Source: Eledone cirrhosa (Eukaryota). Taken from it: 64,000 nt of DNA. The position numbers and the translations under genes are program-made. The notes beneath the pieces are model-generated. The model was not told the DNA's origin. It ran no database searches and saw nothing but the letters and a program-made list of their open reading frames with translations. The stretch is taken from the NCBI GenBank assembly GCA_964016885.1, contig OZ024741.1:296422001-296486000 (forward strand), in the 5' to 3' direction. The stretch's first letter is position 1. Every line of letters starts with the position of its first letter. Below are positions 1 to 64,000 of the stretch, one piece after another.

Positions 1-68
1 TATTATGCGCATTTCAAAAACAAACATCATCATCATGCAATAATATTTGTGTTTTCATCAGATAAAAC
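1..68 (-). ncRNA. Second copy of the PLE hammerhead on the inverted arm, cut by the window edge
   Basis: Reverse complement of 4564-4628 with an extra 3 nt in stem II. Confidence 0.75.
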
Positions 69-1530
69 AGGAGGACATGATATGAAGGCTAAAAAAACAC
101 TTGTGGATAGTGCAGTTTTAAATCAACATATGAAAAGTAATTTTAGATTGATGTGTGATATTGGGAAAAATATTTTATTTAGAGAGGGGGGTGGAAAGGA
201 TGAAAAAAGGGGAGGAGATGAGAGTGAAGGTGGAGAGGAAGAGATGGGTGATAGAGAGAAAGAGATAGTTTTTATAACTGAGAAAAGATATATTGTTTTA
301 CATAGAGAGGTTGAAAATCGTTGGAAGATAATGTATAAATTAAAAGAATTTGAAAATTAACGAAGGGAAAAATATGTACGAAGAAGGAGAGGGAGTTAAT
401 ATGTATTGAGATTAAAAAGTTTGATGATAGAGAGAAAAAAATAATAATTGCGGATGAATATTCTAACGTCAAAAAAATTGTGTGTATGTTTACAAGTATT
501 ATGGAAATTTGAAAATTAACGAAGAGAAAAAATTATTAAGGTTTGTGTATTGAAGGATTTGAGAAAAATAATGTGAAGTTAAGGTTTCTATATTGAAGGA
601 ATTGATAATATGCGCGAAGAAAGAGTTAATATGTATTAAGAATGAGTTAGATGATTGGGAGAAAAAAATAATAAATTGATGAATAATCTAGCGTCAAAAA
701 ACAAATGTATATGTTACGAAGGAATTTACAAGGTGAAGATAGAGTGAGGGTAATGAGTAAACAGGTATTATAGAGTGTATAATACCCTTTGAAGTAAGGT
801 AGGAAGATGGGTATATTTTAAAAGAGGTGTATGTATATGTGCCTTTGAGAAAAGACTCTAAATTGATAAAGAATTGAATATTAGCTGTATACTTTGTGAA
901 AAGTCCTATGGAATTTATGCAGGCAGATAGAAAACAAATCTGTACGTCTATTTATTATAGAATCTAGATTAGAGATAATGGTAAATTTTTCATTTAGGCA
1001 GAGATTACAGATTTTAGATAGAGAGCTGTTCAAGTATGAAGACGCAGAAGAAACCTTCTTCCAAAAGATGGTATATTTAATGTTTTTGTCTTTCAAGGAC
1101 CATATGAGTTCTGAGAGAGCCGTGTTGGTTCTTTTAAGTTTGTATTTAAAAGATGAATGATGATTATAGAGACGAGCTTTAAAAGAGGTGGAAGTGGAGC
1201 CAAAATAGGTGAAGGAATTGGTGCTAGTTATAACTTTACATTCATAAATTAAGTTTTTATCAAGACAATGGTTGTTGAGAGGACATTTATTTTTAATGCG
1301 GCAGTTGCAATTAGAGAGATTATTAATGAGTGACCTAGTGTTATCTATAGAAGGAATTGGATTGGAGAAGTTGTTTGCGATAGGAATAATAGTTTCTTGA
1401 TTTAGAGTTGGATTATGAACATTTAGCGAAGTTGTGTTTGACGTTGTATTTGGGTTTACAGAAATTAGCCTAGGGTTTACAATGACGTCGGGAGTACTAT
1501 TACTGTTATTATGAAATTCAGTGTTGGAAA

Positions 1531-3626
1531 GAGCACCTTGTAAATCTCAAGAACACAATTTCTAACCTAAATTCCTCAAAAAATGTTTTAGTCCACTCTG
1601 ACAAAACCAATAACTTATATGGTATTTCCAAGGATAATTATAACAACCTTATCCTAAAGGAACTTAGGAAAAAGTATCGTAAAACCAACCATGAAAATTT
1701 AGAATACATAAACCTTGAAGCCTCTGAGATTATGTCAAAACTTGGCATTGAAAAAAGACCGAACCATTCCTCCCAAGAACTCCGAGGATAAATTTCAAGG
1801 ATCACAAAAACAATTTTCGCACTGAACTACCTGTTAGATTAATCGCCCCCTCTAAATCTGATCTGGGGGTTGTTAGTAAAGCCATCTTGGATAGAATTAT
1901 CCCACAGGTTAGTTCTAATTGCTCTTCTTTGAACCTAAATTTATGGTTTGGTACTTCTGAAGTGATTGGCTGGTTCAACAAATTGGATAATAAAAACAAA
2001 CTAAAATTTATTCAATTTGATATTGCCAGCTACTATTCCTCCATTTCGCCTTCACTTCTCAATAATGCTCTATCTTTCGCACTTAAATATTCTGACATCA
2101 CCACAGATGAACTTCACATCATCCTCACCGCACGTAAAACCATCCTAGAGTTCAACAACGAATATTGGACCAGAGCCGATACCTCTAACAACTTCGACAT
2201 CACAATGGGAGCATCCGATTCATCCCAATTGACTGATTTAATTTGTATCTTTATTTTGAACTCTTTGAGTCGGAAAATTCCTCAACTTCGCGGTGGAATT
2301 TATTGTGACGATGGACTCTTTACTATCTTAAATTGCAATATAGTTAACCTTAATATTATTAAGAACAATATACGTAATCTCTTTAACCAACATAACCTAA
2401 AAATTGAATTTGATAACAGTATCAAACTAGCTAATTTCTTGGATGTATCTCTTAATCTTGACACTGGCCTATATTACCCTTACCATAAAAACAATGAGAA
2501 CCTAAATTATGTTAACTTTAAATCTAACCATCCTACCAATATCAAGAATGCTATAGTTAGTAATATTGGAAAAAGAATATCTAACATATCTTCTAATAAA
2601 AACATATTTGATGCTAACGCCAATTACTATAATAACGCACTTTCTAAAGCCGGCTATCCTGATAAAATCAAATATAGTAAAGAAACAAATTCTAGAAAAA
2701 CTTACAGTAGAATAATTAATCATGATCATTCCAATAACTTTAATAAAAGACCTAGATACAAAAACATAATCTGGTATAATGCTCCTTTCTCCATCTCTAT
2801 TAATAACAATATTCCTAAATTATTCTTTAGTGCCTTAAATAAATGCTTCCCTCCCTCACATATCTATAGTAAAATATTTAACAAACACACCATAAAATTT
2901 TCATATTCTACATCCTCCAATATTTCCAACATTATCTCTAAACACAACAATAAAATACTAAATACTAAATCTCTTCCTTCCAACACTGAATTTCATAATA
3001 ACAGTAATAGTACTCCCGACGTCATTGTAAACCCTAGGCTAATTTCTGTAAACCCAAATACAACGTCAAACACAACTTCGCTAAATGTTCATGATCCAAC
3101 TCTAAATCAAGAAACTATTATTCCTATCGCAAACAACTTCTCCAATCCAATTCCTTCTATAGATAACACTAGGTCACTCATTAATAATCTCTCTAATTGC
3201 AACTGCCGCATTAAAAATAAATGTCCTCTCAACAACCATTGTCTTGATAAAAACTTAATTTATGAATGTAAAGTTATAACTAGCACCAATTCCTTCACCT
3301 ATTTTGGCTCCACTTCCACCTCTTTGAAAGCTCGTCTCTATAATCATCATTCATCTTTTAAATACAAACTTAAAAGAACCAACACGGCTCTCTCAGAACT
3401 CATATGGTCCTTGAAAGACAAAAACATTAAATATACCATCTTTTGGAAGAAGGTTTCTTCTGCGTCTTCATACTTGAACAGCTCTCTATCTAAAATCTGT
3501 AATCTCTGCCTAAATGAAAAATTTACTATTATCTCTAATCTAGATTCTATAATAAATAGACGTACAGATTTGTTTTCTATCTGCCTGCATAAATTCCATA
3601 GGACTTTTCACAAAGTATACAGCTAA
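1531..3626 (+). pseudogene. PLE reverse transcriptase / GIY-YIG endonuclease polyprotein, 5'-truncated and frameshifted before 1887
   Basis: Upstream frame reads VLVHSDKTNNLY. ORF 1887-3626 has FIQFDIASYYSSI, FDITMGASDS, GIYCDDGL, NFLDVSL, YVNFKSNHP, CNCRIKNKCPL and LIYECKV...TYFGST...KARLYNH (GIY-YIG), ending CNLCLNEK...CLH. Confidence 0.9.
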
Positions 3627-3871
3627 TATTCAATTCTTTATCAATTTAGAATCTTTTCTCAAAGCACATATACATACACCTATTTTAAAATATACCCATC
3701 TTCCTACCTTACTTCAAAGGGTATTATACACTCTATAATACTTGTTTACTCATTACCCTCACTCTATCTTCACCTTGTAAATTCCTTCGTAACATATACA
3801 TTTGTTTTTTGACGCTAGATTATTCATCCTTAATTTATTATTTTTTTCTCCCAATCATCTAACTCATTCTT

Positions 3872-4095
3872 AATACATATTAACTCTTTCTTCGCACATA
3901 TTATCAATTCCTTCAATATACAAACCTTAACTTCACATTATTTTTCTCAAATCCTTCAATACACAAACCTTAATAATTTTTTTAAATACATATTAACTCT
4001 TTCTTCGCACATATTATCAATTCCTTCAATATACAAACCTTAACTTCACATTATTTTTCTCAAATCCTTCAATACACAAACCTTAATAATTTTTT
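3872..4095 (+). repeat. 113-bp tandem duplication in the PLE 3' region
   Basis: AATACATATTAACTC starts at 3872 and 3985; the inverted left arm has only one copy. Confidence 0.9.
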
Positions 4096-4563
4096 CTCTT
4101 CGTTAATTTTCAAATTTCCATAATACTTGTAAACATACACACAATTTTTTTGACGTTAGAATATTCATCCGCAATTATTATTTTTTTCTCTCTATCATCA
4201 AACTTTTTAATCTCAATACATATTAACTCCCTCTCCTTCTTCGTACATATTTTTCCCTTCGTTAATTTTCAAATTCTTTTAATTTATACATTATCTTCCA
4301 ACGATTTTCAACCTCTCTATGTAAAACAATATATCTTTTCTCAGTTATAAAAACTATCTCTTTCTCTCTATCACCCATCTCTTCCTCTCCACCTTCACTC
4401 TCATCTCCTCCCCTTTTTTCATCCTTTCCACCCCCCCCACCCCCCTCTCTAAATAAAATATTTTTCCCAATACCACACATCAATCTAAAATTACTTTTCA
4501 TATGTTGATTTAAAACTGCACTATCCACAAGTGTTTTTTTTAGCCTTCATATCATGTCCTCCT

Positions 4564-4632
4564 GTTTTATCTGATGAAAACACAAATATTATTGCATGAT
4601 GATGTTTGTTTTTGAAATGCGCATAATAAAAT
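4564..4632 (+). ncRNA. Type I hammerhead ribozyme in the PLE 3' terminal region
   Basis: Stem I GTTTTAT/ATAAAAT, CTGATGA 4571-4577, long stem II, GAAA 4614-4617, palindromic stem III ATGCGCAT, predicted cleavage after AUA (A4625). Confidence 0.85.
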
Positions 4633-4756
4633 ACATGGAACTCCTTTAACCATCTTTTGATCTTATATATTATGTATACTCCAGTCCTACAAACTGTAGA
4701 GTGCTTCTTATCCGATATCTGCATTGCTTTATTGTACTACAATAAAACTCACCTCC

Positions 4757-4759
<3 letters not shown>

Positions 4760-4821
<62 letters not shown>
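4760..4821. repeat. (TA)n microsatellite abutting the PLE 3' end
   Basis: Direct reading. Confidence 0.95.
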
Positions 4822-4824
<3 letters not shown>

Positions 4825-5133
4825 TGTATGTATAGTATATTTGGCAATATGCTGTGTTTAATTAAAAAATGTTGAAGACCATTCGCTATGAGTGTTAAAG
4901 TAGTGACTATGTCACTTACTTATTCTCAGCAAAAGCAGGGAAGAGTGATCAACATGCAGAGTGTGTAACAGAGACTGCACCAACGTGTATCACTATATAC
5001 AGATATCTAATTTGTAGGCATGTAAACATGCCAGAAAATACGAACTTTCCTGTAAATTCAATAAATTATAAACATTTTCTATAGGTAAGTATTGTTTCAT
5101 TTGTATTTGTGTCATCTATCTATCAACACACAA

Positions 5134-5438
5134 ACATCACCACCATCATCATTAACACCACCATCATCACCACTATTATCATCATCACCACCACCACCAC
5201 TATTATCATCATCACCAGCACCACCACCACCATCATCATCATCACTATTATCATCATCACCACCACCACCACTATTATCATCATCACCAGCACCTCCACC
5301 ACCATCATCATCAACACTATTATCTTCATCATCACCACCACCACTATTATCATCATCACCAGCACCACCACCACCATCATCAACACTATTATCATCATCA
5401 CCACCACCACCATCATTATCAACACTATTATCATCATC
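5134..5438. repeat. Compound (CAT/CAC)n trinucleotide repeat
   Basis: Direct reading; explains the spurious poly-S/P/T/I ORFs. Confidence 0.9.
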
Positions 5439-5902
5439 CTACATATATATATATATATGTAATAACAACAAAGTGGAGGTGTTACATAAGAGATTTATTG
5501 CTCAATCCTGGTTACAAATGTTTCGAGAGAGAGAGAGATTTTGAATTTCCCTCAATTCCTCCTTGCAAATATAATTCTTATATGTTTCTTAGCATATTCT
5601 ATATCTCTGTACGATTATCAATTTTGTGAGACATATTATGCACTGGCAGAGTCTAATCTTAGGACTTTCCGCACACCCCAGATTTTTGTTCTTCAGGGTT
5701 TTTTTTCTCTCTATCCTTTGTTTCTACTTCTGTACCATTTATTTTACACTTGTGATGTGACTTATTCCTTGTTTACTTAACGATCATCTATCTCCAACAT
5801 TATTTCTTATTTTTATTTTGCCTTTATTTTGTTCACATATGTCAACACTAATTCTTGACTAATGCTACACACTGGTCATTAGAAACAATTATACTATATT
5901 AT

Positions 5903-6085
5903 TGGATTGGCAGAGGGTTAGACGCCATGCTTTGCAGCAAAGAGTTACGGCCCTTTATGATCCGAGTTCAAATCCCACCGAGGTTAACTTTGCCTTTCAT
6001 CCTTACGGGGGTCGATAAAATAAAGTACCAGTGATGTACTGTGGTAATTGCTGGCCTTGTGCCAAATGTAGAAACAATTATTATT
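5903..6085 (+). mobile_element. tRNA-derived SINE (Nin/Deu-like domain). Related copies at ~22840-22970, 25579-25768, 28147-28332, 30031-30217 and 34880-35063
   Basis: B-box GAGTTCAAATCCC, conserved GCCTTTCATCCTTACGGGGTCGATAAAATAAAGTACCAG, common 3' end GTGCCAAAAGTAGAAACAATT. Confidence 0.85.
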
Positions 6086-7037
6086 ATATTATCATTACTA
6101 CCACTACTACTGCCATGGTCACTGGCAACAACTGCCACTCCTAACTAAGTAAGGTATCATCTGTCATTGTTGCGAGTGAAAACAAGCCCATCTGACACAG
6201 CAACATATCTACAAGGCCAATCCCTGACTGACTTGATTCCTGAACAAGTTGAAGCCAAATCTCAGACCATGACACCTCTAAGGAATTAAAATGACTATGT
6301 TGTAGTGAAGCTAACTCTGACTAATAGATAGTGGCCTTTATACACCCCTTTTGAGGCTGCTTATTCTAAGTCATATGTCACTGATGCTTTGAGAAAGCAA
6401 CACCAAATATCAGCCTGGGTCACATCAATCAATCGAAACAACAGAAATAAGCTTTATTTTTTCTTTGTTTTTCTGTTTAATCTCTAGCTGTCTGATGTCT
6501 TCATAACTGTTGCATAATGGTTATCACCAAAATATTTATAACAGCAATTATGAATAATGGAGCCACGACAAAAGTGCCCAACCCTCATTATAAAGTGGTC
6601 ATGTATGTGTCAAGACAAAAGCACCCAGTCCACACTGTAAGGTGGTTATGTTGGTAACACAACAAAAAGCACCCAGCACACACTGTAAACGTGGTTGACT
6701 TTAGGAATGCATCCAGCCAAAGAAACCAAGCCCAAATCAGTCCTGTATGAGTGAAACATGGTCCTTCGACCTGATCTCTCCTAAAGGGACAGCCCAACCT
6801 ACCAATGTTAGTGTGGAAAATGGATGTGTACTTCAAGTGCTCTACTCTGCATACAAAAGTATCACAGATAAAGTAACACATACTCTAATTAGCTATATAT
6901 ATAAAACTGAGGATGTCTGTATGAGTTTGAATCCCTAAAACTCAAGAAGTACCTAACCAATTTTTTTCAAACTTTACATGTGTATTACTTATGTTTCAGG
7001 GAGTGTTGTGCACATAAAAAAATGTCCCATTACAAAT

Positions 7038-7272
7038 GTTTTGACAGATTTGATGACTACACAGTGTATCGATCCGGCCTCTTCAGATGGTCTTCTGAAC
7101 ATCATTTTTATCTACACCTGGTTCTCTGGAGGACTCAGGATGGAGAGATAAGGGAACTGATAAAATTCAATCTCTCCTGTCTCAATATCAGCTCCCCTAT
7201 AAAAATAATGTTCAAAAGGCCATCTGAAGAATCTGGATTGATACACTGTATAGTCATCAAACCTATTGAAAC
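7038..7272. repeat. ~74-bp imperfect inverted repeat with a degenerate hammerhead-like core
   Basis: 7038-7111 is reverse-complementary to 7199-7272; arms contain CTGAAGA...GATA-CACTGT(A/G)TA-GTCA. Confidence 0.75.
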
Positions 7273-7331
7273 TTTCTGGAAAATTTCTGATAAATTGTTG
7301 TAAAAACCCATTATGCATACTTATTCTTCAC

Positions 7332-7385
<54 letters not shown>

Positions 7386-7729
7386 TGTGCGTGTGTGTAC
7401 AAACATACATATATATACACAACATCTTTCCACATACAAATTCCACCACCACCATCATCAGCAGCAACATCATCATCATCATCGTCGTCCCATAACCATC
7501 ATCATCATCATCTATACTCACCATTCATCGACATAAACATCTCCCTGAAATTATATATATACCCTCTACCTTATCCTCATCAAAAGGTGAAAGACACATT
7601 GGATATTGTGGTTCAGGAGGCACACTGCCTAAAAGAAAAAGACATGAGGGTCATGGATAGAATGCTTTTGATCATAAGTTTGATCAGAAAATCTACAAAA
7701 CCTTCCTTTTCTTCTCTCAATTATTTCTG

Positions 7730-8045
7730 AGAAGGTCATGGGGCAGAGTCCTCAAACACTCCTTCCAGTGGGTCCTGTCAGAAGCAACTGTCTGATCAGG
7801 CTGGATCCCCAAGCAAGACCAGCTAAGCTCATGGATGTTATCCAACCATCTTGCTCGGGGTCAACCCCTGGGTCTCTTGTCAGTTGATTTTGTCCATAAA
7901 ATCTGTCCAGTAAATCTTTCCTGAGACATTCTAACCACATGCCCCTAGTATCAGAACTGTGATCGCTGAAATCAGAGAAGTAGCGGCTCTACCTGGAGTG
8001 ACTTTCTGATCTCCGAGTTACACACTTTATGAAGTAATGTTACTC
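7730..8045 (-). mobile_element. Degenerate LINE 3' coding fragment; second copy at ~22240-22630
   Basis: The two regions are homologous; minus strand reads RPRGRPRARWLD-like C-terminal LINE sequence. Confidence 0.7.
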
Positions 8046-8154
8046 TATGGTACATTGTAAATGTTGTATATAAAATAGAGATTTGACTTATCTACCAGTG
8101 GAATTTATACATAACTATATACAATAGACAGTTTACAAAGTACAATATCTTTCC

Positions 8155-8350
8155 TTTGTCAAATTGGGAAGAGGTAAACCAAGAAAGACCTGAGCAAAGA
8201 TTGTGACAGCTGACCTCAAATTGCTATGACTCACAGAGGAGATGACAAAGAAACACGAGTGGAGAGATGCAATGCTCAAAAGGACCCATCCAACCCATGC
8301 AGCATGAAAAAATGAACGTAAAAACAATGATGAATATGATGATGATGATA
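8155..8350 (+). mobile_element. RTE LINE 3' end fragment
   Basis: GRGKPRKT*-like C-terminus, CCAACCCATGC...ATGAAAAA 3' motif, (GAT)n tail. Confidence 0.7.
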
Positions 8351-8983
8351 TTTGGTGGGCCATAGCTGTTGTTTTAGTTCTACTAATATGGACCAATATT
8401 ATGAAATAATTAGATATTATATTTAAGGTTTGTATTACAGCTTAATATAGACATTAATAGCTACAATATCGAGTCATGATGCTAAATACTCAAATACATA
8501 CAGACATATCGACAGAATATTTGTACAATCAATACTATTATTACACAAGCACAAAAAACACATCTACAACACAACACCAACCTAACAACACTACTACAAC
8601 ACACCACCACAACTACCACTACTATTTCAACAGTGTAAAATAGATAGCTGATCTCATTGAGTGCTACTAGTGACTGACTAATATCCTAACCAGGAGATTA
8701 GTGGACAGGCCCCTCCACTTCATCACGGCAAAAAGTGCTCAGCCCACACCATAAAGTGGTCATGTAGGTGTCATGACAATAAGCACCCCGTGCTCACTCT
8801 AAATGTGGTTGGCATTAGGAAGGGCATCCAGCTGTAGAAACCAAGCCAAAATCAGTTCTGTATGAGCAAGACATGGTCACCTGACCTGGCATTGTTCACA
8901 ACAGGATAATTCGTCCAACCCATGCTAGCATGGAAAAATGGACGGTGGTGATGATAATGATACACACACACCACACACACATA

Positions 8984-11919
8984 TTAGGGTGTTCCATTGT
9001 GCAAGCTATGCAGCAATCATTTAATGTCAGTTACGTTTGTGTTTGAAATGATGAAAGAACTCTTCCTTTCCTTTTCCTGCAACTAATGCTGAAATCCAAT
9101 CTTTGAGTGTGTTAAATCAGGAAGCTGATACTCACCCAGAAGTGGGCAGAGTGCAAACTATCCTTGAAAAGTCGAGCGGTGGTGGCGAACACTTTCATAT
9201 TGTCCGTCATCTACTACCGCTTGACTGTCGTGCCTTGTCTCCGCGAATACCTCACCAAGATGGAACGCATGCACTTCCAGTTCCTTTGGAAGAAGCAGGC
9301 TCCACTGGTGAGGAGATCCATCTGCTGTCAGCACCCTTCCAATGAAGGGCTGGGAATGCCGTGGCTGATGATGCACAAACACGTGCTGAGGCTATGGCAT
9401 CTCGAAATATTCCTCACCGAACAACCGGTGTGGACTCCTTTGTGAGACAGGCCTTCCCGCAACTTATTTCGCTGACGGAGCTGCAGTCCTGGGTCAAGTG
9501 GAGACCGAAGAAATGGGCACCTGGCACATTGAATGCGCTCAGGTGCTCGCAGTCCTCTTTCAGGCAGGCACAGCACTCAGTGGAGACTCCACTTCGACAT
9601 TCTATAGAGGGTTAGTACGTTACAAGGGTGACGGCGTGCTCGGAGTGACTCTGGGCGTCGAAGACGACGAGCTCACCAGTCTGTTTGGTAGGACTTTCCG
9701 CCTGGGAGCCATGGACAACTTTCAGAAGTCCCTGGCCTGGCAGTGCTACCGAGGAGCTCTACCAGTTCGAGACAAGATCTACAGGCACGGACGCCCTGGC
9801 AGGGATCCTTCCAAGAGGACGTGTCCAAGATGCGAGCAGGACATTGAAACCATCTTGCACGCAATTGTACACTGCCCGGGCGTAACCGACCTGTGGAACT
9901 ACGCAGAACAACTGTCACGTATGGAACAAATCCAGTTGACTGCCGAGAACATAGTATGGATCAAACCGCCAACTTCTTTCAAAAACGAAAGAGAGGCGGT
10001 TTTCCTCTGTATAGTGGCTATGGTAAAAGAGATTATATGGTGGACGAGATTGAGAGGACTGAGGACAGATGCCTTTCTCTCCGGATAACAACTCATTCCC
10101 TTCTTTAGGTACCACTTTAGAAGGGGAATCAGAGTGGAGAGAGAGGCACTGCACCCCAGTAAATTTACTAAAAGGTGGGTGAATGTAGCAAAAAATGGCC
10201 CGAGTGATTGGGCCTTCTCTGTATATAAACCTGTAGGTTGAAGATGAGAGCAAAAGGAAGAAGGGAGCACTTGCACAACACGCTCCTGGAGTTGAGGGTT
10301 GTTCTATCTACAGGGTATTAAACAACCCATGTGTAACGCCTCCCCCCTATTGGGGATTTCGATTGTTGAATTTGTTTGTTAAAAAATTTTTTTTTACACA
10401 ATTGTATGTAAAATCCCCGGCAAATGTCCTTGTATTGTCCCTTTTTTTGTGCACCCTTGTGGTAAATAAAGATATATATAATTATCCATTCAAGTGGATG
10501 ACTAGCCAGGATCTGTTTTCAAGTGGAAAGCGGATAACTCGATTTTCTGAGCCATCATCTCCCAGTAACCGATTCTTGCTTGATAAACAGTTGAGTAGCA
10601 ATTGAAAGTTCAGTCACATCATGACCAAGACTCTCCACAATTGTGATGTAAGAGGTACTTAATTGTCATAATGATAGTTTCTCCTGTTCCCACATAGCAA
10701 CAAGTGTGGGCTTTATTCGCAGGGATTTTCGTGGTGGTGTGTCTTGAAGATTTCATAATCATCACTAATACCTGAGCTGAATGACAAAATTTCAAGAGCT
10801 ACTTTTTTGGACATCTTGACTACTTCATCCTGCTTTCTCTTTCTTATTTTCATATCATGAATCTTCTTTCCTTCTGAATGGCTCTCACATGTTCTGCATC
10901 AACACCAACCAAAGAAAGCTTTGTCTTCAGATGGGACATTCTTTTGTTCCTGATTTGCAATGTTAAAAATTTTCTCAAGATCACCTTTCCAAATCTTACG
11001 CTTTGCAACTGCTTTGTCAGTCATCCTTGATTTTTTTTCTCACCATTTGATACTTATACAATTTCTCAATTGAAGTGCAGATGTTTTTTGTTTCCATATA
11101 TGTAGGAGTATTTGCTTTTCTCCACACTTTTTGGGTTGTTTTTTTTTACAGCAACTGAAATTGTCTCCTCGGGTTTGATGTGATGGTAAAGAAAACACAA
11201 GAGCACTTGTTTGGAGGCAAGTTGAGTCAGTAGTAACTCTCCTTTGGGCTTTTTCTCAAACTGTCAAATGGCCTTTCTAGTTTCTATTTTCATATTCTCT
11301 GTGAAAAACACAATCAATTACATTTCTTGAACCCATTCAGACCATGAAAATTCAGGGTCTGGAAATTATTTCATAGACTTACAACAACTGATAGAACTTG
11401 ACGAAAGCCATTGTTTATGACTCGCTAACACCCCCCCCACTCCCCCCCAAAAAAAAAAACAGCACTGAACCAACAATGCAATGAACTTTGTGATAGAACC
11501 TTATTGTTAACTCATTATCTTGTTGAATTATAAAAAATATTGAAAAGCTCACCTGATCAACATGATACCAAATACTTTGTACAAACAATGAAAACAAATC
11601 ATCCATATAAAACTATTTCTACATACTTAGTTAAGTCTATAGTTTATGGTTCATTTCTTTTTCATTTAGGATCCTATAAATGGTAGAAATGTCTCCAGAA
11701 TGTACATAGTCGAAAATGGACAAAAAATGCAAATTGGCTACAATCAATAAGTGTTGAAATAAAATTTTAGCATAGCATTCAAAAATCATCAAAATGTGCA
11801 ACTCATAAATATATCTGTATCTCCTCCCCCTCATATTTTTGCTTGCCTAGCTTTTATGTAAAATGAATTCAGGGTGTAATCAATACAAGGTGATTTCAAC
11901 TAAATATGAAACACCCTAA
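8984..11919 (-). mobile_element. Decayed DNA transposon (superfamily not assigned), interrupted by a Tx1-like LINE
   Basis: TIRs TATTAGGGTGTTCCA (8982) and TGAAACACCCTAATA (ending 11921). Minus-strand transposase-like remnants (VWRKANTP, DLEKIFNIA, EDKAF, LVIH..G / QLPDLT) continue across the insertion. Confidence 0.7.
9132..10478 (+). mobile_element. 5'-truncated L1/Tx1-clade LINE (post-RT region and zf-RVT), frameshifted
   Basis: QKWAECKLSLKSRAVVANTFILS, FLW...P..EGLGMP, AWQCYRGALPV and CPRC...ETILHAIVHCP; 3' end at GTAAATAAAG. Confidence 0.85.
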
Positions 11920-13571
11920 TACACTCATACACACACATTTTAAAGTGGCCATGCTGGCGACAACAAAATGCGCTCAGTCCACACTAAAGTATTTTTGGTA
12001 TCACATTAAGAGGAACCTATTGTAAATGTTGTTAACATTAGGAAAGGCATTCAATTGTAGAAATCAAGCGAGAAAGGTCATCTGATCTGACTTGTCTCAC
12101 AACAGGACAACTCAGAAAATGGCCTTACCACTAGGCCACCTGCCCCCAAAACTTAAAATCTCCCAATCCCAAGTATTTTGGAGAAAGAGTTATCAAAGAT
12201 AATAATCTAAAGCAGGAAAACAATAGAACTTACAACATTTTTTGTTGAAATGAAAATGTCATCAAAACTGCAGTATCCACTGGCCATGGCTTGGTAGTAG
12301 TAGTAGTATTGGTAGTGGTAGTAGTATTGGTAGTAGTAGTAGTATTGGTAGTGGTAGTAGTATTGGTAGTGGTAGTTGTTGACGTTTTAAAGTTCCCAGG
12401 TAGTGAATATCATATATGGTGTAGTGTAATATGTGAACTGGTACTAAATAATAAAATTCTGTGCTCTGTTATTTGATCATAGTTCCTCAATATCACCAGG
12501 TTATGCTACCACTAAGTTGTGCTACCACCACCAAGTTGTGCTACCACCAAGTTGTGCTATCACCACCAAGTTGTGCTACCACCAGGTTGTGCTACCACCA
12601 GATATGTTAATGTCAATTCTTATCTGCCTTTATTTTAGTGATGTGTTGAATAGGTAGCATGTGGAGGTAGAGTCTTGGACAGATATACTACAGTTTTTCA
12701 CTGACTATCAAATAGCTACTATTGAGAGGTAAATGTGTGTGGCTAGTTAGTTAGAGAATTGGATTCACGATCACGAGATTCTGTGTTCGATGCCCTGACC
12801 AAGTGATGCGTTATGTCCTTGAGTGAGACACTTTATTTCACATTGCTTTTTCTGCTATGAGTTGCAACTGGTAGATAGTATCAGCAATGGAAAGATCAAC
12901 TGAAACATTGTTTCCTTGGCCTGATTTGATGAGTTCCACCCCAGTCAGTAAGTAAATGAGGTCTGGTATCTTGTCAACTGATTCCTATATAGAGGTGCAG
13001 TGCAGTCCACAACTTTAGGTAACAGTGGAAATACTGTATATACAATTAATTGACAGATATTTGTGTTGTTTTCAAAAACTGAATATTAAAGAAATCTTAG
13101 TGTGAATAAAATAAGTTCTATGTGCAGGTATAGTTCCTTTCTGTAGGGACACTGGATAACTGTAAGGGATTTTTGTAGATATGGAGTGTTGACCTTAGCC
13201 TTTCTGGGGGTAGAATTGCTTTCACATCTGCACCAAATGTGCAACGGGGGTTTTACATGTAAATTGTAAATTTAGCATGGAGTAATGTTGCAGTTTTAGG
13301 TACAGAGTATATTTTACAGTGTACCAGAAATCACAAGTTTTTAGGGGATAGGGTGGAGATGTTTCACATTGCACCAATCACAGCAAGGTGTAAAAGGATT
13401 TGTAGAAAGTTTTTTTTTTTACACACACACACACTCTCTCTCATATATATATACACACACACACACATATATGAATGTATAAACAACACATATATATGGA
13501 TGTATGTATATATATTTGTGTGCATATATCATTATCATCATTTTATGGTTTCCCTGCTAGCATACACACAC

Positions 13572-13621
<50 letters not shown>

Positions 13622-14074
13622 TATATGGGTTTTAATCCTAAATCAGTTTAAAGGATAATCAGTGTCCTAAATCTCCCCATATCTGGATAAACCCCCTATT
13701 TATTTCTTGTTTATTTAATCATTAACCTTATGAAATTTCTAAACTAAATCACAATAAAGGGATTATTGGGATTTTTCTTGTTTACTGATTATTATTGTTG
13801 TTCTTGTTTACTGGGTGTTGTTGTTGTGTTTATTTTGTCTTTGTTTTCAGTTTGTTGTTTTTTTAAAAATCTATCTTTGTTAGAGAATTCATTATCATCA
13901 TCATTGTTGTTTTAAAGTCCTCTTTCCATGCTATGATTAGATATTTGTTTTTTGTGTTTGTATACACATGCACACACAAGAGTGTGTATTTACAAGAGTG
14001 TGTTTGCATATGTGTGTTTGCATGTGTGTGTTTGCATGTGTGTGTTTGTGTGCATGTATTTGTGTGTATATAGA

Positions 14075-14400
14075 GGCAGTAAGTTGGCAGAGTCATTAGA
14101 ATGTCAGATAGAATGCTTTGTGGTATTTGTTTCAGCCTTCTACTCTCTAAGGTCAAATCTCACCAAGGCAAACTTTGCCTTTCATCCATTCAAGGTTGAT
14201 GAAAAAAGTACCAGTCTAGTACTGGGGTTGATTCTTCCTTTATGTCTGTTTCTCACTTCCATTCTCCCACTCTTTAACCTTCTCTGGAAAAATTCTGCTG
14301 CATTCAAACCTGGAGAGGGATGAGCTTCACCAAGTTTAAAATGCCCAAGAAACGTTGTATGTCAATATCTAGCCCCCATGACCTCATCAGGAGTTACGAG
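14075..14400 (+). mobile_element. SINE with Nin/Deu-like domain and an extended 3' part; related copies at 24760-25078 (+) and 20641-22065 (-, split)
   Basis: Shared AACTTTGCCTTTCATC...AAAGTACCAGTCT...CTGGAAGAAATCTGCTG...AAATGCCC sequence. Confidence 0.75.
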
Positions 14401-14585
14401 TCCATACATGTGTATGTGTGAGTGCTTGCATGTGTGTGGTTTGTGTGTTTGGTTTGTTTCTTGTTTTATCATCATAAAGTCATATTTTCCTCTCCTCTAA
14501 CTGTCAGAGTCACTACATCAGAGGACAAAATACCTTGTGTTATTCGTTCCAGTTCACTGTACTCTAGAATTTAAATTCCCCCTAG

Positions 14586-14826
14586 GTGCATGGCCTAGTG
14601 GTAAGGGTGTTGGACTTATGATCATAATGCCATGGGTTTGATTCCTTGACTGAGTTGTGACCTTTTGAGCAACGTTGCTCCAGTATACTCAGCTGAAAAT
14701 GAGTACTAGCAATAGCTGGGGGTTTAACCTGGAATACGGGGGAGTCTTGTACTCTCAGTTACTTCACGCCATGGAAGCCGGGACAAACACCAGCCTGATG
14801 AGACTCCGGGCTTGAGACAGACTTTA
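14586..14826 (+). mobile_element. tRNA-derived SINE (V/Meta-like domain); related copies at ~12730-12860, 17575-17890 and 26805-27100 (-)
   Basis: A-box TGGCCTAGTGGTAAGG, B-box-like GGTTTGATTCC, TTGAGCAA...TTGCTCCAGTATACTCAGCTG...AATGAGTAC. Confidence 0.75.
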
Positions 14827-15389
14827 GAATTTTGTTTTAGAGCTCAACTTTGCATTTCTTCTTTTCTCGGATCTGCATTTAGTCCATGGAACATATTTAC
14901 TGCAGAGAGAACTGTGACATATGTTGACTAGACTTTCATTTAAATAACAAGGATACAGAGTAAGAGACATTAACTTAGTATTATATCAGCATTAACAACT
15001 GATGAGGCTCACTTTCTCTTTATATATATATATAAGTATAATTTTATTTATTCAGTTTCTTGTGGCATACCTATGATGGTTCAGCATTATTTGCTGAGCT
15101 TCTTCTGAAAAGTTTTGCATGTTATCCAAGTCTCTCATGTATATAGTTAACAGAAAGAATTCCTCATTTCATTGTCTACAACTTTGCTAACAGTGACACC
15201 ATTGTGATTATAGATAACACTATAATTGAGAGAAACAAATAGAAGCTGTGGAGTTGAAAGGGTGTTACTTACATCTTCCTGGCATGCTCTGTACTTGGTA
15301 AATACATCCTCATATGTGTCAGCAACTAGAGAGAGAGAGAGTGAGAGAGAGTGAGAGAGAATCATCAAGTGGTGTTAGTGGACAATGGT

Positions 15390-15577
15390 TTGTTTACAGG
15401 ATAGATAGATAGATAGATATGTTTCTTTTATTTGCCACCAGGGCATCAAAAGTGGGACAAGTACAATGGGGGGAGTTTACAAAACAAGGCGTCCTCAATA
15501 AGGAGGCGGCAATAACAATATATAAAAATAAAATAAAATATAACAAAAAATAAAATTTATAACAATAGATAGAGAGA
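15390..15577 (-). mobile_element. Short Tx1-like 3' UTR insertion with a 19-bp target-site duplication
   Basis: GGTGTTAGTGGACAATGGT at 15371-15389 and 15578-15596; the insert resembles the 3' UTR at 10400-10470 and ends in (TATC)n. Confidence 0.75.
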
Positions 15578-16070
15578 GGTGTTAGTGGACAATGGTGGAC
15601 AGTGGCTCTTTTGTGGACCACCAATACAACTTAATGGCAGCCAATGATGTTGACCTGTTTTTATTTTTGAATACTTGTTACTGATGTTTAGAGAGTGGGA
15701 TTGGTCCAGTGCAAGGCCTTTCTTCACTTTGACAGAGAGAGAGAGTGGGGGGGGGGGTTACTATTGACCAGTGATAGGACAGTGGCTTATGTCTGAATGA
15801 TGGGTAGCAACATAAACAATCATCATCAATATCAATGTCCCCACCACCACCATCTTATCTTTACCATCATCCTCAACATCATTATCCCATCATCACCACC
15901 ATCACCACCATCATCACCAACATCATCACCAACATCACCATCATCACCACCATCACCACCATCATCACCACCACCATCCTCAACATCATTATCCCATCAT
16001 CACCACCATCACCACCATCATCACCAACATCACCACCATCATCACCACCATCATCACCACCATCATCACA

Positions 16071-16732
16071 CACACACACATTTATAGTCAAGAGATATAT
16101 ATTCAAAATGTGCTACTAATAATCTTCCCTGTTATCTATTTCTATTTTCTGCAATAATTATAAACATTATCATACATATACACTCACAAATACACATACA
16201 TACACACACACACTCACATGTACACACACACACACACACACAAGTACACACATACATACACACTCACAAGTACACATACATGTACACTCATACATATACA
16301 TTCACACACAAGTACACACATACATATACACTCACAAGTACACATACATGTACACTCATACATATACATTCACACACAAGTACACACATACATATACACT
16401 CACAAGTACACATACATGTACACTCATACATATACATTCACACACAAGTACACACATACATATACACTCACAAGTACACATACATGTACACTCATACATA
16501 TACATTCACACACAAGTACACACATACATATACACTCACAAGTACACATACATACACACATGTATACACATTCATATATACACACACAAGTACACACACA
16601 CATACATGTACACACACACACATACATATACACACTCACACACACACATTTATAGTCAAGAGATATATATTCAAAATGTGCTACTAACAATCTTTCCCGT
16701 TATCTATTTCTATTTTCTGCAATAATTATAAA
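16071..16732. repeat. ~93-bp direct repeats flanking a 68-bp-unit CA-rich minisatellite
   Basis: CATTTATAGTCAAGAGATATATATTC occurs at ~16079 and ~16647; TGTACACTCA recurs at 16281, 16349, 16417 and 16485. Confidence 0.85.
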
Positions 16733-19448
16733 TATTATCTACTATCTTTGTGAGTGAGTGAGTGTGTGTGAGTGTGTGGGTTGTCATTTAATAAATTAAT
16801 TATCAAAAGCACACACACACACATGAAACACATGCATGTATGTATCTAAATATATATATATTATATATATACACACACACACTCGTGTATGTATATATAT
16901 ATATATACATACGCTGTAAATGCGGTTGGTGTTAGGAAGGGCATCCAGCTTTAAAATCCCTGGCCAAACTTACAGTCCTGTCAGAGCAAGGTATGGCCTG
17001 GCCAATTCTGGCCAGACTTGTCTCCCGACATGGATGACCCCCTCTAATTCATGCAAGCATGGAAAAATGGAAGCCAAACGGTGATGATGATGATGATGCA
17101 CGTGCTTACACAGATAAGATGGTAATTAGGAATAAAATTTAGTGTGTGGAAGAATGTCTATATGTGATGCATATGGATAATAATTGTTGGTTGAAGAAGC
17201 GCCATGAGTTACCAGTGGAAGGAAGCAATGCTGGAAAAGACCTGTCCAACCCATGTAAGCATGATGATGATGAGGAGGATGATACCTCATTATAATGTTT
17301 ATATCCACCCTGTATGTCTGTGATTCCTGTTAAATCTCTAAATCTCACCATTCCATCTAAATTATTCAGGTCTCTGAATTCCATTAAGAATCTTCAAAAA
17401 GTTATTTCTGTGCTTACAGCTGGAAACATTTTTCTTCTTATTTCTAATGCAGCAAAACTTTGTTACATATTTTGGTAGATATGTTGTTGTTTAGCCCCAG
17501 GTCTGTCCTGATCCATTTAACCTAGGATCAAAGATGTTCCAACTGTGTCCACCTGATCTATTTAAATAGCGAAGGTATGTGGCTTTGTGGTTAGGGTGTT
17601 TGGCTCATGATTGTAAGGTTGTGAGGTTGATTCCCAGCAACGTGTTATGTTCTTGAGCAAGACACTTTATTTCACATTGCTCCAGTACACTCAGCTGGGA
17701 AAAATGAGTTGTAATTGGAAGGGCCAGCCTTGTCACATTCTGTATCATGCCGAATCTCACTGAGAATTACGTTAAGGGTACACACGTCTGTGGAATGCTC
17801 AGCTACTTGCACTTCAATTTCACGAGTATGTTGTTCCGTTGATCAGATCAACTGGAACACTCGTCGTCATAACCGATGGAGTGCCAGTAAGTAATCTAGG
17901 ACTACATTAGCTAATGTATAGTACACAGGTTCTCAACCCATTTAGGCTAAACTCAAAACGCCCCCCTACCCTATTTTTCCATATACTACTTATTTTGATA
18001 TCAGTAGATTACTAAAAAAATTGATTAACAATATTCCAAAGATACCATTGCAGGCAGTTAAGAGTATAAATACATTCCTTGAAAGGAAGTATATAAATTT
18101 CAAAAACATAAATGTTCTTTTTTATGAATAAGGATCAGTTGAATTTGTTATATTCCCACTAGGCGATGCCAGCTATTTTGGACATTTATACAAGAACAAC
18201 TCTGTCTATCCAAAGAGTGCTCTTATCTGGAAGTGGCAATTATATCATTTCAAAGCTTTCCAATTTTCCCTTTAATGAAACGGACAGAATAAATGTTGAT
18301 ATCTAACTTGATGTCCCCTATGCTTTGTGAGCTTAGAGACCACAGAAGAGGGTTTTCATGACCACGCAGGAGGGTATATTTATTAATAAATGGTAAAATA
18401 TATACAACAAATGAGTAAGTGAATTGTAGTAGATGGTTTCCAGTCCAGTCAGACTGCAACTACAAATAAAAAAATTGTTAGTTTCTTCGTAACAATAGCA
18501 TAGCCAAGTTTTCGGATAAATTGACTTATTTTAACTTTGACCTCATTTCAATGGGACCCTTGAGCTTCATGGAGTCAGGCTGAATTTTCATAAGATGTAG
18601 CCGGAGATCTCCACATGTAATTACATTGTAGCGGTTGCAAGCCTTACTGTGCAGTCTGGAAACCCCCTCTCGACTAAGTATGAGCTTGGAAAAGGCAGAG
18701 CAAATCTCTTAGCCTCTGCATGTAGGAGTAGAAATTGGCGCTGAATTTCCTCTTGCATCCCAAAAAGGGGTTCAACTATTTTGGAAAATCTAATTTTGAT
18801 CATGTCATCTGTTTGAGTTCAATGAATTCTTCCTGAAATTTAACATCCAAATCGTCGACATTAGCTATGAAGAGATCTGCTATCTACATTGGGATGTCCA
18901 TCTGCAAAAGGTTGACAGACCGCTCTCTCAATAAAGATTCCTTTCGATGACATACAATTGGCCAGAAATGTTTTCAAAGCATTCCTTGCTTTAAGCAAGG
19001 TGATCTTCTCCCCTTGCAAAGCCATAATGAGGCTATTGTATTTGTCGAAGATAGTCTTGCCTCACATTGAGGGTTTTCTTGTTCATATCTGTGTTGCGTC
19101 CTCAAAGAAACTCAATGATAGAGTCGAACAGTTCAAAGAAGTGAGTAAGGCACTTGCCCTTTGAGAGCCACCTCACTTCAGTATGAAGGAGCAACTCGAA
19201 TTCTTCATCATTATCTTGGCACAGTTGCTGGAAAATTCCTTCATTGAAGGCATGGCATTTGATAAAATTGATGACATCAATGGTCACTTGCAAAGACTTG
19301 CTTAGCGGCTCGCTGAGTTTCTTTGCAGCCAAGTGTTGTCGATGAATGACACAATGAACAGCAAATACAGATGGATTTTCTCTCTTCAGAAGAGTGATGA
19401 AACCCTTATGTTGGCTGGCTATTGCTCCATCTGTAGCACATGAAACAA

Positions 19449-19968
19449 TGTGCTGTATGTGGTCCTAGAGATATGTATTACTTGCCTGTGTGTTGTATGT
19501 GGTCCCAGATTTGTGTGCTACCTGCTTATGTATTGCATGTGGTCCCAGCTGTATGTGTTACCTGTTTGTGTGTTGTATGTGGTCCTAGATGTATGTATTA
19601 CCTGCTTATGTGTTGTATGTGGTCCTAGATGTATGTATTACCTACCTGTGTGTTATATCTGGTCCTAGATGTGTGTATTACCTGCTTGTGTGTTGTATGT
19701 GGTCCTAGATGAGTGTACTACCTGCTTGTGTGTTGTATATGGTTCCAGATGTATGTATTACCTGCTTATGTGTTGCATGTGGTCCCAGATGTATGTATTA
19801 CCTGCCTGTGTGTTGTATGTGATCCGAGATGTGTGTGCTACCTCCTTATGCATTTTATGTGGTCCTAGATCTATGTATTATCTGCTTATGTGTTGTATGT
19901 GGTCTTAGATGTATGTATTACCTGCTTATGTGTTGTATGTGGTCCTAGATGTGTGTGCTACCCGCTGT
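19449..19968. repeat. 40-bp minisatellite, ~13 copies, inside the hAT element
   Basis: GTGGTCC or a variant recurs every 40 bp from 19459 to 19939. Confidence 0.92.
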
Positions 19969-20060
19969 GTTTTTTCTTTTCTGTTTTCCTTTTCCTTTTT
20001 TTTTTATTTGTAATATTTTATACAATAGGGAATGAAATAGTGTCAACTCATTACGGTTGA

Positions 20061-20323
20061 GTCAATAATTTCAGACATGAAGTACATTGTTATCGGTGAA
20101 AGAGAGATGAGATTCTAACTGGCTGCGCTCAAAGTATCCTTGATCCATTGACTGTGGCTTTTTCTATTTTTAGGATCTCAATTGCCGGTTAAGTCAATAA
20201 TTTCAGACATGAAGTACATTGTTATCGGTGAAAGAGAGACGAGATTCTAACTGGCTGCGCTCAAAGTATCCTTGATCCATTGACTGTGGCTTTTTCTATT
20301 TTTAGGATCTCAATTGCCGGTTA
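20061..20323. repeat. 132-bp tandem duplication inside the hAT element
   Basis: GTCAATAATTTCAGACATGAAG at 20061 and 20193. Confidence 0.92.
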
Positions 20324-20759
20324 ATGTCTAGACAAGCGTGCACACTTGCTTGCAGCTGCAGCCAGACCATAGTTATCCTGTCTGCATGCTCATTCAAATG
20401 CATTCACACTGGCTGTCTCAGAGATGTACAAATATGGCCTTCTAGCACCTCCAAACGCTCCCTTGCTCCAAAACGAACCCCTGGAGTTCCAAAATGCCCC
20501 CCCCCCTCCCCGTTGAGAACCTTTAGTATAGTATATTAGTTAGTATTAGTGATTATAGCTGTTGTTTAGATCTAGCTGACCTGTTCCAGCCATGACCATC
20601 TCAGCTTTTATTCAGACATTGTGTATCTAGAACTATGTTATCCTGTCACTCCTGATAGGGTCGTAGGGGCACCATATTGACATACAGCGTTTCTTGGGCA
20701 TTTTAAGCCTGGCAGAGCTCATCCCTCTCCAAGTCTGAGTACAGCAGATTTCTTCCAGA

Positions 20760-21860
20760 CTAGCTTTGCCGGAGTATCTTTCGTCGGTAACCTCATGCCA
20801 CGTCCTCGTCAGCAGGGTTCTTCAAAACACAACAGAACCCTCTGTGTTCAGAGAACGTGAGGCCGCCTATGAGACGTGGGACCGGCTGGGACTTAGCCCA
20901 ATAGATGTCCCTCCTCCTCCTCCCCCTGTTGACGTCAAGACCCCCCAACGCACTTGGGAGGTCATCCAGTGCAGCCTGGCCTCAGACAGGCTCACGCTCC
21001 AGCTCGACCAGCACCGCCTTTCTTGTTTTTGTGCAGCCTCCAAACCCCACAGTGGTGCCTGGCTCCATGCCCTGCCCTCCTTCTCCACTGGCACGCAGCT
21101 AGACAACCATAGCCTACATATCGGCGTTTCCCTGAGGCTCAGCCTCCGGATGTGTCAGTCACACCAATGTCGCTGCGGTTCCACCGTGGACTCTTTCGGC
21201 CTCCACCCGCTTTGCTGTTGCCACAGTGCCAGCCTCATTCCACGCCATGCTGCTCTCAACGAGGTCATTAAGCATGGCTTGGAAGCTGCAGGCTTCCCTT
21301 CCCAGTTCAAGCCGGTGGGGCTGGATTGAGGGGACGGCAAAGGCCAGATGGCATGACCATCTTCCCGTTCCGCAGCGGCAAACCCCTCGTCTGGGATGCC
21401 ACTTGCATCAACACTTTCTGCAGCCGCAACCTGGTGCAGTCCGCGACTGACCCATGTTCTGCTGAAAGTCGGGCTGAGGGGGCCAAACTCCTCAAATACC
21501 GGTCGCTCCCCGACAGGTTTGCAGTCATACCCCTGGTAGTGGAGACTTCTGGTGTCCTCGGCCCCAGAGCTACCTCCTTACTCACCACCATAGGCACTGA
21601 GCTGGCCAGCTGCAGGTGTGAGCCCCGCGAGTTGGAGTAGCTTTTCCAGTGCGTTTCCCTTGCCGTCCTCCGGGGAAACGCCTTCTCCATTCTGTCTGCC
21701 TGGGCTGTGGGTGGGCCCGATCGCGTACCGTTGTTGTATACAGATATGAACTCATCAATCCCATTATGTTTTTCACTATCTATGTTAGTTCTTTATTCAG
21801 ATTTGTAAGATAACATTATTAATTTTACATAGCTGTTCATATTAAAACAAAACAATATTA
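20760..21860 (+). mobile_element. CRE-like non-LTR retrotransposon 3' fragment (Zn knuckle plus restriction-like endonuclease), frameshifted
   Basis: AWLHALP, CRCG...HPLCC, RHAALNEVI, RPDGMT...VWDATC, KLLKY, PLVVETSGVLG. Confidence 0.85.
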
Positions 21861-23411
21861 AAGATAGAAAGTGAGAGAGACAAAATGAGAAAGAGATATA
21901 GAGGAAGAATCAACCCCAGTACTAGACTGGTACTTTTTTTTATCAACCTTGAAAAGATGAAAAGCAAAGTTGACCTCAACAGTATTTGAACTCAGAGAGC
22001 AGAGAGCCAGAACAAATGCCATAAAGCATTCTATCTGACGTTCTAATGGCTGCCAATTCACTGCCTATCTAATGTATAGTATAGTAATTAGTATTAGTGG
22101 ATATGGATGTTGTTTACAAACACATCAGTCCTGAACCAGCTGATGTATGACCAACAGTGTTCTAGCCAAGGCCATTCCATCGTCTATTCAGTCATAGTTT
22201 ACTTAGCGCTACACTTTCTCTTCTTCACCCATGTATTCCTAGGAGGGTCATGGAGTCAGAGTCCTCAAACACTCCTAGTTGGTCCTGCTTGAAGCAACCC
22301 TTTCCAATTGATTTGGTTAGATACCCAAGCAAGACCAGCTGAGCTCAAGGATGTTTTCCGATCATTTTACTCAGGATCTACCCCTGGGTCTCCTGCTAGT
22401 TGGTTTTGCACATAAAATCTGTCCAGCAATTCTTTCCCCAAGACATTTGAAACATATGTCAGTAATATCGAAGCTGTGATCTTTCAATTCAGAGAAGTAA
22501 CGGCTCTACCTAGAGTGCCTCTCTAATCTTTGAGCTAAGCACTCTATTGAGTAAAGTTACTCCAAGTTACTTCAGAGGAACCCTATTTTTGCCGCTTGCA
22601 TTTGTAATCATATTCTTTTGATCATTACACTTTCTTTTTAAGAAATTATAAATGTGTAAATTGGGGGAGATTTAGCTACAACTTCAAAAAAAATCCAGCA
22701 ACTACATCAGCAACCCTCCATTGGTTTGTGTTACCTAATTTGGCAATTACTCAATGTATTTTTAGCACTTTTTATTTCTATATTTCCTTTATTTACAGTT
22801 TGTTTCATCCTAAGTACATTTTGTTTTCCGCTCTCATTGCCAGAGTCATTAGCACGTGACAAAATGTCTTATGATATTTGTCCCAGCTTACTGCACACTT
22901 AAGTTTAAATCTCATTGAGGTCAATTTTACCTTTCATCGTTTCAAGGTGGATAAAATAAAGTACCAGTTTATAGTGGTGGATTGGCAGTATTGTTAGAGC
23001 ATGATTATATTAATGTGTTCCAGGTCTTTGCATTTGAAGTTCAGATCTTTCTTAATGGAACAATCAGACACTTAGATGCTTTTAGTAGAGTTCATTCCGT
23101 TGGAAGCATTCAGATGAGGTCTGAAGTTTGAGGATAACCCCACTTTTTCTCTCTCTCTCACACCAGTCTCAGTGAAAAGGGAAAACTAAAGAAGGGACAT
23201 GCTCTGGCCTTCACTCTCTATTGCTTTTTTCCAGCAGTACTCTATGTTATTGTTTATCTTTTTTCATGTTTTTCTGGTTGTTTTTATATCCTGTATAAAT
23301 ACAATAAACTAATAATATATCTGACATAAATGTGTGTGTGTGTGTGCATATATGTATATGTGTTTGTATGTGCATATATGTATATGTGTTTGTATGTTTT
23401 TATGCGCGCGC

Positions 23412-23486
<75 letters not shown>

Positions 23487-24416
23487 TTTCATCCTTCTCT
23501 CATAATTTTGAGTTTATTTTTTTGACTGGGCACCTTCTCAGTAGCAAGGCTGTAAAGAAATGGAAGCATTTATCTTTTGAATTGTAAGAGTGTTTTACAC
23601 ATTTTGAAGATATTGTGGCCATTTGTTGCTTGAGAATTAAAGAGCTGCATTCTTTCTTCTCAAATCCAAGTTCAGTCATACTCTGTTGGAACTAAATCTT
23701 ACCACTCCATCAGAAATATTTGTTTCTGAATTTTATTAATCTAGAAACCCTTTAAAATTATCTCTAAATTTAAGGCAAATAAGTGTATTATTTCCACAAT
23801 TTTTAACAAAAAGAACAAACATTTGAACTAATTTGATGATTTCTCACTATGTCAACAAATTACCTGCTTTAACAGCATTTTTAAAAAATGTAATTCTATT
23901 TTTTAAAATGCAATTCCATTTTTTTAAAAATGCAATTCTACTTTTTAAAAATGTAATTCCATTTTACCGAAAAAATATTTTATAAAATCTTCTGTTAATC
24001 CTTTTGAAACCAAACAAAACTATTCACTTTCAAATGTTTATATTTATCTAAAAATGTCCATCATAATTTTATATAAGCACCTTTGTTAAGTTATTTTCCA
24101 AACACCAGCTTAATAATGAGAAAGTTAGTTATATTACTAAATCCTTCCATATCCTTTTCCAAATTATTTACTAAGGGAATTAAAAATCATATGTCAGTGC
24201 CTATCATTAGAAATATGGTAACTAAATGGTTAACAAATTTTTTCTACAGATTGAATAAATTACTGGATCCATGGTAATGCCCTTTAGTTCTATTCTGATG
24301 CATAAATTTATAGATCTTTACAATATTGTTTCACTATGTTAAATATTTTTGGTACTGATTAACAGCTCACTAGGTAAACTGTACCTTATACATGTGGTAG
24401 ATATTTACATCTAGGT

Positions 24417-24734
24417 CAGTGGTTCCCAACCTTTTGTGGCCCATGCCCCACCTAAACATCTCAAACATTTGTATGCTCCATTTTGATATAAAAGCAACGA
24501 TGATCAACTATAAAGTGTAAGCAAGTTGGTGTATGGGTGATGCCAGATGCACAATAACATGTGGAGGAGGTGAGACAGGAGTTTCCCACAATAATTTGTT
24601 CCAAAGTTGCCTTGGTGTAAAAGTAGTAAGGCAAAACCTGAAGTTTGCTCTCATTAACATCATTTTCAAATTGCCCCTCTTGAATATTCCAATTGCTCCC
24701 CTGTGGGTTGTGTGCTCCATGTTGGAAATCACTG
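24417..24734. mobile_element. hAT MITE with an 8-bp TSD
   Basis: TIRs CAGTGGTTCCCAAC / GTTGGAAATCACTG; TSD ATCTAGGT at 24409-24416 and 24735-24742. Confidence 0.9.
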
Positions 24735-26669
24735 ATCTAGGTAGACTGTACCTTGATGGTGGTGAATTGGCAGAGTCATTAGAACATCGGATAGAATTAT
24801 TTGTGGTATTCGTTTCAGTTCTCTGAGTTCAAATCCTGCCGAGGTCAACTTTGCTTTTCATCTATTTGAAGTTGATAAAAAAAGTACCAGTCTCGTATTG
24901 GAGTCGATTCTTCCTCTATCTCTTTATCACTTCCTACCTCTCACTTTCTATCCTTCTCTGGAAGAAATCTGCTGTATTCAAAATTGGAGAGGAGATGGGC
25001 TCTGCCAGGCTTAAAAAATGCCCTTAAGAAACGCCATATGTTAATACAGCCCCTAGGACACCATCAAGAGTTACAAGATATAGAGAGACTGTACCTTATA
25101 CATGTAATAAATCTTCATATCAAGGTAGACTGAATCACCTACATGTTCTACATACAGTTAATTAGACAGTAACTAATGCGAGCTAGCAATAACAGACATC
25201 ACTATGGAAATGGTGGAACATTAAGAAATTGGATGTATGACTGTGTATACATGCATTCATGTATACACATACATTCATGTAGTTTATGTGTGCATAACAG
25301 TGTATACTAACATATATATAAACCTACATGTTTCTGTATATATATATATATTTCATCTCTTTGTGTATGCAAGTGTGTGTGTGTGTGTGTATATATATAT
25401 ATCATCTCTCTGTGTATGTGCATGAGTATTAGTGTGTGTATGCATGTGTTTATACACAGATTCATACCCAAATGCTAAAATCAGTTTAGAAATTCTTGAC
25501 GCATTGCAGCATGAGAAAAATAATTATTTCTATCAAAGTCGTCAGACAAACATCTAATAGAGTCATATTATATATATGGGCGGTAGATTGGCAGTATCGG
25601 TAGAGGGTCTGACGCCATGCTTTGCAGCAAAGAGTTACGTCCCTTTATGGTCTGAGTTCAAATCCTGCTGAGGTTAACTTTGCCTTTCATCCTTACGGGG
25701 TCGATAAAATAAAGTACCAGTAATGTACTGGTTAATTGCTGGCCTTGTGCCAAAAGTAGAAACAATTATATATATATATATATTGACATACACACGCGTC
25801 TACACAACTAAATCTTTTATCTTTAATATATTATCACTGATGAGATAGCTGTAAATATCTTTAAATATATATATATATATAATCATCATCATCATTTAAC
25901 ATTTATTTTCCCTACTAGCAATGGTTGACTGGGTTTTCTTGCTGGGTGCTCAAGCAAGCCAGGGACCTTCACACATTTACAAAATATTCTCACGCTATAC
26001 CAAGTGCATTTTATTGTGTCACCAGCACTAGGGAGGTTGTGATGTCTTAACACAGCTGAAGAGTTTTTACAACCTTTTGTTTGGCAGGTTTTCTATGGAT
26101 AGATGATTTTCCAACCACCAACCCCTTTACAGAGTGTACTCGATGTATTTATCATGGTGCCATGATAAAAAGCACCCAGCCCACACTCTAAAGTGGTCAT
26201 ATTTGTGACATGACAAAAAGTGACCAGTCCACAATGTAAAATGGCCGTTTTGGTGCCATTATAAAAAGTACCCAGTCCAAACTGTAAATATGGTTGGCAT
26301 TAGTAAGAGTATTCAACCATAGAAACCAAACTAGAAACAGTATGAGCATGACACAGTCATCTGATCTGACTTGCCTCACAACAGGATAACACGTCTAATC
26401 CATGATAACATTGACAAATGGACGTTAAACAGTGATGATCACCAACACTAGAGCGGTTGTTATGTCTTTGACGATGATGACAATAATTTCCTACATTGGT
26501 ACATGCCAGAAATTTTGTTGGGTGGGAACACTTTATATCGGCCCAAATATTTGATTGGTTCTTATTTTATTAATACTGAAGGACCCATAAGATCAAGTTG
26601 ACCATGGCAAGGTTTGAACTCAGAGCATAAATCAATCCATACCTTCAAACATTGTTATTACAAAGATAA

Positions 26670-27785
26670 TTCTTGTAATATCCTGAGATATCTCTCTACA
26701 AACTGACCATGTCATAAAGACACAGAGGTCATATAAGGTTGTATATTTCACTGTGTGATATCATAGGGTAGTGATATCTTTGTAATAACTAACCATGTCA
26801 TACAGGTCTAAGTCTAAAGTTTATCTCAAGCCAGGAGGCTCACCAAGCTGGTGTTTATCCCGATTTCATGGCATGAAGCGACAAAGTGCAAGTCTTCCCC
26901 CTGGACAGGACGGCCATCCATCACAGGGTTAACCCCACCCCCTAGCTGTTGCCGGTACTCATTTTCAGCTGAATACACTAGAGCAATGTGAAATGAAGTG
27001 TTTTGCTCAAGAACACAACACACAACCCAGCCCAAGAATCAAACCCACAACATTATGATCATACGTCCAACACCCTTACCACTAGACAACATGCCTCCAC
27101 ATGTTATAGAGATACAGGGGTCAAAGACAGGTCATATATTTTACTATGATGCATCATAATAGAGATGTAATATCCTATGAGATATCTCTGTAATAACTGA
27201 CCATGTAATTGAGATACAGAAGTCAGTGACAGGTTATAAGTTTTACTGTGACATCATAGCAGAGATGTAATATCTCTGTATAAACTAATAGGTCATATAT
27301 TTTACTGTTATATCATTGGGGCTGCTGTAATATCCTATGATGTAGCTCTGTAACAGCTGAGATAGTAATAGTGGTACAGGTGTCAGGGACAAGTCATATA
27401 TTTTACTATGTTATATCATAGCAGAGATGTAATATCCAGTGGGATATCTTTGTAATAAGTGATCCTGTAACAGAGAGACAACGGTCAGACATGTATCATA
27501 TATGTTACTGTCGTATTTAATATCTCCTGAGATACCTCTTAAATAACTGACCATGTAAAGAGGTGAGAGACAGGTCACATATTTTACTATGACATATAGT
27601 AGAGATGTAATATCCAGTGGAATATCTTTGTACAAACTGATAAGTCACATATTTAGTTATAACATATAGCAGAGATATAGTAAGTATCCTTTATGTTGTC
27701 TTTGTATAATTGAAATTATAAGAGAAATAGAGAGGTTATATATATGTCATATAGTTTACTATGTAACATCATAGTGAGATATCTT
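26670..27785. repeat. Old degenerate tandem repeat (units ~65-95 bp) interrupted by a SINE
   Basis: Recurrent GTAATATCC...ATATCT..GTAATAACTGACCATGT...GGTCATATATTTTACT motifs. Confidence 0.7.
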
Positions 27786-27794
27786 CAACATGTA

Positions 27795-28346
27795 CTCTCG
27801 GGTCATGAATAATCGTCCCCACTGGCTTATTAATTTTTAAGATATTTTCCAACCCCCTCCCCACATTTATTCCAACCCCCGCTTATAAAATTTTGCTAAT
27901 CTATCTCTGGCAAAATTTCATTTTAAATGGTAGCATTCTTTATATATTAAAAAACATACATGACAAAAAAAAAAAACATTACTAGAAATGTCATATGTTA
28001 TAAAATAAATAAGATGGGTTGGAGTCTCAATATGTAAACAAAACGACTAATTCTGGTTTTTAAAACAAAATCAAGAGAGACAACCTAGAAAAATTACCAA
28101 TTTTCACCCCCAGCCGCCACTTGTTCCACCCCATTATTTGGGCACTGGATTGGCAGTATCGGTAGAGGGTCAGACGTCATGCTTTGCAGCATAGAGTTAC
28201 GCCCCTTTACAGTCTGAGTTAAAATCTCGCCTAGGTTAACTTTGCCTTTCATCCTTAAGAGGTCAATAAAATAAAGTACCAGTAATGCACTGGGATAATT
28301 GCTGGCCTTGTGCCAAAAGTAGAAACAATTATTTATGACCCGAGAG
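27795..28346 (+). mobile_element. Tc1/mariner-type MITE (TA TSD) with a SINE inserted near its right end
   Basis: TA|CTCTCGGGTCATGAAT ... ATTTATGACCCGAGAG|TA. Confidence 0.8.
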
Positions 28347-29379
28347 TAGTAGAGATAGAGAGGTTAAATATATATTAGATATTTTACTGACATCAAAGCA
28401 GGAAAGGCATCAAAAAGATTGAAAAATATCTGAACTTGGCCATGATAAATGAAAAACTACAGTACATGTAAGTAAACATTTGGGGAAAAACAATGACAAC
28501 AACACCAACAACAATACATGTGCTAGAAGTGTTAGTACTGAACTGAAAGTGGTAGGGTTACAGGAATTTGCTCTCATATTTTTCAAGAATCTTTTTCAAA
28601 GTGCTTGAGATTTGAGTAGGAGGCTTGTTGACCCTATATATAAGATATGGCTCCATATGATCATCATAATATTTTGTTATGATAATAACAATGATTATAA
28701 CAATGGTTTCTAATTTAGGCACAAGACCAGCAATTTTGAGGGGATGGGTAAGTTGATTGACAATGATAGAATGAAAAGAAGTTGAATGTGCATGCGTGTG
28801 CGTTGAGCAATGAAAACAGAAGACAAAGTTTAGTACTTCATCAGTTCGTTGTTTTACAATCATTTCAGAATGTTGATTAATCATGATAAATCGATATAGT
28901 GACTAATCAATAGTAGTCATGTAATCCCAGTAGTATCGACACCCTAGATCCATCTCACTGTCTTCTTCAGAAACAACACACACGTGTGTGTGTGTGTCTG
29001 TGTCTGTGTCTGTGTGTGTGTCTCTCTCTTTCAAGAATTGCCATCCCTTCACCTTTTTCTCATATATGGGTGGCATGAACATGACTTTTTAACCCGCCAA
29101 GGACTTAGATTCCTTTCTGCATATGCTGCAGCAAAAGAAAAGACCATGCTCACACAATACATATGAAAGTCGTTTAGAATCCCATTATACTCAGCTCTAA
29201 TACATCTTTATTCTAAAACTTATTAATTTACATCACTATTAATTCAATTACACAAGTCTAGTAATAAATATAACTACAATCTCCCAAATATATCCCTGAT
29301 TTTAATATATAATTTCAAACCAAATTTTTCATAGATCCATGATCTTCTTTGTATGTATATGTCCATACATATAGTGTAA

Positions 29380-29598
29380 CTCTTTAGCATTTACATTACT
29401 CTATATTTACTATTGTATTTTCATGGTAGACATTTTATTTCACATAATTATCTCACAATATCTAATCTACAAGATTTTTTATATTGTTTATTTTGAGAAC
29501 AATATCTTAACATCAGTATGAGCAGCTGGTTATGGCCAGTTTAAACAGAAAGAGGTGACAAATTCTGACTGGATATGGCCAGTTTAAATGCTAAAGGG
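29380..29598. mobile_element. piggyBac-like MITE
   Basis: GTAA|CTCTTTAGCATTTA ... TAAATGCTAAAGGG|TTAA. Confidence 0.65.
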
Positions 29599-30320
29599 TT
29601 AAGTTTACACACACATTATTTATGGTTATCTTTCATTTCTAATCTAATCCAGGAGTAAACCTGTTGGAGGAACCCGTCCCTGGTTGACTTCCATTGCTTT
29701 CTGTTTGGTTTTGGTCATGTTAGGGGTGTAGCTGTACTAACTACACATGACCAATTTCAGGTTGGTGAGGCTCTTAAACCCATAGTTGAGGTGGATGGTC
29801 ATTGACTGAGGAGTTCCTTTGCCCTTTTAATAGCTTTTATTTTTTTGTGCTGGTTGGGGAGCCTGTTTAGTTGCCAACTACTTGACCATGTAGTTAGCTA
29901 CACATTTTGTTATTCTTATTCTGCAAATATCCCTTCACTGTGAATTATAACTTTACTCTATTTACTCTATTCTAGTCAATTTTTATGAATCCACCAATCT
30001 TTCTGCATTATTCTTCATTATTCTTAGCGATGGATTGGCAGTATTGGTAGAGGGTCAGACGCCATGCTTTGCAGCATAGAGTTACAGCCATTTATGGTCC
30101 AAGTTCAAATCCTGCCGAGGTTAACTTTGCCTTTCATCCTTATGGGATCGATAAAATAAAGTACCAGTAATGCACTTGGATAATTGCTGGCCTTGTGCCA
30201 AAAGTAGAAACAATTATTCTTGACTCTTTTACCATTCTTGGATTTTCCAATATATCCATTTTTTTTCTCTCACTTTCCAAAACCTATTCTCACAAGCTAT
30301 GCATTGGCCAATTTTATATA

Positions 30321-30889
30321 CTCTTGGGTCCCAAATAATGGGGGGGGGGGGGGGTAAGCAGGGCTGAGCGGGGTTGGAAAATCGGTAATTTTTCTAGGCT
30401 CTCTCCATTGATTTAAAAAAAAAAAACCAGAATTAGTTGTATAATTTACATATTGAGACCCCAAACCATCATATTTATTTTATAACATATGGGATTTCTA
30501 GTACAGTTGAAATTCCGTTATAACAAATACCATTGTAATGAATTTTTCAGTATAACAAAATTTTTGTCAATCCCCAAGGTAATAACAAACAATCACTCAA
30601 TTTCTTTTAGTCGATCTTGTTATAAAGATTTTTTCATTACAACAAATTTTTTTTTATACCTCATGAATTTTGTTATAATGGAATTTCATTGTAATATACT
30701 TTTTTTGACATGTATAATGTTTTTTAATGTCTAAAAAAAATTAATTATCACAGGAATGTTACCACCTAAAATAAAATTTCACTGGAGATAGATTAGTAAA
30801 ATTTAATAAGGGGGGAGGGGAGAATAAGAGTGGTGAAAAAATCTGAAAAATTAATAAGCGGGAGGGGGAGGGGATTTCGAACCCATGAG
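30321..30889 (-). mobile_element. Second copy of the 27795 MITE family, inverted, with a nested pogo/Tigger-like MITE at 30504-30691
   Basis: TA|CTCTTGGGTCCCAAAT ... TTTCGAACCCATGAG|TA, interior reverse-complementary to 27830-28130. Nested element TA|CAGTTGAAATTCCGTTATAAC ... GTTATAATGGAATTTCATTG|TA. Confidence 0.78.
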
Positions 30890-32605
30890 TACCACCATTT
30901 AACCTCTATATCCAAGAGAATATTTTATTACACCAACGATCATTATATGCTACAAAACAAGTGCTTTTATCCAGTTGGAGTGAGGAAGGGAAATGTTTTA
31001 ATAGATAAAAACCAATATCTTCAAGCTATACTTAGCTCATCTGTAATTCTGACTGGCAGCAAACAAGGATATACAAATCATAGAGCCAAGGGCAATGTCC
31101 TCTAACACACTGTTCAGCTGTTCATTGATTTATGAAAAGTGGATAAATATTTATCCTGGAATTCTCATGCAGGTTATGTCATGAAAGGTAACGAACCTGC
31201 TACAAAACTTACTATGAGAGCCTACCAATATGAAATGCAAACACAGAAGATCTCTTAAAATATTAAAGAGAATCATTAAGGAAGATATAGAATTATTTGG
31301 TGAAGAACTGAGGCAGTAGATGTTGGATTGTGTGAGATAGAAAGATTTATCATGTCACCACAAAGGAGTGGATGAATTTAGTAGTAGTAAATATTCAAGC
31401 CAAAATGAGTTCTGTATGAGCAAAACAGTCATCTGATCTGACTTGTCTCACAATGGGATAACTCGCCTAACATATGCTAGCACGGAAAAATGGACATTAA
31501 TCAGTGATAATAGTGAGGATGAGTCAGTGTAAGACACTGCTACAGGGCTTATATATCTTTGAATTACATGTGTCTCAAGTGATATCTGTGTGAGACAGTG
31601 TTACAGGGTTTATGTACCTTTGAATTATAGGTACAATCCATTCAATGAGCCTCCATACAGTTTCTATCAACACAATTTCACTGGAAACAGTTGGGTTGTC
31701 ACATGGTTAGGGTAAAAGTCATTTACCAAAGAATACATGTAGTGGAACTGAACTCATGACCTCCTGATTTCAAAGCAGACATCTTTACCATATGTATGTA
31801 TGTGTATGTATGTATATATCCAATTGTAAAATGATGCCTAGAATGATTATATATATATATATGATTTAATATACAGGACTAGAACCATCTCCTTTGAATG
31901 AAACAATTCTAGTCCTGTATAAGCCCTTTCTATATTAAACCTTGTATATATATATATACTCTACTATGTATTGAGTACCATACTTACTGTTGAACCCGAC
32001 ACACACACACACACACATATATATATATTTAGAACAGTATGCGTGTATATGCATATATGTAGTGAGAGAAAACATGGAAAATTAATGAAAAAAAATCATG
32101 AAATCATGTTTGTATTGGGGGAAGTGGTGATGGTGTAGTGGTATGGTGTGTGGGTTGGAGGGGAGGGGTGTAAAGTGGTGAAGTTTTGTGAAAGTACAAT
32201 AAATGGGATTTAGTCACATGTAAATGAGTGAGAGTGATGAGGGCATGATAGCAATGGTGGTGGTACTGGTGTTGGCAGTGATTGTATTACTGTTAGTGGT
32301 GGTGGTAGCAGTTACAAAAGTAGTAACGGTTGTTATTGGTACCAGGATGTGAATGGTAAATTTGTGGATATGGTGGTGGTGGAGGTCATAGTGGTTATGA
32401 TGGTGATTGTGATGGTGGTGATTATAGCAGTGGTGGTGGTGGTGGAATGTATCTAGAGGAATGCGTGGTTAGAATGACCTGTGTGTGTGTGTGTGTGCCG
32501 TGTAGGTGGTGTGCTATAAGAGTGAACACTTAACTGGTGACAATTCACTTAAATATGAGTAACCACTCAACACTCAGGACATACTTCTTGTATAAGGAAG
32601 TATGC

Positions 32606-32946
32606 TTGCATGTGTTATGCGTGTGTGTTATGTGTGTGTGTTATGCGCGTGTTATGTGCGTGTGTTATGTGCGTGTGTTATGTGCATGTGTGTTATGTGC
32701 GTGTGTTATGTGCATGTGTGTTATGTGTGTGTTACGTGTGTGTGTTATGCGTGTGTGTGTTATGTGTGTGTTTATGCGTGTGTGTGTTATGTGTGTGTTT
32801 ATGCGTGTGTGTGTTATGTGTGTGTTTATGCGTGTGTGTGTTATGTGTGTGTTTATGCGTGTGTGTGTTATGCGTGTGTTTATGCGTGTGTGTGTTATGT
32901 GTGTGTTTATGCGTGTGTGTGTTATGTGTGTGTTGTGCGTGTGTCT
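32606..32946. repeat. GT-rich compound minisatellite (TTATG(C/T)GTGTG units)
   Basis: Direct reading. Confidence 0.9.
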
Positions 32947-33178
32947 ATGAGTTCATGAGAACAAAAGTATTTATGTGTGTATATATGTCTATGTATGTAT
33001 ACATGTATATATGTATCTGTGTTTGCATGCCTACATGTGTTCCCCGCTTTCAGAGATTATTGAAGTAATATTTATATAATGCAATACCAGAGTGTCCACA
33101 CACAGACTGACACATGCACACACACACACACTGACACACACTCACATCACACACTCACATCATCACACACACAATCAT

Positions 33179-33214
<36 letters not shown>

Positions 33215-33961
33215 GACACACACACACATCACACACACTGACACACACACAAACACGCACACACATCATCACACACACACGCATCACACACATACACTGA
33301 CACGCAGCCAGAGCATTACATGATTTAGACAGACAGAGCACACACAGTCTATCTACTCCATGTATTGTATCCTATATCCCAAAATCTTTTAATTTGCATT
33401 ACACAATTATTCAACTTACTTTTGTCAATTTGTGACACGGAACATTCTTAAAACTGACAGCCCCTTTTACTGTTGACAAGAGAGAGAGAAAGTGTGTGTG
33501 GTGTGTGTGTGTGCGTGCGTGCGCGTGCGCGTGTGCGTGTGATGGGGTGTGCGTGTGTGTGATATGGTGTGCGTGAGCGTGGCAAATGCATAAAGAATGG
33601 TTTGTACTTGTGATGGTGTTGAGGCTTGATACATAAGGGCAGTTATTATAGTGCAGGGACGAGAGCAGGAGACAGTGACCCTGAGAAGTCAGAGGAGGAA
33701 GAGAAGGAAGAGAAGGAAATATGTACAAGAAGGTCGTGGAGATTACAGGTGTGCTTAAAGGCAATGATGGACGGGTTACGAAAGAAACAAGATGTGAGTG
33801 TCAGAAACGAGGGTTTGGAAGCAAAGATGGATAGGGTACAGGGGTGGTAGGTGAGGGGAAAAGGAAAGCGGGTAATGGTGAGGGTGGTCTCAGAGTGAGA
33901 GAGCTGTTATGTGGTTAGTTGCATGAGCGCATGTAAGAGTAGCATATATATATATATATAT

Positions 33962-34560
33962 ATCATCATTATTGTTTAACGTCCATTTTTCTACACTTTT
34001 TCACTGTCACCATCACAACCACTTTACAGAGTGGACTGAGCACTTTTTGTCATGCCACCAACACAAACACCATCCAAGATGGATTGGGTACTTTGGGTTT
34101 TGTTGTGGCACCAGATCACCAAACAGGATGGATTTAGTGCCTTTTTGTTATGGGAACAGAATTGTGGGAGATCAGATGTAGAGCGTGTACAATGCTTACA
34201 TGTGTGAGTTGGACAGGAGAGATGTATCAGGGGTGAAGAGTGAGTTATTTTGGGGGGGAAAGACAAATAAGAAAGTTTGACATGGATGAGGTGTATGGGA
34301 TACTTACATGGTGGGGTGGGCATTAAGACAGGGGAGGGTGATGGAGAGGGGTAAAGAGAAGATTGGTGCAGACTAGTACCATCTACATGTGTTTCATCCT
34401 GTGCACATAGGAAGATGGATGTTCTGCAGTTTAGCACAATGCTAGAGAACTCAATCCTGTGTCATCCATTTCCTTTGTGAGGTTTAAAAGGGCAAGATCA
34501 GCTTTTATCGCTTCAACCCAAGCTTTCCTAGGTCTTCCTCTTCCCTAATTTCTGTCAATT
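33962..34560 (-). mobile_element. RTE LINE 3' fragment (C-terminus, 3' UTR, (GAT) tail)
   Basis: Minus strand GRGRPRKAWVEAIKADLALLNLTKEM; ends AAAAATGGACGTTAAACAATAATGATGA. Confidence 0.7.
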
Positions 34561-34594
34561 TCTTTATATGTATATAGTTAGATAGATTAGATAG

Positions 34595-34647
<53 letters not shown>

Positions 34648-35651
34648 ATAGATCGATAGACTAGCCAGCAATCAGACAGACAGACATAAAGATTATATAT
34701 TGATTTTTTTGAGGACTGGATTTGGTGAAAGAAGTTATGGAGTAGACATAGCAGTAAAAAATCGTTTTTAAAAGTGATTTGTATTAAAACAACCTTATGT
34801 ATCGATGACAGAAGTTAATATAAATGAAACTACCATTGGTTAGATTCACTTCTAGTTGTTTGATTGATGGCCAACTTTGTAAGATCGGTAGACACCATGC
34901 TTTCAGACACCATGCTTTCTAGCATAGTTACGTCCCTTTACAGTCTGAGTTCAAATCCCGCCGAGGTTAACTTTGCCTTTCATCCTTAAGGGGTCAATAA
35001 AATAAAGTACCAGTAATGTACTGGGTAATTGCTGGCCTTGTGCCTAAAGTAGAAACAATTATTCCTAAATGGACAGATCTGCCTCCCTCATGGTTTACAT
35101 TTTACATAAATAGTTTTCTTTTATTCTCTTACCGACCACAGTCTAATGACTGTGGTCATGCTGGGACACCATCTAGGAGGGATTTAGTCACTTATTTCTA
35201 GCTCTTTGTTGTTGAAGCAGTAGCCAAATTGCATTCAAATTACACACTACTGTGTGTAATTTGGAGAGATGTTGTGCTGAAAAGGACCCATGCAAACATG
35301 GAAAAACAGTTATGATGATGATAATTCATTTGAGGATGGAAAGGACTTAAATTTTGTTGCAAAGGGTTTCTTAATTAAATAGTTTGACAATCCCTGATAT
35401 ACAATAAAGATAACAGACATATTTTAAAAATAACTAAAACAAAATAATGATGTAAGAAAATATTAAACCAGTTGTTTCCAAGCTTATTTAACCAGGAAAC
35501 ACTTATACAATTTCCTCAAAACCCTTATACAATTTTCCCCAAATCATAGTACTCCTCAACCTATATTTTACAGACAATCCGTACAACTATACCTTTTATA
35601 AGATACTGAATAACATTTTTTAAATGTTTAATATATTAGAATTTATTCATG

Positions 35652-35695
<44 letters not shown>

Positions 35696-35756
35696 AATGA
35701 AGTAATTCCGTCGGAAAAGTCCAGGAAAAAAGAGTGCTCTATGTAAGCAACAGAGC

Positions 35757-36142
35757 TTAATTATTATTATGTAATAAACAACATAAGGCAATTATTCCAT
35801 TTACCAGTGGTTTCTTAAAAGCAAAAGGTTTGTTTTCAATCCTCAGAATGAAAAAAATCCTGGTTTGTTTATTGAATTTGGATCTTAAAAAAACAAAAAA
35901 AGCAAGCTATATGAAAGTGAGGCTGGAGAAGGAAGAAGGAAAGGAAAAATAAAATAAGACTACACATACAACCACACATACACGAAAAAACATAAAAGCA
36001 CACACACACACACACACACACACGCATACACACACACGTTATTCCGGGTTGAATTGGAGGCAGCCACAGTAAGCAAGGCACTCAGTACACCGCAGAGCAT
36101 GAAAGTTTTAATATAGATGAGAATCTGTATATGTATACAAAC

Positions 36143-36173
<31 letters not shown>

Positions 36174-36651
36174 CGCATGTGTATGCGCGCACGCACGCAC
36201 GCGTATACAAATATAAATATATTTCCCCCATACACATGTGTGTGCGTGCAAGTGTCTCGTGAATTAGATTATACTAATGATTAGGTTTCTCTTTAGCTTA
36301 CAGGTGTCTGTAAGATCAGTATGGGGTCAGTCATGGTAGATAGATTTGGAGGAAGGGGAGATTCCTTAAAAGCTAAATTCTTAAAGGTTCTAGTAAATTG
36401 ACGAAGGTTTAGGGAATTCTGTAGACATTTTCTAAGTATAATCTAATTCACGAGACACTTGCACGCACACACATGTGTATGGAGGAAATATATTTATATT
36501 TGTATACGCGTGCGTGCGCGCATACACATGCGTGTGTGTGTGTGTGTGTGTGTATACATATACAGATTCTCATCTATATTAAAACTTTCATGCTCTGCGG
36601 TGTACTGGGTGCCTTGCTTACTGTGGCTGCCTCCAAACTGTGTGTGTGCGT

Positions 36652-36684
<33 letters not shown>

Positions 36685-36919
36685 CTTTTATGTTTTTTCG
36701 TGTATGTGTGGTTGTGTGTGTAGTCTTATTTTATTTTTCCTTTCCTTCTTCCGCCTCACTTTCATATAGCTTGCTTTTTTTGTTTTTTTAAGATCCAAAT
36801 TCAATAAACAAACCAGGATTTTTTCATTCTGAGGGTTGAAAGCAAAACCTTTTGCTTTTAAGAAACCACTGGTAAATGGAATAATTGCCTTATGTTGTTT
36901 ATTACATAATAATAATTAA
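35757..36919. repeat. ~500-bp inverted duplication with a 159-bp spacer
   Basis: 35757-36275 is reverse-complementary to 36435-36919; the spacer is homologous to 47861-48005. Confidence 0.9.
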
Positions 36920-36968
<49 letters not shown>

Positions 36969-36989
36969 GGTTACTGATGAGACTTGTGG

Positions 36990-38320
36990 CCAAACAATAG
37001 TGCATTGAATAGAGCAGTTAAAGAAAAGACAAGCATGGGAAAATTGGGAAAATGGAGGCAGCAAAAATCAACAGTAAGTAACTAAAACAGAAACTAGGTG
37101 AAATGTATATTTAGCAAACAAAGAAACTGAAAGCAGGAGATCTGCCAATGTCTTGTGGCATAAGTATCCGAGATGTGGGGTGTTCTGCATCGCTAAAGTA
37201 GTGTGTCCATGATAACCATGATGTTGTTTGGGGAAAAGTGTGTTTGAAATGATACCGAAGCACTTAGCATCACTGATGCCTAAAAGAAAGAGAACTGGAA
37301 ATGTTATGAGAGGTTGATAAATGTGGAGAATGATTGACATGAAAAGAGACTGCCCCAGCTGACCCAACAGAGGGACCAGCTATTCATAGTGAAACAACTA
37401 CAAGAAGTTCCTAGCTAAGCGTAAGCCACTATATTTAGCTTTTGTTGATCTAGAGAAGCCTTTGACAGAGTAGCACAATCTGTTATCGGGTGATTCTTAA
37501 GAAAACAAGTTCAAGAAGAATAGCTTGTGAAAACAATGGTGATCATGTACAGAGGAGCTGTCAGAAAAGTGAGAGTAGATATTGAGTTAATGAGGAATTC
37601 AGTGTGCAGGTAGCATTATATCAGGGTTTGGTTCTCAACCTACTGCTGTTTATTATAGTTCTTCAGGCCGTAATAGAGGAGTTTAAGATTGGTTGTCCAT
37701 GGGAACTTTTATTTACTGACAACCTAGTTCTTATAGCCAAATGAATGGAAGAGCTTGATAAGAAATTCCAGCTTTGGAAACAGAGTCAAAAGGGCTTAGA
37801 GTAAACTTGGGAAAACCAAAGTTTAGGCAAACAGGAAAGGAGATAGGACCCTGATCCGATCAGAAAAGTAGCTCTGCTCAATATGTAGAAAAGGAGTAGG
37901 TAGTAATTCTATACGATGTATACAATGTAAATCTTAGATACACAAGGAAGACTTTATAGATAGCAGAAGCACAAGGATAGTTAGTAGTAAGAGCACAAGT
38001 AAAATAAACGTTTTCCAATCCCAATAAGGCTACATACAAGTAGTTGATAGCTTCTGTTACCTAGGTGATAAAATGAGTTGGGTAGGAGGCTGCACTGAGA
38101 GCATAGTAGCTAGAGTAAGTACAAGATGGAGGAAATTCAGGAAGTTACTACCTCTGTTGATAACAAAGGGTACCATAGAAGTGGTTGATAGCTTCTGCTA
38201 ACCAGGTGATCAAATTAGTAGGGGAGGATTCTATACCAAGATCATAGTAGCTAGAGTAAGAACAGGATGTAGAAAGTTCAGGGAGCTACTACCTTTGATG
38301 ACAACAAAAGGTTTCTCTCT
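36990..38320 (+). pseudogene. Old, decayed RTE LINE RT fragment with internal duplication
   Basis: Homologous to ~53900-55450 (FIVKQLQE, LYLAFVDLE, GCPWELLF); the ~38030-38170 segment is repeated at ~38175-38320. Confidence 0.8.
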
Positions 38321-39230
38321 AGAAAGCCTTAATTCTCCTTAACATTCTTCTCCTTTCACTCTGTATTTCATTTTACATTCATTAAAAGCAATTACAGTAA
38401 TTTTCTTCTATATTTTCTTTAATCATTATTAAACATGTATTCACTGATGATGGCTTTGTTCTGTCTATCTATCTCTCTTTAAACTGCTATTGGAATTTAT
38501 GGTTTGTTGTTATAGTTGTTCTTTTCCAAAAAGAAAGATACATGCACAGAGAGAGATGTGAGTGGGTAGGTATGTAGATAGATATCAAGCTAAAGATAAC
38601 AGCAGTTGACCACTGATTCGCTTACCAACACACACAGAGAGAAAGCTAGATAACATCAAGTGGTTGTCACATCACACTTGTGTTTTCTTATATATATACA
38701 TCATGATTACCATCATCGTTTAATGTCCATTTTCCCACGCTAGCATGGGTTAGACGAGTTGTCCTGTTGTGAGAAATGCCAGGTCAGATAACCATGTCTT
38801 GCTCATACAGAACTGATTTTGGTTTGTTTCTACAGTCGAATGCCCTTCCTAATGCAAACCAGATTTACTGGGTGCTTTTTGTTGGGACACTTACATGACC
38901 ACTTCCAGTGGAGGCTGGGGATTTTGGTGGGAAAAGTGTGAGGGGATTGGGGAGGTGGATATTTGGGCGTATGTGAGGGGTGGAGTGTGAGGTAAATAGA
39001 AGGGGATGAGGGTGAATGTGGTGCATACTAGATTTATGCTTCAGCCTGTGCTCATGGGAAGGTGGGTCTTCTGTATTACTGCATAACACCAGAGATCTCA
39101 GTCCTGTGTCGTCGCCTTTGAAAGATGCAATTGTGCAAGTTCAGCTTTTATCAACTCATATGTATATACATAATACATATATATATATATATACATAATA
39201 CATATATATATATATATATATATCATACAT

Positions 39231-39312
<82 letters not shown>

Positions 39313-39701
39313 CTCATCATAATCATCATAGTTTAATGTGCGTTTTCCATGCTTGCATGGGTTAGATGTGTCATCCACATCATGAGACAAATCTGGCCAG
39401 TTGGCTGTGCCATACCTTTCTCAGACAGAACTGTAAATTTGGCTGGGATTTTTACAGCTGGATGCACTTCTTAACACCAACCACATTTACAGTGTGGAAC
39501 TGAATGGCACTGTTATGAGGAGGGGCAGGCCAGTTGGCTGCACACAATGGAACCCTAGTTTGGGAGCCAAGCAGTCCCACTATGAAGGACGTTGGGCCTG
39601 TTGGCCGCGCAAAATCTTATTTATAAAGCAGCCATAACTTGCACATAGTGGGACTGTTACTGTATTTTGGGATCTGGGTGGTCACATTATGAAGGAGGTC
39701 T

Positions 39702-39753
<52 letters not shown>

Positions 39754-40642
39754 CATGAGAAGAAAGAAGTATACTGCGTGGTTGCACATAGGTTGCATAT
39801 GATAAAAATAGTCCTTCGTCAGTGATTTTCCAACCATCATTGGTATTTCATCGCATTACACATACATATTTATTCACACATACACACATATATATATATA
39901 TGTACATATACACATTACACACACATATATATATATATATATATATGTACATATACACATTACACACACACATGTACATATACACACACACATGTACAAA
40001 TACACACTACACACACACATGTACACATTACACACACATGTACACATTACACACACACACACACACACGTACATATACACATTACACACACACACACATG
40101 TACATATACACATTACACACACACACACACATGTACATATACACATTACACACACATATATATACATATATATATATATACACACATCTATACATACATA
40201 CACATTATATATGGTTGGCCAAAACACCACAACCAATAACTCACATCAACCATCGTTCCCCACCACCACATCCTCACTATGCTCATCCCCCACCTATCAC
40301 ACATGCCAAAACATTCCTCATAGCTAAACCACCAATCAAAGCAACATAAATGAACGTTATAGACATGTCTATGCTTTATATGTTCATTCTGTCATTACAA
40401 CAGCAGAGGTCCGACAAGCTTTTGATTCCAGAGTCGAGCCAGATCGAATCTTGAGCTGATCAATAGCGAAACGTAATGGTGGGTTAAGAAATCGTCTTTG
40501 TATTATCATATATATATATATATACACACACACGCACACACATAGTGGGGAATTCAGATTGATTTGATGCCGTAGGCACAGAAGCCAACGTACATTTTCG
40601 ATCTTGCTTCCTATAAAACTGCTCAATGGCTTGTATGTGTGA

Positions 40643-40870
<228 letters not shown>

Positions 40871-41027
40871 ATTAAGGCTAAATAGTGAATCTTGTTACAG
40901 CTGATTCTGTGATAAAAAGAGGCGAAGCTCCCGAATAACAAGACTCACTATTTAGCCTTAATAAAATGATTATAACTCTACTTCGGTATTGACTACCCTT
41001 TTCTCTCAGCTGTCAACCACATATGGA

Positions 41028-42295
41028 TACATACATACATACATACATACATACATTACATACATGGTGGCTGCCAACTCGTTTTCGAGTACGGCCACTA
41101 CTTTATATCCATGTAGGAGAACCCCTACCGATGCGCTGAACGAGTGTGACTTTTTAGTCCAGCCAGCAACTTGAAAACTCTGGTACAAACACTACACTTG
41201 TCACAATTATTGACACATAGTGCTAGGCCCATGGTACCATTTGATGACAAGTGCAGAGAGATCTCCAGATATAAAGCAATGCCTGTGCCGTGAAGCTTTT
41301 ATAGTGAGCAAAGGCACTGCACAAAGCCAGTCCCACTCTCTTAACCAAGATGATATTTACCAAAAAGAAGAACAAGTCAACATCATTGGATACCATCAGG
41401 GTTGCAGGTGTTATATCAGAGTTTTCCTTCTCCTAGAATTCTGCCTTGACAAAGGCTAAGGGGTCATCTCTCCCGGTGAATTTGGATGGCCATTAACTCT
41501 TAAGAGCTCCTTTGCCATTTGACAGGTTTTGTTTTTAGTCCTGCAGGATGGTCCAAATTCACCCTCCTCACCAAGAAAGCTTGGTGGGGTTGCTAGTTTA
41601 GTCGCCAACGACCCGACCATGAGACAGGTTGTACTGGGATACATGTTACCAGTAGCACCAACTGGTGACCTGACATACATACATACATACATACATGGGG
41701 GCTGCCAACTCGTTTTCGAGTACGGCCACTACTTTATATCCATGTAGAAGAACCCCTACCGATGCGCTGTACGAGTGTGACTTTTTAGTCCAGCCAGCGA
41801 CTTGAAAACTCTGGTACAAACACTACACTTGTGACATTTATTGACACATACATACATACATACATACATACATACATACATGGTGGCTGCCAACTCGTTT
41901 TCGAGTACGGCCACCACTTTATATCCATGTAGGAGAACCCCTACCGATGCACTCTGGTACAAACACTACACTTGTGACAATTATTGACACAGTGCTGGGC
42001 CCATAGTACCATGTGACAACAAGTGCAGAGCGATCTCCAGATATAAAGCAATGCCTGTGCCGTGAAGCTTTTATAGTGAGCAAAGGCACTGCACAAAGCC
42101 AGTCCCACTCTCTTAACCAAGATGATATTTACCAAAAAGAAGAACAAGTCAACATCATTGGATACCATCAGAGTTGCAGGTGTTATATCAGAGTTTTCCT
42201 TCTCCTAGAATTATGCCTTGACAAAGGCTAAGGGGTCATCTCTCCCGGTGATTTTGGCCATTGACTCTTAAGAGCTCCTTTGATACATACATACA

Positions 42296-42329
<34 letters not shown>

Positions 42330-42800
42330 CATACATGGTGGCTGCCAACTCGTTTTCGAGTACGGCCACTACTTTATATCCATGTAGGAGAACCCCTACC
42401 GATGCGCTGAACGAGTGTGACTTTTTAGTCCAGCCAGCGACTTGAAAACTCTGGTACAAACACTACACTTGTGACAATTATTGACACATAGTTCTGGGCC
42501 CATGGTACCATGTGACGACAAGTGCAGAGAGATCTCCAGATATAAAGCAATGCCTGTGCCGTGAAGCTTTTATAGTGAGCAAAGGCACTGCACAAAGCCA
42601 GTCGCACTCTCTTAACCAAGATGATATTTACCAAAAGAAGAACAAGTCAACATCATTGGATACCATCAGGGTTGCAGGTGTTATATCAGAGTTTTCCTTC
42701 TCCTAGAATTCTGCTTTTGGATGGCCATTGACTCTTAAGAGGTCCTTTGCCCTTTGACAGGTTTTGTTTTTAGTCCTGCAGGATGTCCAAACATACATAC
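41028..42800 (-). mobile_element. Four head-to-tail copies of a non-autonomous bipartite RTE-like element with (ATGT)n tails
   Basis: Copies at ~41064-41672, 41696-41848, 41881-42282 and 42335-42791. Each ends GGCCGTACTCGAAAACGAGTTGGCAGCC(A/C)CC(ATGT)n. C2H2 remnant CSVCTRVFKSLAGLKSHTRTAH. Confidence 0.8.
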
Positions 42801-43953
42801 ACACACACACGCGTGCGCGAGAAGTTGGAAGTATAAATAATTGTTAGATCAATAATCAGTGATAAATGATTGAACAAATTTTCTGCGTGTTGGGGTAGTT
42901 AAAGCAGTCCACTGTTAAAAACTAGGCATATCTGTGTAAGATATTATTGAATATATACTGAGAAAATTTGAATGATATTTAGTAAACATTTTCAATAAAT
43001 ACGCTGAGAAAATATTTTAATGTTAAATAACATTTTATACGTTTAAAATAAATTTAGTTTCACTAAAATATTTTTTCAAGGATTTATAAATCTGTCGAAT
43101 GTTTTGGGGGATGATACATGACCAGATTCATAACGAACCGGTGTATGTAGAGGGGGGTATGTTTACTAGCAAACGTAGCCAAATCTCCCTCGTATCACAT
43201 CTTAGTGTCTTTGAATCGCAATCTTAGCTACTCTTAAAAGGATGACAGAATAGTTCTGTCGGATCAATTAAGGTTGACCTGGGGTTAAACAACAACAGCG
43301 AACAATGCACTAACACGACTAACAACAATGAGGCGAGAAATTCTTCTGAGTAGTCAATCAACTTGCTAGAAATAGTAGTCAAATAAGGAGACTGCTATAT
43401 CGTCGCATGACAGCTAGAAACACTAACTAAAGAAGGCCTGTAAGTGGTCTCACAACCTACTAAAAATAGTAGCTAAATCTCCCTTAAATTACACCCTACT
43501 GCGGGCAATATAGACCTAAATATAAGATTAGAGTTACAGTAAGCCTACTTTTCAGAGCTGATCTGTGACTGAACACTTACAACAAATATTTAAGCTTAAG
43601 CACCCACCCCGATACTATATCTCGGGTGAATAGCGGAGAAACGGCATAAAAAGACATATCAGTTGTATAGCATGACACATCTTATCTTAAATATTAACTA
43701 CCTAGATATATTTTATTTATAAATACCAAGGTAAAGGGTCGCATAAACGCACACACAAAACCTGCCTACATATGTTATTCAAGTAAACACAATGGTATTT
43801 TATACCAAGACACATGTCTGAATGTTTTATTACATGGGGCATGCATATATGTCAACATTAACGTACGAGTGTATTGACGGGCGAGCCAATACAATACACA
43901 CACACACGCCCTTATATAAATATATGCTTACTTAATTGTGTGTGTATATATAT

Positions 43954-44871
43954 AAGGCAGGTTATACGATGCCTGCATACGAACAGCAATGCTGCATGGC
44001 AGTGAGACCTGGGCATTGTGTGCAGAGGATATACGCAGACTAGAGAGGAACGTAGCTTGCATGCTCCGCTAGATGTGCAATAGTAATATACGTGAACGGC
44101 AAAGCATAAACGAACTAAGGAAAAAATTAGAAATAAGAGGGATCAGATATTGTTTACTCGAGAGAAGGCTACGTTGGTACGGTCACGTGATGCGCATGAA
44201 AGACGACAGCTGTATAACAAAGTGCAGGGCAATAGAGATAGACGGTAGCCACGGAGTAGGCAGACCCAGAAAAACATGGGACGAGCTGATAAATTCCGAC
44301 CTCACACGCTTACACCTCTCCAAGACAATGTCACTGGACCGAGACCTTTGGCGATACTCAGTAATAGAGAAGACCCGCCTTACCTAAATACAAAGTAAAA
44401 CCTACTACAGTCAGTAGGCATCTCTATCAAAACACCCCACCGTCCCACCACCTCCACCCCATCCACACCGCCCCTTTCAATGTAAAGTTATGTTGGTCCC
44501 ACAACATCCAGGCCGAAACAAATGAGATCGTGTAGGTGTCACGACAAAAAAACACACAGTCCACGCTGTAAATGTGGCCGTGTAGGCAACACGGTAAAAA
44601 CCTCCCAGCCCCACACTGTAAATGTGGTTGGTGTTAGGAAGGGCATCCAGCTGTAGAAAACCCGCCAGACAGTCCACGCTGTAATGTGGCCGTGTAGGCA
44701 ACACGGTAAAAACCTCCCAGCCCCACACTGTAAATGTGGTTGGTGTTAGGAAGGGCATCCAACTGTAGAAAACCCGCCAGACAGTCCTATGCGAGCAAGA
44801 CAACCACTCTTGCCTCAAGTGGGAAAACCCCCGTCCAAACCCATGCAAGCGTGGAACACGGACGCTAAACC

Positions 44872-44914
<43 letters not shown>
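43954..44914 (+). mobile_element. 5'-truncated RTE LINE, same family as 52520-56293
   Basis: Closely similar to 55461-56293, with a ~120-bp 3' UTR duplication and (GAT)n tail. Confidence 0.92.
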
Positions 44915-44960
44915 ATGTGTATATATATATATGTGTATATATATATATATGTGTATATAT

Positions 44961-46103
44961 CTGGAAATCACCCTCTACACTAAAGTCCTAAACAAATTTG
45001 GAAACACCCTCCACTTACACATTGAAAGGAACTGGAAGCGATATCTAGATGACTGCTTCATCCTTTGGCACGAAAACATCGAAAAACTTAAAGAATTTCA
45101 CACCCTTATAAATGGGCTCAACACAAATATTAACTTCACGATGGAATACAGCCATCAACAACTCCCCTTCCTCGACATCCTCATTAAGATCCATAACAAA
45201 AAAATAGAAACAGACATATACTACAAGCCCACAGACTCCAAGCAATACCTCCCCTTCAACTCTTGCCACCCTAGACACGTTAAAATAAATATTCCCTACA
45301 ACTTAGCCAAGAGAATCTGTACTATAGTCTCCAATAAAAACATCTGCTACTTACGGCTACAAGAACTAAAGGACACACTCATAGGCAGAGACTACCCTGC
45401 TTCACTAATTGACAATGGAATCCAACGTGCCCTAAAACTCAGTACCCAGGACCTTAGACACCCTAAAGTAAATCAACCAAAACTAAAAGCTCTTCCATAC
45501 ATCTCCACACACAACCCCCTCAATAATGAGGCCTTTGACACCATCCTCCAGAACATCCCTGTATTGAAAAAGGACCATAGAATGAACCAAATTCTACGAA
45601 CACACGATATTATAAAGAGCAAAAGACAATTCAAGTCAATGAAAAACATCTTAACACATGCCAAAGTACTACCAACCACAACAACGAAACCCACAGTAAA
45701 AAAATGCGATAGACCCAACTGTGGCATTTGCATCAACCTAATAGAGGGTTCGGAATTCTATTTCAAAGATGGACAACGTTTTATAGTAAAACACAATTTC
45801 ACATGTATATCGGAAAATCTAATATATGTATTAACTTGTTCAGGTTGTCGAGAACAATACATAGGCCAGACCAAAAACAGCCTCCGCCAACGCATGACTG
45901 TCCATAGATCCCAAATTAAAATACGGGAATACAGGAAAATACCACTGAGTGAACACATTGATACCTGTGCCGCCCAAAATCACCCCAACTTCAGAATCTT
46001 TCCCCTCTACAAATTTAAAGATAATGCCACCCACACCCAGCGCATCAGCAAGGAATCTTACTTCATTAACAAATACGGACCCCGTCTAAACACTTCTCCC
46101 TAA
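44961..46103 (+). CDS. 5'-truncated Penelope-like (Neptune-type) RT C-terminus plus GIY-YIG endonuclease, open frame
   Basis: WKRYLDDCF, LPFLDILI, YYKPTDSKQYLPFNSCHP, CDRPNCGIC, NLIYVLTCSGC..QYIGQT...RMTVH, E.YFINKY.P.LN. The N-terminus of the track ORF is just microsatellite. Confidence 0.9.
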   Translation: MEITLYTKVLNKFGNTLHLHIERNWKRYLDDCFILWHENIEKLKEFHTLINGLNTNINFTMEYSHQQLPFLDILIKIHNKKIETDIYYKPTDSKQYLPFNSCHPRHVKINIPYNLAKRICTIVSNKNICYLRLQELKDTLIGRDYPASLIDNGIQRALKLSTQDLRHPKVNQPKLKALPYISTHNPLNNEAFDTILQNIPVLKKDHRMNQILRTHDIIKSKRQFKSMKNILTHAKVLPTTTTKPTVKKCDRPNCGICINLIEGSEFYFKDGQRFIVKHNFTCISENLIYVLTCSGCREQYIGQTKNSLRQRMTVHRSQIKIREYRKIPLSEHIDTCAAQNHPNFRIFPLYKFKDNATHTQRISKESYFINKYGPRLNTSP

Positions 46104-46424
46104 GACGAACCCACAACATACACACGTCAACATACATACCTACATCAGCATACATCTCTACCCACATATAAACACAATGACACACGTAAACACACATGCT
46201 CTATGGTGCAATACAAAAAAATATATGTGCATATATATGTATGTATATATGTATATATATATATATATATGTAGTGAATGTGTGTATGTGTGTATATATA
46301 TATATAGTGAATATCATTTCACACCTTTTATTGTTAAGATTTTTGATGTTCTATTAAGAGAACCGATTTTACTGAAAAAATCGAATAATGTACACCATTT
46401 TACCAGGGGGAAAAAAATACTGGT

Positions 46425-46500
<76 letters not shown>

Positions 46501-46571
46501 ATCTTAATAGCCATTTGACACACATCGCTGCTGGCCATTGTCGCAGCATCGAACACCTTACTACTACTACT

Positions 46572-46612
<41 letters not shown>

Positions 46613-46780
46613 TACATACACACACACACACACATATTTGTTGTGAAAGAGTCATTTCTCAATCTTGGCGCAAAACCAATTTTTTATCCACATGACCTCT
46701 ACCGACCAATAAAAATTGTTTTCTGAAAATGGCGTAGGATAGAAGAAAGGAAAGGCACAGAAACGAAGAAAGAAATCCCC

Positions 46781-46825
46781 AGTCACTGAAGAGGTCACAG
46801 AGTGTGTGACGAAAGAACTATAACT
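46781..46825 (+). ncRNA. Degenerate type I hammerhead candidate
   Basis: AGTCA-CTGAAGA-G-GTCACA/GAGTG/TGTGAC-GAAA-GAAC-TA-TAACT; one stem I mismatch and one extra G. Confidence 0.5.
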
Positions 46826-47040
46826 ATATATATATAAACAACTATCTGATTGTGGAACCAACCAACCAACCAGAAATTTATAAATTTGTAAATTTATAAA
46901 TATATAATAAATTAAATTGAAGTGAAAGCAATTGGTGCGTGTGTTTCTTATTGGCAACATGACCCTCCCAAAGTATAACAATATCGGTTTCAACACACGA
47001 TTTCAGATAAAGAATCTTGCTAAACAAATTCAGAAACGAA

Positions 47041-48226
<1,186 letters not shown>

Positions 48227-48251
48227 GTATATATATATATTTATATATATG

Positions 48252-48356
<105 letters not shown>

Positions 48357-48408
48357 GTATATATATATATTTATATATATGTATATATATATATTTATAT
48401 ATATATAT

Positions 48409-51367
48409 ATAAAAGCAAGGGAAGTTGCTTTTATCGAGAATCTAATTGTAATACGTGACGTATTCTATTCTATAGCGATTAGGTCTTCAAAATGTTTATT
48501 ATAAACATACAGAATATTTTCGAATATTCTATGTCTATATTCACATATATATCGCTATTTCAGAGCATTTATTCCAATTTCTAATTTCTGCCGGACCGGC
48601 AACCGCTCTTTCAAACCAGTTCCTGTACACAGCTAAGTATTCTATAAGTCTCTAGCTGTGTCATTCTCGATAAAAGCACTGGATATGTAGTCCTGATGAT
48701 TTCTAACAAGAATGAAACGCGTAGATTACTTCCCTTGCTTTTATCGAGAATCTAATTGTAATACGTGACGTATTCTATTCTATAGCGATTAGGTCTTCAA
48801 AATGTTTATTATAAACATACAGAATATTTTCGAATATTCTATGTCTATATTCACATATATATCGCTATTTCAGAGCATTTATTCCAATTTCTAATTTCTG
48901 CCGGACCGGCAACCGCTCTTTCAAACCAGTTCCTGTACACAGCTAAGTATTCTATAAGTCTCTAGCTGTGTCATTCTCGATAAAAGCACTGGATATGTAG
49001 TCCTGATGATTTCTAACAAGAATGAAACGCGTAGATTACTTCCCTTGCTTTTATCGAGAATCTAATTGTAATACGTGACGTATTCTATTCTATAGCGATT
49101 AGGTCTTCAAAATGTTTATTATAAACATACAGAATATTTTCGAATATTCTATGTCTATATTCACATATATATCGCTATTTCAGAGCATTTATTCCAATTT
49201 CTAATTTCTGCCGGACCGGCAACCGCTCTTTCAAACCAGTTCCTGTACACAGCTAAGTATTCTATAAGTCTCTAGCTGTGTCATTCTCGATAAAAGCACT
49301 GGATATGTAGTCCTGATGATTTCTAACAAGAATGAAACGCGTAGATTACTTCCCTTGCTTTTATCGAGAATCTAATTGTAATACGTGACGTATTCTATTC
49401 TATAGCGATTAGGTCTTCAAAATGTTTATTATAAACATACAGAATATTTTCGAATATTCTATGTCTATATTCACATATATATCGCTATTTCAGAGCATTT
49501 ATTCCAATTTCTAATTTCTGCCGGACCGGCAACCGCTCTTTCAAACCAGTTCCTGTACACAGCTAAGTATTCTATAAGTCTCTAGCTGTGTCATTCTCGA
49601 TAAAAGCACTGGATATGTAGTCCTGATGATTTCTAACAAGAATGAAACGCGTAGATTACTTCCCTTGCTTTTATCGAGAATCTAATTGTAATACGTGACG
49701 TATTCTATTCTATAGCGATTAGGTCTTCAAAATGTTTATTATAAACATACAGAATATTTTCGAATATTCTATGTCTATATTCACATATATATCGCTATTT
49801 CAGAGCATCTATTCCAATTTCTAATTTCTGCCGGACCGGCAACCGCTCTTTCAAACCAGTTCCTGTACACAGCTAAGTATTCTATAAGTCTCTAGCTGTG
49901 TCATTCTCGATAAAAGCACTGGATATGTAGTCCTGATGATTTCTAACAAGAATGAAACGCGTAGATTACTTCCCTTGATTTTATCGAGAATCTAATTGTA
50001 ATACGTGACGTATTCTATTCTATAGCGATTAGGTCTTCAAAATGTTTATTATAAACATACAGAATATTTTCGAATATTCTATGTCTATACTCACATATAT
50101 ATCGCTATTTCAGAGCATTTATTCCAATTTCTAATTTCTGCCGGACCGGCAACCGCTCTTTCAAACCAGTTCCTGTACACAGCTAAGTATTCTATAAGTC
50201 TCTAGCTGTGTCATTCTCGATAAAAGCACTGGATATGTAGTCCTGATGATTTCTAACAAGAATGAAACGCGTAGATTACTTCCCTTGCTTTTATCGAGAA
50301 TCTAATTGTAATACGTGACGTATTCTATTCTATAGCGATTAGGTCTTCAAAATGTTTATTATAAACATACAGAATATTTTCGAATATTCTATGTCTATAT
50401 TCACATATATATCGCTATTTCAGAGCATTTATTCCAATTTCTAATTTCTGCCGGACCGGCAACCGCTCTTTCAAACCAGTTCCTGTACACAGCTAAGTAT
50501 TCTATAAGTCTCTAGCTGTGTCATTCTCGATAAAAGCACTGGATATGTAGTCCTGATGATTTCTAACAAGAATGAAACGCGTAGATTACTTCCCTTGCTT
50601 TTATCGAGAATCTAATTGTAATACGTGACGTATTCTATTCTATAGCGATTAGGTCTTCAAAATGTTTATTATAAACATACAGAATATTTTCGAATATTCT
50701 ATGTCTATATTCACATATATATCGCTATTTCAGAGCATTTATTCCAATTTCTAATTTCTGCCGGACCGGCAACCGCTCTTTCAAACCAGTTCCTGTACAC
50801 AGCTAAGTATTCTATAAGTCTCTAGCTGTGTCATTCTCGATAAAAGCACTGGATATGTAGTCCTGATGATTTCTAACAAGAATGAAACGCGTAGATTACT
50901 TCCCTTGCTTTTATCGAGAATCTAATTGTAATACGTGACGTATTCTATTCTATAGCGATTAGGTCTTCAAAATGTTTATTATAAACATACAGAATATTTT
51001 CGAATATTCTATGTCTATATTCACATATATATCGCTATTTCAGAGCATTTATTCCAATTTCTAATTTCTGCCGGACCGGCAACCGCTCTTTCAAACCAGT
51101 TCCTGTACACAGCTAAGTATTCTATAAGTCTCTAGCTGTGTCATTCTCGATAAAAGCACTGGATATGTAGTCCTGATGATTTCTAACAAGAATGAAACGC
51201 GTAGATTACTTCCCTTGCTTTTATCGAGAATCTAATTGTAATACGTGACGTATTCTATTCTATAGCGATTAGGTCTTCAAAATGTTTATTATAAACATAC
51301 AGAATATTTTCGAATATTCTATGTCTATATTCACATATATATCGCTATTTCAGAGCATTTATTCCAA
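48409..51367 (+). mobile_element. Hammerhead-ribozyme tandem array 1 (retrozyme-like): ~9.5 x 310 bp plus a 17-bp inverted 5' stub
   Basis: Unit start TGCTTTTATCGAGAAT at 48426+310k. Only 3 substitutions seen (49809, 49978, 50090). Nine hammerhead cores. Confidence 0.92.
48687..48729 (+). ncRNA. Type I hammerhead ribozyme, first of 9 in array 1 (starts 48687+310k, last at 51167)
   Basis: Stem I GTAGTC/GATTAC, CTGATGA 48693-48699, stem II TTCT-AACA-AGAA, GAAA 48714-48717, palindromic stem III ACGCGT, predicted GUA cleavage after 48723. Confidence 0.88.
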
Positions 51368-51399
<32 letters not shown>

Positions 51400-51470
51400 C
51401 ATATATATATATACATATATATATATACATATATATATATACATATATATATATACATATATATATATAC

Positions 51471-51573
<103 letters not shown>

Positions 51574-51623
51574 CATATAAACCTTTCAAGGATTTACACA
51601 AATCCAGCCTCCTGTCATTTCAT

Positions 51624-51677
<54 letters not shown>

Positions 51678-51702
51678 TATATATATACATATATATACAT
51701 AC

Positions 51703-51757
<55 letters not shown>

Positions 51758-51792
51758 CATATATATACATACATATATATACATATATATAT

Positions 51793-52108
51793 AATCATTA
51801 CCTTCTTGCTAGCTATTTTCAAACCTTAATTCCTAACGTATTTTCAAACCTCAATCCCTAATTCTAGCGTATCTTCAAAACAAAAAAACAAAATCCTTTC
51901 CTTCTTCCTTCTTCGAAGGCATGGGGCGGTCAAACGCCTAAATGCAAGGACCCCATTCAATCATTACCTTCTTGCTAGCTATTTTCAAACCTTAATTCCT
52001 AACGTATTTTCAAACCTCAATCCCTAATTCTAGCGTATCTTCAAAACAAAAAAAACAAAATCCTTTCCTTCTTCCTTCTTCGAAGGCACGGGGCGGTCAA
52101 ACGCCTAA
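51793..52108. repeat. 166-bp tandem duplication; partial third copy at 52477-52519
   Basis: AATCATTACCTTCTTGCTAGCTA at 51793, 51959 and 52497. Confidence 0.88.
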
Positions 52109-52131
52109 CACACACAGCCATCATGTGGCCA

Positions 52132-52220
<89 letters not shown>

Positions 52221-52519
52221 GGAATTCACTTCGCCAAATTTCATTGCTTGCTGTCTAACCACGATATTCATGTAACGTAATGTACGGATTTCATTTCTCT
52301 CCCTCCACAAATCTTAATTCTAGCGTATTTTCAAAACAATCCATATTTCGTATCAAGTCCAAATAGCCAATCTATCGCTAAAACAAACTACATTTTCTGT
52401 TTCTATTAATTGTTAAATACGAAAGTTTTGGGGCGTATTTAACAGAACAAATTTTGTATTTTTGTTAATCGCTTGTTAAATGCAAGGACCCCATTCAATC
52501 ATTACCTTCTTGCTAGCTA

Positions 52520-55500
52520 CCCAACACCCCCACGCACCACCATTGCTATTACGTGGACCAATCATAAAACAGAGCCCCCACGCATCACCAGTATTATTAC
52601 GCGGACCAATCAGAAACCAGAGGCCTATACTATCGCTTGCCTGGTTGCCTTTCGATATATGATGGATGGATGGACTGCGGAATCCTGGAGAGTGGAGGTG
52701 AGAGAGAGAAAAATCTGGACGCTCAGCGACAATGCCAAAGATAAAGACAAATTCACCTCTTGGACGAGAATGCGAGCACTCCTCATTGTTTCGACCGCGG
52801 ACAGCTAACATAACCCCATCACCCCCCGCCCCCACCGCCCCAACCCCCAAACGCAATCCAAAACTTCAGAGTTGGTACCATAAATGTAGGCACCCTAAAG
52901 GGTCGCGCTAACGAGGTTGTAGAAATGCTTGAACGTAAGGAGGTCGATGTTTGTTGTATTCAAGAGACCAGGTGGAGGGGTGGGTCTGCTAGGTTCATTG
53001 AGGGTAAAAAACGATGTTATAAGCTTTTCTGGGTGGGAAACGACGATGGGCTGGGTGGAGTAGGAATCATGGTAGCAGAAAAGTGGGCAGATAAGATAAT
53101 AGACGTAAATAGAGTGAACGACAGAATAATTAAAATACGACTTGTCCTCAATAGAACTACGGTGACAGTAATATCTGCGTACGCACCCCAATCCGGACTG
53201 CCCGGCACTATAAAAGACAGATTCTATGAGACACTGATGCTAACTACCTCCCAAATATCCGACTATATAATTATCGCAGGCGACCTAAATGGTCACGTTG
53301 GACAACATTGTGACGGCTACGACGAAATCCATGGAGGCTATGGGTTTGGTACTAGAAATGAGGAAGGCTCCAGAATCCTGGAATTCTGTGATGCAAATAA
53401 CCTAACTATCTGTAACACTAACTTCAAAAAACGTGACAATCACCTGATCACCTATAGATCCGGGGAACACACAAGCCAGGTAGATTATATCCTTACCAGA
53501 AGACGTGACAGAGTGTCTGTTGTAAACACTAAATCCCTCCCCCATGAAGAATGCACCTCCCAACATAGACTGATAATTAGCGACCTCATAGTCAGGACGA
53601 GACGTACTTGACAACAGAAGAGGACTATCCTCAGGAGGAAAATATGGAAGCTAAAGGACCCCACAGCCAGGAATAAATTTCAAAGCATATTACTTGATGC
53701 TTTCGACAGTAAGGAAGAACATTTAGAGTCGGACAATATAGAGGGAGAGTGGGAATTTCTGAAAGCAAACCTGCTGTTGGCGACAGACGAAGTCTGTGGC
53801 TGGAGCAGGCCTGTAGGCAGGAGGAGAGTAACATGGTGGTGGAACAGTAAGGTGGAGGGGTCAATTAAGGCCAAAAAGCAGGCTTGGAAAGTATGGCGGG
53901 ATGGGGGAAGTAGAGAGGACTATCAAGTGGCCAGGAGGGAAGCTAGGAGACAAGTGTACTTAGCAAGAAGGGAAGCTGAGGAAAGAAAGTTCAAGCATGT
54001 TCTACAACGCGATGACCAAAAACGTGAGGTGTTCAGGATTGCTAGGCAATGCGTCAAGGAAAACCGTGATATTGTCGGGGAGAAGTGTGTACTAAACGAC
54101 GATGGCACACTTGCCATCACCGACGCTGATAAGAAGGTAGCTTGGAAGTGTCACTATGAAAGGCTACTAAATGAGGAGAATAATTGGGAGAAAGGCAGTC
54201 TCCCCCATATCGACCCAATAGAGGGACCAGCAGTGTTAGTCGAGGGGAGTATAATAAGTAAGGAAATCAAGGATATGTAGACGGGTAAGGCGGCTGGGCC
54301 TTCGGAAATAGTTGCTGAGATGCTGAAGGCATCTGGCACGGTGGGACACACCATGGTCACCCGCATAGTTAACCAAGTCGTACAGAATGGGGTTGTTCCG
54401 AAGGACTGGCATAGCAGCATCATCGTTAACTGTTATAAGGGTAAAGGAGACGCCCTAGATAGGAGTAACTATAGAGGCATTAAATTAATCGACCAGGTCA
54501 TGAAGGTCACGGAAAAAGTAATAGCGCAACTAATCAGAGAGAGAATTGATCTAGATGAAATGCAGTTCGGGTTTGTGTCAGGCAAAAGTACCACAGACGC
54601 TCTTTTCATAGTACGACAACTACAGGAGAAGTACCTAGCTAAAGGTAAACCCCTCTACTTAGCTTTTGTCGACTTGGAGAAAGCCTTCGACAGAGTCCCC
54701 CGCTCCATTATCTGGTGGGCTCTTAGAAAACTAGGCGTTGACGAATGGCTTGTGAGGGCTATACAAGCCATGTATAAAGAAACAGTCAGCAAGGTTAGAA
54801 TTAACAACGAATATAGTGAAGAGTTTAGCGTAAAAGTTGGCGTCCATCAGGGCTCTGTTCTCAGCCCACTACTATTTATTATTGCCCTTCAGGCTATAAC
54901 AGAGGAGTTCAAGACAGGCTGCCCATGGGAACTCCTATACGCAGACGACCTGACACTCATAGCGGAATCAATGGCCGAGCAAGAGAAGAAATTCCAAACA
55001 TGGAAGCACGGCCTAGAGTCAAAAGGACTTAAAATTAACCTGGCTAAGACCAAAGTACTAGTTTGTAGGAAAGAAAACAAGGCGGCGGTCCCTTCTGGGA
55101 AATGGTCGTGCTCGGTGTGTAGGAAAGGCGTAGGTAGAAACTCCATTTTATGTCCTAAATGCAAAGTATGGGTGCATAAAAGATGTAGTGGGATCACAGG
55201 TAAGCTAACTAAGAACATAGATTTTACATGTGGCCGGTGCTCTGGTGCAATAAGTAGCAGCAAGTGCCCACAAACTACTAGCTCTTTCAATTGCGCAGAG
55301 GGTTCTATAGAAATAGTGGACAGCTTCCGTTACCTGGGCGATAAAATCAGCAGTGGGGGAGGGTGCTCTGAAAGTACTGTAGCTAGAGTCAGAACTGGTT
55401 GGAAAAAGTTCAGAGAGCTTATACCACTATTAGCTGCTAAAGGGTTCTCACTAAAAATGAAAGGCAGGTTGTACGATGCCTGCATACGAACAGCAATGCT

Positions 55501-56293
55501 GCATGGCAGTGAGACCTGGGCATTGTGTGCAGAGGATATACGCAGACTAGAGAGGAATGAAGCTTGCATGCTCCGCTGGATGTGTAACAGTAATATACGT
55601 GAACGGCAAAGCATAAACGAACTAAGGAAAAAATTAGAGATAAGAGGGATCAGATGTTGTTTACTCGAGAGAAGGCTACGTTGGTATGGACACGTGATGC
55701 GCATGAAAGTCGATAGCTGTATAACAAAGTGCAGGGCAATAAAGATAGACGGTAGTCACGGAATAGGCAGACCTAGAAAAACCTGGGACGAGCTGATAAA
55801 CTCCGACATCACACACTTACACCTCTCCAAGACAATGTCACTGGACCGAGACCTTTGGCGGTACTCAGTAACAGAGAAGACCCGCCTTACCTAAATATAT
55901 AGTAAAACCTACTCCAGCCAGTAGGCATCTCTAACAAAATACACCCCGTCCCACCACCCCCACCCCCACCCCATCCACACCACCCCGTTCTATGTAAAGT
56001 TATGTTGGTGCCGCGCCATCGAGGCCGAAACAAATGAGATCGTGTAGGTGTCACGACAAAAAAACACACAGTCCACGCTGTAATGTGGCCGTGTAGGCAA
56101 CACGGTAAAAACCTCCCAGACCCACACTGTAAATGTGGTTGGTGTTAGGAAGGGCATCCAACTGTAGAAAACCTGCCAGACAGTCCTATGCGAGCAAGAC
56201 AATCACTCTTGCCTCAAGTGGGACTACCCCCGTCCAAACCCATGCAAGCGTGGAACACGGATGTTAAACGTTGATGATGATGATGATGATGAT
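52520..56293 (+). mobile_element. Near full-length RTE LINE (5' boundary approximate)
   Basis: APE and RT in one frame, 3' UTR, (GAT)n tail ending at 56293. Confidence 0.93.
52862..55894 (+). pseudogene. RTE ORF (AP endonuclease, RT, PHD-type finger) with two in-frame stops
   Basis: Track ORFs 52925, 53777 and 54320 share a frame, split by TGA 53609 and TAG 54278. Motifs GTINVGTL, IQETRW, SAYAP, GDLNGHVG, SQHRL, QFGF, FVDLEKAFD, QGSVLSP, LLYADD, FRYLG. Confidence 0.93.
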
Positions 56294-56327
56294 ACTCATA
56301 TATATATATATACATATATATACATAC

Positions 56328-56396
<69 letters not shown>

Positions 56397-56617
56397 CATA
56401 TATATATATATACACATATATATATATATACACATATACATATACATACACATATACATATACATATATATACATATATATATATATACATATACATATA
56501 TATATATACATATATATATATATACATATACATATATATATATACATATATATATACATATACATACATATATATATATATACATATATACATATATATA
56601 TATATACATATATATAC

Positions 56618-56648
<31 letters not shown>

Positions 56649-56702
56649 CATATATATACATATATATATACATATATATATATATACATATATATATATA
56701 TG

Positions 56703-56765
<63 letters not shown>

Positions 56766-56783
56766 GTATATATATATGTATAT

Positions 56784-56846
<63 letters not shown>

Positions 56847-56902
56847 CATATATATATATACATATATACATATATACATATACATATATATACATATATA
56901 TA

Positions 56903-57689
56903 AGAAATTGGAATAAATGCTCTGAAATAGCGATATATATGTGAATATAGACATAGAATATTCGAAAATATTCTGTATGTTTATAATAAACATTTTGAAG
57001 ACCTAATCGCTATAGAATAGAATACGTCACGTATTACAATTAGATTCTCGATAAAAGCAAGGGAAGTAATCTACGCGTTTCATTCTTGTTAGAAATCATC
57101 AGGACTACATATCCAGTGCTTTTATCGAGAATGACACAGCTAGAGACTTATAGAATACTTAGCTGTGTACAGGAACTGGTTTGAAAGAGCGGTTGCCGGT
57201 CCGGCAGAAATTAGAAATTGGAATAAATGCTCTGAAATAGCGATATATATGTGAATATAGACATAGAATATTCGAAAATATTCTGTATGTTTATAATAAA
57301 CATTTTGAAGACCTAATCGCTATAGAATAGAATACGTCACGTATTACAATTAGATTCTCGATAAAAGCAAGGGAAGTAATCTACGCGTTTCATTCTTGTT
57401 AGAAATCATCAGGACTACATATCCAGTGCTTTTATCGAGAATGACACAGCTAGAGACTTATAGAATACTTAGCTGTGTACAGGAACTGGTTTGAAAGAGC
57501 GGTTGCCGGTCCGGCAGAAATTAGAAATTGGAATAAATGCTCTGAAATAGCGATATATATGTGAATATAGACATAGAATATTCGAAAATATTCTGTATGT
57601 TTATAATAAACATTTTGAAGACCTAATCGCTATAGAATAGAATACGTCACGTATTACAATTAGATTCTCGATAAAAGCAAGGGAAGTAA
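56903..57689 (-). mobile_element. Hammerhead array 2, inverted arm: ~2.5 x 310 bp, ribozymes at 57066-57108 and 57376-57418
   Basis: Exact reverse complement of the 310-bp unit. Confidence 0.92.
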
Positions 57690-60347
57690 AAAGCACTGGA
57701 TATGTAGTCCTGATGATTTCTAACAAGAATGAAACGCGTAGATTACTTCCCTTGCTTTTATCGAGAATCTAATTGTAATACGTGACGTATTCTATTCTAT
57801 AGCGATTAGGTCTTCAAAATGTTTATTATAAACATACAGAATATTTTCGAATATTCTATGTCTATATTCACATATATATCGCTATTTCAGAGCATTTATT
57901 CCAATTTCTAATTTCTGCCGGACCGGCAACCGCTCTTTCAAACCAGTTCCTGTACACAGCTAAGTATTCTATAAGTCTCTAGCTGTGTCATTCTCGATAA
58001 AAGCACTGGATATGTAGTCCTGATGATTTCTAACAAGAATGAAACGCGTAGATTACTTCCCTTGCTTTTATCGAGAATCTAATTGTAATACGTGACGTAT
58101 TCTATTCTATAGCGATTAGGTCTTCAAAATGTTTATTATAAACATACAGAATATTTTCGAATATTCTATGTCTATATTCACATATATATCGCTATTTCAG
58201 AGCATTTATTCCAATTTCTAATTTCTGCCGGACCGGCAACCGCTCTTTCAAACCAGTTCCTGTACACAGCTAAGTATTCTATAAGTCTCTAGCTGTGTCA
58301 TTCTCGATAAAAGCACTGGATATGTAGTCCTGATGATTTCTAACAAGAATGAAACGCGTAGATTACTTCCCTTGCTTTTATCGAGAATCTAATTGTAATA
58401 CGTGACGTATTCTATTCTATAGCGATTAGGTCTTCAAAATGTTTATTATAAACATACAGAATATTTTCGAATATTCTATGTCTATATTCACATATATATC
58501 GCTATTTCAGAGCATTTATTCCAATTTCTAATTTCTGCCGGACCGGCAACCGCTCTTTCAAACCAGTTCCTGTACACAGCTAAGTATTCTATAAGTCTCT
58601 AGCTGTGTCATTCTCGATAAAAGCACTGGATATGTAGTCCTGATGATTTCTAACAAGAATGAAACGCGTAGATTACTTCCCTTGCTTTTATCGAGAATCT
58701 AATTGTAATACGTGACGTATTCTATTCTATAGCGATTAGGTCTTCAAAATGTTTATTATAAACATACAGAATATTTTCGAATATTCTATGTCTATATTCA
58801 CATATATATCGCTATTTCAGAGCATTTATTCCAATTTCTAATTTCTGCCGGACCGGCAACCGCTCTTTCAAACCAGTTCCTGTACACAGCTAAGTATTCT
58901 ATAAGTCTCTAGCTGTGTCATTCTCGATAAAAGCACTGGATATGTAGTCCTGATGATTTCTAACAAGAATGAAACGCGTAGATTACTTCCCTTGCTTTTA
59001 TCGAGAATCTAATTGTAATACGTGACGTATTCTATTCTATAGCGATTAGGTCTTCAAAATGTTTATTATAAACATACAGAATATTTTCGAATATTCTATG
59101 TCTATATTCACATATATATCGCTATTTCAGAGCATTTATTCCAATTTCTAATTTCTGCCGGACCGGCAACCGCTCTTTCAAACCAGTTCCTGTACACAGC
59201 TAAGTATTCTATAAGTCTCTAGCTGTGTCATTCTCGATAAAAGCACTGGATATGTAGTCCTGATGATTTCTAACAAGAATGAAACGCGTAGATTACTTCC
59301 CTTGCTTTTATCGAGAATCTAATTGTAATACGTGACGTATTCTATTCTATAGCGATTAGGTCTTCAAAATGTTTATTATAAACATACAGAATATTTTCGA
59401 ATATTCTATGTCTATATTCACATATATATCGCTATTTCAGAGCATTTATTCCAATTTCTAATTTCTGCCGGACCGGCAACCGCTCTTTCAAACCAGTTCC
59501 TGTACACAGCTAAGTATTCTATAAGTCTCTAGCTGTGTCATTCTCGATAAAAGCACTGGATATGTAGTCCTGATGATTTCTAACAAGAATGAAACGCGTA
59601 GATTACTTCCCTTGCTTTTATCGAGAATCTAATTGTAATACGTGACGTATTCTATTCTATAGCGATTAGGTCTTCAAAATGTTTATTATAAACATACAGA
59701 ATATTTTCGAATATTCTATGTCTATATTCACATATATATCGCTATTTCAGAGCATTTATTCCAATTTCTAATTTCTGCCGGACCGGCAACCGCTCTTTCA
59801 AACCAGTTCCTGTACACAGCTAAGTATTCTATAAGTCTCTAGCTGTGTCATTCTCGATAAAAGCACTGGATATGTAGTCCTGATGATTTCTAACAAGAAT
59901 GAAACGCGTAGATTACTTCCCTTGCTTTTATCGAGAATCTAATTGTAATACGTGACGTATTCTATTCTATAGCGATTAGGTCTTCAAAATGTTTATTATA
60001 AACATACAGAATATTTTCGAATATTCTATGTCTATATTCACATATATATCGCTATTTCAGAGCATTTATTCCAATTTCTAATTTCTGCCGGACCGGCAAC
60101 CGCTCTTTCAAACCAGTTCCTGTACACAGCTAAGTATTCTATAAGTCTCTAGCTGTGTCATTCTCGATAAAAGCACTGGATATGTAGTCCTGATGATTTC
60201 TAACAAGAATGAAACGCGTAGATTACTTCCCTTGCTTTTATCGAGAATCTAATTGTAATACGTGACGTATTCTATTCTATAGCGATTAGGTCTTCAAAAT
60301 GTTTATTATAAACATACAGAATATTTTCGAATATTCTATGTCTATAT
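57689..60347 (+). mobile_element. Hammerhead array 2, forward arm: ~8.6 x 310 bp, 9 ribozymes (57704+310k, last at 60184)
   Basis: Same unit as array 1; no differences seen by eye. Confidence 0.92.

Positions 60348-64000
<3,653 letters not shown>

Follow-up and report, generated by a model that had tools for sequence, protein, structure and literature searches.

A 310-nt hammerhead retrozyme family in Eledone cirrhosa with a palindromic helix III and a covarying extended helix I

A hammerhead-like motif at positions 48663..48751 of the 64,000-nt stretch of Eledone cirrhosa DNA analysed here (the window) raises the question of how a ribozyme whose self-complementary helix III is too short for a stable monomer could work, and what its unusually long helix I contributes. 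A sequence-only reading of the locus had described a perfect 16-bp helix, an ACGCGT palindrome as stem III and a U-U juxtaposition at the base of stem II, and sequence, predicted fold and family variants bear out the presence of all three. Positions 48663-48678 are the exact reverse complement of 48736-48751 (16 bp); when a 310-nt stretch was shuffled 2000 times with dinucleotides preserved, no perfect inverted repeat exceeded 13 bp, so that 16 bp was reached in 0 of 2000. The 106-nt ribozyme region folds with a z-score of -5.3, its local hairpin being predicted at -32 kcal/mol. The core CUGAUGA lies at 48693-48699, GAA at 48714-48716 and ACGCGU at 48717-48722; the triplet is GUA, with a predicted cut after 48723, and unit positions are numbered from the base 3' of this cut (48724 = 1). 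U48700 stands opposite U48713 at the base of helix II, a register supported by the family variants A and G at 48700, both of which pair with U48713. The earlier description of stem I, with a TAT/T loop, GGA/TCC and the 16-bp helix, is right in these elements but omitted a 2x2 CU/CU loop that separates GGA/UCC from the 16-bp helix. Likewise, the 2-nt loop proposed for monomeric stem III is possible but not the sole form, the alternative being a single A-U pair that closes a CGCG tetraloop. The ribozyme is made up as follows.

48663..48678, + strand: 5' arm of the clamp (distal helix I, 16 bp), from exact complementarity to 48736-48751 and covariation
48679..48686, + strand: 5' side of the 2x2 loop, GGA/UCC helix and UAU side of the internal loop, from predicted fold and sequence
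48687..48692, + strand: 5' strand of proximal helix I, 6 bp with one G-U, from predicted folds
48693..48699, + strand: catalytic core C3-A9, in which position 7 alone has fixed family variants, from mapped insertions
48700..48713, + strand: helix II with U10.1-U11.1 at its base (A-U in 22% of copies), from copy counts and mapped insertions
48714..48723, + strand: G12-A14, palindromic helix III ACGCGU and A17, with the predicted cut after 48723, from sequence and the palindrome in 17,897/18,017 copies
48724..48751, + strand: 3' strand of helix I, bulged U, UCC and 3' arm of the clamp, at the predicted 5' end of the monomer, from the inverted repeat and folds

A young non-LTR retrozyme of 310 nt carries this motif as its type I hammerhead. 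It has the CUGANGA, GAAA and UH core elements, the three helices and the open helix I of the hammerhead class, and helices I-III together with the 3-8 pair covary among relatives in a 24-row alignment. An Rfam search returned nothing at gathering score, and below it only Hammerhead_HH9 came up (19.2 bits, E 0.12, against a cut-off of 52); since curated models cover particular subfamilies, such a score does not exclude the class. Two arrays have one hammerhead in every 310-nt unit, and the exact core is present in 20 copies in the window (18 plus, 2 minus), this motif among them. In the genome (G000) a pattern search recovers the exact core 4584 times, and a pattern allowing common variants yields 18,017 copies, or some 18,000 ribozymes; no family ribozyme was detected on the opposite strand. 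The units are tandem, within 150-450 bp, low in GC and non-coding, each with one type I hammerhead, and they form dispersed multi-copy insertions. Folded as a circle, the 310-nt unit has a z-score of -4.1, with 0 of 60 shuffles equally stable. The family is represented in the window by the following features.

48724..49033, + strand: 310-nt monomer from cut site to cut site, the predicted circular RNA, from unit repeats and the circular fold
48409..51368, + strand: array 1, a 17-nt inverted stub and 9.5 sense units flanked by (TA)n runs, from unit mapping
56903..60347, both orientations: array 2, 2.5 antisense units head-to-head with 8.6 sense units, flanked by (TA)n runs, from unit mapping
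48848..48892, + strand: preferred outer insertion ends (unit ~125-139 and 165-169), the inferred starts of reverse transcription ~35 nt apart, from mapped insertions

In composition this retrozyme resembles the metazoan non-LTR retrozymes, which are tandem, non-coding units of 150-450 bp with less than 50% GC, carry one type I hammerhead per unit and no LTR, and co-occur with Penelope-like elements (PLEs) (Cervera and de la Pena 2020, PMC7229834). It is a new family within this known animal class, and no paper with an octopus hammerhead ribozyme or a cephalopod retrozyme family like it in title or abstract was found. In most invertebrate retrozymes helix III is stable and the monomer is able to cleave (PMC7761336), whereas the 310-nt family has the weak helix III of the amphibian type. 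Axolotl HHR_Amex1 similarly has one base pair and a palindromic tetraloop, and cleaves to 6% as a monomer and much more as a dimer, while HHR_Amex2, an active motif, has the same U-U at the base of helix II and also cleaves better as a dimer (PMC7229834). Compared with these, the 310-nt ribozyme combines both weakening features and adds a 16-bp distal helix, similar long helices of which may be found in the supplements of PMC7229834. A short palindromic helix III with a dimer fold is likewise described for newt satellite 2, ASBVd and dimeric PLE hammerheads (PMC4209133, PMC6765202, PMC3088659, PMC6155905); in contrast to the minimal PLE hammerhead, the present ribozyme has a full 6-bp helix I, an internal loop and distal helices. 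A sister family, older and ~320 nt long (L165-L204, e.g., L171:1383-1784; 1639 pattern matches), is ~75-80% identical over positions 59-235 and has a U3-A8 core, a type already in print (PMC3088659), a G10.1-C11.1 pair and a longer palindromic helix III. Further hammerhead-like motifs were seen at L031:5977 (-), L038:3270-3354 and L034:8940 (+), and the unrelated hammerheads in L031 and L038 likewise pair U-U with a 6-nt palindromic helix III.

To follow the family through its insertions, we mapped 106 records and then 61 as a replicate, most loci being picked by pattern at one outer end. L038 and L095 (no array; duplicate), records below 100 nt and units with more than 8 differences were left out, as were insertions with less than 3-fold coverage (17/106 and 6/61), which gives 89 and 55 analysed insertions, or 144 in total; mutation spectra exclude indels and nine common lineage markers. 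The centre of the palindrome is unchanged in 17,897 of the 18,017 copies. Fixed changes in the core or palindrome number 0 in 89 insertions and 0 in 55, with position 7, 10.1 and loop II varying, and post-insertion changes in the same elements do occur (6 and 3 in the two sets). As the young family holds only 36 distinct inherited variants over 310 positions, conservation of the core within it is by itself weak evidence. In the sister family helix III spans 9-12 nt; it is perfectly palindromic in 15 of the 24 rows of the alignment and off by no more than one mismatch in 23, the self-complementarity persisting across a number of distinct sequences, with one double change falling in the would-be loop. 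Together with the copy counts, the alignment supports selection on helix III self-complementarity.

When two neighbouring ribozymes are folded without constraint, the outcome is a swapped double hammerhead (-109.9 vs. -101.8 kcal/mol, p 0.998), predicted to be 6-8 kcal/mol better than two local hairpins. In this predicted structure the strands of helix I exchange partners, and the ends of the middle monomer become paired with each other. The claim that a palindromic stem III leads to a dimer fold is supported both by the retention of the palindrome and by the double hammerhead being the most stable predicted fold of two neighbours. However, the antisense control favours the swapped fold just as strongly (p 0.999, in three antisense two-ribozyme folds), so that any repeated hairpin with a palindrome in it would give this fold, and its preference is a sign that the fold is possible but no evidence that it functions. 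Forster 1988 and Luense 2017 are reportedly sources on such double or dimeric hammerheads. That multimers cleave while monomer circles do not, as also proposed for this locus, had already been stated in PMC4209133 and PMC6765202, and the label "obligate" is too strong, the same helix III geometry giving some monomer cleavage in the axolotl (PMC7229834). The palindrome and the long closing helix I together likely let neighbouring copies cut as a pair, releasing an RNA circle. For Xenopus retrozyme dimers, 8 of 9 are reported without cleavage in vitro (bioRxiv 10.64898/2026.07.22.740005). The local hairpin, which would fold before the swapped form, may trap the ribozyme, and this also speaks against paired cutting.

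Could the ribozyme instead cut adequately as a monomer? On this view loop II would be the docking site of the internal loop and extended helix I, which would rescue the weak helix III, with the clamp stabilizing the fold rather than serving ligation. Newt monomer ribozymes do cleave when given internally looped helix I extensions (PMC6155905), the GGA/UCC helix, the internal loop and the terminal A of loop II recur in the sister family, and the local hairpin would be the first to form. Against this, the A15.1-U16.1 pair has a probability of 0.0 in the monomer ensemble, the palindromy of the would-be loop, needless for a monomer, is kept through double changes, and the axolotl motif of the same geometry cleaves far more as a dimer (PMC7229834). 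We consider monomer cutting unlikely as the main mode, and paired cutting the better explanation.

The clamp can be examined independently of helix III. Of the 16 clamp pairs, 8 differ in both bases when the window is compared with sister row L187, and none is broken. Across all 24 rows, 9/16 pairs show a double change and 93.4% of cells are paired, against 31-48% when the whole structure is slid by 1-3 columns, these counts being inflated by related rows, with the young family contributing one row of 24. Changes in helix I inherited among the mapped insertions keep pairing in 11/11 and 6/7 cases (some variants being common to the two sets), whereas those that arose after insertion do so in 1/18 and 0/7. 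The clamp is a real covarying RNA helix, apparently maintained by selection. In the predicted fold of both linear monomer and circle it pairs positions 1-28 with 250-279. This gives partial support to the proposal that the clamp holds the cut ends for ligation: it joins both ends of the monomer in the predicted fold, but the hairpin formed first would tie neighbouring monomers instead. Circularization would consequently need a swap of helix I, because the first hairpin to form during transcription links each monomer to its neighbour. Ligation itself may depend on the host, since axolotl retrozyme monomers are joined to >80% by RtcB and to 3% by the ribozyme (PMC7229834). In the text passages of the literature searched, no description of a double hammerhead that closes the monomer in advance was found.

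The U-U opposition, in contrast, is not supported as a design feature. In place of the canonical G10.1-C11.1 pair (PMC4209133), the family has mostly U-U, replaced by A-U in 3938 of 17,897 copies (22%); A-U is fixed in 22/89 and 11/55 insertions and G-U in one. In the 24-row alignment the same position is G-C in 18 rows, A-U in 3, G-U in 1 and unpaired in 2. U-U is common to the retrozyme and an autonomous PLE family of the same genome with 4001 pattern matches, an end fragment of which lies in the window.

47560..48050, - strand: end fragment of an autonomous Penelope-like element with a hammerhead core at 47620 that has the same core, helix II and U-U, from pattern and alignment

This PLE family has a long ORF with RT- and GIY-YIG-like motifs and a 4-bp helix III (example copy, L156:4965-7320, - strand). 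Pfam recognizes neither the L156 protein nor that at window 1752-3623; BLASTP links the former (21% identity, E 1e-8) to a family with a GIY-YIG match. The retrozyme is 89% identical to it over the 28 nt of core and helix II, and shares no body homology with any of three PLE families. The core of the young retrozyme may stem from the lineage with 4001 matches, and U-U is probably tolerated and inherited with a Penelope-type core rather than tuned. A link between retrozymes and PLEs has been argued before (bioRxiv 10.64898/2026.07.22.740005).

How does the family enter the genome? Head-to-head pairs make up 97/106 and 56/61 records, with outer ends at ~165 and ~130 in 83/91 and 47/52 uncut two-arm insertions. 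The same two ends recur in 9 of 10 two-arm insertions picked without an end criterion, and in several copies of the sister family. Both arms hold at least 2 units in 61 of the 97 head-to-head insertions. A (TA)-rich flank is present at 180/189 ends, most loci having been selected by such an end, and at least 1278 dispersed ends join one unit position to (TA)n. Two start sites, an inverted arm and (TA)n targets are the published signature of Penelope insertion (PMC11167929, PMC8557442), and the inverted arm, ends 30-40 nt apart and microsatellite target of the retrozyme parallel the inverted 5'-truncated arm, the 30-40-nt tail between starts and the (TA)n of EN+ PLEs (PMC8557442, PMC11167929). 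Unlike these, the retrozyme has no ORF and both of its arms are often multi-unit. A head-to-head layout with two fixed ends was not found among the metazoan retrozymes in the parts of PMC7229834 covered here. Array 1 departs from the family rule: its inverted arm (48409-48425) is a 17-nt stub from unit position 21, not near 130. As to the mobilizing enzyme, the PLE with the near-identical core is not supported, its ends and flanks being different: the ends fall at +21 and +89 relative to the cut, which makes a tail of 68 nt where 30-40 nt is the published length. Two further PLE families considered have no body sequence in common with the retrozyme.

The composition of the arms bears on the template. 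Both carry the same haplotype in 67/69 and 39/39 informative insertions (chance ~0.10), and therefore one RNA molecule, or one source locus, fed both. Among the 89 insertions, 26 of 35 haplotypes are singletons fixed across their own units. In insertion L275 (G000:C1:380304700-380311700), 14 identical A>G changes are present in 5/5 full units on both arms, and the ribozyme module, which has 28 adenosines, is free of them (p 0.004). L275 is likely a hyper-edited circle copied into DNA, that is, one edited monomer read repeatedly, which is most simply a circle. Overall, a monomer-length template copied repeatedly is supported, and it was probably circular. In L063 the arms are out of register and one A>G change appears part-way along one arm and throughout the other, which might reflect editing or a template switch during copying.

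Changes of this type are frequent in the family. Inherited changes are A>G in 15/30 and 10/18 events, as opposed to 10/121 and 4/64 after insertion, and positions 20, 259 and 276 were changed more than once, on different backgrounds. Part of the excess comes from selection for changes that still allow G-U pairing; nevertheless, helix I showed no C>T among its inherited changes, which makes A-to-I editing the more probable origin. In PMC7229834 editing is named merely as a possibility, and no paper on an A>G excess among inherited retrozyme changes was found in the literature searched.

A different view of the same insertions is that the ribozyme rarely cuts in vivo, most insertions deriving from uncut linear multimers and circles being occasional bottlenecks. 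Inner arm ends show no cleavage footprint: 8/194 lie within 6 nt of the cut (8.1 expected) in one set and 2/112 (4.7 expected) in the other, the remainder being scattered. Mixed units follow the same order on both arms of L092, where both change haplotype after two units, and of L071, as expected of an uncut multimer template. Moreover, in the anole PLE unprocessed RNA is the main substrate and hammerhead cleavage is not needed (PMC11167929). Yet each singleton haplotype fixed across its units requires a one-unit bottleneck, and the uniform A>G units of L275 and the out-of-register arms of L063 also speak against it; on balance rare cutting seems improbable, slightly more so than monomer cutting. 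As for satellite DNA amplified by unequal crossing-over, with the ribozyme-like fold as a relic, the tandem layout, a few locally duplicated variants (L035, L077) and a mention of unequal crossing-over for retrozyme arrays (bioRxiv 10.64898/2026.07.22.740005) are outweighed by the dispersed ends at one unit position on (TA)n, the head-to-head arms with two fixed ends, the strand-specific A>G excess among inherited changes and the covariation, and this idea, largely refuted by the insertion layout, is very improbable. Three further candidates concerning unit and arm ends were set aside. Run-off at a cleaved end was suggested by both inner junctions of the window, 3-5 nt from the cut, but only 10/306 inner ends behave in this way (12.8 expected); a cluster of inner ends at unit 19-22 and 256-260 was treated as a mapping artefact of the inverted repeat; and one-base insertions near the cut, considered as per-unit ligation scars, are fixed lineage markers.

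The reading that we favour, and hold to be probable, is that the palindrome makes tandem neighbours cut best as a double hammerhead, that the 25-bp helix I closes the monomer, and that a PLE-like enzyme copies the resulting circle into (TA)n. In detail, neighbouring copies in a tandem transcript would likely cut as a pair by virtue of helix III; the helix I strands are predicted to swap partners, such that the 5' end of the middle monomer pairs with its own 3' region; and the cut-out monomer, left self-closed by the extended helix I of 25 bp, would be circularized by a host ligase. A Penelope-like enzyme would then likely copy the circle, in successive rounds, into (TA)n. Transcription, cleavage, ligation by RtcB and a low but non-zero monomer activity are assumed from other retrozymes. 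A closed circle, with one ribozyme that could hardly intertwine with that of another circle, would presumably be cut slowly. A bolder version, which we put forward tentatively and regard as doubtful, is a one-way circularization switch, in which cutting occurs only after the whole 25-bp helix I has swapped and topology keeps the sealed circle from a second swap. If so, every cut would hand a self-closed monomer to the ligase, and it would be explained how animal retrozyme circles escape self-cutting with a ribozyme unblocked by pairing, a question left open in PMC7229834.

Both the class and the dimer idea were known before; what the family adds is a natural mutational screen. Its 144 insertions separate changes passed on through RNA from later ones, and thereby the constrained parts (core, palindrome and clamp pairing) from the free ones (U-U, position 7 and loop II). 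It also offers a compact test system for the origin of retrozyme circles and their escape from cutting, and for the way in which tandem and inverted insertions are made by Penelope-like enzymes. Were the swap model true, it would supply a simple design rule for making circular RNA.

Several other elements accompany the arrays. An inverted pair of PLEs occupies the start of the window (881-3626), and a young PLE family with a GIY-YIG match and many intact 784-aa copies is represented at 44769-46103 (+). Between the two arrays lies a broken LINE (52814-55894, +) with an endonuclease-like region, an RT and a PHD finger. Elsewhere in the genome, at G000:C1:83679791-83691708, the hammerhead-bearing PLE end is found as twelve tandem copies ~1.08 kb apart.
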